Under the pieces are notes generated by a model, which saw only the letters and a list, made by a program, of their open reading frames with translations, was not told the origin of the DNA and did no database searches. A stretch of DNA of 30,963 nucleotides, taken from positions 1 to 30,963 of the IMG/VR virus record IMGVR_UViG_2548876954_000010; one strand, 5' to 3'. Both the position numbers and the translations under genes were made by a program. The stretch is from a virus (lineage: Duplodnaviria > Heunggongvirae > Uroviricota > Caudoviricetes). Positions within the stretch are counted from its first letter, which is position 1. The number at the start of each line of letters is the position of its first letter. This document shows, one piece after another, positions 1 to 30,963 of the stretch.

Positions 1-16
1 AACACGAGCAAACAGA

Positions 17-50
17 TAAAAAAAGGGCCAGCCAATTGGCCAGCCCTTCT
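17..50 (-). terminator. Hairpin with flanking A/T runs; likely rho-independent terminator for leftward transcription at the prophage/host junction
   Basis: Perfect 10-bp palindrome gccaattggc (31-40) extended by GGGC/GCCC arms (25-28 / 43-46), preceded by a 7-A run (reads as U-run on the minus strand) and followed by ttctt. Confidence 0.4.
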
Positions 51-172
51 TAACAGGATGTCGCTTAAGCGAAACCTTAGTTAAGACGCTCCTATTAACA
101 CCCCATAACAAACAAACACTTACCATATAAAACAATTAGTTAATGCAATTTTTAATGCAGTGAATTGCAGCG

Positions 173-1222
173 TTACGCAACCTCTGCCGCCACGTTGTCG
201 CCAATACACAGTGACAACGGATTCAAGGTGACAGCTTGTTCAAGATGGTCAGGAGCAAAGTGCGCATACTTCATTGTTTCACGAATATTTGCGTGACCGA
301 GTATCTTCTGGAGTACAAGGATATTGCCGCCATTCATCATAAAATGCGCGCCAAAGGTGTGACGTAAAACGTGCGTTTTCTGCCCTTCAGTCAATTCAAT
401 GTTTGTGAGTTTGAGCATCTTCTTAAAGTCCTGATAGCAGGGCTTGAACATTCTTCCCTGACGTTCGGACAACTCGTCATACAGCCATTTAGGAATCGGA
501 ACCGTGCGATTCTTCTTACCTTTGGTTTTGGTGAAAGTCAGCTTGCAGGGGGAAAGTTGGGGACGTGTAAGTCTCTCAGCTTCTCCCCATCGTGCGCCAG
601 TAGCCAGGCACACCTTAACAATCATAGTAAGATTTTCTTTGCCATATTGTTCACAGGCTCGGAACAGCTCCGGGAGCTGAGACAAAGTTAGCCAGGACAT
701 TTCTTTCTCAGCTTCTTTGAATACACGAATCCCGTCCAGTGGATTGGGTAAACTCCATTCACCTAATCGCCGCAGTTCATTGAACACAGCTTCGAGGTAT
801 TGCTGTTCGCGATTGACAGTTATAGGTTTGGCGATCCATTTCGCCGGGTCTTTGTGATAGCCGTTGTCTATTTCGCCACGTAATCGACGGTCACGGTAAT
901 GAGCCCAATCTTTAGCGGTAAGACGAGATGCAATAGGGTCGCCCAACCCGTTACATACAATTTGAAGCTTAGCTAACCGCGACTTACTGGCGACCAACGC
1001 CTGTCCATGTAAATTATGCCAAAGCTGGATAATCTCACTTAAGCGTCGGCGGTCTTCTTTCTTGCCGAGCCACGGCTTATCTTCACTCTCGCTTTTCGTA
1101 AATGCTTCGAATGCCTCGGCCTCACCTTTGGTATTGAATTGCCGACGTATTCGCCGCCCTTCTCGCCCATTAGGATAAAGCTCACATAACCATTTGCCAT
1201 TTTTTTGCTTACTTATAGTCAT
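173..1222 (-). CDS. int: Tyrosine-recombinase integrase (P2/186 type)
   Basis: Minus-strand ORF; translation has the C-terminal catalytic region typical of phage integrases (ATGARWGE, HVLRHTFGAHFMMNGGNILVLQKILGHANIRETMKYAHF). Start chosen at internal MTISKQ (ATG at 1220-1222) with GGTGA RBS just upstream, rather than the ORF-track start at 1270. Position next to the repressor fits P2/186 layout. Confidence 0.9.
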   Translation of the reverse strand: MTISKQKNGKWLCELYPNGREGRRIRRQFNTKGEAEAFEAFTKSESEDKPWLGKKEDRRRLSEIIQLWHNLHGQALVASKSRLAKLQIVCNGLGDPIASRLTAKDWAHYRDRRLRGEIDNGYHKDPAKWIAKPITVNREQQYLEAVFNELRRLGEWSLPNPLDGIRVFKEAEKEMSWLTLSQLPELFRACEQYGKENLTMIVKVCLATGARWGEAERLTRPQLSPCKLTFTKTKGKKNRTVPIPKWLYDELSERQGRMFKPCYQDFKKMLKLTNIELTEGQKTHVLRHTFGAHFMMNGGNILVLQKILGHANIRETMKYAHFAPDHLEQAVTLNPLSLCIGDNVAAEVA

Positions 1223-1244
1223 AATGTCACCGAGGCAACTCTTA

Positions 1245-1583
1245 TCATTCGCAAAGTGCTGTCGCAGCATCCATTACGGGATCCAAAGGAATTTTTACTC
1301 CTTCATAATCCGGGCTATTTTTCCAAACAGTATCAATATCGCTCCCCTCAAGCTTTCCAGACTTTACACCATCAATAGCAAACCCATTTAATGGGTATCG
1401 GTCATCTGTTGCTTTGTCGTACACAAAGGCATATCTACCATTAACACAAGACACCGTAGCTTTTTCAAAAGTTAACGGCCAATCATCACCAAACTTAGCA
1501 CCGTCTAAATCCTGTGTTTTTTCAGCGGCTGATGCACCGAAAGAAAGTGAAAGAAATAAAGCTAAAAAAAGCTTACGTTTCAT
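1245..1583 (-). CDS. Small secreted/periplasmic protein of unknown function (moron between repressor and integrase)
   Basis: Start at MKRKLFLALFLSLSFGASA, a classic signal peptide with AxA cleavage motif, with AAGGGA RBS 4 nt upstream. AT-rich relative to the late genes. P2 itself has no gene between C and int, so this is an insertion in my recollection of the canonical layout. Confidence 0.6.
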   Translation of the reverse strand: MKRKLFLALFLSLSFGASAAEKTQDLDGAKFGDDWPLTFEKATVSCVNGRYAFVYDKATDDRYPLNGFAIDGVKSGKLEGSDIDTVWKNSPDYEGVKIPLDPVMDAATALCE

Positions 1584-1591
1584 AATGTCCC

Positions 1592-2428
1592 TTATACGTG
1601 TTTTTCCAATGTGAAAATTACAGCACCTACTGGTGTGATATCTGTAATGCTGCATTCAAACTCGGCAGACTTATTTGACAACCTGACTTTTCCGCCGGGA
1701 AGACGAATTACATCAAAAACATCAAGAGCGCCGTCAATATCAATTAACCAACGCCCATTACTTATGTTCGAAGCAGAACGGTTGACAAGCCAAGAGGCTC
1801 CAACACCTTCAACAAAAATCAACTCCTCTGAGTCAGAGGGTATCATCGAGGGGTCTGGATGCCATTCGCCAGCGTCCTTAAGCTCACCCGCTTCAAGGCG
1901 AAATTTTTTAATTGAAAAACTTGATGTGACCATTTCTCTGTTAGTTCGCATTTGCCCCTTGCCGGTTGCTAACCATTCCAGCGAAACACCAGTATCAAGG
2001 GCACAAGTAACAACTACATCGCCTGGGAAAAAATCACGCCGAACCCATGTGCTAATTGTTCCAGATGATATACCGAGTAAATCACCCAGCTCCTTTTGCA
2101 TAGAAAAACCGTAAGCATCAAGGATGCGTCTCAGAACAGGTTTACCACCTGAAGCCATGACCTTTTCATAAAGCTCTTTGCCCTTCAGGGTCGCACGTGG
2201 AGAGTTTGCTTTTGCAAGCTCCCCTGTCACTAACCATCCGATATCTGCGCCCGTTTCAATAGCACATTCAACAAATACATTGCCCGGAACGCTATCTCTG
2301 GCAAGCCAACTGCTTATGTTGTTGGCATAAATACCAAGTTTTTCGCCAAGTTCTTTTTGCGAGCTAAGTCCATAAGCCGAAAGGATTCTTTCGATAGCCG
2401 GAGCCGCACCATCTCCAAATTTAGCCAT
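1592..2428 (-). CDS. CI-type immunity repressor with tandem-duplicated N-terminal HTH domains
   Basis: 278 aa. Two consecutive copies of the same motif (ERILSAYGLSSQKELGEKLGIYANNISSWLARDSVPGNVFVECAIETGADIGWLVTG and RRILDAYGFSMQKELGDLLGISSGTISTWVRRDFFPGDVVVTCALDTGVSLEWLATG), followed by a ~120-aa C-terminal domain. Divergent from the apl/cII operon and upstream of int, as for a 186 CI-type repressor. Confidence 0.8.
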   Translation of the reverse strand: MAKFGDGAAPAIERILSAYGLSSQKELGEKLGIYANNISSWLARDSVPGNVFVECAIETGADIGWLVTGELAKANSPRATLKGKELYEKVMASGGKPVLRRILDAYGFSMQKELGDLLGISSGTISTWVRRDFFPGDVVVTCALDTGVSLEWLATGKGQMRTNREMVTSSFSIKKFRLEAGELKDAGEWHPDPSMIPSDSEELIFVEGVGASWLVNRSASNISNGRWLIDIDGALDVFDVIRLPGGKVRLSNKSAEFECSITDITPVGAVIFTLEKHV

Positions 2429-2548
2429 GTATCGCCACCAAAATTAATTTTCGCCATTGCAAAATTAAATTTCGCGAACTAAAGTGATGATTATCAACCA
2501 CGATGCACATCAATGCAGTTCACTACAAACAACAGGAGATAATGCGAT
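2429..2548. promoter_or_regulatory. Lysis/lysogeny switch region between repressor and apl-like gene; candidate rightward promoter
   Basis: 120-bp AT-rich spacer between divergent gene starts. Candidate rightward promoter: -35 TTGCAA (2457-2462), 17-bp spacer, -10 TAAAGT (2480-2485). AGGAGA RBS at 2534-2539. P2/186 switches use face-to-face promoters (established for the family); the exact positions here are inference. Confidence 0.4.
2439..2476. promoter_or_regulatory. Two direct repeats (putative operator / Apl-Cox box pair)
   Basis: CAAAATTAATTTTCGCC (2439-2455) and CAAAATTAAATTTCGCG (2460-2476), 15/17 identical, start-to-start spacing 21 bp (two helical turns), overlapping the candidate -35. 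Confidence 0.45.
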
Positions 2549-2920
2549 ATGTCAGATGCAAAATCAATCTCGACGCATGATTCGCAAAACTCACAAAATC
2601 AAACTGTGCTGTTAGATCCGGCTCAGTTTGATGCCATCGTTACCGCTATGCTGCCAGCTCTGCAGACAATGATCCGCTCCGCTATGTCAGACACAATGAC
2701 AGTGAAAGACTTTGCCGCCACTCGCGGTGTAAGCGAGCGTCTGGTCTGGCAATGGCTTGATGAGGGAATCCTCCTCAAAGCTCCAACTAAAGACTTTTCC
2801 AACAAGGAAGAGGCTGGAAAACGAAGCCGCACCCTCGTAAACGTGAAAGCATGGCGCGACAAACTAACCCAGCAAGCGATTGATTGTCGCTACATCGACC
2901 ACCGCATCGCTCTTAACTGA
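2549..2920 (+). CDS. Apl/Cox-like excisionase / transcriptional regulator (HTH)
   Basis: First rightward gene of the switch, strong AGGAGA RBS. Contains an HTH-like segment MTVKDFAATRGVSERLVWQWLDEGIL. Position matches apl (186) / cox (P2). It is longer (123 aa) than 186 Apl as I recall it, so the function is by position and motif only. Confidence 0.55.
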   Translation: MSDAKSISTHDSQNSQNQTVLLDPAQFDAIVTAMLPALQTMIRSAMSDTMTVKDFAATRGVSERLVWQWLDEGILLKAPTKDFSNKEEAGKRSRTLVNVKAWRDKLTQQAIDCRYIDHRIALN

Positions 2921-2952
2921 ATTTGATTATGCAAGTTAGAGGGAATTTAACC

Positions 2953-3462
2953 ATGTTTGATTTTCAGATTTCTAAACATCCTCACTATGACGAAGCGTGC
3001 CGGGCTTTTGCGCAGCGTCACAACATGGCGAAGCTGGCCGAGCGTGCGGGTATGAACGTTCAAACGTTACGTAACAAGCTCAACCCAGAACAGCCTCACC
3101 AATTCACACCGCCTGAATTGTGGCTGCTGACTGACCTGACCGAAGACTCAACCCTCGTTGATGGCTTTCTGGCGCAAATACATTGTCTGCCATGCGTGCC
3201 GGTTAATGAGCTGGCTAAAGAGAAATTGCAGTCTTATGTGATGCGCGCAATGAGTGAACTCGGCGAACTGGCGAGCGGTGCGGTATCAAATGAACGTATG
3301 ACCTCTGACCGCAAACACAGCATGGTTGAGAGTGTTAATGCAGGCATCCGCATGTTGTCTCTGTCGGCGCTGGCGTTACAGGCGCGTCTACAGGCTAACC
3401 CGGCAATGTCGAGCGTGGTTGATACCATGACCGGCATCGGCGCAACATTTGGTTTGGTATGA
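2953..3462 (+). CDS. cII: CII-like lysogeny-establishment regulator (186 CII family)
   Basis: Start at MFDFQISKHPHYDEACRAFAQRHNMAKLAERAGMNVQTLRNKL (ATG 2953, AGAGGG RBS). 169 aa, and the sequence closely matches my recollection of coliphage 186 CII. Second gene of the rightward early operon. Confidence 0.8.
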   Translation: MFDFQISKHPHYDEACRAFAQRHNMAKLAERAGMNVQTLRNKLNPEQPHQFTPPELWLLTDLTEDSTLVDGFLAQIHCLPCVPVNELAKEKLQSYVMRAMSELGELASGAVSNERMTSDRKHSMVESVNAGIRMLSLSALALQARLQANPAMSSVVDTMTGIGATFGLV

Positions 3463-3469
3463 GGTGTTT

Positions 3470-3670
3470 ATGCTGAAAAATGAACCCTCATTCGCATCTC
3501 TGCTCGTTAAACAAAATCCAGGTATGCATTACGGTCACGGCTGGATCGCGGGTAAAGATGGTAAGCGCTGGCACCCGTGCCGCTCTCAGTCTGATTTACT
3601 GGCTGGCCTCTCTACTCAAAAGCTGGGGGAATCATGGCTATCGAAGCTGTTTCCGCGACTATTCCGCTAA
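3470..3670 (+). CDS. Small early protein (fil/dhr-region gene of 186-like phages); function not assignable
   Basis: ATG at 3470 with GAGG RBS 5 nt upstream; 66 aa. Lies where 186 encodes host-interference genes (fil, dhr). No motif I can identify. Confidence 0.4.
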   Translation: MLKNEPSFASLLVKQNPGMHYGHGWIAGKDGKRWHPCRSQSDLLAGLSTQKLGESWLSKLFPRLFR

Positions 3671-3972
3671 AAGCGGGTGAACGTCTGGCCGGTCTCAATC
3701 ATGTAGCTGAATTGCGCGCGAGATATTGGGGCGATAGTTGGAAAGAGGTTGAGCGCTTTGTCGATGATATGCGCGATAAACGTGACTCTCAATTTGAAGA
3801 AAATAATCGGGCGCTGGCCGCTATTTTCTTTCTGGCAAAAATACCGGCGGCTCGTCATGAGCTCGAATTAAGTGAGCTGACTACTGACGAGAAAAAAGCG
3901 CTTATTACAGCGATGAATCATTTTCGTGCAGTAGTGAGCTTATTTCCCAAACGGCTAACCATGCCGAATTAA
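3634..3972 (+). CDS. Early-operon protein of unknown function (fil/dhr region)
   Basis: 112-aa ORF with GGGGGA RBS at 3622-3627. Overlaps the previous gene by 37 nt in another frame; same strand and operon. Confidence 0.45.
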   Translation: MAIEAVSATIPLKAGERLAGLNHVAELRARYWGDSWKEVERFVDDMRDKRDSQFEENNRALAAIFFLAKIPAARHELELSELTTDEKKALITAMNHFRAVVSLFPKRLTMPN

Positions 3973-4038
3973 CCAAAACAGAAATTAATGGCGTAAACCC
4001 GCCGGGCATTTTATTGCCCAAAATCAGGAGAGTTAGTT

Positions 4039-4266
4039 ATGCGTAATACCGAACCCCGTAGTTTTAATACTGATAGTGACACGCTGGCCGTGCTGCTGAC
4101 AGATGCAAAAAAAGAAGAACGCAAAGACCGCGCACTCGCCGTTTCAATCCGTCTTGAGGCGCTGGCTATCCATATCACTAAAGAGGGCATGAACGGCACC
4201 GAAGCCGCTGAACTGCTGCGCCGTGAGGCCACCCGCTACGAAAACGAATCACAGGAGCTGCACTAA
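4039..4266 (+). CDS. Small conserved early protein (P2-family orf80/DUF2732-like)
   Basis: 75-aa ORF with CAGGAGAG RBS at 4024-4031. Charged helical protein immediately upstream of the zinc-finger gene, as in the P2 early operon. Confidence 0.5.
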   Translation: MRNTEPRSFNTDSDTLAVLLTDAKKEERKDRALAVSIRLEALAIHITKEGMNGTEAAELLRREATRYENESQELH

Positions 4267-4487
4267 TGGCCGACGCAATGGATTTAGCACAACTGCGCGA
4301 GCAGGAAGACCGCGAGCGCCACATCAGCAACGCGCGCAGCCGTATAGCAGCGTCCTCTCCTTTCCTCTGCGAAGAATGTGACTCACCAATCCCGGAAGCT
4401 CGCCGTGCTGCAATTCAGGGGGTGGCATTTTGCGTGACTTGTCAGCAAATCGCAGAGCTAAAAAACAAACACTATCGGGGGGTATAA
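4266..4487 (+). CDS. TraR/DksA-family C4 zinc-finger protein
   Basis: 73 aa with a CxxC...CxxC motif (CEECDSPIPEARRAAIQGVAFCVTCQ). Start overlaps the upstream stop. P2-like phages carry such a gene just before A. Confidence 0.7.
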   Translation: MADAMDLAQLREQEDRERHISNARSRIAASSPFLCEECDSPIPEARRAAIQGVAFCVTCQQIAELKNKHYRGV

Positions 4488-4488
4488 A

Positions 4489-6711
4489 TTGGCTGTTCAA
4501 TTCGCTTATCCGTGGAATGCTCCACGATCGGCTATAGCCAGCCCATACCTTACTTATAAGCAACAGCATCGCCGCGACCGTATGTTCGCGGCGATGCTGC
4601 ATGCTAAAAAGGTGCTTTCTCTCCAGCCCGACTGCGTGCGGTTAGATGTTTATCGCACTGCGGCAGTGCTGGAGCAAAATCAGGGCATTCAACGAGCCAA
4701 TGCCTTTTTGATCAGCTTCTGCAAAAAGGCATTGCCGCGTCTTGAATTGGTCGCAAAAAAATACGAATGCGCGGGTATCAACAGCAAGGTATCAACCTCT
4801 GTTTTTGGAAGTCATTTTGATACCCAGCTTATGCAATATCTGGCGTCACGCATGGTTAATATGGTCGCCCGATATAACCGCCTCCCGGATATGTCGCGCG
4901 CTGATGTTGACCTGTTGGCCGCCGATATTGCTAATTTCATTCGTGGTGAACTTGCCAACATTAATGACCACGGATTCGGCGAGCTTAAAACGCTGTACAC
5001 CTGGTATAATCGTGCTGGCTTTATTTCCCTCCAGTTCAACGTTATCCCCCCCCATTGGGATCGGGTTGCAAAAAAATATGTTGGCGCGGATGAAATCGCA
5101 CCGGCTATCGCCAAGATGTTTAACGATGGGTGGTGGCGTGGTCGTTTGCGCCGGGTTGCAGCTACGTGGCGCGAACACCTGCAAATTGCAGTCGGCAACG
5201 TCAGCAAGAAAAAAAACACCTATGCGAGTAAAAACTGCGTGACTGACTGGCGTGAACAAAAGCGCCGAACTCGTGAATTTCTCAAAGGTCTGGATCTCGA
5301 AGACGAAGACGGCAACCGTATCAGCCTGATTGAAAAATATGATGGCTCAGTTGCTAACCCTGCGATTCGCCGCTGTGAGCTCATGACTCGCATTCGTGGG
5401 TTTGAAAACATCTGTAATGAGCTCGGTTATGTCGGTGAGTTTTACACTCTGACCGCGCCGTCGAAATATCACGCCACGACTAAAGCCGGTTACCGTAACA
5501 GCAAATGGAGCGGTGCCAGCCCGGCTGACACGCAAAACTATCTAACTGATATCTGGGCGCGTATCCGTGCCAAACTGCATCGGGAAGATGTCCGTATTTT
5601 CGGTATTCGTGTCGCCGAGCCCCATCACGACGGTACTCCACACTGGCACATGCTGATGTTCATGCTGCCGGAAGATGTTGAATATGTTCGCTCCATCGTC
5701 CGTAAATACGCGTGGAAAGAAGACCGCCGCGAACTGAAAAGCGATAAGGCAAAAAAAGCACGTTTCCACGCCGAGTCCATTGACCCGGAGAAAGGCAGCG
5801 CAACCGGCTATGTTGCTAAATACATATCAAAAAATATCGACGGTTATGCTCTCGATGGTGAAACCGATGATGAAAGCGGTGAACTGCTGAAAGAGACAGC
5901 CCCCGCCGTTTCAGCATGGGCTTCGCGCTGGCACATCCGTCAGTTTCAGTTTATCGGTGGTGCGCCGGTGACGGTTTACCGTGAGTTGCGTCGCCTCGCT
6001 GATACCGAAACCGCGCACGGACTGAGCGTTGAGTTTGCCGCCGTCCATGATGCCGCCGACGCTGGTGACTGGGCTGGTTATGTTAATGCGCAGGGTGGAC
6101 CGTTTGTCCGTCGCGATGATTTACAGGTGCGCACACTGTATGAACCACGTACCGAGCTTAATCAGTACGGTGAGGAAACGGTATGTATTAAGGGGGTCTA
6201 CGATTCCTCCATAGGTGCAGGTAGCCCGATTTTAACCCGGCTCACTCAGTGGAAGATTGTTCCGAAGCATGCTGTTGATTTGGCCGTTGACCTTCAGGAC
6301 GGCAAAGCCGTCCCTCGGAGTTCTGTCAATAACTGTACGGGAAGCGAAAACGCTCCACCGGTACTGGATTTGACAAAGCCCCTGAGTCGACGCGAAAGAC
6401 GAGAGCTAACCAACCGACTCAGGAAGCAAAAATCAGCAATACGGCGAAAGTTCAGCCACGGAACGGATGAGCAAAACGCAGCTATAGCTAAAACTATCGA
6501 CGAGATACAACTGACAACCGGCATTACAATCAGCCGGAGCGAAGCCCTGCACCTGATGGCCGGTGGTAAAAGTTGTTTTGATGGCAAATGGCTACGCGGA
6601 ACGGCCAAAGGGGAAATATTTTCCGCAGCACCATCGCATGAGGCTAAAGCTCGGAAAATCCTTAATCGTGTTGCGGCGATGGCTGAATCATCAAAACCAA
6701 CACATGAGTAA
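4489..6711 (+). CDS. A: Rolling-circle replication initiator endonuclease (P2 gpA family)
   Basis: 740-aa ORF. Contains the HUH-like motif region (EPHHDGTPHWHMLMF) and paired tyrosines in GYVAKYISKNIDGYAL. Codon at 4489 is TTG; the first in-frame ATG is at 4582, so the exact start is uncertain. Confidence 0.9.
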   Translation: MAVQFAYPWNAPRSAIASPYLTYKQQHRRDRMFAAMLHAKKVLSLQPDCVRLDVYRTAAVLEQNQGIQRANAFLISFCKKALPRLELVAKKYECAGINSKVSTSVFGSHFDTQLMQYLASRMVNMVARYNRLPDMSRADVDLLAADIANFIRGELANINDHGFGELKTLYTWYNRAGFISLQFNVIPPHWDRVAKKYVGADEIAPAIAKMFNDGWWRGRLRRVAATWREHLQIAVGNVSKKKNTYASKNCVTDWREQKRRTREFLKGLDLEDEDGNRISLIEKYDGSVANPAIRRCELMTRIRGFENICNELGYVGEFYTLTAPSKYHATTKAGYRNSKWSGASPADTQNYLTDIWARIRAKLHREDVRIFGIRVAEPHHDGTPHWHMLMFMLPEDVEYVRSIVRKYAWKEDRRELKSDKAKKARFHAESIDPEKGSATGYVAKYISKNIDGYALDGETDDESGELLKETAPAVSAWASRWHIRQFQFIGGAPVTVYRELRRLADTETAHGLSVEFAAVHDAADAGDWAGYVNAQGGPFVRRDDLQVRTLYEPRTELNQYGEETVCIKGVYDSSIGAGSPILTRLTQWKIVPKHAVDLAVDLQDGKAVPRSSVNNCTGSENAPPVLDLTKPLSRRERRELTNRLRKQKSAIRRKFSHGTDEQNAAIAKTIDEIQLTTGITISRSEALHLMAGGKSCFDGKWLRGTAKGEIFSAAPSHEAKARKILNRVAAMAESSKPTHE

Positions 6712-6785
6712 TTCATATCCATATCATGCACATACGGCAATCGCTCTATTCGTTTTTTTTCTTCCCATTTTTTGCCAATACGTGT

Positions 6786-6805
6786 TACTGTATAAATATA
6801 CAGTA
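6786..6805. promoter_or_regulatory. LexA (SOS) box overlapping a candidate promoter
   Basis: TACTGTATAAATATACAGTA is a near-perfect match to the E. coli LexA consensus (CTGT-N8-ACAG, palindromic). Candidate -35 TTGCCA lies upstream; a GGGAGGGA RBS and ATG at 6825 follow. Confidence 0.75.
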
Positions 6806-6824
6806 ACCCTGTGGGAGGGATTTC

Positions 6825-7007
6825 ATGGTTGGCGAACATTGCAGCCGAACGCAGCAAAAGTGGGCTTGTGTGCAATTTATTGCCGAGGTATCTCTGATTG
6901 CAAACTGCAAGCCATCAGACTTAAAGCTCGCGCTCACTCTCATTGCAGACCTAGCAAACAGCGAAAATAACGAAACCGAAGATGATAATTTTTATAAGGC
7001 TGATTAG
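6825..7007 (+). CDS. LexA-controlled small protein; possibly the N-terminal part of a Tum-type antirepressor
   Basis: 60-aa ORF with a strong RBS (GGGAGGGA, spacing 4) 20 bp downstream of the LexA box. It is followed within 3 bp by a dinI-like reading frame. 186 Tum is an SOS-induced antirepressor whose C-terminal part is DinI-like (recollection). Confidence 0.45.
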   Translation: MVGEHCSRTQQKWACVQFIAEVSLIANCKPSDLKLALTLIADLANSENNETEDDNFYKAD

Positions 7008-7009
7008 AT

Positions 7010-7240
7010 TATGAGAATCAATATCACGTTGGATAAAGAACAAAAAATTAGGGCAACAGATCATTGATGCTTTTCAGAATGAAATAACACATCGAGTACA
7101 ATGCGTTTTCCTGCAACAAAAGTTAACGTTAAGAAAGGGTCAATGACTAGTGTAGAGGCTATCGGATTCGATAAAGAGGCGGACAGAGAAACATTAGGCA
7201 GCATATTACAAGAGATGTGGGAAGACGATAGCTGGCGTTA
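7010..7240 (+). pseudogene. dinI-family gene disrupted by two frameshifts (DinI-like domain of a tum-type locus)
   Basis: Three collinear segments across two frames read MRINITLDKEQKIRATDH* / IDAFQNEITHRVQCVF... / MTSVEAIGFDKEADRETLGSILQEMWEDDSWR*. Together they track E. coli DinI end to end as I recall it (MRIEVT..., ...IDALAGELSRRIQYAF..., ...KEDKQRISEILQETWESADDWF...). Stops fall at 7064-7066 and 7143-7145. Confidence 0.5.
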
Positions 7241-7258
7241 AACATAATAACCGTGCTG

Positions 7259-7312
7259 GCGCAAAAACTAGCTTTTTGCGTCGGCGGGGTTGAGTAACGA
7301 GCCCACGAGGCT
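7259..7312. repeat. Copy A of a composite motif: 8-bp-stem hairpin followed by a conserved ~30-nt box
   Basis: Hairpin CGCAAAAA-ctagc-TTTTTGCG (7260-7280), then tcGGCGGGGTTGAGTAACGAGCCCACGAGGC. A second copy lies at 7664-7718. Confidence 0.5.
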
Positions 7313-7440
7313 TAAGTCCTGCCTTTCAAAATTTCTCAATGTGCTATTGATGACACGCCCATGATTAATGAGGCATGACCTGAGATAGTTTTATAGTGGC
7401 GTTTTGACGGCACTGATTAAAATTCATTGAGGGTGATAAT

Positions 7441-7650
7441 ATGCATCGACTACCAGGTGAAATTCCGCATCACAAAACTAAAAGCATCAAACTGATGGCC
7501 ATCGTTCATCGTCTGCAGCAGATAATGGTCAATGAGAATTTGACACCCACAGAGCTGGTCGGGTGTGCCGAAATAGTCAGGGATAATTACGGCAAGCTGG
7601 ATAGCATCAGCAGGCCGACACAATACGCCCCCCCACCACGTCGACGATAG
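7441..7650 (+). CDS. Hypothetical 69-aa protein
   Basis: ORF with a good RBS (GAGGGTGA) and ATG at 7441. Lies between the two copies of the hairpin-plus-box motif. No recognisable motif. Confidence 0.45.
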   Translation: MHRLPGEIPHHKTKSIKLMAIVHRLQQIMVNENLTPTELVGCAEIVRDNYGKLDSISRPTQYAPPPRRR

Positions 7651-7663
7651 CAAACGTCGTCAA

Positions 7664-7718
7664 GCGCTGAAACTCGCTTTCAGTGCTGACGGGGTTGAAC
7701 AACGAGCCACGCGAGGCG
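7664..7718. repeat. Copy B of the composite hairpin-plus-box motif
   Basis: Hairpin GCGCTGAAA-ctcgc-TTTCAGTGC, then tGACGGGGTTGAACAACGAGCCACGCGAGGC. The stem differs from copy A at paired positions (AA/TT in A versus TG/CA in B), so base-pairing is preserved. Confidence 0.5.
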
Positions 7719-8150
7719 TTAGTTGGTTACCTGATTGACACCGAGCGAAAGCAGGTTTGTCACCGCACCGGCAATAACTCCGGGTGTCCCGTCTTTCACC
7801 GCACTGATAATCTTATCGCCCAGCGTTTCATTACCGCCGAGTGCCTCGGGCTTTTTGTTGAGCACGGCGAGTGCTTTCTCGGTCAGGCGCACATCCCGAA
7901 AATAAGTCTGATTGTCTGTTTCATACTGGATGTAGCCGTTTTCACTGAGAAAAGTGAATGTACCCTCAACCACACTACGCAACTGATTCAGTGCTTTCAT
8001 TTCCGGTGAGTTAAGTTGGTCAAAGTAGTCATCAGGTAGCGCGGCGTTAAATTTTTCGTAGGTGATGACCTGCGGCACCGGGAAGTTATCCCATAACACC
8101 GCAAAAATTTCCGCCGTCTGCTGATTAAATAATTCGAGGTTTTTGGACAT
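7719..8150 (-). CDS. Hypothetical 143-aa protein (orphan gene in the A-to-cos accessory region)
   Basis: Minus-strand ORF with AAGGGA RBS upstream of ATG (8148-8150). Ends immediately beside motif copy B. No motif I can assign. Confidence 0.55.
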   Translation of the reverse strand: MSKNLELFNQQTAEIFAVLWDNFPVPQVITYEKFNAALPDDYFDQLNSPEMKALNQLRSVVEGTFTFLSENGYIQYETDNQTYFRDVRLTEKALAVLNKKPEALGGNETLGDKIISAVKDGTPGVIAGAVTNLLSLGVNQVTN

Positions 8151-8340
8151 GCATAATTCCCTTTCATCGATAGACCCGTTTGCCGATTGGGCAAAAAAGC
8201 TGACCGTAATGGCTTCAAATAACGACCTGAGTTCTCGTGAGGTGGAAAGCTACACCGAAAAAATGGTCGAGCAAGCCAGTAAAGATGAGCTTACGGTCGT
8301 TATCAAACACCTGTTAAACCACATCAGAATGCACAAATAA
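8143..8340 (+). CDS. Hypothetical small protein (65 aa); weak call
   Basis: ORF whose start overlaps head-to-head with the start of the 143-aa minus-strand gene. RBS is poor at 8143. A terminator follows at 8481-8505. May be spurious or start internally. Confidence 0.3.
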   Translation: MDMHNSLSSIDPFADWAKKLTVMASNNDLSSREVESYTEKMVEQASKDELTVVIKHLLNHIRMHK

Positions 8341-8480
8341 AATGATCTATATCAATATGTTATCTCTCGTTTATGAAAATCGGTGGACGACGATTTTTCT
8401 GCTGATTTTTGACAGCATGTGCCTCAATAGTGTTATTGGCGCATTACGCGGCCAGTAATCGCGCCAAAACCAGCCCCAAA

Positions 8481-8505
8481 CCGGCACCGTGAATGCCGGT
8501 TTTTT
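8481..8505 (+). terminator. Rho-independent terminator
   Basis: Stem CCGGCA (8481-8486) / TGCCGG (8494-8499) with a 7-nt loop, followed by TTTTTT (8500-8505). Confidence 0.55.
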
Positions 8506-8662
8506 ATGCCATTTTTCCGCGATTTCCCCGTTTTAGCCGTGCATGCAACAGGTGCATGGTTTTGCATTCGCAGGGGTTGCCCGTTCTGACCGTGCGCCGC
8601 CAGAGCTGGCGCGGATCCCGAGAGTTCATGCAACTGCATTAAAACCGCCCCGTAAAGCGGGC

Positions 8663-8681
8663 AGGCGTGGCGGGGAAAGTA
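8663..8681. other. cos: cos site (cohesive-end sequence) of the P2/186 family
   Basis: ggcgtggcggggaaagtat followed by tgcgcgctg matches my recollection of the P2 left end (GGCGAGGCGGGGAAAGCAC TGCGCGCTG...) and the 186 cos. It sits in a GC-rich hairpin-dense ~250-bp segment between the A-side accessory genes and the portal gene, where the permuted prophage map puts cos. Confidence 0.6.
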
Positions 8682-8796
8682 TTGCGCGCTGGATCATAAA
8701 CGATTGCTTACTTTGAAGAAAATAGTGTGCTTATGAACTGCAAACTTTATACAATCAGAATTTGCCGAATCTCTTTTTTGATGAATAAGGGTTTTT

Positions 8797-9624
8797 ATGA
8801 CTGGTGTTGTGAATTACGATGTGGTTATCAGGAGTGGTGATCAGCCCGTTGATATGGATTATGCGCTGGAAACGTTAGGCGGAGCATCGGAAGTTACCTG
8901 TTTACTAGCAGAAGCAATCCTACAAAAAAAAGTCGTTAAAAGAAGAAGTCCTGCTAATAAAGCGCGAGCAGTTTTACATCAGAGCTTCCCGAGTTCTTAT
9001 GGACAAAACTTTGCGTTAGCTATAGATGACCCAATATTAAAAGCTCGTTTAGTTGAAATAACCAACCCTGTACTTGCGGAAATTATGGGATTTTACATAT
9101 CTGAAGCTATGTATATACAACCTCCGGCTTTATCAGCACGAGCCAGACATTATATTGAAGAGCTTGAATATCTTGAAGATGAAATTATAAGCCGTATTCG
9201 GAATCCTTTAATACGCATGCACAAAATTAATTACCGTCGCAACTGGGATATTGATTTCAATTTTAAACCTGATGGTAGACAAAGAAAAATAGTGACTTTA
9301 AATACTAGGACTGCAGCAAATCTAACTCACACAACGGTTGAAAGGGAAAGATTTAATATAATTGCAATGGTTACAAGATTCAACTCTCGTACAGGTAATG
9401 GCCGTTTAGTGCTACAAGATGAGGACGAGACTGTTGCTTTTGGTTTTGCCAACCAATTAGGAATGGTTCCGTCCGCACAGAAAAGAATGATTTCTTTGAA
9501 TCTACATAATAATAATGGAAGATCCGATAATTACATATATCTTAGTATGACTGTCAGTAGGGTTGTAATTATGAGCGGTGAGACTGTAAAATATGCAGTA
9601 CACTCTGTGCGTGTATTGGAATAA
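8797..9624 (+). CDS. Hypothetical soluble 275-aa protein, first gene of an AT-rich two-gene cargo cassette
   Basis: ORF with AAGGG RBS. Markedly AT-rich compared with the flanking phage backbone. No TM segment or catalytic motif I can recognise. Its stop (9622-9624) is 2 nt from the next start. Confidence 0.7.
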   Translation: MTGVVNYDVVIRSGDQPVDMDYALETLGGASEVTCLLAEAILQKKVVKRRSPANKARAVLHQSFPSSYGQNFALAIDDPILKARLVEITNPVLAEIMGFYISEAMYIQPPALSARARHYIEELEYLEDEIISRIRNPLIRMHKINYRRNWDIDFNFKPDGRQRKIVTLNTRTAANLTHTTVERERFNIIAMVTRFNSRTGNGRLVLQDEDETVAFGFANQLGMVPSAQKRMISLNLHNNNGRSDNYIYLSMTVSRVVIMSGETVKYAVHSVRVLE

Positions 9625-9626
9625 GT

Positions 9627-10376
9627 ATGAATAGAATTAAGTGCATATGTGGGTTGATACTAGCTGCTGCTTGGGCAGCGTACTATCTTCATTTTGGCAT
9701 AGACGGAAGCCTCTCCCAAAAAACTGAAGTTTGGGGACAGTTTGGCGACTACGTAGGTGGGGTGGTCAACCCCATTTTAAGTTTTATAACCATATATCTA
9801 CTTATTAACTCAATAGGGTTACAGCGCGAATCTAATGAAAGCTTAACCAATGAAATAAAAAGACAAGAGAAGCTAGAGGAATATAAAAAATTTGAGCTAC
9901 GATTCTTTCGCTTGATTGAATCGCAGGAGGAAAACTTCAGTCGTTTTAAAATATGTATATCACAACAGGATGATGATGAGCAAAATGTTGATGAACAGTT
10001 AGAAAAAACAGATGAAATATTGAGTGGTGGAGCAGCAGTAACATTCATTGAAGATTGTTTGTTACCCCTCAAAGAGGCTGGAGTTAGCAAGGAGCGTGTA
10101 TTCCATTGGTTAGATAGTTTGGATGATGATGGATCATTTTTTTCATTAGTAAGACGTTTCTATCTCATTCTCAAATTAGTCGATGCCAATACACTTACAA
10201 AAAGCGAGAGAGATGAAATGTATGAAACGTTGATTAATCTTACTGATATTAAAGTAATTAGCATCATTGCAATCTTGAGTTTGCATTATGATTGGTACGC
10301 AATCAAATACATTAAGGCAACAAAAATTCTTGACAAGGAAGGAGTTAGGGAATTCGTTGAAATGTATAAAATTTAA
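9627..10376 (+). CDS. Hypothetical membrane protein (two N-terminal TM helices plus acidic cytoplasmic domain), second gene of the cassette
   Basis: N-terminus has two hydrophobic helices (ICGLILAAAWAAYYLHF and VGGVVNPILSFITIYLLINSIGL). The rest is charged and Asp/Glu-rich. AT-rich, closely spaced after the upstream gene, followed by a terminator. Confidence 0.7.
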   Translation: MNRIKCICGLILAAAWAAYYLHFGIDGSLSQKTEVWGQFGDYVGGVVNPILSFITIYLLINSIGLQRESNESLTNEIKRQEKLEEYKKFELRFFRLIESQEENFSRFKICISQQDDDEQNVDEQLEKTDEILSGGAAVTFIEDCLLPLKEAGVSKERVFHWLDSLDDDGSFFSLVRRFYLILKLVDANTLTKSERDEMYETLINLTDIKVISIIAILSLHYDWYAIKYIKATKILDKEGVREFVEMYKI

Positions 10377-10411
10377 TTGTGAAAATTTACAGTCAATTCA
10401 TGGCGATCGGT

Positions 10412-10437
10412 TGAAGCCGCTAACAAGCGGCTTTTCT
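10412..10437 (+). terminator. Rho-independent terminator closing the two-gene cassette
   Basis: Stem AAGCCGC (10413-10419) / GCGGCTT (10426-10432), then a T-rich tract. Sits between the cassette and the convergent portal gene. Confidence 0.55.
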
Positions 10438-10447
10438 ATATCGATAT

Positions 10448-11458
10448 TTATCCGATTGTGTAATCTTTAAAGCTTATTACCTTCACCCCCAGCCAGTCAT
10501 TAATTTCTTTGAATCGCTCCTGCAACGGTGTTAACTCGTTGCGAACAAACACCTTTGCTACCCTCTCAACATCCCCGAGCGATGCGATGTTTTCAGGCTT
10601 GCCCCCCATCAACTGGAACGGCACGCGGTGCGCATCGAGCAGGTCAGCGGCGCTCACCTTTTTAATATTGAAAAAGTCATCTTTCGTGGCAACCTCACTC
10701 AGCGGCACAATCTTGATACCATCCGGTTTCCCGTTCGGTGCGTAGAAAAACAGGTTTTTAAAATTCCCGAGTCCCTTTGAATCACGCATCGCAGAACGCA
10801 GTGACTCGACGTCGGTGCTGCTTTGGGCAGCGTCGGTGACGTACATGATGTAACCCGCGTGCGCGCCATTCTGGTAATACTTGCGACGAAACAGGGTGGC
10901 GGATTCATTCAGCCAGGCGGAATTGAGTGCGCTCAGATATTCAGGCATACCGTAAAGCTCCTGATTAATGTCAGGCTCCAGCAGATGAAACACCGAGCCG
11001 GGTGCGAACTGATGTGGGTTGTTAAAGCTCGACACGTACCAGTAAACACCATCCTCAACGCCACGACGGGTATATTTAGCTGGCGATGTTTCCAGTTTTA
11101 AAAGGTGACCGGTAACACTCATGCGCTTCTCAAGATAACCGTTCGCAAAGACCAGATAATCCAGCACGAGGCGGCTGAAATCCTGACGCGACAGCAGCGG
11201 GTGCGGGATGTAGGTGCTCGCCAGAATGTTACGTTTCACGTAAATCGGCGAGCTGTGATGAACGGCGGCGCGCAGGCTTTTTGCCAGACCAGAGAAGTTG
11301 ACCGGCGGCTCGTACCACTTACCGTTATTGATGCACTCGACATAATCGAGGATATCGCGACGATCCAGAACGGCAGAGGGCTCGCCAAAGGTGAACGCCT
11401 CCATTTTTTGCGGTGCGCTAACGGTCGTTGTGGTGGGTATCTTCAGTTGCTTTTTCAT
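10448..11458 (-). CDS. Q: Portal protein (P2 gpQ family)
   Basis: 336-aa minus-strand ORF directly downstream of the terminase ATPase gene. N-terminal region (FTFGEPSAVLDRRDILDYVECINNGKWYEP) matches P2 Q as I recall it. Leftward Q-P pair next to cos as in P2. Confidence 0.9.
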   Translation of the reverse strand: MKKQLKIPTTTTVSAPQKMEAFTFGEPSAVLDRRDILDYVECINNGKWYEPPVNFSGLAKSLRAAVHHSSPIYVKRNILASTYIPHPLLSRQDFSRLVLDYLVFANGYLEKRMSVTGHLLKLETSPAKYTRRGVEDGVYWYVSSFNNPHQFAPGSVFHLLEPDINQELYGMPEYLSALNSAWLNESATLFRRKYYQNGAHAGYIMYVTDAAQSSTDVESLRSAMRDSKGLGNFKNLFFYAPNGKPDGIKIVPLSEVATKDDFFNIKKVSAADLLDAHRVPFQLMGGKPENIASLGDVERVAKVFVRNELTPLQERFKEINDWLGVKVISFKDYTIG

Positions 11459-11459
11459 G

Positions 11460-13229
11460 TCAGTTAATATCCAGAATTGTCGTTGAATGCATGCCGCTAC
11501 CGGCGGAAAGAGGTTCGTTTAACAGGGCGTGCATGGTCGCCCATGCGATATCGGCGTGACTGGCTTCCTCGGTACGGCTGGCCTCGTAGGTGGCGCTGCG
11601 CCCGCTGCTGGTCATGGTTTTGCGAATCGACATAAACGACTGCGTGACGTCGGTTGCTCCGGCGTCGTACTCCAGACAGCCACGGCGAATGGTGTCTTTC
11701 GCCTTGAGTACCATTGCAGTTTTCATTTCAGGTGTGTAACGGATGCCGCGTGCCGCCGGGTAAAATGAGCGCACCAGCTGGAACACGCCGAGACCGAGGC
11801 CGGTTGCGTCAATGCCGATGTATTCGACGTTGTATTTCTCGGTCAGCTTGCGGATGCCCTCTGCCTGTGCTGCAAAATCCATGCCCTTCCACTGGTGGCG
11901 CTCCAGCATGCGGAACTTGCCACCAGAGACCACCGGCGGCGCGAGCACGACGCACCCGGCACTGTCGCCGGTGTGTGACGGGTCGTAGCCAATCCAGACA
12001 GGACGAGAGCCGAACGGATGGTCGGCGAACGGGGCAAAGTCCTCCCATTCCTCCATCACATCGACCATGCAGCGCTGCAGCTCCTCGAACGGGAATACCG
12101 ACGCTTTATCGTCGACAAACTCGCACATAAACAGGTTCTTAAAGTCCTCATCACTGTTTTCGCGTTTGAGCTGGTCGAGGTCGAACAGGGTGCAGCCACC
12201 CGCAAGGGCGTCCTCAATGGTGACAATCTGCCGCCACTGGCCATCGTCGCAGAGCTGGCCACCGGCGAGCGCGCTGTGACTGATGTCGATTTCGATGCGG
12301 TCGGCAATCCGGCTGCGCCCCTTGTTGAACAGCTCGCCAGACCAGAAGGGGTAAGCGCCGTGCGCCAGCGTGGAAGGTGTCGAAAAATAGGTCGAGCGCA
12401 GGTGCTTTTGCGAGGCCATGCCCGAGGCGACTTTGCGCAGTTTCTGAAAATTCGGGATCCAGAATATTTCATCGACATACAGATCGCCGTTATGGCTCTG
12501 CGCGGTGTTGGAATTGGTACCGAGAAAAATCAGTTTTGCGCCGTTGTTACCGATGACAATCGGGTCGCCAGTCAGGTCAACGTCGACCAGTCGCGCAAAC
12601 TGGATGATGTATTCGCGGAACACGTAAGCCTGCGTTTTACTGGCTGATAAAAATATCTGGTTATGGCCGGTTTTGAGTGCGCGCAGCAGTGCCTCGCGGG
12701 AGAAATAGAATGTCGCGCCAATCTGGCGGGATTTGAGAATGTCACGAATACGGTGCTCCAGTCCTGCGCGGTACCACTGCAACTGGTACTCGAAAGACTG
12801 GTCGAAAAATAATTCCTCTAGTTTATCGATAGCCTCGTCGCTGAAAAAATTCTTTTTCGGCTTTTTGCGCTCCCCTTTGTTGCGGTTGGCGACGTTGGGG
12901 TTAAGGTCGGCTTCGTTGCCGGTCTGGCTGTAGCGGTTGACTCGCGCCAACCGTTCAATCTGCCGTCCGAGCAGGTCAATCTCTTTGAAATCACCCCCTG
13001 TCTTTTGCGGCTTGGCGATGAGCTGAATCAGCCTGGCCTCAAGGCTGCTTTCAACGCGGGAAATCGGCGCGATGCCGTCCCAGCCGTCGCGCTGCTTCCA
13101 GCTCTGCACGGTCGGGCGCTTGACCTGCAGCATTTCGGCAATCTGTGGCACGGAAAACCCCTGCCAGTAAAGCAGCGATGCCTGGCGTCGCGGGTCATGC
13201 AACAAGGTTGTATCGGTGGAAATGGTCAT
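11460..13229 (-). CDS. P: Terminase large (ATPase) subunit (P2 gpP family)
   Basis: 589-aa minus-strand ORF. Size, position and divergent arrangement against the scaffold/capsid operon match P2 gpP. Confidence 0.9.
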   Translation of the reverse strand: MTISTDTTLLHDPRRQASLLYWQGFSVPQIAEMLQVKRPTVQSWKQRDGWDGIAPISRVESSLEARLIQLIAKPQKTGGDFKEIDLLGRQIERLARVNRYSQTGNEADLNPNVANRNKGERKKPKKNFFSDEAIDKLEELFFDQSFEYQLQWYRAGLEHRIRDILKSRQIGATFYFSREALLRALKTGHNQIFLSASKTQAYVFREYIIQFARLVDVDLTGDPIVIGNNGAKLIFLGTNSNTAQSHNGDLYVDEIFWIPNFQKLRKVASGMASQKHLRSTYFSTPSTLAHGAYPFWSGELFNKGRSRIADRIEIDISHSALAGGQLCDDGQWRQIVTIEDALAGGCTLFDLDQLKRENSDEDFKNLFMCEFVDDKASVFPFEELQRCMVDVMEEWEDFAPFADHPFGSRPVWIGYDPSHTGDSAGCVVLAPPVVSGGKFRMLERHQWKGMDFAAQAEGIRKLTEKYNVEYIGIDATGLGLGVFQLVRSFYPAARGIRYTPEMKTAMVLKAKDTIRRGCLEYDAGATDVTQSFMSIRKTMTSSGRSATYEASRTEEASHADIAWATMHALLNEPLSAGSGMHSTTILDIN

Positions 13230-13394
13230 TGATACCTCGCCGTAGTGGATTCAGGGCAAGGCTACTTAATGGCCGTCAGTGATTCGCTAAGGTGCTGTTG
13301 TGTGGGAGATTACCCAGCCGTCGTTAGTGGTCTCGTGTGCCTGGAGTCTGGAAACTGGCGTTGACCAGTAACCCCAACCTCAGGACTCCTGACA
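13230..13394. promoter_or_regulatory. Divergent late-promoter region between P (leftward) and O (rightward)
   Basis: 165-bp intergenic spacer between divergently transcribed head operons. In P2-like phages this holds Ogr-dependent late promoters. I could not find a clean TGT-N12-ACA element by eye, so this is positional only. Confidence 0.3.
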
Positions 13395-14249
13395 ATGGCA
13401 AAAAAAGTCTCAAAATTCTTTCGCATCGGCGTCGAGGGTGACACCTGCGATGGCCGCATTATCAGCGGTAACGATATTCAGGAAATGGCAGAATCGTTTG
13501 ACCCTCGTGTCTACGGTTGCCGCATTAACCTTGAGCATATTCGCGGCCTCTTTCCCGATGGCGATTTCAAACGCTTAGGCGATGTGGTCGAGCTGAAAGC
13601 CGAGAAGATTGACGACGATTCTGCGCTTAACGGCAAATGGGCGTTGTTCGCTAAAATCACCCCGACCGAGGACCTTATTGCGATGAATAAAGCTGCGCAG
13701 AAGGTCTACACCTCAATGGAAATCCAGCCGAATTTTGCCAATACCGGCAAATGCTACCTCGTTGGTCTGGCCGTCACAGATGACCCGGCGAGCCTCGGCA
13801 CTGAATACCTCGAATTCTGCCGCAACGCGAAGCACAACCCTTTGCAGCGCTTTAAGGCCAACCCTGAAAACGTCTTTTCCGCTGCCACGCTGGCAGAACT
13901 GGAGTTTGAAGACGTTCCCGACACGGTGCTCAACAGCCTGGCCGATAAGGTGAAAGCCATTTTCAGCCGTAAGCAGGTCAGCGACGATGCGCGCCTGAAT
14001 GATGTGCATGAAGCGGTGACCACCGTCAGCGAGCATGTGCAGACCAATCTGACCGTGCAGGATAAACGCCTTTCCGATATGGAAACCGCGTTTGCCACTT
14101 TCAAACAGGAACTGACCGGCAAGGTTGAAGAAACCAGCCAGGCATTTTCCGCACTGAAAACCACCCTCGACAAAACCGAAAGTTTCAGCCAGCCGCGACG
14201 CACAAAAGCCAGCGGCGGTGGCGGTGATGAGCTGCTGACCGACTGCTGA
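13395..14249 (+). CDS. O: Capsid scaffolding protein (P2 gpO family)
   Basis: 284-aa ORF, first gene of the rightward head operon, N-terminus MAKKVSKFFRIGVEGDTCDGRIISGNDIQEMAESFDPRVYGCRINLEH. Confidence 0.9.
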   Translation: MAKKVSKFFRIGVEGDTCDGRIISGNDIQEMAESFDPRVYGCRINLEHIRGLFPDGDFKRLGDVVELKAEKIDDDSALNGKWALFAKITPTEDLIAMNKAAQKVYTSMEIQPNFANTGKCYLVGLAVTDDPASLGTEYLEFCRNAKHNPLQRFKANPENVFSAATLAELEFEDVPDTVLNSLADKVKAIFSRKQVSDDARLNDVHEAVTTVSEHVQTNLTVQDKRLSDMETAFATFKQELTGKVEETSQAFSALKTTLDKTESFSQPRRTKASGGGGDELLTDC

Positions 14250-14324
14250 TAAACCGCAGACCGAAACCGGGCGGTAACCCCGCCCGATGCTGTGACTAAC
14301 CGATTAATTCAAACAGGAAATACT

Positions 14325-15392
14325 ATGCGCCCGGAAACCCGTTTTAAGTTCAATGCCTATCTGACCCGCGTCGCTGAGCTGAACGGCATCAACACTGATG
14401 ACGTCAGTAAAAAGTTCACCGTCGAGCCGTCCGTCACGCAAACGCTGATGAACAAAGTGCAGGAGTCATCCGCGTTTCTGCAGACGATTAATATTCTGCC
14501 GGTCACAGAAATGAAGGGGGAGAAAATCGGCGTCGGTGTGACCGGTACTATCGCCAGCACGACCGACACCTCGGGTGATGATGAGCGTAAAACCGCAGAC
14601 TTCACCGCGCTTGAGTCCAACAAGTACGAGTGCGACCAGATTAACTTTGATTTCCATCTGAAATACAAAACCCTCGACCTGTGGGCGCGTTTTCAGGACT
14701 TTCAGCGCCGCATCCGTGACGCCATTGTTAAGCGTCAGGCGCTCGATTTCATCATGGCCGGTTTTAACGGTACCACCCGCGCCGCCACCTCTGACCGCGC
14801 CAAAAATCCGATGCTGCAGGATGTAGCCGTCGGCTGGCTGCAGAAATACCGCAACGAAGCCCCGACGCGTGTGATGAGCAATATCACCGATGCTGACGGT
14901 AAGGTCGTTTCGGCAGTGATTCGCGTCGGTAAAAACGGCGACTATGAGAACCTCGACGCGCTGGTAATGGATGCTACCAACAACCTGATTGACGAGGTTT
15001 ATCAGGATGACCCGAAACTCGTTGCCATCGTTGGCCGTAAGCTGCTGGCCGACAAATATTTCCCGCTGGTGAACAAGCCGCAAGAAAACAGCGAAGCGCT
15101 CGCGGCAGATATCATCATCAGCCAGAAGCGAATCGGCAACCTGCCTGCTGTGCGTGTGCCGTACTTCCCGGCGAATGCCGTGTTAGTGACAACGCTGGAA
15201 AACCTCTCTATCTATTTCATGGATGAGAGCCACCGCCGCAGCATTGATGAAAACCCGAAAAAAGACCGCGTGGAAAACTACGAGTCAATGAATATCGACT
15301 ATGTGGTCGAGGCGTATGCCGCCGGGTGTCTGCTGGAAAACATCACCCTGGGCGATTTCACCGCACCTGCAGCACCGGAAAGCGGAGAGTAA
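14325..15392 (+). CDS. N: Major capsid protein (P2 gpN family)
   Basis: Start at MRPETRFKFNAYLTRVAELNGI (ATG 14325, AGGAAA RBS). Translation aligns closely along its length with my recollection of P2 gpN. Confidence 0.9.
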   Translation: MRPETRFKFNAYLTRVAELNGINTDDVSKKFTVEPSVTQTLMNKVQESSAFLQTINILPVTEMKGEKIGVGVTGTIASTTDTSGDDERKTADFTALESNKYECDQINFDFHLKYKTLDLWARFQDFQRRIRDAIVKRQALDFIMAGFNGTTRAATSDRAKNPMLQDVAVGWLQKYRNEAPTRVMSNITDADGKVVSAVIRVGKNGDYENLDALVMDATNNLIDEVYQDDPKLVAIVGRKLLADKYFPLVNKPQENSEALAADIIISQKRIGNLPAVRVPYFPANAVLVTTLENLSIYFMDESHRRSIDENPKKDRVENYESMNIDYVVEAYAAGCLLENITLGDFTAPAAPESGE

Positions 15393-15396
15393 GCCC

Positions 15397-16146
15397 ATGA
15401 CGAGCCCCGCACAGCGTCACATGATGCGGGTCTCGGCCTCTCAAGCCGCGCAGCGGGAACAAGCCCCGCTGCGCCATGCAACCGCCTACGAGCAGATGCT
15501 GGTAAAGCTGGCCGATGACCGCCGCACGTTGAAAACCATCCGTTCAAACGAACTGAAAGCCGCGAAAAAGCGTGAGCTGCTGCCGTTCTATGCGCCGTGG
15601 GTCGCCGGTGTGCTGGCTGATGGGCGTGGTGCGCAGGATGACATTCTGATGACCGTCATGCTGTGGCGTCTCGATGCCGGTGATATCGCTGGCGCGCTGG
15701 AAATTGCGCCCTACGCGCTGAAGTACGGCCTCACCTCTGACTATCGCCGCACGACACCTTACATGCTGATTGAGGAGGTGGCGCTTGCCGCGCTGCGCCT
15801 GCGCGATGCCGGTGAGCCTGTCGACCTCGCATTACTGCTGACCACCCTTAGCCTGACCGACGGCGCTGACGTTCCCGATATGGTGCGCGCTCGACTGCAT
15901 AAGGTGACCGGTCTAACCCTGCGCGATGCCGGTCAGAGCGCCGAAGCGCTGGCACAGTTTCAGCGCGCGATGCAGCTCGACCGCAATGCCGGTGTGCGCA
16001 AAGAGATTGAGCGGCTGGAGCGCGCATCGAAGCCAAAGCCAGAGGCAGCATCCCGTAAAACGACTAAACCGCGCACGCGCAAACCTGCCAACAAACCGGC
16101 GGCAAAGCGCGGGCGTCCACCAAAGGCGGTAAAAACCGCCGGTTAA
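15397..16146 (+). CDS. M: Terminase small / endonuclease subunit (P2 gpM family)
   Basis: Start at MTSPAQRHMMRV (ATG 15397-15399, GGAGAG RBS), just after the N stop; 249 aa with a basic C-terminus. The ORF-track start at 15301 lies inside N and is rejected. Confidence 0.85.
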   Translation: MTSPAQRHMMRVSASQAAQREQAPLRHATAYEQMLVKLADDRRTLKTIRSNELKAAKKRELLPFYAPWVAGVLADGRGAQDDILMTVMLWRLDAGDIAGALEIAPYALKYGLTSDYRRTTPYMLIEEVALAALRLRDAGEPVDLALLLTTLSLTDGADVPDMVRARLHKVTGLTLRDAGQSAEALAQFQRAMQLDRNAGVRKEIERLERASKPKPEAASRKTTKPRTRKPANKPAAKRGRPPKAVKTAG

Positions 16147-16239
16147 CTGAACGCTCCCCGAGCCGGGCGGCACGCCGGTCAAAGTGGGTTTTGACCCTGA
16201 CGGCGACCGGCGTCCACCGCCCAACCTAATGAGGTTGTC

Positions 16240-16749
16240 ATGACGACAGTAATACTGAATCAGCCCGACGAACCGCAGGACGTACCGGGCGTGGTGATTC
16301 CCGCACCGGAGACGGGCGACGCAGTGATTAAAAACACGTTCTTTTTCCCTGATGTGGATCCGAAGCGGGTGCGCGAACTGATGCGCCTTGAGCAGACGGT
16401 TTCCGATGCGCGCCTGCGCAACGCCATCAAGACCGGCATGGCGGAAACCAATGCGGAGCTTTACGACTACCGGCTGCGCCAGATTGCCGCAGGGTTTAAG
16501 ACACTGGCCGACGTGCCTGACGCCGAGGAAATCGACGGCGAGAATGTGCGCGTTTTCCACTACCTCAGCGCCGTGACGGCGATGGCGACCGCCACCCTGT
16601 ATGAGCGTTATCGCGGGGTTGAGGCCACGGGCAAGGGTGACAAAAAAGCCGACAGCGTCGAAACCACCATTGATGACCTGTGGCGGGATATGCGCTGGTC
16701 GGTCTCGCGTCTGCAGGACAAGCCGCGCTGCATCGTGGGTCAGCTCTGA
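16240..16749 (+). CDS. L: Head completion / stabilisation protein (P2 gpL family)
   Basis: 169-aa ORF after M, before the lysis cassette, consistent with P2 L. Confidence 0.85.
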   Translation: MTTVILNQPDEPQDVPGVVIPAPETGDAVIKNTFFFPDVDPKRVRELMRLEQTVSDARLRNAIKTGMAETNAELYDYRLRQIAAGFKTLADVPDAEEIDGENVRVFHYLSAVTAMATATLYERYRGVEATGKGDKKADSVETTIDDLWRDMRWSVSRLQDKPRCIVGQL

Positions 16750-16952
16750 TGAAAGTCTACGCGATGCAGGGCGACACCCTCGACGCGCTTTGCGCCCGGT
16801 ATTACGGGCGCACTGAGGGCGTGGTCGAGACGGTGCTGCAGGCTAATCCCGGTCTGTCTGAGCTGGGCGTCATTCTGCCGCATGGCACGGCGATTGACCT
16901 GCCCGACGTGGCATCGTCACCCGTAACAGAAACTATCAACCTTTGGGAGTAA
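16749..16952 (+). CDS. X: Tail protein X (LysM-like small protein)
   Basis: Start MKVYAMQGDTLDALCARYYG (ATG 16749-16751, overlapping the L stop as ATGA). 67 aa, position as P2 X. Confidence 0.75.
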   Translation: MKVYAMQGDTLDALCARYYGRTEGVVETVLQANPGLSELGVILPHGTAIDLPDVASSPVTETINLWE

Positions 16953-16955
16953 ACC

Positions 16956-17252
16956 ATGACAGAAGGGGAAAAAGGCGTCCTGTCACTGTTTGTGATTGGC
17001 GTGATGATTGTTGTCGGAAAAGTGCTGGCGGGTGGTGAGCCCATTACCCCGCGCCTGTTTATCGGCCGCATGCTGCTCGGCGGTTTTGTTTCAATGGTCG
17101 CCGGTGTTGTTCTGGTGCAGTTTCCAGATATGTCACTGCCTGCCGTTTGTGGGATTGGATCCATGCTCGGCATTGCAGGTTATCAGGTGGTGGAAATCGC
17201 CATTCAGCGCCGCTTTAAGTCACAACAGGGGGATAGCGATGCCGGTCATTAA
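16956..17252 (+). CDS. Y: Holin (P2 gpY family)
   Basis: 98 aa with hydrophobic TM segments (VLSLFVIGVMIVVGKVLAGG, LLGGFVSMVAGVVLVQF) and a charged C-terminus. Sits immediately before the endolysin. Confidence 0.8.
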   Translation: MTEGEKGVLSLFVIGVMIVVGKVLAGGEPITPRLFIGRMLLGGFVSMVAGVVLVQFPDMSLPAVCGIGSMLGIAGYQVVEIAIQRRFKSQQGDSDAGH

Positions 17253-17736
17253 TACTCACCAGAATATCGCCGCATTTCTGGACATGCTGGCCTATTCCGA
17301 AGGGACGGCGACGCATCCGCTGACGAAAAATCGTGGTTACGACGTCATTGTCACTGGCCTTGATGGCAAGCCGGAAATTTTCACCGACTACACCGACCAC
17401 CCTTTCGCACATGGCAGACCAGCGAAAGTGTTTAATCGACGCGGCGAAAAATCCACGGCATCAGGGCGTTACCAGCAGCTTTATCTCTACTGGCCGCACT
17501 ATCAGAAACAACTCGCATTGCCTGATTTCAGCCCGTTGTCGCAGGACAAACTTGCGATTCAGTTAATCCGCGAACGCGGTGCCATTGAGGATATTAAGGC
17601 GGGGCGTATTGAGCGGGCAATTTCACGGTGCCGCAATATCTGGGCGTCGTTACCGGGTGCCGGTTACGGCCAACGTGAGCACAGCCTCGACAAACTGGTC
17701 ACCGTATGGCGCACCGCTGGCGGGGTAATGGAATGA
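17239..17736 (+). CDS. K: Endolysin (lysozyme, P2 gpK family)
   Basis: Start at MPVINTHQNIAAFLDMLAYSEGTATHP (ATG 17239), overlapping the holin end. 165 aa, lysozyme-like N-terminus. The longer ORF-track start at 17008 is in the holin region and rejected. Confidence 0.85.
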   Translation: MPVINTHQNIAAFLDMLAYSEGTATHPLTKNRGYDVIVTGLDGKPEIFTDYTDHPFAHGRPAKVFNRRGEKSTASGRYQQLYLYWPHYQKQLALPDFSPLSQDKLAIQLIRERGAIEDIKAGRIERAISRCRNIWASLPGAGYGQREHSLDKLVTVWRTAGGVME

Positions 17737-18146
17737 AAATCCTGATTACACTTCTGGTGCTGACTGTGCTCGGGATGTTGTGGTTGCGCCATGAGAACGG
17801 CAATTTATCCCGTTCCTTTGAGACAGCAAACCGCGTCGCGAGCGAACAAAAGACGACGATTGGCATGCTGAAAAATCAGCTCAGTGTTGCCGGTCAGCTT
17901 GCCAGACGTAATGAATCTGCGCAGGTGGCACTGCGTGAGCAACTCGCAAAGGCCAGCGAGGAAGCCAGCCGCCGCGAGCAGACAATAACGAGGTTACTTA
18001 ATGAAAATGAAGCCTTTCGCCGCTGGTATAACGCTGCTTTACCTGATGTTGTGCGTCGGTTGCACATCCGCACCGCCTGCGCCAGCGCCGGTGATTGTGG
18101 TCAACGGATGCCCGAGAGTGAGCCTTTGCCCGATGCCGGGAAGTGA
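17733..18146 (+). CDS. lysB: LysB-like inner-membrane spanin component
   Basis: Start MKILITLLVLTVLGMLWL (N-terminal TM), ATG overlapping the K stop, then coiled-coil-like charged sequence. Contains the embedded lysC frame. Confidence 0.7.
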   Translation: MKILITLLVLTVLGMLWLRHENGNLSRSFETANRVASEQKTTIGMLKNQLSVAGQLARRNESAQVALREQLAKASEEASRREQTITRLLNENEAFRRWYNAALPDVVRRLHIRTACASAGDCGQRMPESEPLPDAGK

Positions 18147-18291
18147 CCCGAAAACCAATGGTGACCTGAGCGCAGATATCCGCCGCCTTGAGGGCGCGCT
18201 GATCGCCTGCGCGCTACAGGTCAAAACCGTCAAACACTGTCAGGATGAACTCGATGCAGAAGCACAAAAGCCTGCGCAAAGCGCTGATTAA
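18001..18291 (+). CDS. lysC: LysC-like outer-membrane spanin lipoprotein, embedded out of frame in lysB
   Basis: 96-aa ORF in the +1 frame overlapping the lysB 3' half. Signal sequence with lipobox-like LCVGC and a Pro-rich segment (PPAPAPV), typical of Rz1-type spanins. Confidence 0.65.
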   Translation: MKMKPFAAGITLLYLMLCVGCTSAPPAPAPVIVVNGCPRVSLCPMPGSDPKTNGDLSADIRRLEGALIACALQVKTVKHCQDELDAEAQKPAQSAD

Positions 18292-18721
18292 CGCCGTGCC
18301 GCAGCTCCGAAACAACCCCGATATGCTGCGCCTTTTTGCCGACAACGGCCATACCGATTCCCGATTGGCGAGCTCGCTGTCGTTTGAAAAAGTGTACGTG
18401 CTTAACGTGGTGGTGACCGACTTCACCGGCGACCTTGATTTGATATTCGTGCCGGTGCAGGCGTGGCTGCGCGAACATCAGCCGGACATTATGACCACCG
18501 ACGACGGACGGGAAAAAGGATTCACCTGGATTATTGATATCAATAACGACGATTCGCTCGATATCAGTATCAGCCTGAGGCTCACCGAGCGCACGCTCGT
18601 CAAAGAGGTCGACGGCGCGCTGCATGTCAGCTATGCCCCTGAGCCGCCGCTGCCTGAGCCGGTGACGCGCCCGGTCGAGCTGTACGTTAACGGCGAACTG
18701 GTGAGTAAGTGGGATGAGTGA
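18245..18721 (+). CDS. R: Tail completion protein (P2 gpR family)
   Basis: 158-aa ORF after the lysis genes. Start may be 18245 or 18254. Confidence 0.8.
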   Translation: MNSMQKHKSLRKALINAVPQLRNNPDMLRLFADNGHTDSRLASSLSFEKVYVLNVVVTDFTGDLDLIFVPVQAWLREHQPDIMTTDDGREKGFTWIIDINNDDSLDISISLRLTERTLVKEVDGALHVSYAPEPPLPEPVTRPVELYVNGELVSKWDE

Positions 18722-19169
18722 GTTAACCGCACTGCAGGAACGCCTTGCCGGTCTGATTGCCAGCCTGTCACCGGCGGCGCGTCGGCAAATGGCGGCTGAG
18801 ATTGCGAAAAAGCTGCGTACCAGTCAGCAACAGCGTATCAAGCGCCAGCAGGCACCCGACGGCACCCCGTATGCGGCACGAAAGCGCCAGCCGGTGCGGA
18901 GCAAGAAAGGTCGGATTAAACGTGAAATGTTCGCCAAACTGCGCACCAGTCGCTTTATGAAAGCCAAAGGCAGCGACAGTGCGGCGGTGGTGGAGTTTAC
19001 CGGCAAGGTGCAGCGCATGGCGCGGGTGCATCAGTATGGGCTCAAAGACAGACCAAACCGCAACAGCCGGGATGTGCAGTACGAGGCGCGCCCGTTGCTC
19101 GGATACTCTTCATCAGACTTACAAAAAGTTGAGAGTTTAATTATGGATGCTTTATGTCAACGCCATTGA
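18714..19169 (+). CDS. S: Tail completion / virion morphogenesis protein (P2 gpS family)
   Basis: 151-aa ORF overlapping the R end, basic central region. Order R-S as in P2. Confidence 0.8.
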   Translation: MSELTALQERLAGLIASLSPAARRQMAAEIAKKLRTSQQQRIKRQQAPDGTPYAARKRQPVRSKKGRIKREMFAKLRTSRFMKAKGSDSAAVVEFTGKVQRMARVHQYGLKDRPNRNSRDVQYEARPLLGYSSSDLQKVESLIMDALCQRH

Positions 19170-19259
19170 CTTTGGATTCGCTGAGAATTACTATATATCT
19201 CAGCGATAGAGGTAGACTGGTGTCTAGGTGGGCGTGCCCACTGAGTTGGGTTCGATTCC

Positions 19260-20096
19260 CTAACCTCGTATTATTCCTCTCGATATTTTTATTGCTGGGT
19301 TTTCCTTTCTTATTTCATTTTTAATTTGCTCATCACAAATTAAATAATCTATGTTTTTTGCTTTAACAAGTTCTTTAACGCTAATGTTAATTGAATTTAA
19401 TAGATTTGCATTCCGCATGTTAGCCCCTTCATAAGTAACGGATTTAAAATCACATCCTTTTAATATGCAGCTTTTCATTTCGCTATCTGTAAAATACCCC
19501 CCTTCAAAACTGCAGTTTTCGAAAGTAACATTTTGAAAACGTGTATTAAATGCCTTAATATTTCTTAGCTTGCAGTTTTTGAATTTAACACTCTTAACTC
19601 TATTGCCTGTAATATTTAGAGCTTGAATTGTGCAATTATCGAAAGAACAATCTCTAATGTATGATTCGCTCATATTCAAGCCGGTTAAGTCAGCGTCTTT
19701 AAAATGTAAGTATTTGATAGTGGACATTTTATCAAGTTCAATCCTTGGAACTTGAATGTTATATATTCCTTTGGCATTTAACTGACGTATGATTTTTATC
19801 TTCATAATATTCAGTTCTGCAGAAGAATGCTTTGCCAGATTTTCAAGATCTTCAATTAGTTCGTGAATAGCATCTTTATTTTGCCTTTTATTTTCAAAAT
19901 AGTAAAGGATCACACCCAAAACAAGAAAGTCTAAAATTGAAGAATTTGCATTAACAAGAAAATTCTCCATGAATTTTGAGTTGTAGTTATCATTATAAAC
20001 AGACAACCCTACTATAAGCCCGGAGTATAAAAAAAAGATACCTATAATATATTTCATATTGCTTATTGTACGCCTAAAAGATGAAGTTCTTTTCAT
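19260..20096 (-). CDS. Membrane-anchored pentapeptide-repeat protein (moron, antisense to the late operon)
   Basis: Minus-strand ORF. Start taken at MKRTSS (20094-20096), with 20141 also possible. Two N-terminal hydrophobic helices (YIIGIFFLYSGLIVGLSV, ILDFLVLGVILYYF), then ~20 tandem pentapeptide repeats (CSFDN CTIQA LNITG NRVKS VKFKN CKLRN IKAFN TRFQN VTFEN CSFEG ...). Very AT-rich against a GC-rich backbone. Confidence 0.7.
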   Translation of the reverse strand: MKRTSSFRRTISNMKYIIGIFFLYSGLIVGLSVYNDNYNSKFMENFLVNANSSILDFLVLGVILYYFENKRQNKDAIHELIEDLENLAKHSSAELNIMKIKIIRQLNAKGIYNIQVPRIELDKMSTIKYLHFKDADLTGLNMSESYIRDCSFDNCTIQALNITGNRVKSVKFKNCKLRNIKAFNTRFQNVTFENCSFEGGYFTDSEMKSCILKGCDFKSVTYEGANMRNANLLNSINISVKELVKAKNIDYLICDEQIKNEIRKENPAIKISRGIIRG

Positions 20097-20233
20097 TACT
20101 ACCTGCCATATGTTTTGTGTGATTTTCGAATGAGTCAACACTCAAATGATACATGAATGCACACCGAATTGTGTAGAAGAGCATACAGCTGAATCGTTTT
20201 GCTCTTGGCTTTAACAATCGGCATTCTTTGTTC

Positions 20234-20869
20234 ATGAACACATTAAACACCATTCAAGAGTTAGCACGTGCCATTCGCAACCTCATCCGCTCAGGCGTGG
20301 TGACTGAGGTCGATACTGTGCAGGGGCTGTGCCGCGTACAAAGCGGCGGGATCCAGACTACATGGCTGAACTGGCTGACCACCCGCGCCGGTCGTTCGCG
20401 GACGTGGTGGGCTCCCTCGGTCGGTGAGCAGGTTCTGCTGCTGGCAATCGGTGGCGAGCTTGATACCGCTTTCGTGCTGCCGGGTATTTTCTCCGACGAT
20501 AACCCCGCCCCCTCTGCCTCGGAGGATGCGTGGCATGTGGTTTTCCCTGATGGTGCGGTCATTGAGTACGAGCCCGAGACCAGTGCGCTGACGGTCAGCG
20601 GCATCAAAACGGCCGACGTGACAACATCGGAGTCCATCACCGCAACCGTGCCGCTGGTACTGGTGAAAGCCTCGACCAGTATCACCCTCGACACCCCTGA
20701 GGTGATTTGCACCAATAAGCTGACGACGGCGACGCTTGAGGTGCAAAAGGGCGGCACGATGAAAGGCAACATCGAGCATACCGGCGGGTCACTGTCGTCT
20801 AACGGCAAGATACTCCACACCCATAAACACCCCGGCGACAGCGGCGGGCAAACGGGGGCTCCGTTATGA
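20234..20869 (+). CDS. V: Baseplate spike / assembly protein (P2 gpV family)
   Basis: Start at MNTLNTIQELARAIRNL (ATG 20234); 211 aa. Position before W-J-I as in P2. Confidence 0.85.
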   Translation: MNTLNTIQELARAIRNLIRSGVVTEVDTVQGLCRVQSGGIQTTWLNWLTTRAGRSRTWWAPSVGEQVLLLAIGGELDTAFVLPGIFSDDNPAPSASEDAWHVVFPDGAVIEYEPETSALTVSGIKTADVTTSESITATVPLVLVKASTSITLDTPEVICTNKLTTATLEVQKGGTMKGNIEHTGGSLSSNGKILHTHKHPGDSGGQTGAPL

Positions 20870-21213
20870 TGGCGCGCTATCAGGGTATGAACCGAAATAC
20901 CGGCCTCGGCATCAGCGACACCGAGCACATCAGCCAGAGCATGCGCGATATTCTGCTGACGCCGGTCGGCTCGCGGGTGATGCGTCGTGAATATGGCTCG
21001 CTTCTGTCGGCGCTGATTGATATGCCGCAAAACCCGGCGCTCAGGCTGCAAATTATGGTGGCGTGCTATTCGGCTATCCAGAAGTGGGAGCCGCGCATCC
21101 GGCTTACCGCCATCAGCTTTGAGACCGGCGACGCTGGCGAAATGTATGTCGATATTACCGGGATGCGTACCGATACCGGTGCGTCAGTTTCAACCACTGT
21201 TTCACTGAGTTAA
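20866..21213 (+). CDS. W: Baseplate wedge protein (P2 gpW, gp25-like)
   Basis: 115-aa ORF overlapping the V stop. Size and position as P2 W. Confidence 0.85.
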   Translation: MMARYQGMNRNTGLGISDTEHISQSMRDILLTPVGSRVMRREYGSLLSALIDMPQNPALRLQIMVACYSAIQKWEPRIRLTAISFETGDAGEMYVDITGMRTDTGASVSTTVSLS

Positions 21214-21219
21214 ATCACT

Positions 21220-22128
21220 ATGGCAACTGTTGACCTGAGTCAGTTACCCGTTCCCGACGTAGTTGAGGAACTGGACTATGAAACCATCCTTGCGGAACGC
21301 ATTGCAACGCTGATTTCGCTCTATCCCGAAGACCAGCAGGAGGCCATTGCCCGGACACTGGCGCTTGAGTCAGAGCCGATTGTTAAGCTGCTGCAGGAAA
21401 ACGCCTACCGTGAAGTTATCTGGCGTCAGCGGGTGAACGAAGCCGCGCAGGCAGTGACGCTGGCCTACTCCGCCGGTAACGACCTCGACGTCGTGGCCGG
21501 GAACAACAATACCGAACGCCTGACCATCACCCCGGCGGATGACACCACCATCCCGCCGACACCTGCCGTTATGGAATCCGATACCGACCTGCGTCTGCGC
21601 ACGCAACAGGCGTTTGAGGGCTTGAGCGTGGCGGGGCCGGTCGGCGCATATGAGTATCACGGTCGCAGCGCCGACGGGCGGGTCGCAGACGTGTCGGTCG
21701 CAAGTCCGTCGCCAGCCTGCGTGACGATTACCGTGCTATCGCGCGAGGGTGACGGCACTGCCAGCCCTGAACTACTGGCGATTGTTGATAAAGCGCTGAA
21801 CGCCGAAGATGTGCGCCCGGTGGCTGACCGGGTGACTGTCCAGTCAGCCGAGATTGTGCCGTACCAGATTGACGCGACGCTCTACGTTTACCCCGGCCCC
21901 GAATCTGAACCCATCAGACAGGCATCAGAGCAGAAGCTGCAGAGCTACATCAGCGCGCAGCACCGTCTCGGACGTGATATTCGACTGTCAGCCATTTATG
22001 CGGCGCTGCATGTTGAAGGGGTGCAGCGCGTCGAGCTGACATCACCGCAGGCCGACATTGTTCTGAGTAAGTCGCAGGCATCGAACTGTACAGAGTACCA
22101 GATAACTATCGGGGGCTCGGATGAGTGA
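21220..22128 (+). CDS. J: Baseplate assembly protein J
   Basis: 302-aa ORF following W, same operon. Size and position as P2 J. Confidence 0.9.
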   Translation: MATVDLSQLPVPDVVEELDYETILAERIATLISLYPEDQQEAIARTLALESEPIVKLLQENAYREVIWRQRVNEAAQAVTLAYSAGNDLDVVAGNNNTERLTITPADDTTIPPTPAVMESDTDLRLRTQQAFEGLSVAGPVGAYEYHGRSADGRVADVSVASPSPACVTITVLSREGDGTASPELLAIVDKALNAEDVRPVADRVTVQSAEIVPYQIDATLYVYPGPESEPIRQASEQKLQSYISAQHRLGRDIRLSAIYAALHVEGVQRVELTSPQADIVLSKSQASNCTEYQITIGGSDE

Positions 22129-22729
22129 CCGGCTGTTACCCGTTGGCTCGTCGCTGCTGGAGGTCGCTGCCGCTGCTGCGCTCTCTGAGATTCAGCGCGT
22201 GCCGGTACCGCTGCGCACCCTGTGGAACTGGCGCACCTGCCCGGTAAACCTGCTGCCGTATCTGGCGTGGGCGCTGTCGGTCGACCGGTGGGATGAGAAG
22301 TGGCCGGAGGCGACAAAGCGCAGCGTCTGCGCGTCTTCGTTTTTCGTCCATCAACACAAAGGCACCATCAGCGCATTGCGCCGGGTAGTCGAGCCGCTCG
22401 GCTTTCTGATTGAAGTGCGCGAGTGGTGGCAGCTCAACGAGGAGCCCGGCACATTCCGTCTTGTTGTCGGCGTGCTCGACAGCGGCATCACTGATGAGAT
22501 GTATCAGGAGCTTGAGCGCCTGATTGAAGACGCCAAACCGGCAAGCCGTCACCTTACCGGGCTGGCTATCAGCCTGAGTGCAACCGGTGAGCTGTACGTC
22601 GGCGCGGGATGTTACGACGGCGACGCGCTGACCGTTTACCCCTACACCCCCGAGGAAATTGTCGTTGGCGGTGAATATTACCCGGCCTCGGCCATCCATT
22701 TGATTGATAACCTGAGAGTGAACGCATGA
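22121..22729 (+). CDS. I: Baseplate / tail formation protein I
   Basis: 202-aa ORF overlapping the J end. Position as P2 I. Confidence 0.85.
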   Translation: MSDRLLPVGSSLLEVAAAAALSEIQRVPVPLRTLWNWRTCPVNLLPYLAWALSVDRWDEKWPEATKRSVCASSFFVHQHKGTISALRRVVEPLGFLIEVREWWQLNEEPGTFRLVVGVLDSGITDEMYQELERLIEDAKPASRHLTGLAISLSATGELYVGAGCYDGDALTVYPYTPEEIVVGGEYYPASAIHLIDNLRVNA

Positions 22730-23865
22730 CCGCAAAATATTTTGCCATTCTGACCAATCAGGGCGCGGCGCGGCTGGCGAACGCGGCGGCACTCGGTACC
22801 AAACTCAACCTGACGCAGATGGCCGTCGGTGATGCGAATGGTACGCTGCCGACCCCTGACCCGGCGCAGACGAAGCTCATTAACCAGAAGCGTATCGCGC
22901 CGCTGAACCTGCTGACCGTTGACCCGGCTAATACCAGCCAGATTATCGCGGAACAGATTATTCCCGAGAATGAAGGTGGTTTCTGGATCCGCGAGATTGG
23001 TCTCTATGATACTGATGGCATTCTGATTGCCGTGGCGAACTGCCCGGAGACCTACAAGCCGCAACTGCAGGAGGGAAGCGGCCGCACGCAGACCATTCGC
23101 ATGATTCTGATTGTATCGAGCACGTCGGCAATTACCCTGAAAATCGACCCGTCGGTCGTGCTGGCAACGCGTCAGTATGTCGACGATAAGGTTATCGAGG
23201 TGAAAGCCTATGCTGATAGTCTGCTGGCCGCACACCTCGCCGCTGCTGACCCGCACACGCAGTACCTCAAAACAGCGGATATTGATAAATATATTCCGGT
23301 TGGCTTTCCGCTGCCGTGGCCGCAGGCAACGCCGCCCGACGGCTGGCTAAAATGCAACGGTGCGGCTTTTGACAAGGCGAAATATCCAAAGCTGGCCGTT
23401 GCTTATCCTTCCGGTAATCTGCCTGATTTGCGCGGTGAGTTTCTGCGTGGCTGGGATGACGGGCGTGGCGTGGATGCAGGGCGTGCTCTGTTGAGCGCTC
23501 AGGGATTTGCTTTTGAAGACCATGCTCTGGAAATGCCAACCAACCAAGGCTATGCAGGTGTAGAACAGGGTAGCACTGAGCGTGATATCTATGCGGCTTT
23601 CTCTGATGGGATGCGATACATCGGGAAGGAAACCAGCAACGGGCAATGGGATGATTACACTCAATCAAAAATATACCTTCGTGCTGATGGTAAACCTGTG
23701 GGTAACAATGGCGGGCTGGCTGGTACTTCAGAGGCGCAATATTCATTTTTGCGTACCTATAAAGCAAGTACAGGGTGGCACAATCCGGGCTTAAACACGC
23801 CTAAGACTGCTGCAGAAACCCGCTCACGTAACATCGCGTTCAACTTCATCGTAAGGGCTGCATAA
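22726..23865 (+). CDS. H: Tail fibre protein (P2 gpH family) with C-terminal collar-like receptor-binding region
   Basis: Conserved N-terminus MTAKYFAILTNQGAARLANAAALGTKLNLTQMAVGDANG. C-terminal part contains LPDLRGEFLRGWDDGRG, typical of tail-collar domains. 379 aa, shorter than P2 H as I recall it. Confidence 0.85.
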   Translation: MTAKYFAILTNQGAARLANAAALGTKLNLTQMAVGDANGTLPTPDPAQTKLINQKRIAPLNLLTVDPANTSQIIAEQIIPENEGGFWIREIGLYDTDGILIAVANCPETYKPQLQEGSGRTQTIRMILIVSSTSAITLKIDPSVVLATRQYVDDKVIEVKAYADSLLAAHLAAADPHTQYLKTADIDKYIPVGFPLPWPQATPPDGWLKCNGAAFDKAKYPKLAVAYPSGNLPDLRGEFLRGWDDGRGVDAGRALLSAQGFAFEDHALEMPTNQGYAGVEQGSTERDIYAAFSDGMRYIGKETSNGQWDDYTQSKIYLRADGKPVGNNGGLAGTSEAQYSFLRTYKASTGWHNPGLNTPKTAAETRSRNIAFNFIVRAA

Positions 23866-24461
23866 TGGCAAAGGCAACGTTAAACAAAAACATGATTGCC
23901 ACTAAAGCTGGCGATATTACGGTTTTTAACTTTGATGGTGATACCGGAGAATATTTATCCGCGACGGTTGAGTTTCTTGCTGTAGGCGTTGGGCTTCCCG
24001 CGCACTCCTGTACGGATGCCCCACCGGATGGAAAAGACGGTTTTGCTATTTGTCGAATGACTGGTCAGGCTGGATGGGAATATGTTGTAGACCACCGGGG
24101 CGAACTGGTTTTTGATACGCAAACCGGACAAACTGTAAAGGTGACGAGGCCGGGTGACTATCCTGATAATGTGACCACCATTGCACCAACAACACCTTAT
24201 GACGAGTGGAGTGGTAGCGAATGGGTAACGGATGAAAATGCGTTGCAGCGGGGGCAGGTACTGGAAGCTGAGCAGAAAAAAGCCTCAATGCTGGCCGAAG
24301 CGCAAAGCGCAATCAGCCTGTGGCAGACTGAGCTGCAGCTCGGCATCATCAGCGACGATGACAAGGCCAGCCTGATTGCGTGGATGAAATACATTCAGGC
24401 ACTGAACGCGGTCGATACCTCCACGGCACCGGATATCGAGTGGCCGGTTAAACCGGAGTAA
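23865..24461 (+). CDS. G: Tail fibre assembly chaperone (P2 gpG family)
   Basis: 198-aa ORF immediately after H with overlapping start/stop. Position as P2 G. Confidence 0.8.
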   Translation: MAKATLNKNMIATKAGDITVFNFDGDTGEYLSATVEFLAVGVGLPAHSCTDAPPDGKDGFAICRMTGQAGWEYVVDHRGELVFDTQTGQTVKVTRPGDYPDNVTTIAPTTPYDEWSGSEWVTDENALQRGQVLEAEQKKASMLAEAQSAISLWQTELQLGIISDDDKASLIAWMKYIQALNAVDTSTAPDIEWPVKPE

Positions 24462-24466
24462 TGCGA

Positions 24467-24490
24467 GGCGGGCTGATGCCCGTCTTTTTT
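24467..24490 (+). terminator. Rho-independent terminator after the tail-fibre operon
   Basis: Stem GGCGGGC / GCCCGTC (one G-U pair), loop tgat, followed by TTTTTT (24485-24490). Confidence 0.55.
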
Positions 24491-24592
24491 ATGATTTGTT
24501 TATGTGTCATCCGCTACCCATCGCCGACAAATAGCTCCTCACCAGACCAGCCAGGACAATAACACTCGCCCACTAACCACGGAGTTAACCGG

Positions 24593-25780
24593 ATGAGTGA
24601 TTTTCACCACGGCGTACAGGTGCTTGAGATTAACGACGGCACCCGCGTCATTTCCACTGTAGCAACCGCAATCGTTGGCATGGTCTGCACGGCCAGCGAT
24701 GCGGATGCCGAAACATTCCCCCTCAATGAGCCGGTACTGATTACCAATGTGCAGAGCGCCATTGCGAAAGCCGGTAAAAAAGGCACGCTGGCCGCATCCC
24801 TGCAGGCTATCGCCGACCAGTCAAAACCCGTCACCGTTGTCGTGCGCGTTGCCGAAGGTGTCGACGATGACCCGGATGCAGCTCAGGCGCAGACCATTTC
24901 TAACATCATCGGCGGCACGGATGAGAACGGTAAATACACCGGTATCAAGGCGCTGTTGACTGCCGAAGCGGTCACTGGTGTTAAGCCGCGTATTCTCGGC
25001 GTGCCGGGTCTCGATACGCAGGAAGTCGCAACCGCGCTCGCGTCGGTCTGTATCAGTCTGCGCGCGTTTGGTTATGTCAGCGCATGGGGCTGTAAAACCA
25101 TTTCAGACGCCATCAAATACCGAGACAATTTCAGCCAGCGCGAGCTGATGGTTATCTGGCCTGACTTCCTCGCATGGGACACTACCGCGAACGCCACCGC
25201 GACGGCCTACGCCACTGCGCGCGCACTCGGCCTGCGTGCCTACATCGACCAGACTGTCGGCTGGCACAAAACCCTGTCTAACGTTGGCGTGCAGGGTGTC
25301 ACCGGCATCAGCGCCTCAGTTTTTTGGGATTTGCAGGCATCCGGCACCGATGCTGACCTGCTCAACGAGGCCGGGGTCACTACGCTGGTGCGTAAGGATG
25401 GTTTCCGCTTCTGGGGTAACCGCACCTGCTCTGATGACCCGCTTTTCCTGTTTGAGAACTACACCCGCACCGCGCAGGTGCTGGCCGATACGATGGCCGA
25501 GGCGCACATGTGGGCGGTCGATAAGCCCATCACCGCATCGCTCATCCGCGACATTGTCGATGGCATCAACGCCAAATTCCGCGAGCTGAAATCTAACGGC
25601 TACATCGTGGACGGTGAATGCTGGTTCGACGAGGAATCGAACGATAAGGAAACCCTCAAGGCCGGGAAACTGTATATCGACTACGACTATACGCCGGTTC
25701 CACCACTGGAAAGCCTGACCCTGCGCCAGCGCATCACCGATAAATATCTGGTGAATCTGGCCGAATCGGTCAACAGCTAA
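24593..25780 (+). CDS. FI: Contractile tail sheath protein (P2 gpFI family)
   Basis: 395-aa ORF, first gene of the FI-FII-E-T-U-D tail operon, N-terminus MSDFHHGVQVLEINDGTRVIS. Confidence 0.9.
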   Translation: MSDFHHGVQVLEINDGTRVISTVATAIVGMVCTASDADAETFPLNEPVLITNVQSAIAKAGKKGTLAASLQAIADQSKPVTVVVRVAEGVDDDPDAAQAQTISNIIGGTDENGKYTGIKALLTAEAVTGVKPRILGVPGLDTQEVATALASVCISLRAFGYVSAWGCKTISDAIKYRDNFSQRELMVIWPDFLAWDTTANATATAYATARALGLRAYIDQTVGWHKTLSNVGVQGVTGISASVFWDLQASGTDADLLNEAGVTTLVRKDGFRFWGNRTCSDDPLFLFENYTRTAQVLADTMAEAHMWAVDKPITASLIRDIVDGINAKFRELKSNGYIVDGECWFDEESNDKETLKAGKLYIDYDYTPVPPLESLTLRQRITDKYLVNLAESVNS

Positions 25781-25795
25781 GGAGCCTGAAATAAC

Positions 25796-26314
25796 ATGGC
25801 ACTACCCCGCAAACTCAAATATCTGAACATGTTCAATGACGGCCTGAGCTACATGGGCGTTGTTGAATCCGTGACGCTGCCGAAGCTGACCCGCAAGCTC
25901 GAAAACTATCGCGGCGGCGGCATGAATGGTGCGGCACCGATTGACCTCGGTCTCGACGATGATGCGCTCACCGTCGAATGGTCTGTCGGTGGTCTGCCTG
26001 ATGTGGCGCTATGGGCGCAATATGCAGCGCCGGGTGCTGACGCCGTGCCGCTGCGTTTTGCTGGATCCTACCAGCGCGACGACACCGGCGAAGTCATCGC
26101 GGTCGAGGTGGTCATGCGTGGCCGTCACAAAGAAATCGACGGCGGCGAAAATAAGCAGGGTGAAAACACCTCGACCAAACTGTCGACCGTTTGCACCTAT
26201 TACCGCCTGACGATTGATGGTAGCGACGTCATCGAAATCGACACCGTCAACATGGTCGAGAAGGTGAACGGCGTCGACCGTCTGGAACAGCACCGCCGCG
26301 CAATCGGGCTGTAA
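25796..26314 (+). CDS. FII: Tail tube protein (P2 gpFII family)
   Basis: 172-aa ORF following the sheath gene. Confidence 0.9.
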   Translation: MALPRKLKYLNMFNDGLSYMGVVESVTLPKLTRKLENYRGGGMNGAAPIDLGLDDDALTVEWSVGGLPDVALWAQYAAPGADAVPLRFAGSYQRDDTGEVIAVEVVMRGRHKEIDGGENKQGENTSTKLSTVCTYYRLTIDGSDVIEIDTVNMVEKVNGVDRLEQHRRAIGL

Positions 26315-26323
26315 TTCCCTGAC

Positions 26324-26348
26324 CGGTCAGCACTGCTGGCCGGTTATT
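26324..26348 (+). terminator. Hairpin after FII (possible attenuator/terminator)
   Basis: Stem CCGGTCAGC / GCTGGCCGG (one G-U pair), loop act, followed by ttattaat. Confidence 0.4.
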
Positions 26349-26377
26349 AATCCCCATTCAGAGCAGAGAAAAACATC

Positions 26378-26713
26378 ATGGCAAAAGCACCACGTAAAAC
26401 CGCTGAATTTGTTGATACGGCTGGCAATGAAATTGACACCGTAAACCCGAACGTCGTGACCCTCGACAAGCCGATTAAGCGCGCCGGTCAGACGATTGAT
26501 AAAGTCACCCTGATTGAGCCGAACGCCGGTACCCTGCGCGGTGTCAGTCTGGCGGCGGTGGCGCAGTCTGAGGTCGATGCGCTGATTAAAGTCCTGCCCC
26601 GCATGACCTACCCCGCGCTCACCACGCAGGAGCTAACCGCGATGAACCTGCCCGATATGCTGTCGCTGGCCGCTAAGGTGATTGGTTTTTTGTCACCGGC
26701 TTCGGCGGAGTAG
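26378..26713 (+). CDS. E: Tail assembly chaperone E
   Basis: 111-aa ORF directly upstream of the tape-measure gene, with a T6G slippery run near its 3' end. Confidence 0.8.
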   Translation: MAKAPRKTAEFVDTAGNEIDTVNPNVVTLDKPIKRAGQTIDKVTLIEPNAGTLRGVSLAAVAQSEVDALIKVLPRMTYPALTTQELTAMNLPDMLSLAAKVIGFLSPASAE

Positions 26714-26865
26714 ACTTCCCGCCCGACCTGTCGACCGATGACCTGATGGCGGATATCGCGGTGATATTCCACTGGCCGCCATCAGAGCTCTATTCCCTGA
26801 GCCTGACCGAGCTCATCACATGGCGCGAAAAGGCGCTGCAGCGTAGCGGAAACAACAATGAGTAA
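26378..26865 (+). CDS. E+E' tail chaperone produced by programmed -1 frameshift
   Basis: Slippery run GGTTTTTTG (26684-26692). The -1 frame is open from there to TAA at 26863-26865 and encodes FFVTGFGGVDFPPDLSTDDLMADIAVIFHWPPSELYSLSLTELITWREKALQRSGNNNE. This E/E' arrangement upstream of the tape measure is conserved in P2-like phages. Confidence 0.6.
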
Positions 26866-29299
26866 TAACCTGAGGCTTGAGGTATTGCTGAAAGCGGTCG
26901 ACCAGGCGACCCGACCGCTTAAATCCATCCAGACCGCGAGTAAAACCCTCTCGGGTGATATTCGCGACACACAAAAAGGGCTGCGTGACCTGAATGGTCA
27001 GGCGTCGAAAATCGACGGCTTTCGTAAGGCAAGCGCGCAACTGGCCGTGACCAGTCAGGCGCTTGATAAGGCGAAACGCGAAGCTGGTGAGTTGACCGTA
27101 CAGTTTAAAAACACCACCAGTCCGACCCGCGCACAGGCTCAGGCACTCGAAGCGGCAAAGCGTGCCGCCTCTGAGCTGCAGACGAAATACAACAGCCTGA
27201 GAACGTCAGTACAGCGCCAGCGCTCCGAGCTGATGCAGGCCGGTATTAATACCCGCACCCTGTCTGCCGATGAGCGTCGGCTAAAAACCTCCATCAGCGA
27301 AACGACGGCGCAGCTTAACCGCCAGCGCGAGGCACTGGCACGCGTCAGTGCGCAGCAGGCGAAATTAAGCCGGGTGAAAGAGAGATATAAGTCAGGGAAA
27401 GAGCTTGCCGGTAACATGGCCGCAGCCGGTGCTGCCGGGGTCGGTATCGCGACAGCGGGAACGATGGCCGGGGTTAAATTACTGATGCCCGGTTATGACT
27501 TTGCGCAGAAAAATTCCGAACTGCAGGCCGTGCTCGGGGTCGATAAGCAGTCGCCAGAAATGCAGGCACTACGCAAACAGGCTCGTCAGCTCGGCGACAA
27601 TACTGCAGCCTCTGCAGATGACGCAGCGAGCGCGCAAATCATCATTGCGAAAAGCGGCGGTGACGCTGCTGCCATTCAGGCGGCGACGCCAGTCACGCTG
27701 AATATGGCGCTGTCAAACCGGCGCTCAATGGAGGAAAACGCGGCGCTGCTGACCGGGATGAAATCAGCGTTTCAACTTTCAAACGACAAGATTGCTCACA
27801 TTGGCGACGTTCTCTCGATGACAATGAACAAAACCGCCGCCGATTTTGACGGACTGAGCGACGCGCTGACCTATGCCGCGCCAGTGGCGAAAAATGCCGG
27901 GGTGAGCATCGAGCAAACCGCCGCAATGGTCGGTGCGCTGCACGACGCCAAAATCACCGGGTCAATGGCGGGTACCGGTAGCCGCGCCATTCTCAGCCGC
28001 CTGCAGGCTCCCACCGGAAAAGCGTTTGAGGCCATTAAGGAACTCGGCGTCAAAACGTCCGACAGCAAGGGGAACACGCGCCCGATATTCTCCATCCTGA
28101 AAGAAATGCAGCGCAGCTTTGAGAAAAACAACCTCGGGACAAGCCAGCGCGGCGAGTACATGAAAACCATTTTCGGCGAGGAGGCCAGCTCGGCGGCGGC
28201 GGTGCTGATGGAAGCAGCCTCAAGCGGCAAACTTGACAGGCTCACTGCCGCGTTTAAAGCCTCGGACGGTAAAACCGAGGAACTGGTTAAGGTTATGCAG
28301 GATAACCTCGGCGGCGACTTTAAAGAGTTCCAGTCGGCTTATGAGGCAGTCGGTACCGACCTTTTTGACCAGCAAGAGGGCTCGCTGCGTAAACTCACCC
28401 AAACAGCCACACAATATGTGTTAAAGCTCGACGGCTGGATCCAGAAAAACAAAGGTCTGGCGACAACTATCGGCATTATTGCCGGTGGCGCACTTGCTCT
28501 GATTGGTATCATCGGCGGCATTGGTCTCGTTGCGTGGCCGGTTGTCATGGGGATTAACGCCATTATCGCCGCTGCTGGCGTGTTGGGTACGGTCTTTACT
28601 GTTGCTGGCAGTGCCATTGTGACCGCGCTCGGCGCGATTACCTTGCCGATTGTGGCTGTGGGGGCGGCGATTGTGGCCGGGGCGTTACTTATCCGTAAAT
28701 ATTGGGAACCCATAAGCGCATTTTTCTCAGGGGTGATTGAGGGCATCATGAGCGCCTTTGCTCCGGTCGGGGAAATGTTTGCTCCACTGGCACCCATTTT
28801 TGACGGACTCGGTGAGAAACTGCGCGGCGTCTGGCAATGGTTTAAAGACCTGATTGCGCCGGTCAAGGCCACGCAGGAGACGCTCGATAGCTGCAAAAAT
28901 GTCGGCGTCATATTTGGTCAGGCACTGGCCTCTGCCTTGATGGCTCCGCTCAATGTTTTTAACAAGCTGCGCAGCGGTGTCGACTGGCTTCTCGAAAAAC
29001 TCGGCATCATCAACAAAGAATCGGACAGCCTCGACCAGACTGCCGCCAAAACCAACGCCGCCACGCAGGGTAATTCCTACATCCCGGCAACCAGCACATA
29101 TGGAGGCTATCAGGCTTACCAGCCAGTTACCGCACCGGCGGGACACTCTTACATTGACCAGAGTAAAAGTGAATACAACATCACTCTGCCGGGAGGTGTT
29201 GCACCGGGGCATCAGCTTGACAGACAGTTACGCGATACGCTCGAACAGATTGAGCGCGAAAAGCGTGCGCGTCAGCGTGCCAGTATGGGCCATGACTAA
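26858..29299 (+). CDS. T: Tail tape-measure protein (P2 gpT family)
   Basis: 813-aa ORF. Ala/Gln-rich coiled-coil N-terminal half and a hydrophobic Gly/Ala/Ile-rich segment (GLATTIGIIAGGALALIGIIGGIGLVAWPVVMGINAIIAAAGVLG), typical of tape-measure proteins. Confidence 0.9.
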   Translation: MSNNLRLEVLLKAVDQATRPLKSIQTASKTLSGDIRDTQKGLRDLNGQASKIDGFRKASAQLAVTSQALDKAKREAGELTVQFKNTTSPTRAQAQALEAAKRAASELQTKYNSLRTSVQRQRSELMQAGINTRTLSADERRLKTSISETTAQLNRQREALARVSAQQAKLSRVKERYKSGKELAGNMAAAGAAGVGIATAGTMAGVKLLMPGYDFAQKNSELQAVLGVDKQSPEMQALRKQARQLGDNTAASADDAASAQIIIAKSGGDAAAIQAATPVTLNMALSNRRSMEENAALLTGMKSAFQLSNDKIAHIGDVLSMTMNKTAADFDGLSDALTYAAPVAKNAGVSIEQTAAMVGALHDAKITGSMAGTGSRAILSRLQAPTGKAFEAIKELGVKTSDSKGNTRPIFSILKEMQRSFEKNNLGTSQRGEYMKTIFGEEASSAAAVLMEAASSGKLDRLTAAFKASDGKTEELVKVMQDNLGGDFKEFQSAYEAVGTDLFDQQEGSLRKLTQTATQYVLKLDGWIQKNKGLATTIGIIAGGALALIGIIGGIGLVAWPVVMGINAIIAAAGVLGTVFTVAGSAIVTALGAITLPIVAVGAAIVAGALLIRKYWEPISAFFSGVIEGIMSAFAPVGEMFAPLAPIFDGLGEKLRGVWQWFKDLIAPVKATQETLDSCKNVGVIFGQALASALMAPLNVFNKLRSGVDWLLEKLGIINKESDSLDQTAAKTNAATQGNSYIPATSTYGGYQAYQPVTAPAGHSYIDQSKSEYNITLPGGVAPGHQLDRQLRDTLEQIEREKRARQRASMGHD

Positions 29300-29311
29300 G
29301 GGACATAAACG

Positions 29312-29797
29312 ATGATGCTTGCGCTTGGAATGTTTGTGTTTGAACGCCGCCCCCTGCCTTATCAGTCGATGCAGCACTCGAAGGATTACCGCTGGGCGTC
29401 TAATGACAGAGTGGGTAAACCGCCTGCGTATCAGTTTCTCGGCGAGGGGGAAAACTCGATCCAGCTTGCCGGTACGCTTTACCCTGCTATTACTGGCGGT
29501 CGTATATCCCTGCTGGCTGTTGAGCTGATGGCCGACGAGGGTAGAGCGTGGCCGCTTATTGAGGGAACCGGCAATATCTTCGGAATGTATATCGTCGATA
29601 AGGTGTCGACCACGCATACCGAGTTTTTCAGCGACGGCGCGACCAGAAAGATTGATTTTACACTTTCGCTGAAACGGGTCGACGAATCACTGACGGCAAT
29701 GTTTGGCGACCTGAATAAGCAAGCCAGCGAGCTTCTCGGCTCTGCCGGTAATCTGACTGATAAGCTGCAGGGTGCGCTCGGAGGGCTGACCGCATGA
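29312..29797 (+). CDS. U: Tail protein U
   Basis: 161-aa ORF after T. Position as P2 U. Confidence 0.85.
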   Translation: MMLALGMFVFERRPLPYQSMQHSKDYRWASNDRVGKPPAYQFLGEGENSIQLAGTLYPAITGGRISLLAVELMADEGRAWPLIEGTGNIFGMYIVDKVSTTHTEFFSDGATRKIDFTLSLKRVDESLTAMFGDLNKQASELLGSAGNLTDKLQGALGGLTA

Positions 29798-30963
29798 TTA
29801 CGGGCATGACCATTGACGCCGGTACCAGCCTTGCACCGGCATTTATGCTGACGCTGAACAGCCAGGACATTACCAGTAATTTTAGTGACCGACTGATTTC
29901 TCTCACCATGACAGACAACCGGGGCTTTGAGGCTGACCAGCTTGACATTGAGCTCGACGATACCGACGGCAAAGTCGAGTTACCTCTGCGCGGGGCGGTG
30001 CTGACGCTGTGGCTTGGCTGGCAGGGTTCGGCGCTTCTGAATAAGGGAGATTTCACGGTCGATGAGATTGAGCACCGGGGCGCGCCTGATACCCTGACCA
30101 TCCGGGCGCGTAGTGCAGATTTTCGGGGAACACTCAATTCACGGCGTGAAGAGTCATGGCATGACACCACCCTCGGTGAGCTGGTCAGCACCATTGCAAA
30201 GCGCAATAAACTGACGGCCAGTGTCGCGGATTCACTGAAAAAAATACCGGTACCGCATATCGACCAGTCGCAGGAGTCCGACGCCGTATTTCTGACCCGG
30301 TTGGCTGACCGCAATGGGGCGGCGGTGTCAGTGAAGGCGGGTAAGCTCCTGTTTCTGAAAGCCGGTAGTGCAATGACCGCCAGCGGCAAGCCCGTCCCAC
30401 AAATGACGCTGACCCGCAGCGATGGCGACCGTCATCAGTTTGCCATTGCTGACCGTGGGGCTTACACCGGCGTAACAGCAAAATGGTTGCATACTAAAGA
30501 CCCGAAGCTGCAAAAGCAGAAAGTAACACTGAAACGTAAGCCAAAAGAGAAGCACCTGCGCGCACTGGAGCACCCGAAAGCAAAGCCGGTTAGCAAAAAG
30601 ACAAAGGCCAAAAAAGAGCCGGAGGCGCGCGAGGGTGAGTATATGGCCGGTGAGGCCGATAACGTGCTGGCGCTGACGACTGTCTACGCTTCTAAGGCGC
30701 AGGCGATGCGCGCCGCTCAGGCTAAGTGGGATAAGCTACAGCGAGGCGTTGCGGAGTTTTCAATTACGCTGGCGCTTGGTAGGGCTGATTTATTCCCTGA
30801 GATACCGGTGCGTGTGTCAGGCTTTAAGCGCGTCATAGACGAGCAGTCTTGGTTAATCAGTAAGGTAACTCACAATCTGAATAATAATGGATTCACGACG
30901 GGCTTAGAGCTTGAGGTTAAGCTCTCCGATGTGGAGTACAGCTCAGAGGAAAGTGAAAACTGA
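29794..30963 (+). CDS. D: Tail protein D (late control D protein)
   Basis: 389-aa ORF overlapping the U stop. Its TGA is the last codon of the window. Last gene of the P2-like tail operon; ogr and attR would lie beyond the window. Confidence 0.85.
   Translation: MITGMTIDAGTSLAPAFMLTLNSQDITSNFSDRLISLTMTDNRGFEADQLDIELDDTDGKVELPLRGAVLTLWLGWQGSALLNKGDFTVDEIEHRGAPDTLTIRARSADFRGTLNSRREESWHDTTLGELVSTIAKRNKLTASVADSLKKIPVPHIDQSQESDAVFLTRLADRNGAAVSVKAGKLLFLKAGSAMTASGKPVPQMTLTRSDGDRHQFAIADRGAYTGVTAKWLHTKDPKLQKQKVTLKRKPKEKHLRALEHPKAKPVSKKTKAKKEPEAREGEYMAGEADNVLALTTVYASKAQAMRAAQAKWDKLQRGVAEFSITLALGRADLFPEIPVRVSGFKRVIDEQSWLISKVTHNLNNNGFTTGLELEVKLSDVEYSSEESEN

Follow-up and report, generated by a model that had tools for sequence, protein, structure and literature searches.

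The gene between cI and int

What is the small gene that separates the immunity repressor from the integrase in this P2-like prophage, and what might its product do for a lysogen? The window, by which we mean the entire 30,963-nt stretch of DNA that was analysed, is a P2-like prophage of the PSP3 type (genus Eganvirus) from E. coli, integrated beside yfiB; its first 2.6 kb share 99.9% identity with strain TUM14697, and positions 1 to ~75 are host flank. Three genes lie on the minus strand at its left end, in the leftward order cI (1592..2428), a 112-aa ORF (1245..1583) and int (173..1222). An earlier note, made from the DNA letters alone, had drawn attention to a small 112-aa protein at 1245-1583. 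We found the ORF exactly there, reading on the minus strand from an ATG at 1583 to a TGA at 1245-1247, with 100% nucleotide identity to the RefSeq gene for WP_024242186.1. A 136-aa reading from the ATG at 1655 was considered and rejected: the extension overlaps cI and is not conserved, and the copy in Escherichia sp. E1V33 lacks it. We therefore take the 112-aa start to be the real one. The preceding gene, cI, encodes an immunity repressor of 278 aa with two Phage_CI_repr HTH domains and a CI_C domain, and is the first gene of the leftward lysogeny block. The gene that follows encodes a tyrosine integrase of 349 aa; its frame in the ORF list reaches 1270, and we placed the start at the ATG at 1222 in keeping with the homologues and RefSeq, which begin at MTISKQ.

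The cI stop codon (1592-1594) and the 8-nt spacer beyond it (together 1584..1594, minus strand) contain the Shine-Dalgarno sequence of the small gene, AAGGGA at 1588-1593, while the 22-nt spacer between the stop of this gene and the int ATG at 1220-1222 (1223..1244, minus strand) contains GGTGA at 1227-1231, the int ribosome-binding site. Both junctions are kept in relatives, as TAAGGGA..ATG 3' of cI and as a GCCTCGGT motif 5' of int (window, L001, L002, L008, L016 and L017 compared). A consensus scan predicted no promoter or terminator among the three genes. Because of this and of the 8-nt and 22-nt spacers, the small gene is likely to be co-transcribed with cI and int in lysogens, a reading taken from the anatomy of the locus; in the annotated record of phage 186, cI-int-orf69 forms one lysogenic operon driven by pL and pE. 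The earlier note had assigned the gene to the repressor-int transcript: its position inside the cI-int block is plain to see, and the shared transcript is the part that stays at the level of likelihood. A divergent switch region (2429..2548) separates cI from the rightward gene at the cox/apl position (2549-2920). The lysogenic and lytic promoters presumably lie in it, as the comparison with 186 pL/pR suggests; a strict consensus scan of this region returned no promoter. Downstream of int, in the host flank beside yfiB, a terminator consisting of a strong hairpin and a T-run (20..51, minus strand) is the likely end of the leftward transcript. One weak terminator-like hairpin lies inside the small ORF, at 1382-1396, on the YPLNG codons described below. 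We ruled it out as an attenuator of int, since synonymous changes abolish it in most alleles.

The small gene also stands apart in base composition. Its GC content is 40.4% (GC3 27%), compared with 45% for cI (GC3 36%), 47% for int (GC3 48%) and about 56% for the late genes, so that the AT-richness relative to late genes pointed out in the earlier note extends to both neighbours. The note had further stated that P2 has no gene in this position, and this is correct: P2 has a 115-bp gap between C and int, and 186, in which cI and int overlap by 1 nt, is likewise without the gene. In its site occupancy (some relatives with the gene, others without) and in its composition (GC 40% and GC3 27% against 45-47% GC in the flanks), the gene resembles a moron. 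It departs from the classical moron in that neither a promoter nor a terminator of its own was predicted, and it appears to rely on the promoters of the lysogenic operon.

Family, fold and predicted export of the product

A homology search, as the earlier note had advised, placed the product in a known family. It matches Pfam DUF2511 (PF10709) with a score of 60.7 bits (cut-off 21; E=1.9e-16; profile positions 5-87 of 87), phrog_2950 over its full length (positions 1-112 of 112, E=3.6e-52) and the PDB sequence of E. coli YebY (7N0J, E=4.5e-7). Together with the low pairwise dN/dS given below, these matches mark the ORF as a genuine gene and no chance reading frame. The K-12 YebY protein is 32% identical over 79 aa, with the Trp and both Cys aligned; residues W35, C46 and C111 are invariant in a 24-sequence alignment and correspond to YebY W37 and the disulfide pair C48-C113. 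An AlphaFold model built from the homologue alignment (pLDDT 76) predicts the antiparallel four-stranded sheet with surrounding helices that is typical of YebY/DUF2511. The mature domain modelled with this fold comprises residues 20-112 (1248..1526, minus strand) and contains the family motif R62-Y-P-L-N-G67. We found no match to the protein in NCBIfam, in the viral structure library BFVD at E<=0.001 or among PADLOC-DB families at E<=0.1. The missing PADLOC match led us to reject a known defence protein as its identity; it takes weight from that idea and not from a possible defence action. This prophage gene codes for a YebY/DUF2511 protein, a small extracytoplasmic domain composed of a four-stranded sheet and helices with one predicted disulfide, and we hold this identity and architecture with high confidence.

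The first 19 codons (1527..1583, minus strand; MKRKLFLALFLSLSFGASA) have the layout of a Sec/SPase-I leader: an n-region MKRK, a 12-residue hydrophobic core LFLALFLSLSFG and a c-region A-S-A, with a Kyte-Doolittle 9-mer peak of 2.3 and predicted cleavage after A19. Across 16 homologues (63-97% identity), the leader drifts in sequence and the mature part is strongly conserved, with 39 invariant columns; A20-E21 at the mature start is invariant and K22 nearly so. This is the pattern expected of a cleaved leader. The window protein has no lipobox cysteine in or after the leader, its cleavage motif being ASA/AEK. The clean Sec signal peptide of the earlier note is borne out by its n, h and c regions, its A-S-A motif and its variability over homologues, and this predicted leader is in keeping with the N-terminal signal peptide of the YebY/DUF2511 family. 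The note had named a lack of export as one finding that would speak against it; in E. coli, YebY has been found experimentally to be periplasmic and disulfide-bonded (PMC8689200). We propose that the prophage protein would be translated from its own ribosome-binding site on the leftward transcript common to cI and int, and would be made in lysogens and while lysogeny is being established. Once exported by Sec and cleaved after A19, it would be oxidised at C46-C111 in the periplasm and would remain soluble there.

Relatives, alleles and cargo of the slot

The window gene has an annotated orthologue, orf28/gp28 of phage PSP3 (NP_958085.1; phrog_2950), and the order cI-X-int recurs in seven cultured phages: PSP3, SEN1, SW9, SI22, Midge, vB_EcoM-613R3 and Klebsiella phage RCIP0057. 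Like the window protein, to which they are 72-91% identical in amino acids, the seven phage proteins are 112 aa long, and their genes share the same cI/int position and near-identical junctions. Nothing of substance sets the window gene apart from this group, in which it represents one of nine allele types. The Midge copy is annotated as a "putative periplasmic protein", RefSeq labels the identical gene of TUM14697 a DUF2511 domain-containing protein, and in 2022 Hadley et al. described some Enterobacteriaceae in which YebY homologues are encoded with a XerD-type recombinase on one side and a phage CI repressor on the other (PMC8689200). The gene is therefore already known, in that it is annotated, its family is known and its genomic context is in print. 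When complete E. coli genomes were searched, the region was matched in 68 of 5,426 and covered to at least 80% in 67, and all 67 have a single chromosomal copy spanning cI, the YebY-like gene and int. The IMG/VR loci found with the clade profile likewise have cI upstream and int downstream in 64 of 64 cases. Together, the seven cultured phages, 67 E. coli genomes and 64 IMG/VR loci rule out a recent insertion unique to this prophage. A scan of species-representative genomes with narrow peptide patterns found 2 loci, and cluster P0020 gave no match in IMG/VR.

We searched the clade profile against 1.84 billion representative proteins and obtained 776 clusters at E<=0.001. The PSP3-type clade forms one cluster at the head of the ranking (1.8e-43), followed by a gap to 1.5e-20; the clusters that resemble chromosomal YebY by sequence, P0037 and P0128, score between 1e-11 and 3e-8. 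Distant relatives with 25-45% identity, drawn from the top of this ranking and not as a random sample, lie within P2-like prophages in 12 of the 12 cases for which the context was looked up. Ten are downstream of an HTH/CI-type repressor gene. The repressor is a single-HTH, 186-type CI of 194 aa in Yersinia and a PSP3-type CI in Winslowiella and Erwinia; an E. coli prophage of the 520873 type has the order small HTH repressor, 216-aa protein, DUF2511 gene and int; relatives in Pseudomonas prophages and metagenome-derived contigs follow small HTH repressors; and one relative follows a LexA-like repressor. The remaining two, from Rahnella and Serratia, sit beside ogr-gpD at the prophage end. The P2-like prophages with DUF2511 genes at their repressor-to-integrase end, which come from Enterobacterales and Pseudomonas, have repressors of four or more unrelated types, and the YebY-like gene is an accessory gene, yet an old and recurrent one in these prophages. 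The window protein shares 25-36% identity with the proteins of other prophage groups and 30-32% with K-12 YebY; because it is no closer to the former than to the latter, a single phage clade is not established.

These comparisons also bear on how the earlier note had interpreted the locus. The note would have lost ground had the gene belonged to all relatives and served a known intracellular function, and the gene is missing from some of them. Its description of the locus stands. What it missed was membership of YebY/DUF2511, the existing annotation as PSP3 orf28/gp28, the printed context and the long residency in P2-like prophages, so that its interpretation, with the exported protein as a candidate for lysogenic conversion, is reasonable and supported in part.

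Some of the distant loci have features of their own. In Rahnella aceris (L023:5001-5363) and Serratia quinivorans (L143:4001-4486), the DUF2511 gene is beside ogr-gpD-gpU-tape measure, and the loci adjoin host rpoD and a UDG-family (mug-like) gene, with no integrase within the stretch fetched; these may be int-less or domesticated P2-like elements. The Serratia quinivorans protein is 161 aa long and has an extra N-terminal zinc-ribbon-like (UPF0547) segment. Winslowiella toletana (L020/L021, 1-5339) carries a prophage remnant with cI and a DUF2511 gene directly downstream of chromosomal copC-copD-yebY, so that two DUF2511 paralogues are about 3.5 kb apart. This adjacency may be a coincidence of the integration site or a clue to how the gene was captured.

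In the PSP3 group, the YebY-like gene exists as nine divergent alleles, which have been swapped as a cassette between conserved flanks. We compared 65 PSP3-type loci and found 45 unique proteins that fall into nine allele types, with 48-84% amino acid identity between types; several of these types occur within E. coli alone. When the loci L082 and L084 were aligned with the window, nucleotide identity was mostly 90-97% in the cI and int flanks and 45-67% in the YebY-like gene. Synonymous sites are saturated between allele types, which indicates old alleles moved by recombination rather than recent rapid change. Pairwise dN/dS against eight relatives is 0.04-0.16 for the YebY-like gene, with no sign of positive or diversifying selection, compared with 0.05-0.20 for cI and 0.02-0.04 for int; the gene is under constraint similar to that on cI and weaker than that on int. 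The allelic diversity could also reflect neutral mosaicism, in linkage with the variable immunity region.

The slot between repressor and integrase holds other genes as well. In E. coli E21 (L015:2652-3056, minus strand), the YebY-like gene is replaced by a gene for a 134-aa protein with a predicted Sec signal peptide of its own (MKRSIFAL...A/QPS) and two cysteines. The same protein is encoded upstream of the YebY-like gene in Escherichia sp. E1V33 (L008:3570-3974, plus strand) and in the IMG/VR locus L052; the E21 and E1V33 copies are 77% identical, and the protein has no Pfam, PADLOC or NCBIfam match. A 168-aa bPH_3 + SHOCT protein is encoded between the DUF2511 gene and int in four IMG/VR loci (L060, 3355-3861, plus strand; L064; L067; L068) and also 3' of the DUF2511 gene in the Winslowiella prophage remnant (L021:5475-5975), insertions which indicate that the slot accumulates cargo. 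In other prophages, the DUF2511 gene is followed by genes for GmrSD_N and HEPN proteins or for a HATPase_c_3 protein. The E1V33 junction between its two cargo genes is a hybrid of both junction motifs (agcctcggtaagggaattt ATG), and such a hybrid would fit the gain of cassettes by recombination at short junction sequences.

Possible function and other features of the window

Prophage genes that are co-expressed with the repressor and alter the lysogen include lambda rexAB and P1 sim; P1 Sim is exported by Sec to the periplasm and blocks superinfection once adsorption has taken place. Like these genes and the 186 orf69 position, the YebY-like gene is an accessory gene placed in the repressor/lysogenic transcript, absent from close relatives and of atypical base composition, whereas its product has no sequence or fold similarity to any of theirs. 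We tentatively propose that it is a soluble periplasmic binding protein that may act at the envelope to shield the lysogen, whether through superinfection exclusion or through toxin immunity. The protein would intercept an agent on its way through the periplasm, for instance a peptide toxin or the ejection machinery of a P2-like phage attempting superinfection. P1 Sim would be one parallel in function, and the structural relative MlbQ, a lantibiotic self-resistance protein, another. We were led to this proposal because the gene travels with repressors of unrelated families, because it is confined to P2-like prophages, because its slot is common to other exported or defence-like cargo and because its allelic diversity resembles that of the immunity region. 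Several observations speak against protection of the envelope: the protein matches no PADLOC family, NCBIfam family or viral fold; pairwise dN/dS is low, with no sign of positive selection; and the only two characterised members of the family point elsewhere, YebY to the modulation of copper import and MlbQ to lantibiotic resistance in an actinomycete. The explanation as a whole, in which identity, architecture and a protective function are combined, has our moderate confidence. We found nothing relevant in the literature on periplasmic superinfection exclusion in P2-like phages. Two proteomics papers that name DUF2511, one reporting a chromosomal YebY-type peptide in Enterobacter cloacae and the other an unspecified E. 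coli DUF2511 protein, have no bearing on the phage protein, and a paper that places YebY beside a Yersinia prophage is irrelevant to function.

The chief rival explanation, suggested by the family relationship itself, is a role in copper physiology, in which the prophage protein would act like YebY on the host proteins YobA (CopC) and YebZ (CopD), damping copper import or, as a decoy, enhancing it, and would thereby alter the copper load of the lysogen and copper-dependent mar induction. Prophage protein and YebY share family and fold, copper levels in the cell fall when YebY is co-expressed with YebZ, and mar activation depends on the yobA-yebZ-yebY operon (PMC11923076). This operon is present in enterobacterial hosts (seen for K-12), and the Winslowiella prophage remnant directly adjoins chromosomal copper genes. 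Yet E. coli YebY (b1839; 7N0J) is encoded by the third gene of the copper-uptake operon, whereas the prophage gene, with its GC3 of 27%, belongs to a lysogeny operon: in no prophage copy examined were cop genes linked to it, and its neighbours in the window and in PSP3-type relatives are cI and int rather than copC and copD. The similarity to YebY falls short of the level of an orthologue (only 32% identity over 79 aa), and the motifs differ, with YPLNG and VW in the window protein in place of the YPLND/E and IQ/IL/IT of operon-linked YebY. In the phage-clade profile search, the nearest relatives, at 1e-20, are prophage-borne, and the YebY-like clusters P0037 and P0128 follow only at 1e-11 to 3e-8. 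YebY moreover binds copper weakly and only with its disulfide reduced, which its authors considered probably not physiological (PMC8689200), and nine reassorting alleles in one host species are hard to square with a conserved host target. We regard the copper explanation as unlikely, and we do not think that the prophage protein acts on copper.

The other characterised relative points to toxic peptides. MlbQ (PDB 2MVO/6QFP), a structural relative of the window protein, is a self-resistance lipoprotein of Microbispora that, in the part of PMC8689200 dealing with it, is proposed to confer resistance by binding the lantibiotic NAI-107. By analogy, the prophage protein could bind a bacteriocin, a microcin, a lantibiotic-like peptide or a host defence peptide in the periplasm and make the lysogen resistant, an explanation that overlaps with protection at the envelope and differs in that the target is not a phage. 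The allelic diversity would suit different ligands. Still, MlbQ has a long unstructured linker and is encoded with ABC transporters in a Gram-positive lantibiotic cluster, whereas the phage protein has a plain SPase-I leader: it lacks the lipobox of LanI/MlbQ proteins and any membrane anchor, and no ABC transporter or toxin gene adjoins it. Nor does peptide immunity explain the strict tie to P2-like prophages, and lantibiotics normally do not reach the Gram-negative periplasm; we consider it quite improbable. Alternatively, the protein might do nothing in particular: the ORF might be retained chiefly as a translated spacer, with coupling of translation or polarity between cI and int setting the level of int expression, or it might be a neutral passenger. 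The tight gene packing and conserved junction sequences would agree with this, as would the fact that P2 and 186 do without the gene. However, the mature protein is under purifying selection (dN/dS 0.04-0.11); the 16 homologues, with their 63-97% identity, keep 39 invariant columns; prophage copies of only 25-45% identity retain the fold and the disulfide cysteines; and the gene occurs behind unrelated repressors and at times has no adjacent int. A spacer or passenger is accordingly very improbable.

Returning to protection of the lysogen at its envelope, a broader form of the proposal, which we regard as doubtful, is that the DUF2511/YebY-fold proteins from the repressor operons of P2-like prophages constitute a widespread and unrecognised class of periplasmic superinfection-exclusion or immunity factors, whose alleles are shuffled as cassettes, each directed at a different phage component or toxin. 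If this were so, it would hint that chromosomal YebY and MlbQ also capture a protein or peptide rather than handle a metal. With its product assigned to the YebY family, the gene loses most of its mystery and stands as an ordinary, annotated accessory gene of PSP3-type prophages. Beyond the existing annotation, our comparisons add the prophage location of the distant relatives (12/12), the exchange of a nine-allele cassette and the variable cargo of the slot. What keeps the gene of interest is that a protein predicted to be exported is encoded with the repressor, exists in many old alleles and recurs across unrelated repressors and hosts. Were it an exclusion or immunity factor, the defences encoded by prophages would gain a periplasmic mechanism, and a family of at least 776 sequence clusters would have its first clear function; a protein that instead tuned copper import would show that prophages alter the metal and antibiotic responses of their host.

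Several other features of the window and its relatives are worth recording. The window CI, at 278 aa with two tandem HTH domains, is longer than 186 CI, which has 192 aa by its annotated coordinates, and the long two-HTH form is present in most DUF2511-bearing PSP3-type prophages. An AT-rich island (8797-10376, plus strand; GC 35-37%) encodes ORFs of 275 and 249 aa that have no Pfam match; the 249-aa ORF gives a weak PADLOC match to the ZorB/MotB N-terminus (E=3e-4). Replication gene A flanks this island on one side and the late genes on the other, at what in P2 is a hotspot for cargo and defence genes. Among the structural (late) genes, a second island of 30-40% GC includes a gene for a 293-aa pentapeptide-repeat protein (19260-20141, minus strand; PF13599, E=7e-17) with a weak N-terminal SLATT-like PADLOC match, and this gene is probably another accessory gene. 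Finally, the region downstream of int in E. coli SA53-3 (L005:1728-2961, minus strand) contains two additional ORFs of 156 and 256 aa, neither of which matches Pfam or PADLOC. They occupy the 186 orf69 position and mark a second site of variable cargo, where the lysogenic operon ends.

Follow-up and report, generated by a model that had tools for sequence, protein, structure and literature searches.

The immunity repressor gene cI lies at 1592–2428 on the minus strand of the window, i.e., the whole 30,963-nt stretch of DNA that was analysed, and belongs to a PSP3-type prophage of E. coli (genus Eganvirus, 186-like). The open reading frame encodes 278 aa, and the identical protein in RefSeq (WP_001407048.1) is named "phage repressor protein CI". 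A Pfam search assigned two stretches of CI to PF07022 (Phage_CI_repr, E 3.4e-48 for the whole protein) and residues 172–271 to PF16452 (Phage_CI_C, E 8.7e-21), corresponding to the layout HTH1–linker–HTH2–linker–C-terminal domain (CTD). The HTH envelopes were placed with a purpose-built HMM at residues 8–72 (HTH1; 2213–2407, minus strand) and residues 95–159 (HTH2; 1952–2146, minus strand). In a BLASTP comparison of the halves, 34 of the 64 positions are identical (53%, E 6e-26) and the alignment is ungapped, so the identical motif spacing described in the original prediction is correct. An AlphaFold2 (AF2) monomer model of CI contains three confident domains, i.e., two five-helix bundles and one beta domain. 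Pfam, HMM, BLASTP and AlphaFold2 therefore agree on two consecutive CI-type HTH copies followed by a C-terminal domain, as originally predicted, and the second copy is a genuine HTH module rather than a linker. This confirms that the two-headed 186-type CI carries a real covalent HTH duplication.

The inter-HTH linker (residues 73–94; 2147–2212, minus strand), delimited by AF2 pLDDT and conservation, is first disordered (pLDDT < 50 at residues 73–82) and then forms a helix (residues 83–93), which is conserved as KGKxLYxxIM-xGGK, with K82, G83, K84, L86, Y87, E89, G94 and G95 of CI invariant or almost so. The other low-confidence linker of the model spans residues 161–169. No confident inter-domain geometry was obtained for the packing of HTH1 and HTH2, such as that of a single-chain pseudo-dimer, in the AF2 monomer (pTM 0.41). 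The CTD (residues 172–271; 1616–1915, minus strand) matches PDB 2fjr/2fkd by sequence as well as by fold (2fkd_A, TM 0.88, rmsd 1.8 Å in Foldseek), pointing to an oligomerisation domain of the 186 CI type.

This architecture is not unique to the CI described here. A two-headed CI, encoded by an unbroken ORF of 267–287 aa, was found in more than 120 protein clusters across many genera of Enterobacterales and in ten isolated phages, and two independent E. coli genomes carry DNA that is at least 99.9% identical. The CIs of PSP3, SEN1, SW9, SI22, Midge, 613R3 and RCIP0057 are likewise two-headed, with 64–78% identity over the match and a near-identical HTH2 and CTD; that of PSP3 (AAN08403, 286 aa, GenBank 2002) is 78% identical. 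This PSP3 group shares with the window the gene order (cI–DUF2511–int and gp30–cII–fil), the same tumA and the same three palindromes discussed below. However, HTH1 and the pR operators differ, and the immunity type is therefore presumably different; tumB is broken in the window. The sole comment on PSP3 CI in the literature searched (PMC3448106) credits it with "a longer C-terminal domain" relative to that of 186; the extra length is a second HTH, which corrects that description. No prior report of a two-HTH 186-type CI was found in the limited collection of literature that was searched.

The original prediction gave 186 CI as a protein of less than 200 aa with one HTH, and 186 CI indeed comprises 192 aa with a single such domain. 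This protein (PDB 2FJR/2FKD; PF07022 + PF16452) aligns with HTH2 and the CTD over 175 residues (E 1.8e-25), and 186 CI and every single-HTH relative align to residues 93–275 of CI. In the phylogeny, HTH1 forms a separate clade, while the HTH2 clade takes in the single-HTH CIs. The alignment and the clade split both indicate that HTH2 plus the CTD is the ancestral unit, with HTH2 as the orthologue of the single N-terminal domain in ordinary 186-type CIs. CI is thus best explained as a 186-type HTH and oligomerisation domain with a second HTH added N-terminally.

The evolutionary behaviour of the two heads is markedly asymmetric. Over 120 clusters, the mean column entropy is 0.86 for HTH1 and 0.21 for HTH2, and 70% of the HTH2 columns are invariant. 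Between heteroimmune phages, pN is 0.17–0.33 in HTH1 versus 0.03–0.06 in HTH2; pS of HTH2 is 0.57–0.88, with synonymous sites saturated in both heads. The mean identities in deep clusters are 67% for HTH2, 46% for HTH1 and 31% for the CTD, and all parts of cI are under purifying selection. A divergent DNA cassette at approximately 2140–2500 comprises the operators, HTH1 and the linker. In addition, 80 genome loci were retrieved with peptide patterns drawn from HTH2, so the constancy of HTH2 among these loci is by construction; the nearly invariant character of HTH2 rests on the unbiased sets, i.e., entropy, pN/pS, the single-HTH alignment and the deep-cluster identities.

Upstream of cI, two direct repeats, CAAAATTAATTTTCGC (2439–2454) and CAAAATTAAATTTCGC (2460–2475), lie 21 bp apart and are confined to the switch region, with no further copy in the window. 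Each repeat unit is itself near-palindromic, with 7 of 8 pairs symmetric. The predicted distal pR operator unit, CCAAAATTAATTTTCG(C), occupies 2438–2454, 10 bp from the cI start, and the predicted proximal unit, GCAAAATTAAATTTCGC, occupies 2459–2475, 21 bp from the distal one. No convincing third unit was found in the window sequence 21 bp to either side. The proximal unit overlaps the −35 element and spacer of a candidate pR of the rightward early operon (TTGCAA-17 nt-TAAAGT; 2457–2485, plus strand), which was recognised at the consensus level; relatives share this layout between conserved −35/−10 blocks (TGTAAA / TAGAT in the cI sense). A promoter and terminator scan of 2300–2750 called nothing at its threshold, the candidate pR included, so the assignments of pR and pL rest on a weak consensus together with conservation. 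The first gene of the rightward operon (2549–2920, plus strand; 123 aa) encodes a PSP3 gp30-type analogue of Apl/Cox with a weak Phage_Cox match (E 0.031); this gene has been called a singleton (PMC3448106). Between pR and pL, a TGCA-N6-TGCA element is conserved in relatives and may serve the Apl analogue. As a candidate HTH2 site, this element was rejected, since it occurs in the window no more often than expected (13 copies vs. 13.5).

The pR operators of relatives form clear inverted repeats, and these change with the HTH1 recognition helix while HTH2 stays constant. The helix PANNISSWIQR pairs with the pR palindrome ATCGCAAATGCGAT, APNNISSWQQR with TCGCAAAATGCGA, PSNSISTWIQR with GATCGAAAATGCGATC, PTNTISNWVQR with ACACGTAACGTGT, PRSTVSNWVSR with ATGCCGCATTATGCGGCAT and PKSTVSNWVSR with ATCCCGCATTTTGCGGGAT; the helix of the window, YANNISSWLAR, pairs with GCGAAATTTAATTTTGC. 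An automatic search for the best direct repeat in the 80 loci was noisy, and anchored inspection together with a palindrome search was more informative. This co-variation, along with the entropy and pN of the variable head, suggests that HTH1 is the head that recognises the immunity-specific pR operators. Another arrangement, in which each 21-bp unit combines a conserved HTH2 half (TAAATCG) with a variable HTH1 half, was rejected, as it fits some groups only and overlaps the −10/−35 blocks.

A second type of candidate site is an 18-bp palindrome with the consensus ARYTTG-N6-CAARYT. In relatives that possess a CI with only an HTH2-type head, it is the sole palindrome resembling an operator. Such CIs carry the helix LSSGTISTW[VI]RR, and a near-match to AACTTGCATTTGCAAGTT was found approximately 52–56 bp upstream of cI in 18 of the 20 loci that encode them, with at most four mismatches in the eight such loci checked. 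One variant carries symmetric changes (AACTCGCATTTGCGAGTT), and one single-head locus of this type (L088) is without a copy at −56. In Rahnella/Ewingella prophages, the CIs (196 aa, e.g., P0133) possess the HTH2-type head but no HTH1, with a helix, LSSGTISTWVRR, near-identical to the HTH2 helix of the window, ISSGTISTWVRR, and with the same CTD family. These prophages carry the same palindrome AACTTGCATTTGCAAGTT, mostly in one copy, as the presumptive main operator, while their early operon (RepB-like, TraR, gpA) is different from that of the window. Among the 60 two-headed loci, 89 matches were found at up to four mismatches, 87 of which lie within −600 to +300 of cI, and the match is exact in two loci (L053 and L068). 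The controls 186, RE2010, YenM_324 and L012 are without a copy.

The window contains exactly two copies of this palindrome, starting at 2203 and 2920, both of which are imperfect (four mismatches to the reference, 6 of 9 pairs symmetric). The copy AGTTTGCTTTTGCAAGCT (2203–2220) lies within cI, at codons 70–76, in the position of 186 FL. This in-gene palindrome is under constraint at the DNA level: Ala72 is encoded by GCA in all 49 of 49 sequences, third positions carry 1.1–1.6 bits of information (mean 0.42), and the motif persists even where the encoded peptide differs. The copy AATTTGATTATGCAAGTT (2920–2937) sits in the 32-bp gap between the stop codon of the apl analogue and the start of cII, in the position of 186 FR. 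A third copy precedes the late-activator gene pag/ogr in PSP3, Midge, SW9 and the genome of this prophage, where it is located 14–31 bp past the right end of the window. According to the 186 annotation, these three positions are those of the 186 CI sites FL, FR and pB, and the correspondence suggests that HTH2 reads conserved FL-, FR- and pB-type palindromes. The assignment of both heads to their sites is correlative. Serratia-group loci have an HTH2-type palindrome directly beside the HTH1-type operator at pR, and a strict division between pR and the flanks therefore fails in some lineages. The TTGCA/TTGCAA within the palindrome resembles a −35 hexamer, and some of the copies may instead act in promoters or as sites for a different conserved protein (CII, the Apl analogue or Ogr).

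Further downstream, a LexA box read from the sequence, TACTGTATAAATATACAGTA (6783–6802), which is identical in PSP3, lies upstream of tumA (6825–7007, plus strand), an intact gene for a 60-aa predicted LexA-controlled antirepressor. TumA is about 97% identical to that of PSP3, and copies with 95–99% identity are present in precisely those ten phage records that have a two-headed CI. The adjoining tumB (7011–7241, plus strand) is a DinI-like remnant: it is frameshifted, with a 1-nt insertion relative to PSP3, a stop interrupts it at 7065–7067, the middle part lies in another frame, the DinI Pfam match falls on the 3′ piece, and RefSeq lists only a 32-aa fragment for the region. In PSP3, the antirepressor activity resides in the upstream gene, according to a personal communication cited in PMC3121763, and 186 is induced through Tum (PMC7708051). 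The original description of the tum locus as decayed thus holds for tumB, while neither tumA nor its LexA box is damaged, and induction probably proceeds via LexA-controlled TumA rather than RecA-stimulated self-cleavage of CI. Any co-variation between TumA and HTH2 was rejected as evidence for docking, because overall relatedness is a confounder.

186 CI dimers assemble into a 14-mer wheel, on which DNA is wrapped and looped, and the most peculiar feature of the 186 switch is that one HTH serves two unrelated operator classes; this switch is among the few quantitatively understood alternatives to that of lambda. The window resembles 186 in several respects, each predicted here for the window: the pR operators adjoin the cI start (also at 10 bp in 186) and lie two helical turns apart; further sites lie in cI, at the apl/cII junction, where 186 FR is annotated, and before the late activator; and a LexA-controlled Tum-type antirepressor is present. 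However, whereas 186 CI has one HTH in its 192 aa, the CI of the window has two with opposite evolutionary behaviour. Furthermore, pR has two strong units in the window compared with three in 186, the sequence of the palindrome differs from the 186 flanking sites (ATTCAC-N5-GTGAAT), and the tum locus comprises separate tumA and tumB genes, unlike in 186. According to the title of Shearwin et al. 2002, as cited in PMC3675496, the single 186 CI HTH recognises two classes of site.

We regard the following explanation, as a whole, as somewhat favoured. HTH1 would be the immunity determinant, with a CI dimer reading the two near-palindromic operators over pR (2438–2475). The ancestral HTH2, near-constant across heteroimmune phages, would read the 18-bp palindrome at 2203–2220, at 2920–2937 and in front of pag/ogr, i.e., where 186 CI binds FL, FR and pB. 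As in 186, CTD oligomers would loop the DNA and so connect pR with these flanking sites, and LexA-controlled TumA would induce the prophage with no self-cleavage of CI.

In the original prediction, the 21-bp-spaced repeats were taken to fit a tandem mode in which the two heads of each monomer read adjacent half-sites. The direct repeats do exist and are restricted to the switch, PSP3, Midge, SW9 and 613R3 also have pairs of repeats spaced by 18–22 bp, and the abutting palindrome in Serratia would allow composite reading in some lineages. However, single-HTH 186 CI already uses a spacing of two helical turns between operators, each of which takes one dimer of the wheel (PMC3675496), and the units are near-palindromic, with the operators of relatives being plain inverted rather than direct repeats, an outcome that the original prediction had itself named as refuting. 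Moreover, the repeats vary with HTH1 while HTH2 is unchanged, and no conserved HTH2-type element stands beside each unit in the window, so that the repeats survive scrutiny while the explanation by two half-sites per monomer appears quite improbable. It is also conceivable, though unlikely, that HTH2 does not bind DNA and is instead a TumA docking surface, a spacer or a dimerisation module, the palindromes being promoter elements, as the −35-like TTGCA might suggest, or sites of another factor. TumA is 95–99% identical in the ten two-headed phages, which represent four immunity types, and its target must therefore be a conserved part of CI; L088, with its single HTH2-type CI, also has a TumA homologue. 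However, the HTH2-type head is the sole DNA-binding domain of the Rahnella/Ewingella CIs, indicating that its fold and helix are competent for DNA binding, and the palindrome occurs at three known 186 CI binding positions, while phages with other types of head lack it. In deeper lineages, TumA retains 30–77% identity compared with 64–84% for HTH2, and docking of TumA and DNA binding are not mutually exclusive.

The idea that CI is a LexA-like, RecA-stimulated self-cleaving repressor, making tum dispensable, was raised in the original prediction from the "GASW" and "GGKVRL" patches. S24 repressors (LexA, lambda CI and UmuD) share with CI an N-terminal DNA-binding domain, a beta-rich CTD and an SOS-linked switch, and the CTD model indeed matches the C-domains of LexA, lambda CI and UmuD′ in Foldseek (E 1e-6 to 1e-3, TM about 0.6), albeit far behind 186 CI. 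A weak colinear hhalign alignment includes DPS, NG and GxKVxL, and EAGEL (178–182) and DAGEW (185–189) precede the CTD fold. However, the Ser/Lys dyad and the S24 signature belong to the S24 repressors, and CI gave no Pfam match to Peptidase_S24 even at E ≤ 1. Although both patches are present, they do not align with the catalytic residues of LexA: Ser119 is opposite Gly210 and Lys156 opposite Phe238 (hhalign, at a low alignment probability of 3.5%), an 8-residue segment with the LexA nucleophile is deleted in the CTD, and Ser212 corresponds to Ile in 186 CI. Of the two AG pairs, the first reads SG in the family consensus and in most relatives, and the Ala-Gly hinge site is in any case moot because the dyad is absent. 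The tail of CI, as predicted, has a remote LexA-like fold but is not a self-cleaving LexA-type protease; the distant fold is thus retained from the original prediction and the autoproteolysis is not. Given that 186 is induced through Tum and that the SOS link here would run via the antirepressor half, tumA, a RecA-sensitive CI is not needed to account for the broken tumB, and self-cleavage is very improbable. Finally, the notion that the long cI ORF is an artefact, i.e., that a sequencing or assembly error joined two adjacent repressor genes or that the start was misassigned, has nothing but the unusual length in its favour; it was ruled out by the same uninterrupted ORF in more than 120 clusters and ten isolated phages, the purifying selection throughout and the two independent E. 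coli genomes, leaving a practically negligible chance.

On the favoured reading, with separate jobs for the two heads, it is about an even question whether the duplication split the dual specificity of 186 CI, such that HTH1 and the pR operators form a swappable cassette and HTH2 a fixed reader and possibly the TumA target, with a bivalent CI dimer that could bridge pR to distal sites. Two such heads would allow pR repression to be dissected from looping and late-gene control. The model would also explain immunity exchange as the exchange of a cassette of approximately 360 bp, with induction and long-range regulation untouched. If true, late-gene repression, looping sites and SOS induction would be common to heteroimmune PSP3-type phages, with pR recognition as their only difference, and heteroimmune prophages of Klebsiella, Enterobacter, Salmonella and E. 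coli would be predicted to cross-talk via shared TumA and HTH2 sites.

CI, the 278-aa immunity repressor read from the ORF at 1592-2428 on the minus strand, contains two Phage_CI_repr domains and one Phage_CI_C domain according to Pfam. The two helix-turn-helix modules, HTH1 at residues 8-72 and HTH2 at residues 95-159, form a gapless alignment with 53% of residues identical (E = 6e-26), and an AlphaFold2 model built on a 64-sequence alignment (mean pLDDT 79, pTM 0.41) shows two five-helix bundles and a beta domain, each confident, with disordered linkers. The tandem HTH duplication in the original prediction is thereby confirmed, as is its description of 186 CI as a single-domain protein below 200 aa: 186 CI has 192 aa and one module, and it aligns with residues 97-271 of the window's CI, i.e., HTH2 plus the C-terminal domain (CTD). 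The duplication is not rare, since every one of the best 120 of 836 homologues is 267-287 aa long (hosts: Klebsiella, Enterobacter, Salmonella, Citrobacter, Cronobacter, Kosakonia, Pantoea and Brenneria) and an exhaustive HMMER scan returned about ten 50%-identity clusters with this architecture. Two heads on CI characterise the PSP3-type phages as a family and are not peculiar to this prophage. [quoted passage not shown]

The same scan contains further two- or three-HTH lineages, apparently of independent origin: P0136/P0156/P0215, P0184/P0196/P0200, P0227, P0226, P0234 and P0218 carry two, three or up to six modules of the CI-type HTH family. Each head of P0136 is nearer to a different single-HTH CI than to its partner, which would fit fusion or recombination better than a simple tandem duplication. 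Another protein, P0239 (335 aa), joins two Phage_CI_repr-type modules to an apparently genuine S24 domain (GDSMRPT ... RVKRL), so that two-headed self-cleaving repressors probably exist in a lineage other than that of the window's CI. Between the heads of the latter, residues 82-95 (nt 2144-2185) form an almost unvarying helix and motif, LKGKxLYxxIMxxGGK, missing from single-HTH relatives, whose start is GGK; this helix may serve dimerisation, TumA contact or inter-head geometry.

The two heads have evolved in opposite ways. In a heteroimmune set (the window prophage, PSP3/613R3, Midge/RCIP0057 and SW9), HTH2 is near letter-identical, whereas HTH1 varies, most of all in helices 2-3. Over 120 cluster representatives, HTH2 has a mean column entropy of 0.21, against 0.86 in HTH1 and 0.76 in the CTD. 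When the four immunity types are compared, pS of HTH2 is high (0.57-0.88, near saturation in most pairs) while its pN is 0.03-0.06 (HTH1, 0.17-0.33), indicating that selection, not recent exchange, keeps HTH2 constant. At the DNA level, a divergent island from ~2140 to 2500 covers the operators, HTH1 and the linker between flanks of 80-95% identity. HTH2 retains a mean identity of 67% among deep clusters (45-61% overall identity), where HTH1 has 46% and the CTD 31%. Every single-HTH relative aligns with HTH2 plus CTD, and in a neighbour-joining tree HTH1 forms its own clade while genuine single-HTH CIs fall within the HTH2 clade, from which we infer that HTH2 plus CTD is the ancestral repressor and HTH1 the addition.

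The direct repeats noted earlier in the switch region are real (2439-2454 and 2460-2475, at the early promoter pR) and occur nowhere else in the window. Their proposed tandem reading by the two heads of one monomer is not supported, as each unit is itself a 16-17-bp near-palindrome with 7/8 symmetric pairs and the 21-bp-type spacing is normal for 186 CI: that single-headed protein has operators two helical turns apart, one per dimer on its wheel (PMC3675496), in agreement with the GenBank annotation of 186, and the spacing is therefore uninformative on two heads per monomer. Operators were compared across 60 related loci from bacterial genomes, retrieved with HTH2 peptide patterns, so that HTH2 is constant in this set by construction. 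In most groups, the stretch between the conserved -35 and -10 blocks of pR is a plain inverted repeat, largely the inverted arrangement that the original prediction had itself set against direct-repeat binding. Its sequence tracks the type of HTH1 helix 3: PANNISSWIQR occurs with ATCGCAAATGCGAT, APNNISSWQQR with TCGCAAAATGCGA, PSNSISTWIQR with GATCGAAAATGCGATC, PTNTISNWVQR with ACACGTAACGTGT, PRSTVSNWVSR with ATGCCGCATTATGCGGCAT, PKSTVSNWVSR with ATCCCGCATTTTGCGGGAT and YANNISSWLAR, the helix of the window, with GCGAAATTTAATTTTGC. This co-variation makes HTH1 the likely reader of pR.

A different palindrome accompanies HTH2. In 20 retrieved loci, CIs of 194-196 aa (some ORF calls run upstream to 218-226 aa) carry the HTH2-type head alone, with helix LSSGTISTWVRR, and 18 of these have, ~52-56 bp upstream of cI, one prominent palindrome, AACTTGCATTTGCAAGTT or a near variant (the eight checked differ at no more than four positions); one variant, AACTCGCATTTGCGAGTT, is symmetric, and one locus, L088, has no copy at that distance. 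When this 18-mer was searched in two-headed loci with up to four mismatches, 87 of 89 matches fell within -600 to +300 of cI. It lies within cI, ~200 nt from the start, in 40/60 loci and ~500 nt upstream, at the apl-analogue/cII junction, in 26/60, with perfect copies in loci L053 and L068. The window has two matches in 31 kb vs. a simulated mean of 0.42, one in cI at 2203-2220 (AGTTTGCTTTTGCAAGCT) and one intergenic at the apl-analogue/cII junction at 2920-2937 (AATTTGATTATGCAAGTT); the pattern ARYTTG-N6-CAARYT is confined to the same two sites, a partly circular result as the pattern was derived from them. The in-cI copy is constrained as DNA: the Ala72 codon is GCA in 49/49 sequences while each other conserved alanine shows the full set of four codons, codons 71-74 carry 1.1-1.6 bits of third-position information vs. 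a gene mean of 0.42, and lineages with another peptide here (..NSHLQT..) keep the DNA TCGCATTTGCAAAC.

PSP3, Midge, SW9 and the genome of the window prophage have a third copy, 45-60 bp in front of the late-activator gene pag/ogr; in the last of these genomes it falls 14-31 bp past the window's right end. In the 186 record, CI sites are annotated within cI (FL), at the apl/cII junction (FR) and between D and B (pB), exactly the three positions of the palindrome in PSP3-type phages. The palindrome includes a -35-like TTGCA and could serve another conserved protein, but the coincidence with FL, FR and pB speaks against this, as does the lack of any copy in the phages with other head types (186, RE2010, YenM_324 and L012). 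The single-HTH CI of locus L012 has a related helix of another type, GNGTVSTWIKR; upstream of cI, at 1433-1501 of this locus, TTGTTATCTGT is repeated directly three times at intervals of ~29-30 bp, and there is no AACTTGCA palindrome, a pattern that fits helix/operator co-variation inside the HTH2 clade. Serratia prophages (loci L036-L047 and L064) have an HTH2-type palindrome, GACTTGTAAATGCAAATT, ~10-80 bp upstream of cI; it directly adjoins the HTH1-type operator TCGCAAAATGCGA at pR with centres ~13.5 bp apart, and both heads may therefore act at pR in that lineage.

The CTD had tentatively been suggested to be an S24/LexA-like domain whose RecA sensitivity would make up for a decayed tum locus. 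The modelled CTD superposes with that of 186 CI (2fkd; TM 0.88, rmsd 1.8 Å) and far more weakly with the C-domains of LexA, lambda CI and UmuD' (E 1e-6 to 1e-3, TM ~0.6), so the LexA likeness stands as a remote fold. However, Pfam gives no Peptidase_S24 match in CI at E ≤ 1, and the catalytic dyad is missing at the aligned positions: in a low-probability (3.5%) profile alignment with E. coli LexA, Ser119 falls opposite Gly210 and Lys156 opposite Phe238, eight nucleophile-bearing residues are absent from the window's CI, and CI Lys247 pairs with a non-catalytic LexA lysine. Where the window's CI has Ser212, 186 CI has Ile. The idea of a RecA-sensitive CI standing in for a dead tum is likewise unsupported. 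Induction of 186 runs through the LexA-controlled antirepressor Tum (PMC7708051), and antirepressor activity in PSP3 belongs to the upstream tum gene (PMC3121763, personal communication). Here, a consensus LexA box (6783-6802, TACTGTATAAATATACAGTA) is followed by a 60-aa tumA that is intact and differs little from its PSP3 counterpart. Decay is confined to the DinI-like tumB (7011-7241), the sole interrupted part and a pseudogene here, with a 1-nt insertion vs. PSP3 near 7050 and a stop at 7065-7067; the mid-domain is out of frame, whereas its 3' portion (7101-7241) has the original frame again and still matches Pfam DinI (E = 3.4e-12). TumA at 95-99% identity occurs in exactly the ten phage records with a two-headed CI, spanning four immunity types, and by this comparison its target must be a conserved part of CI, HTH2 or the CTD. 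An additional docking role of HTH2 for TumA would be compatible with this, though not proven by it.

The DNA around cI matches, at 100% identity, a prophage that adjoins yfiB/dgcN in E. coli TUM14697, with the gene order int - DUF2511 - cI / gp30-like - cII - fil ... A .... The DUF2511 gene (1245-1583, minus strand), within the lysogenic operon between cI and int, has a signal-peptide-like N-terminus and is kept in PSP3 (gp28) and all relatives; it is likely a lysogenic-conversion or moron gene. The first early gene (2549-2920, 123 aa, PSP3 gp30 type) has no recognisable Apl or Cox identity (weak match to Phage_Cox, E = 0.031); a published survey termed its PSP3 counterpart a singleton, and in the Midge annotation HHpred is cited as matching it with a DNA-binding protein of Mesorhizobium. 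A TGCA-N6-TGCA pair at 2504-2517, between candidate pR and pL, is conserved in all PSP3-type switch regions and found at homologous places in L001, L005-L008 and L013-L030, with no enrichment over the full window; in 186 this is where the Apl sites lie, and the pair may be sites for an Apl/Cox analogue. The stretch from tum to portal, a typical cargo hotspot of P2-like phages, holds ORFs of 275 and 249 aa without family assignment (8797-10376, plus strand), the latter with predicted membrane helices, and one of 143 aa on the opposite strand (7719-8150, minus). A pentapeptide-repeat gene (~19260-20096, plus strand; 11645-12481 in locus L003) is inserted, in reversed orientation, between baseplate and tail-completion genes.

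The most economical reading is that HTH2 would bind the conserved palindromes and HTH1 would bind pR. According to the title of Shearwin et al. 2002 (cited in PMC3675496), 186 CI reads two distinct sequences with its single HTH, and these two tasks would be spread over two heads in PSP3-type CI. Brought out by comparison, such a division of labour between a variable and a fixed head is undescribed in the literature searched and testable, and it would tie the fixed head to conserved palindromes placed like FL, FR and pB in the 186 paradigm.

Follow-up and report, generated by a model that had tools for sequence, protein, structure and literature searches.

Paired direct repeats over the predicted pR promoter of a PSP3-like prophage as a putative operator of a tandem-HTH CI repressor

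Results

Organization of the prophage and its switch region

The DNA analysed here, a stretch of 30,963 bp that we refer to as the window, represents a 186/PSP3-like (Eganvirus) prophage that is nearly complete. The pair of repeats under study is located between the repressor gene and the rightward operon, which are separated by a gap of 120 bp, and the features that bear on it are given in Table 1.

Table 1. Features of the window around the predicted switch, with their positions, strands and remarks
Feature	Position	Strand	Remark
Candidate Apl-like sites beside int (ATGCAA, ATGCAG, TTGCAG repeats)	143-169	+	12 and 10 bp spacing; just past int 3' end; candidate att-arm sites
int	173-1270	-	
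DUF2511 gene	1245-1655	-	between int and cI, on cI strand
CI repressor	1592-2428	-	278 aa
CI C-terminal domain, 186-type	1604-1912	-	aa 173-275
CI HTH domain 2 (dom2)	1964-2146	-	aa 95-155
Immunity cassette	2147-2481 (about)		335-bp divergent block; alignment with SEN1, SW9 and Midge
CI HTH domain 1 (dom1)	2225-2407	-	aa 8-68
Likely cI ribosome-binding site GGTGG	2435-2439	-	from reading of the sequence
Candidate operator unit 1	2439-2455	+	CAAAATTAATTTTCGCC; ends 1 nt ahead of the pR -35 box
Predicted pR -35 box TTGCAA	2457-2462	+	aligns with TTTACA kept in 11 related groups; layout as in the annotated pR of phage 186
Candidate operator unit 2	2460-2476	+	CAAAATTAAATTTCGCG; shares 3 nt with the 3' end of the -35 box and occupies the spacer
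Predicted pR -10 box TAAAGT	2480-2485	+	17-nt spacer; alignment with related groups
Candidate Apl-like sites in the switch (ATGCAC and ATGCAG direct repeats)	2503-2518	+	10 bp apart; between predicted pR and pL
Predicted pL for cI	2539-2567	-	-10 CATTAT 2544 to 2539; -35 TTGATT 2567 to 2562
Apl/Cox-like gene	2549-2920	+	123 aa; first gene of the rightward operon
cII (PF06892)	2953-3462	+	
Replication gene A	4489-6711	+	
LexA box CTGTATAAATATACAG	6788-6803		perfect; upstream of the TumA-like ORF
TumA-like ORF	6825-7007		60 aa; 96.7% identical to PSP3 TumA

The repressor matches PF07022 (Phage_CI_repr) in two stretches with an E-value of 3.4e-48 and PF16452 (Phage_CI_C) with 8.7e-21. The structure of the phage 186 CI (PDB 2FJR) aligns to residues 97-271 only (E 1.8e-25), and hence we consider the protein to be an entire 186-type CI preceded by an extra HTH. 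The AlphaFold model, built with 27 homologues, has three folded parts (aa 8-68, 84-155 and 173-275), while the linkers 71-82 and 159-169 are of low confidence and leave the interdomain arrangement undefined (pTM 0.40).

We collected 126 related loci with tandem-HTH CI proteins from named phages, from one genome per species and from IMG/VR, and divided them into 16 groups by their dom1 sequences. The mean pairwise identity across the 16 groups is 0.56 for dom1, 0.84 for dom2 and 0.46 for the C-terminal domain. The recognition helix of dom2 reads SSGT[IM]STW[VI]RR in 15 of the groups, and ASGTMSAWVRR in the remaining one (L038). A survey of P2-like switches from 2011 describes the PsP3 CI as longer than that of 186 and the PsP3 Apl analogue as a singleton (PMC3448106). 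Within our incomplete coverage of the literature we found no report on operator binding by a PSP3-type or tandem-HTH CI.

The repeat pair and its copies

The two 17-bp units were found both by reading of the sequence and by a repeat finder. They differ only at positions 10 and 17 (15 of 17 identical), and their starts are 21 bp apart. The match can be extended to 16/20 when 2439-2458 is compared with 2460-2479. Of 5000 shuffles of the 120-bp intergenic region that preserved its dinucleotides, one contained a direct repeat of 15/17 or better at a spacing of 17-35 bp (P ~2e-4), and the pair is the sole repeat of such quality in the whole window. The core of unit 1, AAAATTAATTTT, is a perfect 12-bp palindrome. 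Unit 1 usually ends with ...TTTTTGCC in the 12 relatives of the same immunity, which brings the repeat identity to 14/17 there. Position 2452 is a C in the window and a T in most of these 12 relatives.

A degenerate 17-mer search gave no other convincing copy of the unit in the window. The matches at 9222 and 23737, with 3 mismatches each, lie within ORFs; these two and those at 10369 and 12526 were considered as FL/FR or pB-like sites, and all four were judged to be chance matches as they are weak and inside ORFs. The late-activator promoter falls outside the window. Near 2100-2200 and 2900-2960, where weak or dom2-type sites are possible, we found no distal FL/FR-like copies at 3 mismatches or fewer.

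Third units adjacent to the pair were also considered. The candidate to the left of unit 1, CCAAATTTA...TATCGCCA (2415-2437), is 21 bp away; it is not convincing because it needs a 4-nt insertion and overlaps with the first cI codons, which are common to SW9. It lies over the cI start codon and could represent a third, weak operator, or else the likeness may be imposed by the shared MAK... coding sequence. The segment 21 bp to the right of the pair (2481-2497) matches the unit at 5 of 17 positions only.

Predicted promoters of the intergenic gap

A standard promoter scan gave nothing at threshold, and the pR boxes of the window match the consensus at 8 of 12 positions; pR was therefore located by conservation. 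We found TTTACA-17-TAnAnT at the same place in the gap of 11 related groups. With the boxes so aligned, unit 1 ends just before the -35 box and unit 2 overlaps this box and fills the spacer, the pair as a whole being 11-48 bp from the cI ATG. The first-pass annotation had reported two 17-bp direct repeats of 15/17 identity with 21 bp spacing that overlap the candidate -35 of the rightward promoter. The repeats are borne out by the reading, the repeat finder and the shuffles, and the overlap also holds, with the position of the promoter now set by the motif kept in the 11 groups.

The predicted pL would be convergent with pR, and its position relative to the apl start is the same as that of the annotated pL of phage 186. 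All the groups have a CACC on the left of unit 1, which would be accounted for by the likely cI ribosome-binding site, GGTGG on the minus strand. The TGCGAT at 2543-2548 on the plus strand stands directly before the start codon of the apl-like gene and overlaps the -10 box of the predicted pL. The TGCG at this position is retained in nearly all groups, even in those with a different N-terminus of the Apl-like protein. It could be a CI (dom2) site at pL, or a mere promoter or translation signal.

The repeats vary together with the first HTH domain

Comparison with the heteroimmune phages SEN1, SW9 and Midge, which are otherwise 80-100% identical, gives identities of 13-73% per 30-nt bin in about 2147-2481 and mostly 70-100% in the flanks. 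This sole divergent block comprises CI residues 1 to about 94 and continues through the gap as far as the -10 box. Each sister group has its own unit pair at the same place with a spacing of 18-23 bp, i.e. ACTCAAAATCGATT and ACTCATTTTCGATT in Midge (21 bp), CTACAGATAATTTT and TTACAGATAACTTT in SEN1/PSP3 (22 bp), and CAACAAGAATTTTG and CAACCAAAATTTAG in SW9 (18 bp). Across the groups, the upstream unit is closer to the spacer unit of its own group than to those of the other groups (permutation p = 0.0003). SW9 has the dom1 recognition helix closest to that of the window (HANNVSSWLARN versus YANNISSWLARD in the window), and its units are also the most similar ones. From the comparison of sequences, this is how an immunity operator and its reader would be expected to behave.

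As the cassette consists of dom1 plus the operator region and the unit pairs are specific to the groups, the repeats are very probably the immunity operator, i.e. the landing sites of the immunity repressor of the prophage. The earlier proposal that this site is the immunity operator and sets the immunity specificity has thus gained ground: the pair is the best candidate for this role, as it lies in the only divergent block and shares this block with dom1. The site would then define the immunity type of a group of prophages in Escherichia, Enterobacter, Klebsiella and Citrobacter. We found the cassette of the window in 3 of 5426 complete E. coli genomes. None of the named phages in the collection searched carries it, the best match being SW9 with 70% over part of it, and no isolated phage in this collection has the immunity type of the window.

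The Apl-like protein and the ATGCA repeats

The Apl-like protein belongs to phrog_3554 and has a weak match to phrog_575, annotated as 'Cox-like excisionase and repressor' (E 1.6e-4). It has no Pfam match, a sequence search of the PDB was negative, and its single-sequence structure model is poor (pLDDT 53). SEN1-type and Midge-type phages, which carry repeats with no relation to those of the window, have this protein at 95-98% identity, which indicates that the 17-mers are not its specific sites.

Same-strand pairs of ATGCA at 9-12 bp occur three times in the window, two on the plus strand (2503/2513 and 143/155) and one on the minus strand, while the shuffles give 0.2 pairs. The TTGCAG at 165 extends the 143/155 series beside int, and the same WTGCAR series is present beside int in SEN1 and PSP3. 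The repeats at 2503-2518 are conserved as ATGCAC/CTGCAC in the relatives. The Apl sites of phage 186 are direct repeats one turn apart that occur in two places, at att and in the region between pR and pL (PMC7498355), and the dual placement of the ATGCA repeats, on the int side and between the two predicted promoters of the switch, mirrors these sites. We consider both of these sets of ATGCA repeats as the likely sites of the Apl-like protein. The 17-mers are unlike Apl/Cox (RDF) sites in that they are two turns apart, are missing near int according to the 17-mer search, and vary under a constant Apl-like protein.

Discussion

Candidate CI operators over pR

The best explanation of our data, and one that we regard as probable, is that the two units are adjacent operator sites over pR for the prophage's own CI, which would be read by the variable dom1 of this tandem-HTH protein. 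With unit 1 abutting the -35 box and unit 2 in the spacer, CI on these sites would keep RNA polymerase away from pR, so that the lytic operon would stay off and superinfection immunity would result. The unit sequence would set the immunity type because it is proposed to be read by the variable N-terminal domain. The spacing of 21 bp, or two turns, would place both units on one face of the DNA, as for neighbouring subunits of the 186 CI oligomer, if the CI of the window forms such an oligomer. The site is best described as a predicted operator that belongs to an uncharacterised variant of the 186 switch.

The units could also be symmetric operators. Unit 1 can be written as the two arms CCAAAATT and AATTTTCG and unit 2 as GCAAAATT-A-AATTTCGC, near-palindromes with 7 of 8 arm pairs each, and the direct and inverted scores are equal in the window (12/14 each). 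The apparent direct repeat would then be two neighbouring palindromic operators two turns apart, each bound by two copies of the same HTH from a CI dimer as in 186, with one domain contacting both arms. Clean dyads are indeed found in the pR spacer for the single-HTH 186-type repressors (Xenorhabdus, Photorhabdus and 186) and for several tandem-HTH groups; the Kosakonia, Serratia and L038 groups have the perfect spacer dyads AATCGCATTTGCGATT, TCGCATTTTGCGA and ATCCATATGGAT, which fit symmetric binding better than a reading by two different domains. However the half-site spacings would have to differ by 1 bp between the two units, the second HTH domain would be left without a role, and AT-rich sequence readily yields pseudo-palindromes. 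In addition, the closest heteroimmune sisters, SEN1, Midge and SW9, have asymmetric units whose direct similarity is significant while the inverted one is not, the left and right parts being clearly different. The CI model has no fixed domain arrangement and so cannot choose between the direct and the dyad reading. Judged from the sequences, the tandem-HTH family spans both forms and the window is ambiguous between them, and we consider symmetric operators as possible but unlikely for this prophage.

We give very little credit to two further explanations. The repeat region would be transcribed from the predicted pL, and AAAATTAATTTT, at about -52 to -41 of pR, is similar to the UP-element consensus. 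Unit 1 might hence be an UP element of pR accompanied by a chance or local duplication, or the region might form an RNA structure in the cI leader, with no protein operator at all. This seems the most improbable of all the explanations considered: a chance origin is unlikely (P ~2e-4), every heteroimmune group has its own unit pair, and a copy within the promoter spacer, as the second one is, cannot be an UP element. The predicted fold of the cI leader is not better than those of shuffled sequences (z = -0.95), and no Rfam family matched the leader.

The other explanation, that the units are P2-style direct half-sites at which a C-type repressor and the Apl/Cox-like protein compete, builds on the premise of the first-pass annotation that recognition here is of the P2 type (C repressor, Cox, Apl); this annotation also had the Apl-like protein as a possible ligand of the repeats. 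The P2 C repressor does use two direct repeats, 22-34 bp apart and flanking the -10 or the -35 (PMC1904268), to which the 21 bp around the -35 in the window are similar, and Apl binds direct repeats as well (PMC7498355). But the repressor of the window is a 278-aa 186-type CI, with PF07022 twice plus PF16452 and with matches to CI families only, and not a P2 C of ~100 aa, so that the premise fails. Binding by the Apl-like protein is also unlikely, since it remains 95-98% identical across unrelated repeats and the ATGCA repeats are better candidates; it is these, at 2503/2513 and 143/155/165, and not the 17-mers that show the Apl-type pattern of repeats one turn apart that are also present at att. 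We consider competition of this kind as highly improbable.

A possible division of labour between the two HTH domains

For the reading as CI operators that we prefer, we favour a bipartite arrangement in detail. Each unit would be ~20 bp long, with a group-specific left part, CAAAATTAA, read by dom1 and a right part, T-rich plus CGA (TTTCGCGAAC; family consensus TTTGCGATC), read by the nearly invariant dom2. Dom1 would cover CAAAATTAA, and dom2 would cover TTTCGCGAAC or TTTTCGCCAT. The units would repeat directly because one polypeptide would occupy each asymmetric unit. Under this arrangement we would expect that CGCGAA / CGCC matter for the binding, and not AAAATTAA alone.

The family-wide TTTGCGATC element next to the -10 box corresponds in the alignment to the right end of unit 2, TTCGCGAAC (2470-2478). 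In the related loci (L001-L045) the TTtGCGAtc abutting the -10 box is conserved about as well as the promoter hexamers, and the window has a weaker copy, TTCGCCATT, which abuts the -35 box. We know of no need of RNA polymerase for a sequence of this type beside the -10 box. TTtGCGAtc is kept in groups with different dom1, with unrelated Apl-like proteins and with unrelated downstream DNA. Being kept despite unrelated Apl-like proteins, it tracks dom2 and not the Apl-like protein, and it is possibly the site of the invariant second HTH domain. This suggests that the units are bipartite, with a variable left part for dom1 and a constant right part for dom2. L041 is an exception to the link between dom2 and GCGAT, as it keeps the dom2 helix but lacks GCGAT. 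L038, the sole group with a changed dom2 helix, has GGATCA instead of GCGAT, which is suggestive although it is a single case (n=1). Dam (GATC) regulation through GCGATC was considered as a general explanation and was dismissed, as the window and several groups read GCGAAC, GCGATT or GCGAAT.

The conservation of dom2 may also have to do with induction. The upstream tum gene of PSP3 is reported to encode an antirepressor (PMC3121763, citing a personal communication), and the TumA-like ORF of the window is 96.7-98.3% identical to PSP3 TumA and to its counterparts in the named phages, across all four of their heteroimmune groups. An antirepressor common to several immunity types has to act on a part of CI that is constant among them. 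Dom2 is the obvious candidate for the target of TumA, which could explain its conservation with or without a role in reading DNA. We tentatively propose, with rather less than even confidence, that PSP3-type CI proteins are split-function readers in a single chain: dom2 would be frozen because it reads the invariant half TTTGCGATC and/or docks TumA, while the added dom1 would carry all immunity specificity and would be swapped as a cassette with its operator half.

If CI is split in function in this way, heteroimmune phages would stay inducible by one common SOS signal, and the asymmetric direct-repeat operators on a 186-type oligomer would be its visible consequence. The family can be regarded as a natural experiment in the evolution of repressor specificity, in which one HTH and an operator half are exchanged together on a constant background of second HTH, oligomerisation scaffold, excisionase-like regulator and antirepressor. 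Reading by two domains, if true, would extend the wheel model of 186 and would give modular, orthogonal repressor-operator pairs; if it is false, we would simply have predicted the operator of another 186-like prophage.

Comparison with known systems

The prophage resembles phage 186 in its CI, with a PF07022 HTH and a PF16452 oligomerisation domain, in the gene order int-cI/apl-cII, in the placement of the candidate operators by the cI start and over pR, and in the use of a LexA-controlled antirepressor instead of self-cleavage. In the annotation of 186, the CI operators extend from the beginning of cI over pR and have the same location with respect to the cI start as the units of the window; the three operators at pR of 186 are two DNA turns apart (PMC3675496). 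The two systems differ in that the 186 CI has a single N-terminal HTH, whereas the CI of the window has an extra variable one at its N-terminus, and the 186-equivalent HTH (dom2) is frozen across the immunity types of the family. Phage 186 has the distal sites FL and FR about 300 bp away in addition to the three pR sites, whereas two units and no distal copies were found in the window. The operators of 186 are clean dyads while the nearest relatives of the window have asymmetric or direct units, and the operator sequences are unrelated.

The nearest known relatives are PSP3, SEN1 and SW9 of Salmonella and Midge of Escherichia, whose tandem-HTH CI proteins are 73-77% identical to that of the window overall and near identical in dom2 and the C-terminal domain. 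They share the Apl-like protein, cII, TumA, the pR and pL layout and the presence of two units on pR, and differ in dom1 and the unit sequences, which would make them another immunity type. We found no published operator mapping for the PSP3, SEN1, SW9 or Midge switches.

The likeness to the P2 C systems (P2, P2 Hy dis and WPhi) lies in the two direct repeats about two turns apart on an early promoter, those of the window being 21 bp apart and bracketing the -35. The P2 C operators are repeats of 8-10 bp, 22-34 bp apart from centre to centre (22 bp in P2), which differ between heteroimmune relatives, and the repeats of P2 Hy dis flank the -35 box (PMC1904268). In contrast, the units of the window are 17-20 bp long, and its 278-aa CI with two HTH domains is from a family unrelated to the C dimers of ~100 aa. 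The same paper separates the C and CI repressor types (PMC1904268).

A parallel to the bipartite arrangement is offered by regulators outside the phages of this type, although these have no homology to CI and serve as an analogy only. In the AraC/MarA-type two-HTH proteins and the POU proteins, two HTH modules tethered in one chain recognise asymmetric sites of ~17-20 bp, which frequently occur as direct repeats. PMC9723621 may be consulted alongside this comparison of bipartite HTH readers.

Other genes of the prophage

The DUF2511 gene is YebY-like with a signal peptide, is conserved in PSP3, SEN1, SW9 and Midge, and is a lysogen-expressed accessory gene. A stretch at about 7400-10400, flanked by the replication/tum region and the portal-side genes, has ORFs whose matches are confined to PHROG families of unknown function. 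It is AT-rich at 9100-9400 and includes the ORFs 8797-9624 (275 aa) and 9627-10376 (249 aa, with a membrane-like N-terminus), and may represent accessory or defence cargo.

Follow-up and report, generated by a model that had tools for sequence, protein, structure and literature searches.

The question raised by the locus considered here is whether a prophage that carries a visibly broken gene in its SOS-controlled antirepressor region has lost the ability to be induced by DNA damage. The locus lies at positions 6786-7240 of a viral DNA sequence of 30,963 nt (IMGVR_UViG_2548876954_000010; the whole stretch, at its full length, is referred to below as the window), which is a PSP3-type prophage (Eganvirus, 186-like) of E. 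coli, integrated beside yfiB. A preliminary description of the window recognised a tum-like antirepressor locus that appeared genetically decayed, a single ancestral Tum protein having supposedly been inactivated by an in-frame stop codon and two frameshifts, with a possible loss of SOS inducibility. The analysis presented here leads to a different view, namely that the locus is very probably the SOS operon of a PSP3-type prophage in which LexA-controlled, TumA-mediated induction has been kept, and from which only the accessory gene tumB has been lost. The elements of the operon and the gene upstream of it are as follows.

4489-6711, plus strand: gene A, P2/186-type rolling-circle replication endonuclease (740-aa ORF, annotated by PGAP as 'replication endonuclease' in near-identical prophages)
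6762-6791, plus strand: p95-like promoter (-35 TTCCCA at 6762-6767, 18-nt spacer, -10 TACTGT at 6786-6791), placed by alignment to the 186 p95 hexamers
6786-6805: predicted LexA operator (SOS box), TACTGTATAAATATACAGTA, overlapping the -10 hexamer, with one mismatch to the 20-mer consensus
6813-6819, plus strand: GGGAGGG, Shine-Dalgarno sequence for tumA, read from the sequence and conserved in PSP3
6825-7007, plus strand: tumA, intact stand-alone predicted antirepressor gene (60 aa, TAG stop at 7005-7007), homologous to the 186 Tum N-terminal domain
7011-7241, plus strand: tumB, DinI-like pseudogene (+1 A, TGA at 7065-7067, -1 T, ending with TAA at 7239-7241)

The preliminary description had noted a near-consensus LexA box overlapping a promoter, located directly downstream of gene A as is the antirepressor gene of 186-like phages, and both points are upheld. 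Apart from the box at 6786-6805, no site in the window matches the LexA consensus at up to three mismatches (nor was one obtained in 100 shuffles), and the box is also the single occurrence of CTGT-N8-ACAG in the whole window. It begins 75 nt after the gene A stop, and aligns position by position with the p95 promoter and the LexA site that are annotated in phage 186, the record of which gives the hexamers TTCACA (-35) and TACTGT (-10) as well as the LexA site. In a three-way alignment of the window, 186 and PSP3, approximately 60 nt around the box are near-invariant, and the -10 hexamer TACTGT (6786-6791) coincides with the left arm of the box. The p95-like promoter is assigned by homology alone, because a generic sigma-70 scan of 6600-7750 did not call it, its sole match being a chance-level one at 7073-7102, inside tumB. 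The intergenic region between gene A and tumA also contains, 5' of the p95-like promoter, an ATCCATATCATG-ACATAC block (6716-6735) that is kept in the window, PSP3 and 186.

The 60-aa ORF behind the LexA box was correctly described as well initiated, its ATG being located 5 nt downstream of the strong Shine-Dalgarno sequence GGGAGGG. The encoded TumA is identical to PSP3 TumA at 58 of 60 residues and matches phrog_1993 (E 3.9e-31), a family that is also matched by residues 1-61 of 186 Tum (E 1e-22). A direct BLASTP comparison of TumA with 186 Tum gave no alignment, and only a weak match (55% probability over 32 columns) was obtained when 186 Tum was compared with the TumA alignment by hhalign, so that the homology of the two proteins is drawn from shared phrog_1993 membership together with synteny; with the homologous promoter and LexA site, this sustains the relationship to the 186 tum locus proposed in the preliminary description. 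Assignment of TumA to the Tum/TumA group involves homology, placement next to gene A and the LexA box, and the presence of a 186-type CI repressor in the same prophage, all of which were found. In a large protein database, the TumA family comprises 204 clusters, and nearly all among the 120 listed are stand-alone proteins of 60-61 aa, the listed clusters spanning at least 12 enterobacterial genera (including Escherichia, Salmonella, Klebsiella, Citrobacter, Cronobacter, Yokenella, Kosakonia and Buttiauxella). The family core, KWACVQFIAEVSLIANCKPSDLKLAL-LIADLA, is almost invariant, and the window TumA retains 22 of 22 invariant columns. Its F6C variant, found in exactly this form on 227 contigs, affects a position that is mostly hydrophobic and not invariant in the family. 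A Pfam search returned no family for TumA, and a PDB sequence search with it returned nothing meaningful, while an AlphaFold2 model of modest confidence (mean pLDDT 69) consists of a two-helix hairpin with an acidic tail.

The TAG codon at 7005-7007 that terminates tumA had been regarded as an inactivating mutation in a single ancestral Tum gene. This interpretation does not stand, since the division into tumA and tumB is natural in PSP3 and its relatives, and the TAG codon is consequently not a sign of decay. The PSP3 record contains tumA (183 nt, 'similar to 5' end 186 tum; UV induction of prophage') and, after a 3-nt gap, tumB (234 nt, 'similar to dinI and 3' end of 186 tum'). The tum genes of Fels-2 and PSP3 are divided by a stop codon (Lemire et al. 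2011, PMC3121763), and a passage of the same article assigns the antirepressor activity of PSP3 to the upstream gene (G. E. Christie, personal communication via Bunny et al. 2002). With its TAG at 7005-7007 and ATG at 7011, the window reproduces the arrangement in PSP3, D3 and 613R3, and the TAG with its 3-nt spacer is conserved in PSP3, SEN1, SW9, Midge, 613R3 and many E. coli prophages with intact tumB. The preliminary description had itself allowed that naturally split homologues would speak against a decayed locus, and such homologues are what the annotation of PSP3, the work of Lemire et al. (2011), the 204 TumA clusters and a survey of TumA loci all present. The survey, conducted with one genome per species, involved 29 loci with 1.5 kb flanks (two or three of them shortened by contig ends), and is concerned with these flanks, as distinct from DinI genes elsewhere in the prophage or host; about a dozen E. 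coli loci were inspected in addition to it. The following features were counted.

CTGT-N8-ACAG box, about 35-41 nt 5' of the tumA start: 29 of 29 loci
Stand-alone tumA ORF of 59-62 codons, ending with TAG, TAA or TGA: 28 of 29 loci
Gene A homologue directly upstream of tumA: 27 of 29 loci
Any DinI-like sequence within 1.5 kb: 8 of 29 loci

The DinI-like sequence is intact in seven of the eight loci that contain one, and frameshifted in the remaining locus, from an Atlantibacter metagenome-assembled genome (MAG). Given a LexA box at all loci, a stand-alone tumA at all except one, and a DinI-like sequence at only eight, the conserved core consists of the LexA box and tumA. From this comparison tumB is, as far as the surveyed flanks indicate, an optional accessory module, and most TumA-bearing prophages appear to be without one. 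Three individual loci show rearrangement or decay of their own. In the Atlantibacter MAG locus (1687-1916), independent decay of tumB is seen as two tblastn segments in different frames, and in the Franconibacter helveticus locus (1501-1638), independent decay has cut tumA to 37 codons by a TGA. In the E. coli relative ET490 (NZ_CP100947.1; 1-72 of the locus), an ISKox3 (ISL3-family) transposase gene ends just 5' of tumA, at the usual place of gene A, so that the replication gene has been disrupted or displaced, while tumA and tumB are intact.

The DinI-like reading frame, by contrast, is truly broken, and its description as a frame 3 bp beyond the 60-aa ORF with two frameshifts is accurate. 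The tumB ATG at 7011 is located 3 nt past the tumA TAG. Compared with E. coli D3 and phage vB_EcoM-613R3, which are both approximately 98% identical to the window and carry an intact 231-nt DinI-like gene, the window tumB contains exactly two indels, both in homopolymer runs: the first (+1) is a change from A5 to A6 at 7042-7047, and the second (-1) a change from T5 to T4 at 7106-7109. The gain of an A followed by the loss of a T takes the frame from 0 to +1 and back to 0, producing the early TGA at 7065-7067. Translation from the ATG at 7011 thus gives MRINITLDKEQK, undergoes the frame change and terminates at the TGA after 18 codons; the middle portion is readable in the +1 frame only, and the final 46 codons (7101-7241) are back in the original frame. 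In near-identical prophages, PGAP annotates only this remnant (7101-7241, 46 aa). The intact tumB relative aligns with E. coli DinI, as proposed for checking in the preliminary description, and intact tumB is collinear with the 186 product Tum95.5. The match to DinI (PDB 1GHH) covers residues 1-77, its full length (E 4.5e-8). The intact relative scores 63.9 bits on Pfam PF06183 (cutoff 24.2 bits) and the 46-aa remnant of the window 46.9 bits, so that the DinI-family profile is matched, but an unbroken frame of about 76-81 codons over the whole fold is missing from the window. Because of the two frameshifts and the TGA after codon 18, tumB is classed as a pseudogene and not as a functional DinI gene.

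The tumB sequence is in addition a mosaic. Nucleotide similarity to PSP3, at 94%, stops near 7058, about 16 codons into tumB, and the body of the gene beyond this point is of the 186-like type, its intact form being 71% identical at the protein level to 186 Tum95.5 and approximately 47% identical to PSP3 TumB. The end of PSP3 similarity inside the gene and its 186-like character thereafter suggest a recombination junction within tumB.

Both tumB indels are situated in homopolymers (A5/A6 and T5/T4), classic sites of error, and together leave the net length unchanged, as would be expected were they sequencing or assembly errors in a gene that is really intact. Such an origin is exceedingly improbable. 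An identical 460-nt segment containing both indels is present in seven assemblies (the complete genomes of A38 from Australia and TUM14697 from Japan, four other NCBI assemblies and one ENA metagenome scaffold), and assembly error was rejected on the strength of this shared allele; the 46-aa remnant occurs on 51 contigs, compared with at least 1000 for the intact 76-aa tumB allele; relatives from many projects consistently have A5 and T5, tumB being intact in all others that were opened (D3, EC6622, ET490, strain 222, MB06232, 613R3 and PSP3); and the frameshift allele is linked to further substitutions (TumA F6C, and TumB G47S and I69M). The frameshifts are genuine. Either indel alone truncates TumB, and the double indel therefore has the look of a gene decaying in the ordinary way once a first hit had occurred. 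The window is 99.97% identical to the TUM14697 prophage (8 mismatches in 30,963), while the A38 prophage shares the early region (approximately 17 differences in 13 kb) and has mosaic late genes, so that the frameshift allele has persisted through prophage recombination. Residual expression of tumB, whether by slippage at A6 and T4 or through a 46-aa 'mini-DinI' retaining an acidic C-terminal helix, would draw on the compensating nature of the shifts, which leave the last 46 codons in the original frame, and on the PF06183 score and ATG of the remnant (7101-7241). It is nevertheless very improbable, as two separate recoding events would be required at runs that are short for slippage and contain no in-frame canonical X XXY YYZ heptamer, intact relatives use no recoding, and the remnant has no convincing Shine-Dalgarno sequence and, on a structural reading of the full-length alignment, is without strand 1 and helix 1 of the DinI fold. 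Programmed frameshifting and phase variation at A6/T4 were rejected as candidates in view of the short runs, the absence of a slippery heptamer and the intact relatives.

Equally hard to credit is the view that the TAG at 7005-7007, jointly with the two frameshifts, destroyed a fused Tum ancestor and that SOS inducibility was lost. The 186 Tum protein is indeed a single 146-aa polypeptide with a DinI-like C-terminal half, and the window does carry a broken DinI-like part, but the stop codon and 3-nt spacer are kept in relatives whose tumB is intact, in 28 of 29 species-level genomes, and almost throughout the 120 clusters listed (of 204), TumA stands alone as a protein of about 60 aa, and the split is natural, with antirepressor activity in the upstream gene according to the passage in Lemire et al. 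(2011, PMC3121763) cited above. The only rival explanation with some weight, although improbable in its turn, accepts that tumA is intact and supposes that efficient induction needs TumB, for example for RecA filament stabilisation and sustained LexA cleavage, in which case the prophage would be poorly inducible or non-inducible and domesticated. Phage 186 retains the DinI module fused to the antirepressor, its separate DinI-like products are annotated as modulators of SOS induction, and fixation of the frameshift allele in a lineage seen on dozens of contigs is compatible with a prophage persisting by vertical descent. On the other hand, a DinI-like gene within 1.5 kb is absent from 21 of the 29 TumA loci, although each of the 21 has a LexA box and tumA, the host chromosome normally carries a dinI gene of its own, and the rest of the prophage is without annotated pseudogenes: none was flagged by PGAP in the TUM14697 prophage, in which the P2-like gene set is complete, from the integrase to D, together with an ogr-like regulator. 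In Gifsy prophages, moreover, induction was not significantly altered by non-polar deletions of dinI (Lemire et al. 2011, PMC3121763).

In the reading preferred here, that of a retained LexA-TumA switch with loss of tumB alone, LexA bound to 6786-6805, overlapping the -10 hexamer, would keep the p95-like promoter off in the uninduced state. Following DNA damage, RecA-stimulated cleavage of LexA would open the promoter and allow TumA to be made. As the free-standing counterpart of the 186 Tum N-terminal domain, TumA would then bind CI and free its operators, by extension from 186, where Tum is a LexA-controlled antirepressor that binds CI and relieves repression (Shearwin et al. 1998, as cited in a passage of Lemire et al. 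2011, PMC3121763). With CI off its operators, the prophage would switch to lytic growth. The tumB product would be a RecA-filament modulator of the DinI family, the counterpart of 186 Tum95.5, and tumB has been inactivated in this lineage; given the accessory status of tumB, SOS induction is expected to survive its loss, retuned at most. Loss of SOS inducibility, as suggested in the preliminary description, is unlikely and cannot be deduced from the sequence, because TumA keeps all of the invariant residues and tumB alone is a pseudogene. Judged from these sequence features, the prophage is most likely still SOS-inducible. By analogy with 186, the presumed target of TumA is the repressor encoded at the following position.

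1592-2428, minus strand: cI, 186/PSP3-type immunity repressor of 278 aa (PF07022 in two stretches, E 3.4e-48; PF16452, E 8.7e-21)

The window CI is 78% identical to PSP3 CI, and consists of tandem 186-type helix-turn-helix (HTH) domains (approximately residues 8-70 and 95-165), which are similar to each other, followed by a CI C-terminal domain. A long CI of this kind, with 64-78% identity, is found in exactly those phages that have the split tumA/tumB (PSP3, SEN1, Midge, SI22, SW9, 613R3 and RCIP0057). In lower-scoring phages, with CI identity of at most 41% and with the Tum type unscored, the match extends over approximately 490-590 nt, consistent with a single HTH. The 186-type phages differ from the window in this respect, their CI match of only about 585 nt (about 195 aa) being consistent with a single HTH as opposed to the tandem arrangement. 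The form of the antirepressor and the architecture of the repressor may, on this distribution, have co-evolved.

Because the antirepressor of 186 is fused to a DinI domain, a contribution of the DinI module to the efficiency of induction is possible. The loss of tumB could have been non-neutral, having retuned the induction threshold and been repeatedly selected, or, as a lesser option, the 46-aa remnant could still act on RecA; this proposal is tentative and on balance unlikely. Retuning might, for example, lower or raise spontaneous induction, and the idea derives from the fixation of the frameshift allele in a successful E. coli lineage and from the many TumA prophages, the majority, that are without tumB.

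Among known systems, the closest to the window is the tumA-tumB operon of PSP3 (AY135486), which likewise involves gene A, a LexA box and promoter, a 183-nt tumA, a 3-nt spacer and a DinI-like tumB, and which shares the tandem-HTH CI and a homologue of orf37 downstream; the same arrangement is found in the PSP3-like systems of Fels-2, SEN1, SW9, Midge and vB_EcoM-613R3. The window differs from PSP3 in that its tumB is a pseudogene, the body of which is 186-like and not of the PSP3 type. The SOS operon of 186 (tum, transcribed from p95) resembles that of the window in its position after gene A, its homologous promoter and LexA box, and the membership of its N-terminal 61 aa in phrog_1993. In 186, however, both modules are contained in one 146-aa protein, with shorter in-frame products, while the window has two cistrons. 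One of these products, Tum95.5, is a 76-aa internal product recorded as 'modulates SOS induction' and collinear with intact tumB, and even 186 thus yields the DinI module as a separate protein. E. coli DinI (PDB 1GHH), an SOS-induced modulator of the RecA filament, is matched over its full length by intact tumB relatives, whereas the window tumB, with its stop after 18 codons, cannot encode the full fold. The Gifsy dinI-gfoA/gftA operons also combine, under LexA control, a DinI homologue, which was dispensable for induction, with a small antirepressor (Lemire et al. 2011, PMC3121763), but are otherwise unlike the window, since dinI comes first, the prophages are lambdoid, and the antirepressors and repressors belong to other families.

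The operon type, its regulation and its natural split have already been described, and the exact sequence is present in public genomes. The sole particular feature of the window is the lineage-specific tumB pseudogene, formed by two compensating homopolymer indels, and the tumA/tumB locus opens no new biological question. Its value lies chiefly in annotation and in the assessment of prophage viability, as the induction switch would wrongly be called dead if judged by the broken DinI frame. In the RefSeq E. coli records examined, the name given to TumA is 'hypothetical protein', and the remnant of tumB is entered not as a pseudogene but as a short 'DinI-like family protein'. A rule for predicting SOS-inducible P2/186-like prophages would accordingly treat the LexA box and the 60-aa tumA as the core, and the DinI module as optional.

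Downstream of tumB, two further elements were found.

7248-7292, plus strand: stem-loop 3' of tumB (MFE -26.9 kcal/mol, z = -5.4, 0 of 200 shuffles folding as well)
7441-7650, plus strand: 69-aa ORF, homologue of PSP3 orf37 (gp37), matching phrog_11386 (E 1e-46; family annotated as of unknown function)

The hairpin at 7248-7292 has the location of the annotated partial terminator t95a of 186 and no clear U-tail, and a terminator scan gave a call within it, at 7255-7272. An Rfam scan of the whole window found no RNA family. The 69-aa ORF occupies the place held in 186 by orf97, and may lie distally on the SOS transcript, if it is co-transcribed with the operon.

Several genes elsewhere in the window may also be mentioned. 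A cargo block at 7719-10376 separates the SOS operon from the portal gene, and is composed of a minus-strand ORF of 143 aa, another ORF of 65 aa, and two adjacent ones of 275 and 249 aa. Pfam gave no family for any of these ORFs, and the sole PADLOC match in the block is a weak one of the 249-aa protein to ZorB/MotB-like proteins (E 3e-4); the block is a possible moron or defence locus of an uncharacterised kind. In the apl/cox position, a gene at 2549-2920 (plus strand) encodes a 123-aa protein that belongs to phrog_3554 (annotated as of unknown function), shows a weak match to Cox-like excisionases (E 1.6e-4), and is presumably longer than 186 Apl. At 19260-20141, on the opposite strand amid the tail and baseplate genes (minus strand), lies a gene for a 293-aa pentapeptide-repeat protein (PF13599, E 7e-17), the N-terminus of which has a weak SLATT-like PADLOC match (E 3e-5), and in the A38 prophage another hypothetical gene occupies this place.

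Follow-up and report, generated by a model that had tools for sequence, protein, structure and literature searches.

Among the described systems closest to the element reported here are the PeSLs of T4-type phages, in which a strong sigma-70 promoter is combined with an effective terminator and of which a genome has many copies (Arbiol et al. 2010, PMC2839356; Comeau et al. 2014, PMC4122927). Integron attC sites, which measure 57-141 nt, keep their structure rather than their sequence and lie directly after the stop codons of cassettes. In the T7 early mRNA, with its RNase III hairpins, and at lambda sib, the 3'-end hairpin that is left over controls the stability of the upstream message. A further point of comparison is provided by phage 186, in which the operon transcribed from the promoter p95 contains the terminators t95a and t95b.

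The element compared here with these systems is a conserved module of ~70 nt with two hairpins, in which a hairpin of 19 bp (H1) is joined through an invariant linker (GGTTGAACAAC) to a mini-hairpin of 5 bp (H2), with the invariant GCGTTAG as its tail. Like a PeSL, it is a short conserved stem-loop motif, putatively regulatory, between non-essential genes of a hyperplastic region; it lies at an exchange point between unrelated sequences, and two copies of it can enclose an ORF, which in the present case is 69 aa long. Unlike a PeSL, it has neither a promoter nor a U-tract, is restricted to one or two copies at a single locus and carries a long invariant box that is not a promoter and in some lineages would provide a ribosome-binding site instead. 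With the T7 sites and lambda sib the element shares a helix of ~20 bp between cistrons or just past a stop codon, with a downstream ribosome-binding site close behind. However, H1 is interrupted by just one G.G mismatch, where T7 sites typically have an internal loop, and neither T7 nor lambda sib offers a counterpart of the invariant linker and tail. The 186 terminators belong to the same operon and occupy the same kind of position, and many element-free relatives have an ordinary terminator there. A further resemblance is in the ends, ...GGGGTTGTTTT for t95a and ...GGGGTTGAACAAC for H1. Unlike the terminators, the element lacks a T-run, and its place in the 186 transcript is upstream of t95b. 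By analogy, the element would belong with the conserved stem-loop boundary elements of phage variable regions.

The locus in which it occurs, the gpA-Q locus of P2-like phages, is among the best-studied reservoirs of anti-phage defence (PMC9122126; NAR 2026, PMC13586616). This defence hotspot shows 1,650 gene arrangements in E. coli (Rousset et al. 2022, PMC9122126), and cassette swapping in it has been described merely as recombination in general terms (PMC9122126, PMC13586616). A term search of the main text of both hotspot papers returned no hairpin, stem-loop, terminator or sequence motif at the locus, and sequence-string and keyword searches of the literature found no description of the element. 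It thus appears to be undescribed, and an earlier notice of its junctions is possible. The title of Nilsson et al. 2004 (Mol Biol Evol 21:1) invokes site-specific recombination in the region, which suggests that defined junctions had been noticed before.

Two copies of the element in a 186/PSP3-like prophage

The window, meaning the whole stretch of 30,963 nt analysed here (IMG/VR record IMGVR_UViG_2548876954_000010), is a 186/PSP3-like member of the P2 family (Peduoviridae), and both copies of the element lie in its gpA-to-portal hotspot (Table 1). The gene order of the window, from gene A to portal, places them in the gpA-to-gpQ interval. The LexA box upstream of tum should be the site of a p95-like SOS promoter, driving transcription through tum, dinI and the element. 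The flanking ORFs (69, 143, 65, 85 and 243 aa) gave no informative Pfam or PADLOC match and fell only into PHROG families of unknown function.

Table 1 Features of the window related to the element
Feature	Position	Strand	Remarks
Integrase	173-1270		Ordinary phage Int; sole integrase/recombinase in the window
Replication gene A	4489-6711
ori nick sequence	6310-6333		In gene A; ~0.9-1.4 kb upstream of the element copies
LexA box (perfect)	6786-6805	+	TACTGTATAAATATACAGTA; counterpart LexA site and p95 promoter annotated in phage 186
tum (tumA-like) antirepressor ORF	6825-7007	+	Compare tumA of PSP3 and 'UV induction of prophage' of 613R3
dinI-like gene	7011-7241	+	Disrupted in the window by +1/-1 homopolymer indels; stop codon 7239-7241, 6 nt before copy A
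Copy A	7248-7316	+	Diverged type, directly after the dinI-like frame; covariance model match 7246-7316, 60.1 bits, E 5e-14; nhmmer 58 bits
H1 of copy A	7249-7291	+	19 bp, loop CTAGC (7268-7272), G.G mismatch near the base; from folding
H2 of copy A	7298-7309	+	CGAG-CCCA-CGAG
Tail of copy A	7310-7316	+	GCTTAAG
69-aa ORF	7441-7650	+	phrog_11386, function unknown; between both copies; stop codon 7648-7650
Copy B	7650-7722	+	Consensus type, directly after the 69-aa ORF; covariance model 82.5 bits, E 7.6e-20
H1 of copy B	7653-7696	+	Loop CTCGC (7673-7677); from folding
GAACAA	7697-7702	+	Unpaired part of the near-invariant stretch GGTTGAACAAC (7693-7703); conservation 0.96-1.0 in the DinI-anchored sample
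H2 of copy B	7703-7715	+	CGAGC-CAC-GCGAG, tandem G.A; 3' strand holds GAGG
Tail of copy B	7716-7722	+	Invariant GCGTTAG; TTA (7719-7721) is the stop codon of the convergent 143-aa gene
143-aa gene	7719-8150	-	phrog_2266, convergent; first variable cassette right of the element; stop codon 7719-7721
Portal and terminase genes	10448-13229	-

A first-pass annotation of this stretch had described two copies of a hairpin with a conserved box between positions 7259 and 7718. The copies are real: a direct repeat on the + strand (7259-7303 and 7664-7708) has a spacing of 405 nt, which is also the length of the unit formed by the 69-aa ORF and copy B, and the window has exactly two occurrences of the 18-nt box GGGGTTGARYAACGAGCC, where chance alone would give 0.03. 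In both copies H1 is followed by GAACAACGAG. The repeats lie within the annotated interval and the complete element runs slightly beyond it. The stem had been given as 8-9 bp; folding instead yields a helix of 19 bp with one G.G mismatch. The box is conserved as described and additionally contains the second small helix, H2. Two positions of the stem had been reported to change in step with their partners, and both compensated changes (A-T to T-A and A-T to G-C) are present, as is the placement against the stop codons of the dinI-like frame, the 69-aa ORF and the convergent 143-aa gene.

RNA folding of stretches of 75-76 nt with copies A and B gave -32.6 and -28.4 kcal/mol on the + strand (z -4.1 and -2.6) and -19.9 and -21.7 kcal/mol on the complement. 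With DNA parameters the ordering of the strands was unchanged and the folds were much weaker. The covariance model built from 95 sequences detected no third copy in the window. Rfam 15 gave no match to the window at gathering score, nor any at E<=10 within 7150-7800.

Covariation, strand and conservation

The consensus alignment comprised 95 sequences, any two of which differ at at least 3 positions, and reads (A)AAC-GCCGCCGGTGCTGAAA-CTYGY-TTTCAGTGCTGGCGGGG-TT / GAACAA / CGAGC-NNN-GCGAG / GCGTTAG. Covariation in this alignment extends well past the two copies of the window and bears out the selection on structure that had been proposed from them. Double-sided, compensatory changes were found at 18 of 24 pairs, and none of 500 shuffles reached any of five measures; 153 cells were changed on both sides, compared to 37.5 +/- 4.7 in the shuffles, and 85% of cells were paired, compared to 34-46% in slid controls. 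In H1, 15 of the 19 pairs show double-sided changes. The sequence of this hairpin can vary almost freely but its pairing is always kept, as in AACGTTGCAGGCGATAAAA...TTTTTACCGCCTGCAACGTT of Klebsiella and Pantoea phages. H2 is usually closed around a tandem G.A, with CTCGC/GCGAG, CCCGC/GCGGG and CTTGC/GTGAG as alternates.

At three positions of H1 the commonest pair is G.U, and A.C is rare, from which it follows that the fold is specific to the + strand. The + strand RNA reached a mean of -31.9 kcal/mol versus -22.5 kcal/mol for the complement and was the more stable of the two in 113 of 121 sequences. In 80 loci retrieved via DinI and not via the box, conservation was 0.9-1.0 from AAC to TTAG and dropped to 0.3-0.6 right outside. 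As they are kept in these DinI-anchored loci, the near-invariance of GGTTGAACAAC and GCGTTAG is not due to ascertainment alone. Both are also unchanged in phages with a gpA just 35% identical to that of the window, in loci that were found by a pattern containing GGTTGAACAAC.

Three further candidates were set aside. A closing helix of 5' AACGCC and 3' GGCGTT, as for a three-way junction or an attC-like fold, is unsupported by covariation. The alternative H2 proposed by RNAalifold (GCC/GGC) was dropped in favour of CGAGC/GCGAG, as column 66 varies unpartnered and the changes GA->TC and GA->CC are compensated. A Chi-like sequence (GCTGGCGG) in the 3' strand of H1 was discarded because this strand varies freely with compensation in other lineages.

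Distribution among phages and hosts

The motif is conserved in other P2/186-like prophages, across phage records, E. coli genomes and 38 species of Enterobacterales. An exact-pattern scan located the box in 73 IMG/VR contigs, and BLAST recovered the element in 74 phage records, among them 186, PSP3, Wphi, P2-EC58, SW9/SI22, SEN1, Midge, FSL SP-004, EtG and several Klebsiella and Yersinia phages. Complete E. coli genomes contain 604 element places, spread over 531 of the 5426 genomes (per genome, a median of 1 place and a maximum of 3), and no match among those listed was annotated for the element itself. P2-like portal genes were found at 3149 places in 2446 E. coli genomes, so that ~19% of the E. 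coli P2-like loci, or about one in five, carry the element. The 38 species were reached with a looser pattern, and their genera include Citrobacter, Enterobacter, Pantoea, Erwinia, Serratia, Tatumella, Mixta, Kluyvera and Leclercia. In 37 of the 38 loci the retrieved stretch contained a phage marker gene, and in all of these the element was downstream of gpA/tum/dinI or upstream of Q and P, in gene A orientation; this placement and orientation hold even where gpA is ~35% identical to that of the window. P2 itself has no copy between gene A and cos.

The first-pass annotation had also considered remnants of a small repeat family. This does not agree with the one or two copies per prophage, always at one locus. 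A dispersed repeat of the host (REP/BIME, ERIC) was rejected based on the low number of places per genome and on the contexts examined, every one of which was a P2-like prophage. An occurrence on true plasmids or otherwise outside phages was dismissed as well, since the plasmid matches were P2-like prophages inside plasmids.

Position, transcription and neighbouring genes

Nearly all copies begin no more than about 10 nt after a + strand stop codon, which belongs to DinI (77-78 aa), an orf97-like gene (about 243-270 codons) or a member of the 69-aa family. In the 186 record, p95 with its LexA site drives tum, followed by the partial terminator t95a, orf97, the element (30341-30414) and t95b (30436-30463), which is annotated as 'p95 transcript terminator' and lies 22 nt downstream of the element. 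Because it is located between the stop codon of orf97 and this annotated terminator, the 186 element is transcribed, and because it is located upstream of t95b, inside the mapped SOS transcript, it is not the p95 terminator. The use as a classical terminator envisaged in the earlier annotation is likewise contradicted by the missing U-tract, and a terminator scan scored just an unrelated sub-stem. As to expression of such operons in other phages, tum of BTP5 in S. Typhimurium D23580 is highly expressed (PMC7067206). In the DinI-anchored sample the element starts 8-12 nt past the DinI match in about 27 of 80 loci, about 30 show the 186 arrangement, and about 23 have no element; many of the latter have an ordinary terminator-like hairpin and T-run after dinI.

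On the right side, the two commonest flank families have a strong intrinsic terminator 21-24 nt past the element, followed by cos. Others hold convergent genes that either use the TTA of the element as their stop codon or have their stop codon 2-7 nt beyond it. Further right flanks are + strand ORFs with an ATG at +2/+3 after TTAG, so that the GAGG of H2 precedes the ATG by 9-10 nt. This start position is shared by three unrelated ORF families, namely phrog_2100 (85 aa), an ORF with a weakly HumD/UmuD'-like N-terminus and a 219-aa ORF. Judging from this spacing, the GAGG of H2 would sometimes act as the Shine-Dalgarno sequence of the downstream ORF, in several lineages. No promoter-like site was found in or beside either copy of the window, and a promoter within the box was rejected, as TTGAAC followed by 17-18 nt and TTAGNN offers a poor -10 by inspection. 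In the family of FSL SP-004 (with loci L033 and L089) a Fic gene lies upstream in opposite orientation; here the element is intact and is probably transcribed mainly antisense.

Exchange of cassettes around the element

Megablast alignments of the window to other phages start or stop at copy B (positions 7653, 7663 and 7722). The flanks of the element fall into 33 families on the left and 51 on the right, which occur in reassorted combinations: the DinI-type left flank was combined with 14 different right flanks and the terminator/cos right flank with 7 left flanks, and the junction of the 143-aa gene with the element is found in 6 different left-flank contexts. All 51 right flanks are unrelated and start at the same nucleotide after TTAG. 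Copy A is joined to a single DinI allele, that of the window, wherever it is found, and copy-A-like stems with the ordinary box and tail follow DinI genes 72-75% identical to it. Thus, the stem tends to accompany the left gene while the box is constant, pointing to exchange in or after the box.

Two copies are present only where they enclose the 69-aa ORF of phrog_11386, an arrangement seen in the window, PSP3, SW9/SI22, 613R3 and others. In P2-type phages a single element follows a 69-aa-like ORF, and in 186-type phages a single element follows dinI or orf97. Between element and terminator, short pieces of the 143-aa gene persist, which shows that ordinary deletion events occur as well.

A possible cis-acting RNA at the end of the SOS or early operon

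The asymmetry between strands that results from the G.U pairs and the place of the element in a mapped transcript favour a structured RNA over the protein-binding site that the first-pass annotation had offered beside it. Our preferred reading, to which we assign a probability of roughly 0.45, is a cis-acting RNA that ends the SOS or early operon and functions in processing, stabilisation and insulation, sometimes also as a downstream ribosome-binding site, and that secondarily is an anchor for cassette swaps. We infer this function, and with it any activity at the RNA level, including effects of an RNase or on translation.

The element, apparently specific to P2/186-like (Peduoviridae) phages, would work as folded + strand RNA. 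It would form the last transcribed part of the LexA-controlled tum-dinI (p95) operon, and in P2-type phages it would end the early operon instead. H1, placed 1-10 nt past the stop codon, would set the 3' end of the message upstream and shield it, either as an exonuclease barrier or as an RNase III-type processing site specific for double strands, and this message would be insulated from the downstream cassette. Helix length (19 bp) and position are the sole features compatible with an RNase III site. The invariant linker, H2 and the tail would serve as a recognition and translation-initiation segment, and the whole module would uncouple the tightly controlled tum-dinI message from the cassette that follows. 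As no other sequence is conserved where the core genes border on the hypervariable gpA-Q hotspot, the element could provide the left-hand homology anchor for swaps of accessory and defence cassettes. Perhaps the two copies in the window are the product of one such swap, enclosing the unit with the 69-aa ORF. This role in recombination would be a by-product of the role as RNA, as with T4 PeSLs.

A cis-acting RNA is further suggested by the slot that the element appears to share with an ordinary terminator in many element-free DinI loci. Several observations count against it. H1 lacks the U-tract of a standard terminator. The element is missing from about 80% of E. coli P2-like loci, and its absence from P2 means that any role is accessory. 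The invariance of linker and tail across phages with 35%-identity gpA requires a sequence-specific partner, and the RNA model names none. In the FSL SP-004 family the element stays intact behind an opposite-strand gene. Lastly, the + strand-specific fold fits single-stranded DNA equally well as RNA.

Alternative roles

A fold in single-stranded + strand DNA is the basis of a structure-specific recombination site, like integron attC or the dif mimic of CTX phage, at the edge of which a conserved host recombinase or the HUH protein A of the phage would cut and join cassettes. We consider such a site unlikely, even though the likeness to attC covers many features. The size is similar, the stem keeps structure and not sequence, the fold is strand-specific and the short end motifs (AAC ... 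GTTAG) are invariant. The element follows directly on stop codons, as attC does on those of cassettes, and unrelated DNA begins immediately after it, with the right flanks starting at one nucleotide and some gene ends or starts 2-7 nt off. The 69-aa ORF with copy B resembles a cassette between two sites, and invariance over very divergent phages fits a conserved host partner. However, a locus never has more than two copies, arrays and an IntI are absent, and the element is not linked to any dedicated recombinase, the window having no integrase other than the phage Int. Its 5' AAC pairs with an internal GTT instead of the terminal GTTAG, the tail shows no covariation with the 5' end, the end pairing RYYYAAC / GTTRRRY of attC is absent and the base after GTTAG is unconstrained. 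Unlike attC, the element also has a 30-nt box conserved in sequence. Remnants of earlier cassettes beside the element, at loci L018, L024, L048 and L051, point to illegitimate or homologous events, and the tight junctions could be explained by selection for a compact genome.

The likeness to the nick site of the A protein at ori is limited to CCTCG. A secondary A-protein nick site, by comparison with the P2 protein A origin (..CCTCGGAGTYCTGTCAATAAC), was rejected, as just this CCTCG is shared with the ori of the window, on the opposite strand. We regard it as rather improbable that the element is a genuine cassette-capture site, folding as single-stranded DNA in rolling-circle replication or recombination and cleaved at the TTAG edge, either by a conserved host enzyme or by the HUH protein A.

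A trans-acting small RNA derived from the 3'UTR would account for the invariant linker in another way. H1, linker and H2, possibly with t95b, would be released from the SOS transcript, and the linker GGUUGAACAACGAG would be the seed that pairs with an mRNA or sRNA conserved in the host. In the 186-type p95 transcript, the last ~125 nt indeed contain the element followed by a terminator hairpin with U-tail; an unpaired segment better conserved than its surroundings is typical of a seed, and invariance across hosts fits a conserved host target. Yet no target in the phage genome exceeded background (best -19.8 kcal/mol, compared to -18.8 to -26.2 kcal/mol for shuffled seeds), many copies, including both in the window, have no terminator behind them, no Rfam family matched, and the sequence string of the linker was not found in the literature search. 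We therefore hold out little likelihood for a small RNA of this kind.

Known signals for priming on single-stranded DNA resemble the element in having two hairpins and a size of about 70 nt. As a single-strand initiation signal for lagging-strand synthesis, the hairpins would lie on the strand displaced by rolling-circle replication from the ori in gene A and would recruit primosome or primase. The strand-specific fold, the constant gene A orientation just downstream of ori and the intact element where local transcription is probably antisense would agree with this. It is nevertheless very unlikely: P2 replicates well without the element, about 80% of E. coli P2-like loci lack it, the three G.U(T) pairs of the consensus stem are far weaker in DNA (-18.8 kcal/mol in DNA versus -32.6 kcal/mol in RNA), and the strict placement against stop and start codons would be left unexplained. 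A functionless remnant, that is, a decayed terminator or duplicated intergenic piece hitch-hiking with dinI or orf97, would suit the slot taken by an ordinary terminator in other relatives and the absence from P2, but is largely refuted by covariation and hardly credible, as compensatory changes, sharply bounded conservation and invariance at 35% gpA identity are incompatible with neutral decay.

Implications for P2-like phages

The element marks the left border of the gpA-Q locus, at which the conserved replication/SOS genes give way to exchangeable accessory (defence) genes and dozens of partners are joined at the same nucleotide. As a cis-acting RNA, it would offer a handle on how accessory genes are insulated from, and expressed behind, an SOS or early operon. 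It likewise gives a handle on where exchanges occur and may help to explain gene exchange at this locus. If the element were instead a cassette-capture site, P2-like phages would gain and exchange defence genes by an integron-like, structure-specific mechanism, beyond homologous recombination between core genes. For annotation, it is a candidate new RNA family, with about 600 copies in complete E. coli genomes alone.

Probable SOS control around the element

The LexA box upstream of the tum-like ORF (see table) is the counterpart of the annotated p95/LexA site of phage 186. Compared with the intact DinI of the reference phage, the dinI-like gene is one base longer in an A-run (~7040-7046, +1) and one base shorter in a T-run (~7102-7106, -1); together the insertion and the deletion put about 60 nt out of frame, and a TGA lies within the shifted stretch at 7062-7064. 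Either this gene is a pseudogene or the frame breaks are homopolymer sequencing errors.

In the element-bearing loci L074, L023, L049 and L053 of other phages or prophages, a LexA-box palindrome (e.g. TACTGTATGTGCATACAGT) stands about 25 nt 3' of the two-hairpin element; a T-run comes next, and after it a strong ribosome-binding site. Palindrome and T-run may both terminate transcription in these loci and form the SOS operator of the following cassette.

Features in the window and in related element-bearing loci
Feature	Location	Strand	Remarks
Perfect LexA box	window 6786-6805		TACTGTATAAATATACAGTA; 5' of tum-like ORF
dinI-like gene	window 7011-7241		reference: intact 76-aa DinI of phage vB_EcoM-613R3
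143-aa and 65-aa ORFs	window 7719-8340	minus; plus	head-to-head overlap
Terminator-like hairpin and T-run	window 7837-7859	plus	CCGAGTGCCTCGG GCTTTTTGTT; within convergent 143-aa gene, antisense
cos-like region	window 8540-8720		followed by the next pair
275-aa and 249-aa ORFs	window 8797-10376		function unknown
ORF starting 2 nt 3' of element	L106 7206-7526; also L116		N-terminus MGFPSPAQDYVE

Accessory genes beside the element and beyond cos

The 275-aa and 249-aa ORFs have cos on one side and the portal gene on the other; the second of the pair has a weak ZorB/MotB-like match (PADLOC, E 3e-4). They seem to make up a second slot for accessory genes, on the far side of cos from the element. 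Among the cassettes next to the element itself, the L106/L116 ORF has an N-terminus similar to the start of processed UmuD'/HumD, with weak matches that fall under the curated cut-off (NCBIfam, E 2e-6). Retron-type reverse transcriptase cassettes directly adjoin the element in L005, L166, L081 and L087. A Klebsiella phage has its cassette upstream of the element, on the plus strand; in P2-EC58 and an IncC-plasmid-borne prophage it is found downstream, on the minus strand.

To the right of the element in the window, the 143-aa and 65-aa ORFs are members of the PHROG families phrog_2266 and phrog_2454, respectively (both of unknown function), and the pair recurs at the element's side across several phage backbones (Midge, FSL SP-004, Klebsiella phage, Citrobacter and Scandinavium). 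The terminator-like hairpin inside the 143-aa gene could block read-through out of the SOS operon. In the right flanks of L018, L024, L048 and L051, 9-20 nt of the 143-aa gene's 3' end (CTGGTTACCAGATTGACACC) survive as a remnant that separates the element from the terminator or from a different cassette. This remnant is the footprint of past cassette loss.

What the first reader, a model, noticed from the sequence alone, without database searches (positions are those of the whole stretch)
7441..8340. Orphan genes in the A-to-cos accessory region: 69-aa ORF, convergent 143-aa gene, and overlapping head-to-head small ORF
The interval between gene A and cos is where P2 carries its accessory genes tin and old (recollection). 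Here it holds instead a 69-aa gene, a convergent 143-aa gene with a good RBS and no recognisable domain, and a possible 65-aa ORF whose start overlaps the 143-aa gene start head-to-head. The head-to-head overlap means the two promoters and RBSs would interfere, which suggests antisense regulation or that only one of the two is real. This is a second cargo position distinct from the cos-to-Q cassette.
Basis: partly seen in the sequence, partly recalled or inferred. Interest (0 to 1): 0.45.

Follow-up and report, generated by a model that had tools for sequence, protein, structure and literature searches.

The report
Head-to-head prophage gene pair sharing CATG
The three small genes next to this prophage's packaging site are real and widespread, and two of them form a back-to-back pair with overlapping start codons that recurs in many unrelated prophages and probably lets only one of the two be expressed at a time.

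Summary
All three ORFs exist at the stated coordinates and all three are real genes. In each, only the proposed reading frame is free of stops across diverged relatives, with pN/pS of 0.08-0.33. None is an orphan.

- **ORF69** is the homologue of phage PSP3 gp37.
- **ORF143** is an acidic winged-helix protein from a large family with no Pfam entry (754 clusters at 50% identity).
- **The "65-aa" ORF** really starts at ATG 8149 and is 63 aa, a three-helix bundle.

The starts of ORF143 and ORF63 share the palindrome CATG (8148-8151). This overlap is present in 50 of 50 enteric relatives. It recurs in distant versions of the pair (25-45% identity) in Pseudomonas, Aeromonas, Pectobacterium and a Mu-like coliphage.

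In every context I could read, the small gene runs with the neighbouring lytic or SOS operon and the winged-helix gene runs against it. In lambda-like Pseudomonas prophages the pair sits between large terminase and gpW with gaps of only 1 and 40 nt.

The best reading is an antisense-coupled either/or unit, similar to an excludon. This is inferred from anatomy, not measured. The proteins' biochemical role is still unknown.

The locus lies in the published P2 gpA-gpQ hotspot and is already listed there as "hypothetical".

The parts
6774..6805 (+). SOS promoter similar to p95 of phage 186, with a perfect LexA box (CTGTATAAATATACAG, 6788-6803), upstream of the tumA-like gene. It is the likely source of rightward transcription that enters the finding's interval.
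   Evidence: LexA control of tum in phage 186 is established knowledge and was not tested here.
6825..7007 (+). TumA-like gene (60 aa, phrog_1993)
   Evidence: PSP3 tumA sits at the same position.
7011..7241 (+). DinI/TumB-like gene, disrupted. An 18-codon N-terminal piece ends at a stop at 7065-7067, followed by a 46-aa ORF (7101-7241) that matches the DinI C-terminus.
   Evidence: PF06183, E = 3e-12, profile positions 19-62 only. The Midge and PSP3 genes are intact at 77 aa.
7259..7303 (.). Copy 1 of a 45-nt direct repeat, made of a long hairpin plus the box CGGGGTTGAGTAACGAGCC. It forms the left boundary of the ORF69 cassette.
   Evidence: + strand hairpin, z = -4.6.
7441..7650 (+). ORF69, homologue of PSP3 gp37 (phrog_11386). 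It has a conserved core KLMAxVxRLQQIMxNENLxPxELVGCAE and a C-terminal PPPRR tail.
7664..7708 (.). Copy 2 of the 45-nt repeat, lying between the ORF69 stop and the ORF143 stop. On the minus strand it is the likely terminator of ORF143.
   Evidence: Relatives that lack ORF69, such as Midge, have a single copy.
7719..8150 (-). ORF143: an acidic protein with an N-terminal winged-helix domain and two C-terminal helices (phrog_2266)
8026..8053 (+). Candidate rightward promoter for ORF63 inside ORF143 (TAGTCA-16-TAAATT). It is a weak consensus match but is conserved in 31 of 43 relatives, and it lies beside a dip in synonymous diversity.
   Evidence: No experimental support.
8148..8151 (.). The palindrome CATG, shared by the two divergent start codons
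   Evidence: 50 of 50 loci; distant modules.
8149..8340 (+). ORF63: a small three-helix protein (phrog_2454) with the conserved motif NNDLSSREV...LLNHIRM
8341..8440 (.). Conserved non-coding block between ORF63 and cos, function unknown
   Evidence: 80-100% column conservation.

Best explanation
The interval holds three real accessory genes of a PSP3/186-type P2-family prophage. They lie inside the known gpA-gpQ variable hotspot.

ORF69 is the PSP3 gp37 homologue. It sits in a cassette of about 405 bp bracketed by a repeated hairpin element, downstream of a LexA-controlled tum promoter.

ORF143 and ORF63 form a mobile two-gene module: an acidic winged-helix protein and a small helical protein, encoded back to back with start codons sharing CATG.

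What is shown:
- Both genes are coding.
- The overlap is a conserved design found across gamma-proteobacterial prophages.
- The small gene always points the same way as the flanking lytic or SOS operon, and the winged-helix gene points against it or with cI/int.

What is inferred:
- Because there is no intergenic DNA, each mRNA leader must be antisense to the other gene's ribosome site and start codon.
- The pair would therefore work as an either/or unit, similar to an excludon. The quiescent prophage makes the winged-helix protein.
- When lytic or SOS transcription passes through, it silences the winged-helix mRNA by collision and RNA pairing, and it also serves as the mRNA for the small protein.

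My guess for the role:
- The winged-helix protein is a protein-binding factor expressed in the lysogen, for example for exclusion or defence.
- The small protein counteracts or replaces it once the prophage itself goes lytic.
For: Coding status:
- dN/dS is 0.08 for ORF143 and 0.15-0.17 for ORF63.
- In the enteric group and in two Pseudomonas groups, the small-ORF frame is the only stop-free frame, with pN/pS 0.20-0.32.

Conserved overlap:
- It is present in 50 of 50 enteric loci.
- It is present as CATG in 17 distant loci, with abutting start codons in L057/L058 and a gap of about 15 nt in L076.
- It is also present in the Mu-like phage PhiKM.

Forced read-through:
- In L063 the module lies between the TerL stop (1-nt gap) and the gpW start (40-nt gap). 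Late transcription must therefore cross ORF143's counterpart antisense and the small ORF in sense.
- The same logic applies inside a tail operon (L055, L066, L085) and inside an early operon between cII and A (L078).

Other support:
- The winged-helix gene alone, with its own 98-nt promoter region, occupies the same TerL-gpW site in L062.
- The window has a perfect LexA box and promoter upstream of the rightward genes.
- Synonymous diversity in ORF143 dips at codons 31-65 (pS 0.26-0.43, against 0.55-0.68 elsewhere). This lies next to a candidate rightward promoter conserved in 31 of 43 relatives.
- The family is acidic, with a median net charge of -5 to -6.
- It occurs only in prophage accessory positions: 11 of 50,697 phage records, 94 of 5,426 E. 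coli genomes, and 3 of 72,556 plasmids.
- The excludon concept is described in PMC12288877.
Against: - No transcript, start-site or protein data were available.
- I found no convincing sigma-70-type leftward promoter for ORF143, inside ORF63 or to its right.
- ORF63 shows no dip in synonymous diversity beyond its first 10 codons.
- Roughly half of the distant winged-helix genes have no small partner, so the coupling is not obligatory.
- Homology between enteric ORF63 and the Pseudomonas-type small proteins is not demonstrable (hhalign probability 0.1%). They may be positional analogues only.
- The hairpins after tumB and ORF69 might terminate rightward transcription before it reaches ORF143.
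- The defence-plus-antidote role is a guess from context.
Confidence: 0.45

Rival explanations
1. The two genes are independent accessory genes. The CATG overlap is just compact packing with no regulatory consequence, and each gene has an adequate promoter inside the other.
For: - Many family members lack the small partner.
- About 9% of ATG-started ORFs in the same loci have some divergent ORF of at least 60 aa sharing CATG. This count includes the modules themselves.
Against: - The exact 2-nt overlap persists from 100% down to about 25% identity and across five kinds of phage context.
- With zero intergenic DNA the two transcripts must overlap, and overlapping convergent transcription normally interferes (PMC12288877; PMC2760811).
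Confidence: 0.15
2. The pair is a small genetic switch. The winged-helix protein would be a DNA-binding repressor and the small protein a Cro/Cox/Apl-like counter-regulator, working from face-to-face promoters as in the P2 C/Cox and 186 CI/Apl switches.
For: - The fold is a winged helix, with weak resemblance to MarR and PadR in the wing motif GYI...LTxKGL.
- Face-to-face promoters are typical of P2 and 186 switches (PMC7498355).
- In Aeromonas and Pseudomonas prophages the module sits next to cI or an HTH gene.
Against: - The family is acidic (pI about 5), and its putative recognition helix is hydrophobic with no conserved basic residues.
- There is no HTH or RHH signal in the small proteins.
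- The module also sits inside head and tail operons, far from any immunity region.
Confidence: 0.15
3. The pair is a toxin-antitoxin or abortive-infection pair. One product would be growth-inhibitory and the other its antidote, with antisense overlap adding a type-I-like layer of control.
For: - It lies in a hotspot where more than a third of cloned systems showed anti-phage activity.
- It is a mobile two-gene unit with opposed orientation, as in some restriction-modification modules with face-to-face promoters (PMC2760811).
Against: - No PADLOC, Pfam or NCBIfam match.
- No nuclease, kinase or membrane domain. By my own hand calculation, the C-terminal helix scores about 1.2 on the Kyte-Doolittle scale, below the threshold for a membrane span.
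- The winged-helix gene occurs alone in many prophages.
Confidence: 0.15
4. The pair is a core packaging accessory function tied to cos, terminase or portal.
For: It often lies next to packaging genes: cos and Q here, between TerL and gpW/portal in Pseudomonas, and next to terminase genes in L054, L070 and L081.
Against: - It is present in only 11 of 50,697 phage records and is absent from P2, 186 and PSP3.
- It is also found between tail genes, next to cI/int, and in an early operon.
Confidence: 0.05
5. Only one of the two overlapping ORFs is a real gene.
For: Divergent overlaps in genome annotations are often mis-called.
Against: - Both genes show frame-specific purifying selection with saturated synonymous sites.
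- Both are intact in 50 of 50 loci, and their indels come in multiples of three.
Confidence: 0.02

Closest known systems
Excludons (divergent neighbouring genes whose overlapping 5' transcripts give mutually exclusive expression; PMC12288877)
   Same: The genes are divergent, and each gene's leader must be antisense to the other. The predicted outcome is either/or expression through transcriptional interference and cleavage of the paired RNAs.
   Different: Here the overlap reaches the start codons themselves, so there is no intergenic DNA. The unit is a mobile phage cassette, and one arm is fed by the host phage's own lytic or SOS operon. No transcript data exist for it.
Face-to-face promoter switches of P2 (C/Cox) and 186 (CI/Apl, pR-pL), and the Ecl18kI restriction-modification module (PMC7498355, PMC2760811)
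   Same: Two opposed genes whose promoters fire towards each other, giving transcriptional interference.
   Different: Those switches have an intergenic control region with operators and DNA-binding regulators. This pair has none visible, its larger protein is acidic, and it is not located at the immunity region.
P2 old and tin (exclusion genes in the A-to-cos interval)
   Same: Same genomic slot, accessory status, and ORF143 points the same way as old (leftward from cos; the orientation of old is from my own knowledge).
   Different: No sequence or domain similarity. ORF143 has no ATPase or TOPRIM domain, and no function has been demonstrated.
MarR/PadR-type winged-helix regulators
   Same: The topology is alpha1-beta1-alpha2-alpha3-beta2-beta3 followed by C-terminal helices, with a wing motif GYI...LTxKGL.
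PSP3 gp37 (for ORF69)
   Same: 87% identity over 63 residues, with the same position and orientation downstream of tumA and tumB.
   Different: The gp37 family itself has no known function. In some relatives the gene lies on the cos side of the pair instead.

Membership tests
PHROG families phrog_11386 (ORF69), phrog_2266 (ORF143), phrog_2454 (ORF63) | Full-length profile match | tested here: met
   E = 1e-46, 1.5e-60 and 1.1e-39, each covering essentially the whole profile. All three families are of unknown function.
PSP3 gp37 family (ORF69) | Sequence similarity, plus position downstream of tumA/tumB in an Eganvirus-type genome | tested here: met
OLD-family nuclease / P2 old | ABC-type ATPase domain plus TOPRIM domain | tested here: not met
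   No such Pfam or PADLOC hit for any ORF in the interval. ORF143 is a 143-aa winged-helix protein.
Excludon | Divergent neighbouring genes | tested here: met
Excludon | Transcripts that overlap in antisense across the neighbour's 5' end | not testable with these tools
   Implied by the absence of intergenic DNA and by Shine-Dalgarno sequences lying inside the partner's codons. No RNA data.
Excludon | Mutually exclusive expression | not testable with these tools
   Needs strand-specific RNA or reporter data.
MarR/PadR winged-helix transcription factors | Winged-helix fold | tested here: met
MarR/PadR winged-helix transcription factors | Significant sequence match to the family profile | tested here: not met
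   No Pfam hit above threshold. The best match to a solved MarR sequence has E = 0.06.
MarR/PadR winged-helix transcription factors | Basic DNA-contacting recognition helix and wing | tested here: not met
   Median net charge -5 to -6 and pI about 5. No conserved Lys or Arg in helix 3 or the wing across the family.
Known anti-phage defence systems (PADLOC-DB 2.0) | Match to a defence-protein model | tested here: not met
   No hit for ORF69, ORF143 or ORF63.
T7 gp5.5 / gp5.7 (suggested in the Midge annotation for the ORF143 homologue) | Profile similarity | tested here: not met
   hhalign probability below 1% against both T7 proteins. The template was a single sequence, so the test is weak.

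The most novel reading that the evidence does not exclude
The winged-helix protein and its small head-to-head partner may be a previously unrecognised, widespread two-component prophage system. The lysogen-expressed winged-helix protein would act against incoming phages or satellites, or on a host target. The small protein, made only when the prophage's own lytic or SOS operon reads through, would be its built-in off-switch. Obligatory antisense overlap at a shared CATG start would be the control principle.
Probability: 0.25. Interest if true: 0.75.

Novelty: new variant of a known kind. Interest (0 to 1): 0.55.

Why it matters
- Divergent genes that overlap at their start codons are usually dismissed as annotation errors. 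Here both partners are demonstrably coding, and the arrangement is kept across prophages of at least four architectures and several bacterial orders.
- That makes it a clean natural case for studying how a mobile cassette can plug into a host operon so that one gene is read with the operon and the other against it.
- It also flags a family of 754 clusters, about 140 aa long and with no Pfam entry, sitting in phage defence hotspots. The family is small enough to clone and test directly.

Tried and rejected
- **T7 gp5.5/5.7 similarity.** The Midge record claims it, but hhalign did not reproduce it.
- **PSP3 gp38.** It occupies the same slot but is unrelated to ORF143.
- **Small-protein homology.** hhalign of the ORF63 family against the Pseudomonas-type small proteins was not significant. 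I therefore call them positional counterparts, not proven homologues.
- **RNA and promoter motifs.** Rfam found no known RNA family in 6700-8900. There is no Ogr-type TGT-N12-ACA late-promoter motif nearby. The consensus scan found only one sigma-70-like site in 6700-8900, and none for ORF143. My conservation-aware scan likewise gave no leftward candidate.
- **Membrane anchor.** I rejected the idea that the ORF143 C-terminus is a membrane anchor. Its hydrophobicity is about 1.2 by hand, and the helix is charged and amphipathic in distant members.
- **Locus searches.** Two search for related loci attempts with broad alignments failed for lack of a conserved stretch. A narrower alignment worked.
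- **Literature.** Searches by accession number and by "overlapping start codons" found nothing on this pair.
- **Antisense ORF.** The 108-aa ORF at 7683-8009 is spurious.

Full report
**Setting**

The window is a P2-family prophage of the PSP3/186 type. It is 100% identical to a prophage of E. coli TUM14697. The local gene order is:

| Feature | Coordinates | Strand |
|---|---|---|
| Replication gene A | 4489-6711 | + |
| TumA-like gene | 6825-7007 | + |
| Disrupted DinI/TumB-like gene | 7011-7241 | + |
| ORF69 | 7441-7650 | + |
| ORF143 | 7719-8150 | - |
| ORF63 | 8149-8340 | + |
| Non-coding DNA (about 320 bp) | 8341 to cos | |
| cos | about 8664-8682 | |
| Two-gene cassette | 8797-10376 | + |
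| Portal gene Q | 10448-11458 | - |

The cos position is inferred from the points where linear phage records such as Midge, SEN1 and FSL SP-004 end and from my own recollection of the 186-type cos sequence. PSP3 has the same order A, tumA, tumB, gp37, then a different gene (gp38), then cos.

**Are the ORFs real?**

All three ORFs are at the stated coordinates, and RefSeq annotates them. The only correction concerns the third ORF. Its conserved start is ATG 8149, not TTG 8143. The two divergent start codons therefore overlap by 2 nt within the palindrome CATG at 8148-8151.

I collected 49 related loci from isolated phages, IMG/VR contigs and E. coli genomes. ORF143 and ORF63 are intact in every one, with the same 2-nt overlap. 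ORF63 diverges to 48% amino-acid identity and its length changes only by whole codons.

Tests for selection:

| Gene | Result |
|---|---|
| ORF143 | dN/dS 0.08 |
| ORF63 | dN/dS 0.15-0.17 |
| ORF63, six-frame test | only stop-free frame, pN/pS 0.32, pS 0.62 |
| ORF69, six-frame test | only stop-free frame, pN/pS 0.33 |

The antisense 108-aa ORF inside ORF143 is broken by stops in most relatives. So all three genes are real, and the "only one is real" alternative is excluded.

**They are not orphans**

- Each gene matches a PHROG family of unknown function over its full length.
- ORF69 is the homologue of PSP3 gp37 and occurs in 34 phage records.
- ORF63 has 116 cluster representatives across Enterobacterales. 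Two of them are seen on at least 1,000 contigs in Salmonella.
- ORF143 has 72 close clusters. A profile search of 1.84 billion representatives found 754 at E <= 1e-3 and 143 at E <= 1e-10. The best 150 listed are mostly full-length and about 125-170 aa. None has a Pfam domain.
- The pair is accessory, not core. It occurs in 11 of 50,697 phage records, 94 of 5,426 complete E. coli genomes, always once and chromosomal, and 3 of 72,556 plasmids.
- Rousset et al. 2022 list this exact six-gene locus in their table of gpA-gpQ hotspot contents, all as "hypothetical". The hotspot is described.

**What the proteins look like**

- The AlphaFold2 model of ORF143 (pLDDT 80.7, pTM 0.77) has a canonical winged-helix topology over residues 3-96. 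A low-confidence linker and two C-terminal helices (110-142) follow.
- Foldseek against PDB gives nothing better than E = 0.09, but the list is dominated by winged helices.
- The family is acidic, with a median net charge of -5 to -6 and a pI of about 5. It lacks conserved basic residues in helix 3 and the wing. This argues against a classical repressor.
- ORF63 is predicted as a three-helix bundle (pLDDT 78.8) with no informative structural neighbours.

**The overlap is a conserved design**

Distant relatives of ORF143 (25-45% identity) lie in prophages of Pseudomonas, Aeromonas, Klebsiella, Leclercia, Pectobacterium and others.

- In 17 of these loci a divergent ORF of 72-91 aa starts with the same CATG overlap.
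- In L057 and L058 the two start codons abut.
- In L076 they are about 15 nt apart.
- The Mu-like coliphage PhiKM also has a CATG overlap with a 71-aa ORF.

These small ORFs share a motif, roughly Q..G..D.VRAR.YW...L....E.LAEAL. In two Pseudomonas subgroups they are the only stop-free frame, with pN/pS of 0.20-0.22 at saturated synonymous sites.

Two cautions apply:
- The bare presence of such an ORF is not rare in these GC-rich loci. About 9% of ATG-started ORFs have one, a count that includes the modules themselves. The selection test carries the weight.
- Profile comparison does not show that the enteric ORF63 family is homologous to the Pseudomonas-type small proteins. I treat them as positional counterparts.

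About half of the distant winged-helix genes have no small partner.

**Orientation rule and forced read-through**

In every context where I could identify the neighbours, the small gene points the same way as the flanking lytic genes. The winged-helix gene points against them, or the same way as cI and int.

| Loci | Position of the module |
|---|---|
| L063, L064, L068 (lambda-like) | between large terminase and gpW/portal |
| L070, L073 | between TerL and a primase |
| L055, L056, L061 | after tail gene D, next to an HTH gene |
| L066, L085 | within a tail operon |
| L078 | between cII and A in an early operon |
| L052, L057 | next to cI and int |
| PhiKM | between leftward genes |

In L063 the winged-helix stop is 1 nt from the TerL stop, and the small-ORF stop is 40 nt from the gpW start. 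The late operon must therefore transcribe antisense through the winged-helix gene and sense through the small gene to reach gpW and portal. The winged-helix promoter must lie inside the small gene or further downstream.

In L062 the winged-helix gene alone sits at the same TerL-gpW site, with a 98-nt upstream region of its own.

In the window, the rightward genes lie downstream of a promoter with a perfect LexA box at 6788-6803. LexA control of tum in phage 186 is established knowledge. SOS-induced transcription that passes the two hairpins would run antisense through ORF143 and into ORF63.

**Hints of embedded signals**

- Synonymous diversity in ORF143 falls to 0.26-0.43 at codons 31-65, against 0.55-0.68 in the rest of the gene.
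- This dip is adjacent to a weak rightward promoter-like site, TAGTCA-16-TAAATT at 8026-8053, that is conserved in 31 of 43 relatives.
- I found no comparable leftward site for ORF143. ORF63 shows reduced synonymous diversity only in its first 10 and last few codons.
- The promoter of ORF143 is therefore unresolved.

**The ORF69 cassette**

- A 45-nt direct repeat (7259-7303 and 7664-7708) brackets ORF69. Its conserved 19-nt box occurs nowhere else in the window, and chance would give about 0.05 matches.
- Relatives without ORF69, such as Midge and FSL SP-004, have one copy. Those with ORF69 have two.
- Each copy is a long hairpin followed by a conserved box. The two copies differ by paired changes that keep the stem: CAAAAA/TTTTTG against CTGAAA/TTTCAG.
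- In three relatives ORF69 lies on the cos side of the pair, always on the ORF63 strand.
- This fits gain and loss of the cassette by recombination at a repeated boundary element. On the minus strand the same element probably terminates ORF143.

**Interpretation**

The best-supported reading is an antisense-coupled either/or expression unit of the excludon kind (PMC12288877). It is carried on a mobile prophage cassette.

- Shown: both genes are real, the overlap is conserved, and the orientation rule holds.
- Inferred from geometry: the transcripts overlap, and expression is mutually exclusive.
- Guessed from context: the winged-helix protein acts in the lysogen and the small protein counteracts it during lytic growth.

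The rivals are incidental packing, a repressor/counter-repressor switch, a toxin-antitoxin or abortive-infection pair, and a packaging accessory. Each is listed with its evidence in the rival explanations.

**Verdict**

The genes were already catalogued as hypothetical proteins in a known hotspot. To my knowledge, the conserved start-codon-sharing module and the size of the winged-helix family have not been described.

Noticed in passing
window 6774-6805: A perfect LexA box (CTGTATAAATATACAG) lies inside a promoter-like TTGCCA...TATAAA, just upstream of the tumA-like gene. This prophage probably keeps the 186-type SOS induction circuit.
   Followed up: partly
window 7011-7241: The DinI/TumB-like gene is disrupted. 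An 18-codon N-terminal fragment ends in a stop, and only the C-terminal 46 aa remain as an ORF. Midge and PSP3 have an intact 77-aa gene.
   Followed up: partly
window 7259-7303 and 7664-7708: A 45-nt direct repeat (long hairpin with stem-preserving paired changes, plus a conserved 19-nt box) brackets the ORF69 cassette. Relatives without ORF69 have a single copy.
   Followed up: yes
window 8341-8440: A non-coding block to the right of ORF63 is 80-100% conserved among relatives that differ by up to about 25% elsewhere. Its function is unknown. It could hold the ORF143 promoter or a packaging-related site.
   Followed up: partly
window 8797-10376: The cos-to-Q cassette encodes two uncharacterised proteins: 275 aa (phrog_13337) and 249 aa (phrog_8999). 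The second has a weak N-terminal resemblance to ZorB/MotB-type membrane anchors (PADLOC E = 3e-4). The cassette is absent from several relatives.
   Followed up: no
L090 (phage PhiKM) 3345-4073, minus strand: A 242-aa protein has an N-terminal P-loop motif and a C-terminal 70 aa that match the small-partner profile (E = 2e-8). It lies convergent to the winged-helix gene. The small-partner domain can therefore occur fused to another domain.
   Followed up: partly
L062 and L075 (Pseudomonas prophages), about 3700-4440: The winged-helix gene occupies the same terminase-gpW site as in L063 but has no small partner. In L062 it has its own 98-nt upstream region instead.
   Followed up: partly
L051 4790-4996: In a P. 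aeruginosa prophage, a 68-aa ORF lies immediately upstream of the winged-helix gene on the same strand. It is unrelated in sequence to the divergent small partners.
   Followed up: no

What the first reader, a model, noticed from the sequence alone, without database searches (positions are those of the whole stretch)
8430..8681. Prophage is circularly permuted with cos in the interior, so two separate cargo positions flank the packaging site
The cos sequence lies at 8663-8681, preceded by a GC-rich hairpin-dense segment and a terminator. In virion coordinates the genome would run from cos through the cassette, Q and P to D and the integration region, then back to A and the tum locus. Accessory DNA is present on both sides of cos (6712-8340 and 8797-10437). 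Both ends of the packaged genome therefore carry cargo; that, together with an apparently intact packaging and morphogenesis set, suggests a mobile, still-packageable element that delivers the cargo.
Basis: partly seen in the sequence, partly recalled or inferred. Interest (0 to 1): 0.4.

Follow-up and report, generated by a model that had tools for sequence, protein, structure and literature searches.

The report
P2/186-type cos site inside known cargo hotspot
The window holds an ordinary 186-like E. coli prophage whose DNA-packaging site (cos) sits between the replication gene and the portal gene with variable accessory genes on both sides, an arrangement described since 1996; only the two-gene cassette next to cos is uncharacterised.

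Summary
It matches phage 186 at 18 of 19 bases. It is preceded by about 190 bp homologous to the phage 186 right end, including the t95b-like terminator at 8478-8508. Homology to 186 and P2 stops 7 bp after the cohesive end. There, an AT-rich 1.77-kb segment with two genes (275 aa and 249 aa) replaces the usual ~180-bp cos-portal spacer. The A side holds a LexA-controlled operon plus variable small ORFs.

An interior cos follows from Campbell-type integration. The gpA-cos-gpQ interval is the published P2 cargo and defence hotspot (Rousset 2022). Replacement of the cos-to-terminator DNA in 186-related prophages was described by Dodd and Egan in 1996. This exact gene arrangement is already listed in Rousset's Table S5A.

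In 94 sampled P2-like loci, 16% carry cargo on the portal side, including a retron I-C, DRT2 and AbiL.

Packageability is plausible: the late genes are annotated intact, the core cos is intact and the prophage is about 31.3 kb. It is untested. The only open item is the cassette, an OB-fold protein plus a two-helix membrane protein with no known family. It is a candidate defence system.

The parts
79..91 (.). att core (attL), AGTTAAGACGCTC. The second copy lies about 440 bp beyond the window end, at the rplS 3' end. The prophage is about 31.3 kb.
   Evidence: Longest exact repeat between the two prophage borders. Only 13 bp, so tentative.
4582..6711 (+). Replication endonuclease gene A; left boundary of the hotspot.
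   Evidence: RefSeq annotation; Pfam Phage_GPA in relatives.
6786..6805 (+). LexA box TACTGTATAAATATACAGTA (CTGT-N8-ACAG), at the position of the phage 186 p95 SOS promoter.
   Evidence: Read from the sequence. Phage 186 annotates a LexA site at the equivalent place.
6825..7007 (+). 60-aa ORF, the first gene of the SOS operon (phrog_1993). Not similar to phage 186 Tum.
   Evidence: conserved in S3, Midge and L127.
7012..7242 (+). DinI-like gene, disrupted. A stop follows codon 18, and the C-terminal DinI match is in another frame.
   Evidence: Pfam DinI hit on 7083-7241 only. Relatives have an intact 77-aa DinI.
7259..7303 (+). Copy 1 of a ~50-nt hairpin-containing boundary element.
   Evidence: Direct repeat D1, 76% identity; fold.
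7441..7650 (+). orf69 (phrog_11386), a small accessory module bracketed by the two boundary-element copies. Absent from the strain S3 prophage.
7664..7708 (+). Copy 2 of the boundary element. Its right edge coincides with homology breakpoints among E. coli prophages (about 7714-7752).
7719..8150 (-). 143-aa ORF (phrog_2266), half of a divergent accessory pair next to the cos flank.
   Evidence: the homologue in Midge is annotated as a putative regulator.
8149..8340 (+). ~64-aa ORF (phrog_2454), the last gene before the virion right end.
8478..8508 (+). Intrinsic terminator homologous to phage 186 t95b; the end of the rightward SOS/accessory transcript.
8540..8663 (.). cos flank on the virion right-end side. 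It holds TGCAT-containing repeats (about -111 to -97) and a highly conserved block (-36 to -1). Presumed terminase recognition region.
   Evidence: Alignment to 186 and P2; conservation across 107 distinct loci. The exact -24..-1 sequence is seen in 3 other loci. Terminase binding is inferred.
8664..8682 (+). 19-nt cohesive-end sequence (cos nicking region), GGCGTGGCGGGGAAAGTAT.
   Evidence: The T17 variant also occurs in other P2-like lineages.
8683..8689 (.). TGCGCGC, the last conserved bases of the cos core. The cargo junction lies immediately after it.
8690..10447 (+). Foreign AT-rich segment that replaces the ~180-bp cos-portal spacer and its terminator.
8797..9624 (+). 275-aa protein of unknown function. 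The model is confident (pLDDT 91). A ~75-residue stretch matches OB-fold proteins; its placement in the C-terminal domain is inferred from the weak DUF7947 hits of distant homologues. DUF7946/DUF7947 similarity is sub-threshold.
9627..10376 (+). 249-aa partner protein with two N-terminal hydrophobic helices read here as membrane-spanning, a long helix and a helical C-terminal domain. Always found next to the 275-aa gene.
10413..10438 (+). Hairpin with a U-tract on the + strand only. It is the cassette's terminator. The portal operon's own U-tract terminator (186 tW) is missing here.
10448..11458 (-). Portal gene (P2 Q / 186 W homologue); right boundary of the hotspot. Its last ~25 codons are a different allele from 186.
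11460..13229 (-). Terminase large subunit (P2 P homologue), the enzyme that would cut cos.
   Evidence: same length as the phage 186 homologue.

Best explanation
The window is a complete-looking 186-like (Eganvirus-type, Peduoviridae) prophage. It is integrated between yfiB and rplS of E. coli.

Its cos site is at 8664-8682. It lies where it does in every P2-family phage: in the gap between two converging transcription units, the rightward A/SOS operon and the leftward portal-terminase operon. Integration happens at att, far from cos, so cos is interior to the prophage. After excision and circularisation, terminase would nick 19 nt apart at cos and produce a linear genome of about 31.3 kb.

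The recognition determinants sit almost entirely on the A side of the nick (about 36 bp tightly conserved, plus TGCAT repeats around -100) and reach only 7 bp (TGCGCGC) on the portal side. That leaves two stretches where DNA can be replaced without touching an operon or the packaging signal: A-stop to the cos flank, and cos+7 to the portal 3' end.

Both stretches are filled here.
- The A side holds a LexA-controlled small-ORF/DinI operon plus small modular ORFs.
- The portal side holds a foreign two-gene cassette with its own terminator.

Cargo is probably exchanged by recombination in the conserved flanks between related phages. The portal-side cassette is most likely an anti-phage (abortive-infection-type) module, with a soluble OB-fold sensor protein and a membrane effector.

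Shown: the sequence anatomy, the homology breakpoints, how often each slot is occupied, and the defence content of the same slot in other phages. Inferred: cleavage at cos, terminase binding to the flank, the exchange mechanism and the cassette's function.
For: cos identity and context.

Asymmetric conservation around the nick site: in 107 distinct loci, positions -36..-1 are mostly >=0.9 conserved. Positions 0..+25 were fixed by the search pattern. Conservation is <=0.8 beyond +26.

Junction: unrelated cargos begin right after TGCGCGC in the 10 sampled loci with >=900 bp of portal-side cargo, and also in L127-L130 and in T17-variant loci.

Slot occupancy: 79 of 94 P2-like loci have 172-191 bp between cos and the portal stop; 15 have 386-3220 bp. 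The A-to-cos distance ranges from 559 to 6041 bp.

Content of the portal-side slot elsewhere: retron RT-Toprim I-C, DRT2, AbiLi/AbiLii, an ATPase system related to HEC-02/PD-T4-4, and PDC-S02.

Foreign composition of 8690-10447. The cassette is present in only 4 of 5426 complete E. coli genomes.

The two cassette genes stay paired down to ~35-55% identity. They occur in the same slot in E. coli and Pectobacterium prophages, and also next to an integrase with Mrr and type I restriction genes, in an Aeromonas prophage-like region, and near an IS in Chromobacterium.

Completeness: all late genes are annotated intact, ogr lies just beyond the window, and the att-to-att size is about 31.3 kb against 30.6 kb for 186 and 33.6 kb for P2.

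Literature: PMC9122126, PMC5694545, PMC13586616.
Against: No experiment bears on cleavage or particle production.

The C17T change inside the cohesive end is rare. Among the first 117 distinct cos loci sampled, only one had T17, on a different background.

The DinI-like gene is broken, and the first SOS-operon ORF has no similarity to phage 186 Tum, so SOS induction is uncertain.

The portal operon's U-tract terminator has been lost.

The cassette proteins match no PADLOC, Pfam or NCBIfam model at significant level and no solved structure by sequence. The defence role therefore rests on position and gene context only.

The cos sample required TGCGCGC in the search pattern, so conservation of +20..+26 was imposed, not measured.
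Confidence: 0.85

Rival explanations
1. The prophage is cryptic or defective. The cos sequence is a relic that is no longer cut or used, so the flanking genes are simply chromosomal passengers and are not delivered by particles.
For: The DinI-like gene is disrupted. No recognisable homologue of 186 Tum is present, although the repressor is of the 186 CI type. The cohesive end carries a rare C17T change. The portal-operon terminator is replaced by a hairpin without a U-tract on that strand.
Against: All head, tail, lysis and terminase genes are annotated full-length, with lengths matching 186. The whole conserved cos core is intact, and its -24..-1 sequence is identical to that of other loci. 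T17 occurs in at least 8 other distinct P2-like contigs. The size fits a P2-type capsid. Near-identical copies occur in four E. coli strains from human, dog and wallaby hosts.
Confidence: 0.2
2. Only the portal side is true cargo. The A-side segment is part of the conserved regulatory backbone of this phage lineage (the SOS-induction operon and its neighbours), so there is one cargo position and not two.
For: The LexA box, the 60-aa ORF and DinI are conserved at >=90% identity in many 186-like prophages and in isolated phages such as Midge and SEN1. The 143-aa/65-aa pair is also widespread, at about 84% identity in many E. coli genomes.
Against: The same interval holds orf97 in 186 and old/tin in P2. 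orf69 is present or absent among otherwise 97%-identical prophages. A-to-cos lengths range from 559 to 6041 bp.
Confidence: 0.25
3. The portal-side cassette is not a defence system. It could be a lysogenic-conversion, superinfection-exclusion or phage-benefit module, for example a membrane protein that alters the cell surface or helps the phage's own cycle.
For: No match to any defence model. OB folds also occur in toxin B subunits and metal-binding proteins among the top structural hits. Rousset 2022 notes that the hotspot also holds partition systems and toxins.
Against: The same slot in other phages holds a retron, DRT2 and AbiL. One distant homologue lies beside Mrr and type I restriction genes. 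A soluble protein paired with a small membrane protein is a common abortive-infection layout (general knowledge). One partner homologue is named 'phage abortive infection protein' by UniRef, an unverified label.
Confidence: 0.35

Closest known systems
cos site of coliphage 186 (NC_001317), and of P2 and P4
   Same: The cohesive-end sequence matches at 18 of 19 bases. The following TGCGCGC is identical. About 190 bp of homologous flank on the virion right-end side includes t95b. The position between A and the portal gene is the same.
   Different: C17T inside the overhang. On the portal side, everything beyond 7 bp after the cohesive end (the ~160-bp G/T-rich spacer and the tW terminator of 186) is replaced.
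Retron Ec67/Ec86 replacement of the DNA between cos and a transcription terminator in a 186-related prophage (Dodd & Egan 1996, Virology 219:115; known here only from its title as cited in PMC5694545 and PMC6868368)
   Same: Foreign AT-rich DNA replaces the short cos-portal spacer of a 186-like prophage, starting right next to cos. A sampled locus (L125) has an Ec67-type RT-Toprim retron in exactly this slot.
   Different: The cargo here is not a retron. The right junction runs past the terminator into the last codons of the portal gene. In the relative L127 the 186 tW terminator is kept.
P2-like gpA-gpQ anti-phage hotspot (Rousset et al. 2022, PMC9122126; Odegrip 2006 as cited there; follow-up PMC13586616)
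   Same: Same interval, same adjacency to cos, same high turnover. This exact six-gene arrangement is in their Table S5A.
   Different: Those papers treat the interval as one hotspot and, in the text read here, do not separate the two sides of cos. All six genes are listed there as hypothetical and were not tested.
Lambda-type prophage map permutation (Campbell model)
   Same: cos is interior to the prophage because att and cos are at different places on the circular form (established knowledge).
   Different: None relevant. From memory, not checked here: P2-type terminase is reported to use monomeric circles and not concatemers.

Membership tests
P2/186-type cos site (Peduoviridae) | 19-nt cohesive-end sequence GGCGNGGCGGGGAAAGYAY | tested here: met
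   8664-8682 matches 186 at 18/19 and P2 at 16/19; chance expectation is 0.02 per window.
P2/186-type cos site (Peduoviridae) | Conserved ~55-bp core around the nick sites (Ziermann & Calendar 1990, as cited in PMC5694545) | tested here: met
   Positions -36..+26 are intact. The -24..-1 sequence is identical to that of 3 other loci.
P2/186-type cos site (Peduoviridae) | Located between the end of the A operon and the 3' end of the portal gene, with cognate terminase genes present | tested here: met
   A at 4582-6711; portal at 10448-11458(-); large terminase at 11460-13229(-); terminase endonuclease subunit annotated downstream.
P2/186-type cos site (Peduoviridae) | Terminase cleavage giving 19-nt 5' overhangs in virion DNA | not testable with these tools
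   Requires induction and end sequencing.
P2-like gpA-gpQ cargo/defence hotspot (Rousset 2022) | Variable gene content between gpA and gpQ among otherwise related prophages | tested here: met
   the arrangement is listed in Table S5A.
P2-like gpA-gpQ cargo/defence hotspot (Rousset 2022) | Cargo confers anti-phage defence | tested here: inconclusive
   No PADLOC, Pfam or NCBIfam match for the cassette. Only gene-context evidence is available.
cos-to-terminator replacement slot of 186-related prophages (Dodd & Egan 1996) | Foreign DNA replaces the spacer between cos and the portal terminator | tested here: met
   Homology to 186 ends at 8689 and resumes at 10458. The spacer is 186-195 bp in 186, P2 and Midge, against 1765 bp here.
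cos-to-terminator replacement slot of 186-related prophages (Dodd & Egan 1996) | Cargo is a retron (RT plus msr/msd) | tested here: not met
   Neither cassette protein has a reverse-transcriptase match, and Rfam finds no RNA family. The slot is the same but the cargo is different.
Known anti-phage systems (PADLOC-DB 2.0) | Significant match of the cassette proteins to a system model | tested here: not met
   The only hit is a weak one (E=3e-4) to the N-terminal segment of the ZorB model, covering residues 25-88 of the 249-aa protein.

The most novel reading that the evidence does not exclude
The 275-aa OB-fold protein and its 249-aa two-helix membrane partner (8797-10376) form a previously undescribed two-gene anti-phage (abortive-infection-type) system. 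It travels in the cos-to-portal slot of 186-like phages and also occurs in other mobile contexts. In addition, the ~50-nt hairpin element that brackets orf69 could be a recombination or boundary signal that drives module exchange on the A side.
Probability: 0.4. Interest if true: 0.45.

Novelty: already known. Interest (0 to 1): 0.15.

Why it matters
As stated, the finding adds little. It rediscovers the standard prophage map of a cos phage and a published cargo hotspot.

Three modest points have some value.
- Comparative data place the portal-side edge of the cos signal at 7 bp after the cohesive end, and show that about one in six sampled P2-like phages use that side for cargo.
- This prophage is a natural vehicle with both slots filled and a capsid-compatible size.
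- The portal-side cassette is a well-conserved, structurally confident gene pair without annotation, sitting in a slot that otherwise holds retrons, DRT2 and AbiL. That makes it a reasonable candidate for defence-system screening.

Tried and rejected
- Hairpin next to the nick site: across about 125 loci the 3' half (AAGCGGGC) is nearly invariant, while the 5' half varies without compensation. I do not claim a conserved stem there.
- Rfam scan of the whole window: no family found.
- Pfam, NCBIfam and PADLOC on all hotspot ORFs: the only hit above a family's curated cut-off is DinI. The other hits are weak: ZorB and RecJ_C and NCBIfam PRK09040. Scanning all 32 partner homologues against Pfam gave only scattered noise.
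- PDB sequence search with profiles of both cassette proteins: nothing meaningful.
- BLASTP of the 60-aa SOS-operon ORF against 186 Tum: no alignment. 'tum locus' is therefore right only in position and LexA control.
- The 186 t95a terminator was checked as a possible second copy of the boundary element. It is unrelated.
- The 68-aa ORF on the minus strand across the cos flank (8433-8639) has no PHROG or Pfam match and overlaps the conserved non-coding cos flank. I treat it as non-coding.
- The promoter scan found no convincing sigma-70 promoter upstream of the cassette. A TACAAT at 8750-8755 has a poor -35, so no promoter is claimed.
- DNA search of the cassette against 50,697 phage records: no match. 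A protein search found one 27%-identical hit in a Klebsiella phage.

Full report
**What the window is.**
The window matches the chromosome of E. coli TUM14697 (NZ_CP128888) with 8 mismatches over 30,963 bases. RefSeq annotates the region as a contiguous P2-family prophage between yfiB and rplS. Its gene order is:
- integrase, a DUF2511 ORF, 186-type CI repressor, CII, Fil, replication endonuclease A;
- six small or hypothetical ORFs;
- portal, terminase ATPase, scaffold, capsid, terminase endonuclease subunit, head completion;
- lysis genes, tail and baseplate genes, tape measure and D.

An ogr-like regulator lies just beyond the window end. None of these genes is flagged as a pseudogene. A 13-bp sequence, AGTTAAGACGCTC, occurs at window 79-91 and again at the rplS 3' end about 440 bp past the window. 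This gives a prophage of about 31.3 kb. Phage 186 is 30.6 kb and P2 is 33.6 kb. The closest phage records are 186-like (Eganvirus-type) phages of Escherichia, Salmonella, Yersinia and Klebsiella.

**The cos site.**
The only match in the window to the P2 cohesive end is 8664-8682, GGCGTGGCGGGGAAAGTAT; 0.02 matches are expected by chance. The annotated cos of phage 186 is GGCGTGGCGGGGAAAGCAT followed by TGCGCGC. The window differs at one base (C17T) and keeps the TGCGCGC.

To the left of the site, about 190 bp align well with the right end of phage 186. This stretch contains:
- a hairpin plus T-run at 8478-8508, which corresponds to the annotated t95b terminator of the 186 SOS operon;
- TGCAT-containing repeats;
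- the block CATGCAACTGCATTAAAACCGCCCCGTAAAGCGGGCA directly before the nick site.

The phage 186, SEN1 and EtG records end at the position equivalent to 8663.

'GC-rich and hairpin-dense' is an overstatement. GC is 53-56%, about the level of the neighbouring phage core genes. The fold z-score is -2.1.

**How far the packaging signal extends.**
I scanned IMG/VR for GGCGNGGCGGGGAAAGNANTGCGCGC and took the first 120 loci returned. Anchored on the nick site, 107 distinct sequences gave this profile:
- near-invariance from about -36 to -1;
- a second conserved patch near -111 to -97 (GCATGGTTTTGCATG);
- only 0.4-0.8 conservation beyond +26.

Positions 0 to +25 were fixed by the search pattern, so their conservation was imposed and not measured. 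The profile agrees with the 55-bp core attributed to Ziermann & Calendar 1990 in PMC5694545.

The window's -24..-1 sequence is identical to that of three other loci. T at position 17 is rare in the first sample. It does occur in at least eight other distinct P2-like contigs, so the position tolerates variation. An apparent hairpin next to the nick shows no compensatory changes, and I do not claim it as a structure.

**The portal side of cos.**
In 186, P2 and the isolated phage Midge, 186-195 bp separate cos from the portal stop codon, and this spacer ends in a U-tract terminator. In the window the distance is 1765 bp. Homology to 186 and P2 stops at 8689 and resumes at 10458, inside the last codons of the portal gene. 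The intervening DNA is 30-43% GC, against about 52% for the phage core.

This DNA encodes two co-oriented genes, 8797-9624 (275 aa) and 9627-10376 (249 aa). They are followed by a hairpin at 10413-10434 that has a U-tract only on the cassette's strand.

The segment is found in 4 of 5426 complete E. coli genomes. No phage record matches it at the DNA level.

In the IMG/VR sample, 79 of 94 loci with a portal gene have the 'empty' 172-191-bp spacer, and 15 have 386-3220 bp. In the 10 loci with at least 900 bp of cargo, the foreign DNA begins right after TGCGCGC. The same junction is seen in L127-L130 and in T17-variant loci. The larger cargos include a retron RT-Toprim type I-C, DRT2, AbiLi/AbiLii, an ATPase system related to HEC-02/PD-T4-4, and PDC-S02.

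**The A side of cos.**
From the A stop codon (6711) to cos is 1952 bp. It contains, in order:
- A near-perfect LexA box at 6786-6805, at the position of the 186 p95 promoter.
- A 60-aa ORF that is conserved in relatives but unrelated to 186 Tum.
- A DinI-like gene that is disrupted here and intact (77 aa) in relatives.
- orf69 (7441-7650), bracketed by two copies of a ~50-nt hairpin-containing element at 7259-7303 and 7664-7708.
- A divergent 143-aa/65-aa pair.

The S3 prophage has a single copy of the element and no orf69. The same element occurs once in 186, in Midge and in eight sampled loci. Homology breakpoints among E. coli prophages fall at its right edge.

This side is therefore part regulatory backbone and part variable cargo. 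In 186 the equivalent space holds orf97, and in P2 it holds old and tin. Across the sample, the A-to-cos distance ranges from 559 to 6041 bp.

**The cassette.**

The 249-aa partner has two N-terminal hydrophobic helices, which I read as membrane-spanning, followed by a long helix and a helical domain. It gave no informative structural or sequence match.

The two genes stay adjacent across all contexts examined:
- the same cos-portal slot in other E. coli and Pectobacterium 186-like prophages, at 54-58% identity;
- an Aeromonas prophage-like region;
- beside valS and an IS fragment in Chromobacterium;
- next to an integrase, Mrr and a type I restriction subunit on a metagenomic contig.

This is the behaviour of a mobile two-gene module. 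A defence role is plausible but rests only on position and neighbours.

**Comparison with what is known.**
- An interior cos is the Campbell-model consequence of integration at att, which is established knowledge.
- Rousset et al. 2022 describe the gpA-gpQ interval next to cos as a hotspot, with 1,650 arrangements in 18,150 E. coli loci.
- Their Table S5A lists exactly WP_001407039 + WP_071605795 + WP_001407041 + WP_001407038 + WP_001407037 + WP_001407036, all as hypothetical.
- The Dodd & Egan title describes retrons Ec67 and Ec86 replacing DNA between cos and a terminator of a 186-related prophage.
- A 2026 follow-up confirms the A-Q hotspot on 8165 P2-like prophages.

**Verdict.**
It is also already known, and it is ordinary for this phage family. 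Packageability is likely but untested. The caveats are the broken DinI-like gene, the absence of a Tum homologue, the rare cohesive-end variant and the lost portal-operon terminator. The residual interest lies in the uncharacterised cassette and, to a lesser degree, in the boundary element that flanks orf69.

Noticed in passing
window 7259-7303 and 7664-7708: A ~50-nt direct repeat (76% identity) made of a strong hairpin followed by GRCGGGGTTGA..AACGAGCC brackets the orf69 module. The near-identical S3 prophage has one copy and no orf69. The element occurs once in phage 186 (after orf97), in Midge (after DinI) and in 8 IMG/VR P2-like loci. Homology breakpoints among E. coli prophages fall at its edge. 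It may be a module-boundary or recombination element, or a terminator.
   Followed up: partly
window 7012-7242: The DinI-like gene is disrupted: it starts MRINITLDKEQKIRATDH and then hits a stop, and the C-terminal DinI match is in another frame. RefSeq annotates only a 32-aa remnant. Relatives (L127, S3, Midge) have an intact 77-aa DinI. The divergence starts at about 7055, which suggests a recombination junction inside the gene.
   Followed up: partly
window 6825-7007: The first ORF behind the LexA box (60 aa, phrog_1993) has no detectable similarity to phage 186 Tum, although the prophage has a 186-type CI repressor. The antirepressor of this lineage, if there is one, is unidentified.
   Followed up: partly
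window 19260-20141 (- strand): A 293-aa pentapeptide-repeat protein is encoded on the opposite strand, between the virion-morphogenesis gene and baseplate gene V. This is a third accessory position inside the tail gene cluster. It weakly hits the Hailong effector HalA model (E=4e-12, far below cut-off) and Qnr-type models.
   Followed up: no
window 1245-1655 (- strand): A DUF2511-annotated ORF lies between the integrase and the CI repressor. It may be another small accessory gene, at a position that PMC13586616 lists as a minor defence hotspot.
   Followed up: no
window 10413-10438 and 10448-10520: The hairpin between the cassette and the portal gene has a U-tract only on the + strand, so the portal-terminase operon lacks the canonical tW terminator of 186. 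The last ~25 codons of the portal gene are a different allele from 186, Midge and L127. The cargo exchange therefore crossed over inside the portal gene.
   Followed up: partly
IMG/VR loci L088, L117, L125: Three loci with large portal-side cargo (1.5-3.1 kb) have the smallest A-side intervals seen (559-576 bp). The two sides may be filled independently, or may trade off under the capsid size limit. The sample is too small to test this.
   Followed up: no
window 8433-8639 (- strand): A 68-aa ORF spans the conserved non-coding cos flank. Some phage records annotate a hypothetical protein there (for example Midge CPTMidge_047), but it has no family match and is probably a spurious gene call.
   Followed up: partly

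What the first reader, a model, noticed from the sequence alone, without database searches (positions are those of the whole stretch)
8797..10437. AT-rich two-gene cargo cassette between cos and the portal gene: soluble protein plus 2-TM membrane protein, candidate undescribed anti-phage system
In canonical P2 the portal gene lies close to cos (recollection). Here about 1.7 kb of strongly AT-rich DNA is inserted, encoding a 275-aa soluble protein and a 249-aa protein with two N-terminal TM helices and an acidic cytoplasmic domain. The genes are co-oriented, separated by 2 nt (translationally coupled) and closed by their own terminator, so they form a self-contained module. The sensor-plus-membrane-effector architecture in a P2-family variable region is the pattern seen for abortive-infection and defence cassettes. 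I cannot match either protein to a named family (Kiwa, Thoeris, AbiE and others were considered and do not fit by size or gene order), so it may be uncharacterised.
Basis: partly seen in the sequence, partly recalled or inferred. Interest (0 to 1): 0.8.

Follow-up and report, generated by a model that had tools for sequence, protein, structure and literature searches.

The report
Untested two-gene phage-defence candidate in P2 hotspot
Next to the packaging site of a P2/186-like E. coli prophage sits a rare, mobile two-gene cassette, a soluble OB-fold protein plus a two-helix membrane protein, that looks like an untested anti-phage module of a small family not yet described as a system.

Summary
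Two tightly coupled genes, A (8797-9624, 275 aa) and B (9627-10376, 249 aa), lie in 37% GC DNA between the cos site (8664-8682) and the portal gene. A hairpin terminator follows at 10413-10434. Both genes are under strong purifying selection (dN/dS 0.09 and 0.06).

The position is the published P2 gpA-cos-gpQ defence hotspot. This exact locus is listed there as 'hypothetical' and was never tested.

A is a divergent DUF7946-DUF7947 protein whose C-terminal domain is an OB-fold. B is an N-in/C-in two-helix inner-membrane protein. Its membrane module, with the motif WGQFGDYxGGxxNP, is shared with putAbiC (AbiC/AbiP-type) abortive-infection proteins. Its acidic cytoplasmic domain matches nothing.

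A was directly followed by B in every locus complete enough to show it. These are P2-like phages of several genera, the psu-int hotspot of P4 satellites, other prophages and one stand-alone islet. More distant A relatives pair with other effectors, including a HEPN Abi_C protein and other membrane proteins.

Most likely this is a sensor or antitoxin plus membrane-effector abortive-infection system. That function is inferred, not shown. It is a new variant of a known kind and moderately interesting.

The parts
8532..8690 (.). P2-type cos region; the 19-nt core GGCGTGGCGGGGAAAGTAT is at 8664-8682. Similarity between P2-like loci ends right after TTGCGCGC (about 8690), which marks the left junction of the cargo.
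   Evidence: Sequence read. It matches the P4/P2 cos-region sequence printed in Rousset Table S2A. The alignment of 8 loci shows conservation up to about 8690 and none afterwards.
8750..8755 (+). Candidate -10 element (TACAAT) for the cassette, with a poor -35 element. This is inferred only.
   Evidence: It is conserved between the window and the 91%-identical allele in L022. The consensus promoter scan found no site upstream of A.
8797..9624 (+). Gene A: a 275-aa soluble basic protein with a DUF7946-like N-terminal domain (about 1-178) and a DUF7947 OB-fold (about 180-273). Proposed sensor, regulator or antitoxin.
9627..10376 (+). Gene B: a 249-aa inner-membrane protein with TM1 at about 7-25, the invariant motif W36-GQFGD41-Y-x-GG-xx-NP49 leading into TM2 at about 42-64, a long stalk helix to about 105, and an acidic helical cytoplasmic domain. 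Proposed effector or toxin.
   Evidence: ORF. Model pLDDT 87. Invariant columns. Hydropathy and pI. hhalign probability 98.9% to a putAbiC-annotated protein, carried by the membrane module. dN/dS 0.06.
10413..10442 (+). Hairpin with U-rich tail between the convergent genes B and Q. Likely intrinsic terminator of the cassette.
   Evidence: RNA fold -21.5 kcal/mol, z-score -3.0. Sequence. Not listed by the simple terminator scan.
10448..11458 (-). Portal gene Q, the right boundary of the hotspot (context only, not part of the module).
   Evidence: ORF. RefSeq annotation of the identical prophage. Pfam Phage_portal in related loci.

Best explanation
The cassette is a prophage-borne two-gene phage-exclusion module of the abortive-infection or toxin-antitoxin type, carried as swappable cargo in the cos-adjacent defence hotspot of a P2/186-like prophage.

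Shown: A and B are co-transcribable, translationally coupled and under purifying selection. They were adjacent in every locus examined that was complete enough to show the next gene. A is a cytoplasmic two-domain protein ending in an OB-fold with an invariant polar loop (R194, N196, T199, N201, G202, R203). B is an N-in/C-in two-helix inner-membrane protein. Its invariant Gly/Pro/Asp-rich membrane motif is shared with putAbiC (AbiC-type) proteins.

Inferred: in the lysogen, A holds B inactive. A then recognises an infection cue, either phage nucleic acid or a phage protein bound through the OB-fold face. It releases or activates B, which damages the membrane (depolarisation or permeabilisation) and stops phage development before progeny are made. 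I take A to be the sensing or regulating part because more distant members of its family keep the same 270-aa architecture while the downstream partner changes.
For: Location: the cassette lies in the published hotspot between gpA and gpQ next to cos. Similarity between loci ends exactly at the cos boundary.

Accessory and swappable: the cassette is in 4 E. coli genomes against 1599 with the portal-terminase module, and other cargo occupies the same slot.

Pair conservation: among 39 loci compared, A was directly followed by B wherever the downstream DNA was present; L041 ends inside A. Of 21 IMG/VR contigs, 19 show A-B directly before the portal gene. The pair also lies in the P4 psu-int hotspot at 44% and 35% identity, next to an integrase in a Vibrio prophage, as an islet between housekeeping genes in Acinetobacter, and in Klebsiella phage Kp4865-4. 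Gene junctions range from an 8-nt overlap to a 2-nt gap.

Swappable effectors: distant DUF7946-DUF7947 proteins are followed by a HEPN Abi_C protein, a 3-TM protein, a TM plus NERD-like protein and a 1-TM protein. Mrr, type I RM, HTH-M78 or HigBA-like genes lie nearby.

Folds: OB-fold in A. The membrane module of B matches a PF16872-bearing protein, which itself hits the PADLOC AbiC and AbiP models.

Precedent: PdpSau, an AbiP-like prophage protein, aborts infection with membrane depolarisation. In two studies, 6 of 8 and more than a third of untested cargo from these hotspots protected against phages.
Against: There is no phenotype anywhere. Neither protein appears in the tested-system tables of Rousset 2022, in the 2026 P2/P4 preprint or in the DefensePredictor supplements.

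PADLOC gives no significant hit for A. For B it gives only a weak ZorB-like hit in the membrane region.

Once the membrane helices are removed, the similarity of B to the putAbiC protein is not significant (hhalign E 0.05). Neither B nor any of 57 relatives hits PF16872.

No consensus promoter was found. One distant A relative has no co-oriented partner in the DNA available. What A binds is unknown, and an OB-fold alone does not show nucleic-acid binding. The mechanisms of AbiC and AbiP are themselves unknown.
Confidence: 0.6

Rival explanations
1. It is a pure toxin-antitoxin (addiction) pair. A, upstream, is an antitoxin that can pair with many toxins, and B is a membrane toxin. The pair stabilises the prophage or the hotspot cargo and has no role against other phages.
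For: The upstream soluble gene overlaps or abuts the downstream membrane gene, as in type II TA operons. The A family pairs with unrelated downstream proteins, as described for hyperpromiscuous antitoxin domains (the paper listed, PMC10440598, was not read in detail). A is basic and the cytoplasmic domain of B is acidic.
Against: At about 270 aa, with an OB-fold and many invariant polar residues, A is larger and more constrained than a simple neutralising antitoxin. The pair sits in hotspots whose cargo is mostly defensive. TA behaviour and defence do not exclude each other.
Confidence: 0.13
2. It is a superinfection-exclusion system acting at the inner membrane: B blocks DNA entry of incoming phages, and A is an accessory factor.
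For: B is a prophage-encoded inner-membrane protein with a strongly conserved motif at the periplasmic end of TM2.
Against: The pair strictly requires a cytoplasmic OB-fold partner. Relatives of A pair with a cytoplasmic HEPN Abi_C protein, which fits action after entry rather than a block of entry.
Confidence: 0.08
3. It is non-defensive cargo, for example a host-fitness or membrane-physiology function, or a counter-defence gene pair that happens to ride in the hotspot.
For: Function is untested, defence HMM libraries are silent, and not all hotspot cargo protects in assays.
Against: The pair recurs in two independent defence hotspots (P2 and P4) and near Mrr, RM and TA genes in unrelated bacteria. 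The family of A also pairs with a HEPN Abi_C protein.
Confidence: 0.12
4. It is a phage structural, packaging or lysis accessory function, suggested by its position next to cos and the portal gene.
For: The only support is its position next to cos and Q, plus a weak PHROG hit of B to an Rz-like spanin (E 0.049).
Against: It is present in only 4 of about 1600 E. coli genomes that carry a P2-like module. It is AT-rich foreign DNA. The pair is also found in P4 satellites, beside integrases and in a non-phage islet.
Confidence: 0.02

Closest known systems
Cargo of the P2 gpA-cos-gpQ and P4 psu-int defence hotspots (Rousset et al. 2022, PMC9122126)
   Same: Same position, the same cassette-swapping behaviour, and AT-rich self-contained operons. 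This locus and two related pairs are listed in that paper's Tables S5A, S5B (system 77) and S1B (system 31).
   Different: The entries there are unnamed and unannotated ('hypothetical', '2 TM in protein 1'), and the pair was not among the systems cloned and tested.
AbiC/AbiP group of membrane-anchored abortive-infection proteins (Pfam putAbiC PF16872; lactococcal AbiC and AbiP; S. aureus PdpSau)
   Same: B has two N-terminal membrane helices, as AbiC does. It shares the motif WGQFGDYxGGxLNP with an E. coli putAbiC protein that hits PF16872 and the PADLOC AbiC and AbiP models. Like PdpSau, it is prophage-borne.
   Different: Those are single-gene systems, whereas B was always seen paired with A. 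B does not hit PF16872, and homology of its cytoplasmic domain is not significant. In AbiP and PdpSau the nucleic-acid-binding region reported in the literature lies in the same chain; here the OB-fold lies in a separate protein.
Pfam DUF7946 and DUF7947 (families of unknown function)
   Same: A has the same N-to-C two-domain layout and a length of about 270 aa. Its relatives grade into proteins that pass both Pfam thresholds.
   Different: A itself scores below threshold (15 bits against 27). The Pfam families carry no functional annotation, and no paper in the library mentions them.
Lambda RexAB (prophage-encoded soluble sensor plus membrane effector)
   Same: It works alike on paper: a prophage-encoded cytoplasmic protein of about 275 aa plus an inner-membrane protein that collapses membrane potential on infection (from my own knowledge; Rex is mentioned).
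   Different: No sequence or fold similarity was detected. RexB has four membrane helices and no large cytoplasmic domain.
Zorya ZorB (MotB-like)
   Same: A weak HMM match covers the membrane region with its conserved Asp (E 3e-4 for B, 0.011 for the P4 allele).
   Different: There is no ZorA partner and no peptidoglycan-binding domain. The inferred topology is N-in/C-in, which puts the Asp at the periplasmic end. I treat the match as a chance or compositional resemblance.

Membership tests
P2 cos-proximal defence-hotspot cargo (Rousset 2022) | Lies between replication gene gpA and portal gene gpQ, next to cos, in a P2-like prophage | tested here: met
   gpA is at 4489-6711, the cos core at 8664-8682 and Q at 10448-11458.
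P2 cos-proximal defence-hotspot cargo (Rousset 2022) | The content of the slot differs between otherwise related prophages | tested here: met
   4 genomes carry this cassette and 1599 carry the Q-P module. Other cargo occupies the slot in strains PKF8 and S42. Allelic A-B variants at 58% and 54% identity sit in a prophage whose terminase is 99% identical.
P2 cos-proximal defence-hotspot cargo (Rousset 2022) | Confers resistance to phages when cloned | not testable with these tools
   No phenotype is reported in the papers or supplements searched.
putAbiC / AbiC-AbiP membrane Abi proteins | N-terminal membrane anchor with the WGQFGDYxGGxLNP-type module | tested here: met
   hhalign probability 98.9%, E 1.3e-17, against a PF16872-bearing E. 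coli protein. The motif is invariant in 57 homologues.
putAbiC / AbiC-AbiP membrane Abi proteins | PF16872 (putAbiC) cytoplasmic domain at Pfam significance | tested here: not met
   No PF16872 hit for B or any of 57 relatives at E up to 1. hhalign of the cytoplasmic part alone gives E 0.053, probability 1%. No PADLOC AbiC or AbiP hit.
putAbiC / AbiC-AbiP membrane Abi proteins | Acts as a single-gene system | tested here: not met
   B directly followed an A homologue in every locus examined that extended past A.
Pfam DUF7946-DUF7947 two-domain family | DUF7946 N-terminal domain followed by DUF7947, in a protein of about 270 aa | tested here: met
   A itself is below threshold. However, 31 of 37 family members hit DUF7947 and 7 of 37 hit DUF7946. 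Profile hits in 1.84 billion representatives are nearly all 262-288 aa. Of 10 distant hits, 7 pass the DUF7946 cutoff and 2 pass the DUF7947 cutoff.
OB-fold nucleic-acid-binding proteins | Five-stranded OB barrel with a helix between strands 3 and 4 | tested here: met
OB-fold nucleic-acid-binding proteins | Binds ssDNA or RNA | not testable with these tools
   The top structural matches also include metal-binding and sugar-binding OB-folds, so the ligand remains open.
Zorya (ZorAB) | ZorA partner plus ZorB with a C-terminal peptidoglycan-binding domain | tested here: not met
   Only a weak membrane-region hit. No ZorA-like gene lies in the cassette. The C-terminal domain is helical and cytoplasmic.
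Named defence systems in PADLOC-DB v2.0.0 | Significant hit to any system model | tested here: not met
   A has 0 hits, and B has only ZorB3 at E 3e-4. The P4 allele of A hits candidate PDC-S25 weakly, at E 1e-5 over 80 residues.

The most novel reading that the evidence does not exclude
DUF7946-DUF7947 proteins are an undescribed class of infection sensors. Their OB-fold would recognise a phage nucleic acid or a single-strand-binding-type protein and gate interchangeable effectors: AbiC-like 2-TM proteins, other membrane proteins, a membrane-anchored NERD-like nuclease, or a HEPN Abi_C RNase. The P2-borne pair in this window would be the E. coli archetype. It would give the first experimental handle on how AbiC-type membrane abortive-infection proteins are switched on.
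Probability: 0.3. Interest if true: 0.75.

Novelty: new variant of a known kind. Interest (0 to 1): 0.55.

Why it matters
If the cassette protects against phages, it adds a compact two-gene system to the E. coli defence repertoire. Its sensing half has no described function anywhere. That half appears to be reused with several unrelated effectors, which is how modular immune systems are usually recognised.

AbiC and AbiP were found in lactococci decades ago and still lack a mechanism. A Gram-negative relative of their membrane module, with a separable partner, would be an easy system to dissect in E. coli.

The cassette is also a clean example of cargo exchange exactly at the cos boundary. Related alleles sit in both the P2 and the P4 hotspots.

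Tried and rejected
1. HMM libraries. PADLOC, Pfam, NCBIfam and PHROGs gave no named system. The PHROG families 13337 and 8999 are of unknown function.
2. Solved structures. The PDB sequence-profile search found nothing for A. For B it gave only an insignificant S100/EF-hand-like match (E 0.37), and that loop is not conserved in the family. I rejected it as chance.
4. Fold search of A. Foldseek against the PDB found nothing for the N-terminal domain.
5. AFDB50. This fold library was unavailable.
6. ZorB resemblance. Rejected, because the topology differs and there is no ZorA or peptidoglycan-binding domain.
7. RefSeq label. One allele of A is labelled 'P-loop NTPase family protein'. I see no Walker A motif in the sequence, and the model is not a P-loop fold, so I rejected the label.
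8. Full putAbiC membership of B. Tested and not supported beyond the membrane module.
9. A-B fusion. I suspected one because PADLOC candidate PDC-S25 is 517 aa. The exhaustive search found no fused relatives of about 520 aa.
10. Literature. Searches for putAbiC, DUF7946, DUF7947, the WP accessions and the PHROG ids found no paper.
11. Other candidate systems. The newly named P4 systems Crouga, Bandua, Aernus, Toga, Reve and Hailong do not match.
Full report
1. What is in the sequence

The window is a P2/186-like prophage of E. coli. It is essentially identical (100% over the cassette, 99.7% over the portal and terminase genes) to a prophage of strain A38 inserted next to yfiB. The gene order is integrase, CI, CII, Fil, replication endonuclease gpA, small ORFs, the cassette, portal Q and terminase P on the opposite strand, then the capsid and tail genes.

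The two reported ORFs are exactly where stated. A is at 8797-9624 (275 aa) and B is at 9627-10376 (249 aa), on the same strand and 2 nt apart. The cassette has 36.8% GC, against 55% for Q and P.

The cos core GGCGTGGCGGGGAAAGTAT is at 8664-8682. I recognised it from the P4/P2 cos-region sequences printed in Rousset's Table S2A and from its conservation in seven other P2-like loci. In that alignment, similarity stops abruptly after TTGCGCGC (about 8690). The cargo therefore starts directly at the cos boundary.

Between the stop of B and the stop of Q lies a 9-bp hairpin (10413-10434) whose G+C-rich core is followed by UUUUCUAUAU. Its folding z-score is -3.0. It is a plausible terminator, although the simple scan did not list it. 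No consensus promoter was found. The only candidate is a conserved TACAAT at 8750-8755.

2. The position is a known hotspot and the locus is already catalogued

Rousset et al. 2022 defined the cos-proximal region between gpA and gpQ of P2-like phages as a hotspot of anti-phage systems. The matching hotspot in P4 satellites lies between psu and int. Their Table S5A lists this very locus (WP_001407037 + WP_001407036, with four neighbours) as 'hypothetical'.

Two related pairs appear in their summary tables. One is P2 system 77 (50 occurrences, '2 TM in protein 1'). The other is P4 system 31 (49 occurrences). Neither has a Pfam label or a name. Neither is in the table of cloned and tested systems.

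The pair is also absent from the supplements of the 2026 P2/P4 preprint and of DefensePredictor. No paper in the library mentions DUF7946, DUF7947, putAbiC, the accessions or the PHROG ids.

3. It is accessory and swappable

A P2-like Q-P module occurs in 1599 of 5426 complete E. coli genomes. This cassette occurs in 4. The same slot holds a DUF262 protein plus a hypothetical protein in strain S42, and a single 334-aa hypothetical protein in strain PKF8. A prophage whose terminase is 99% identical carries an A-B allele of only 58% and 54% identity.

4. The pair is a unit

I compared 39 loci. In every one that extended past A, B followed directly; L041 ends inside A. The contexts are:
- 21 IMG/VR viral contigs, of which 19 show A-B directly before the portal gene of P2-like phages. 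Portal identity to the window ranges from 59% to 100%, and most of these contigs also show gpA upstream.
- Citrobacter and Pectobacterium prophages.
- The psu-int hotspot of E. coli P4-like satellites, at 44% and 35% identity, in 7 complete genomes.
- Beside P4-type integrases in metagenomic contigs, once next to Mrr and a type I restriction gene.
- Beside the integrase of a Vibrio parahaemolyticus prophage.
- As a two-gene islet between fumarase and pta in Acinetobacter.
- Next to valS in Chromobacterium.
- At 27% and 30% identity in Klebsiella phage Kp4865-4, the only deposited phage genome with the pair.

Gene junctions run from an 8-nt overlap to a 2-nt gap. Identities of A and B fall together across loci.

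5. Protein A

A itself hits Pfam DUF7947 only weakly, but the family connects to both Pfam models:
- 31 of 37 family members hit DUF7947 and 7 hit DUF7946.
- An exhaustive HMMER search of 1.84 billion representative proteins found only 210 relatives (65 at E up to 1e-30). Nearly all are 262-288 aa, and there are no long fusions.
- Of ten distant hits, seven pass the Pfam cutoff for DUF7946 and two pass it for DUF7947, in the same order.

So A is a divergent member of a small family with a fixed architecture and unknown function. Invariant polar residues cluster in the first OB loop (R194, N196, T199, N201, G202, R203), in NLHxNN (235-239) and in SYGQNF (67-72). This points to a specific ligand site. 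The ligand is unknown.

6. Protein B

The model (pLDDT 87) shows a helix at 2-24 and one long helix at 33-105, which holds the second membrane span and a stalk. A helical domain follows. Hydropathy and the charge distribution give an N-in/C-in topology, with spans at about 7-25 and 42-64. The cytoplasmic part is acidic, with pI 4.8.

The motif W36-GQFGD-Y-x-GG-xx-NP49 is invariant in 57 homologues. A profile of the family aligns to an E. coli P2-hotspot protein that Rousset's table labels putAbiC (hhalign probability 98.9%, E 1.3e-17). That protein hits PF16872 (E 1e-18) and the PADLOC AbiC (9e-6) and AbiP (3e-4) models.

7. The family of A pairs with different effectors

Beyond the A-B clade, true DUF7946-DUF7947 genes are followed by a range of other genes:
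- an overlapping 240-aa protein with three membrane helices, with an Mrr/M78 gene next to it;
- a membrane-anchored protein with a NERD-like motif, judged by eye;
- a 347-aa Abi_C (HEPN) protein with an Rx6H motif, downstream of an HTH-M78 regulator;
- a 189-aa one-helix protein, with an Mrr-type gene upstream.

One case has only convergent HigBA-like and MNT genes downstream, and its upstream side is cut off.

A constant 270-aa protein with changing partners, most of them membrane proteins or nucleases, is the pattern of a sensing or regulating component with swappable effectors. It is equally the pattern of a promiscuous antitoxin.

8. Most likely mechanism

I commit to an abortive-infection or toxin-antitoxin-type exclusion module. 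A restrains B in the lysogen and senses an infection cue through its OB-fold face. Freed or activated B then damages the inner membrane and stops phage development.

The anatomy, the coupling of the genes, the mobility of the pair and the partner swapping are shown. The direction of control, the trigger and the membrane effect are inferred. The inference rests on precedent: PdpSau, an AbiP-like prophage protein, depolarises and permeabilises the membrane on infection, and untested cargo from these hotspots protected in 6 of 8 cases and in more than a third of cases. My confidence that it is a defence module of this kind is 0.6. My confidence in the detailed order of events is lower.

The rivals are a pure addiction module, superinfection exclusion at DNA entry, non-defensive cargo, and a packaging or lysis accessory function. 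The last is excluded by the distribution of the pair.

9. Novelty

The hotspot, the idea of a sensor plus membrane effector, and the AbiC-type membrane module are all known. What has not been described is the obligate pairing with a DUF7946-DUF7947 OB-fold protein, and the modular use of that protein with other effectors. I rate it a new variant of a known kind. It is of moderate interest because many such untested candidates exist and this one carries no phenotype.

Noticed in passing
window 19260-20141 (- strand): A second AT-rich island (GC 0.30-0.41) lies between the virion-morphogenesis and baseplate V genes. It encodes a 293-aa protein with N-terminal membrane helices and pentapeptide repeats (Pfam Pentapeptide_4, E 6.7e-17). 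The N-terminus hits PADLOC SLATT-type models weakly (E 6e-5). It may be a single-gene cargo or defence candidate in another P2 variable locus.
   Followed up: partly
window 6825-8340: Further small cargo ORFs lie on the gpA side of cos. They include a truncated DinI-like ORF (7101-7241, 46 aa; relatives have 77 aa), a 143-aa ORF on the minus strand (7719-8150) with no family, and an overlapping 65-aa ORF (8143-8340). Rousset's table lists them with the cassette as one six-gene 'hypothetical' locus.
   Followed up: partly
L002 (E. coli E66, NZ_CM173951) 3098-3925: RefSeq names this allele of protein A 'P-loop NTPase family protein'. I see no Walker A motif in the sequence, and the predicted fold is not a P-loop fold. 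The label looks like a misannotation.
   Followed up: partly
L047, L048, L051, L052 (metagenomic contigs): Distant DUF7946-DUF7947 genes are followed by different partners: a TM plus NERD-like protein, a 3-TM protein, a HEPN Abi_C protein and a 1-TM protein. Mrr-type or HTH-M78 genes are often adjacent. This suggests a wider modular family that has not been described.
   Followed up: partly
L007-L010, L014 (E. coli P4-like satellites, psu-int slot): A paralogous A-B pair (44% and 35% identity) occupies the P4 hotspot in 7 of 5426 complete E. coli genomes. The same system family is therefore present in both the P2 and the P4 hotspots. This bears on the 2026 preprint's statement that P4 and P2 almost never exchange defence genes, although the divergence here is old.
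   Followed up: partly
L020 8816-9337 and 9574-10512: In one metagenome scaffold the B gene is shortened to 173 aa and the portal gene to 312 aa. This could be decay of the cassette or an assembly error.
   Followed up: no
P0301 (1965 aa, representative library): A very long protein matches residues 194-237 of A (the conserved OB loop region) in 11 separate stretches. This may be a repeat protein built from that motif, or a compositional artefact. It is unexplained.
   Followed up: no
window 9627-10376, residues about 113-180 of B: A weak S100/EF-hand-like match (E 0.37) covers the LDSLDDDG loop. The loop is not conserved in relatives, so the match is probably chance.
   Followed up: yes
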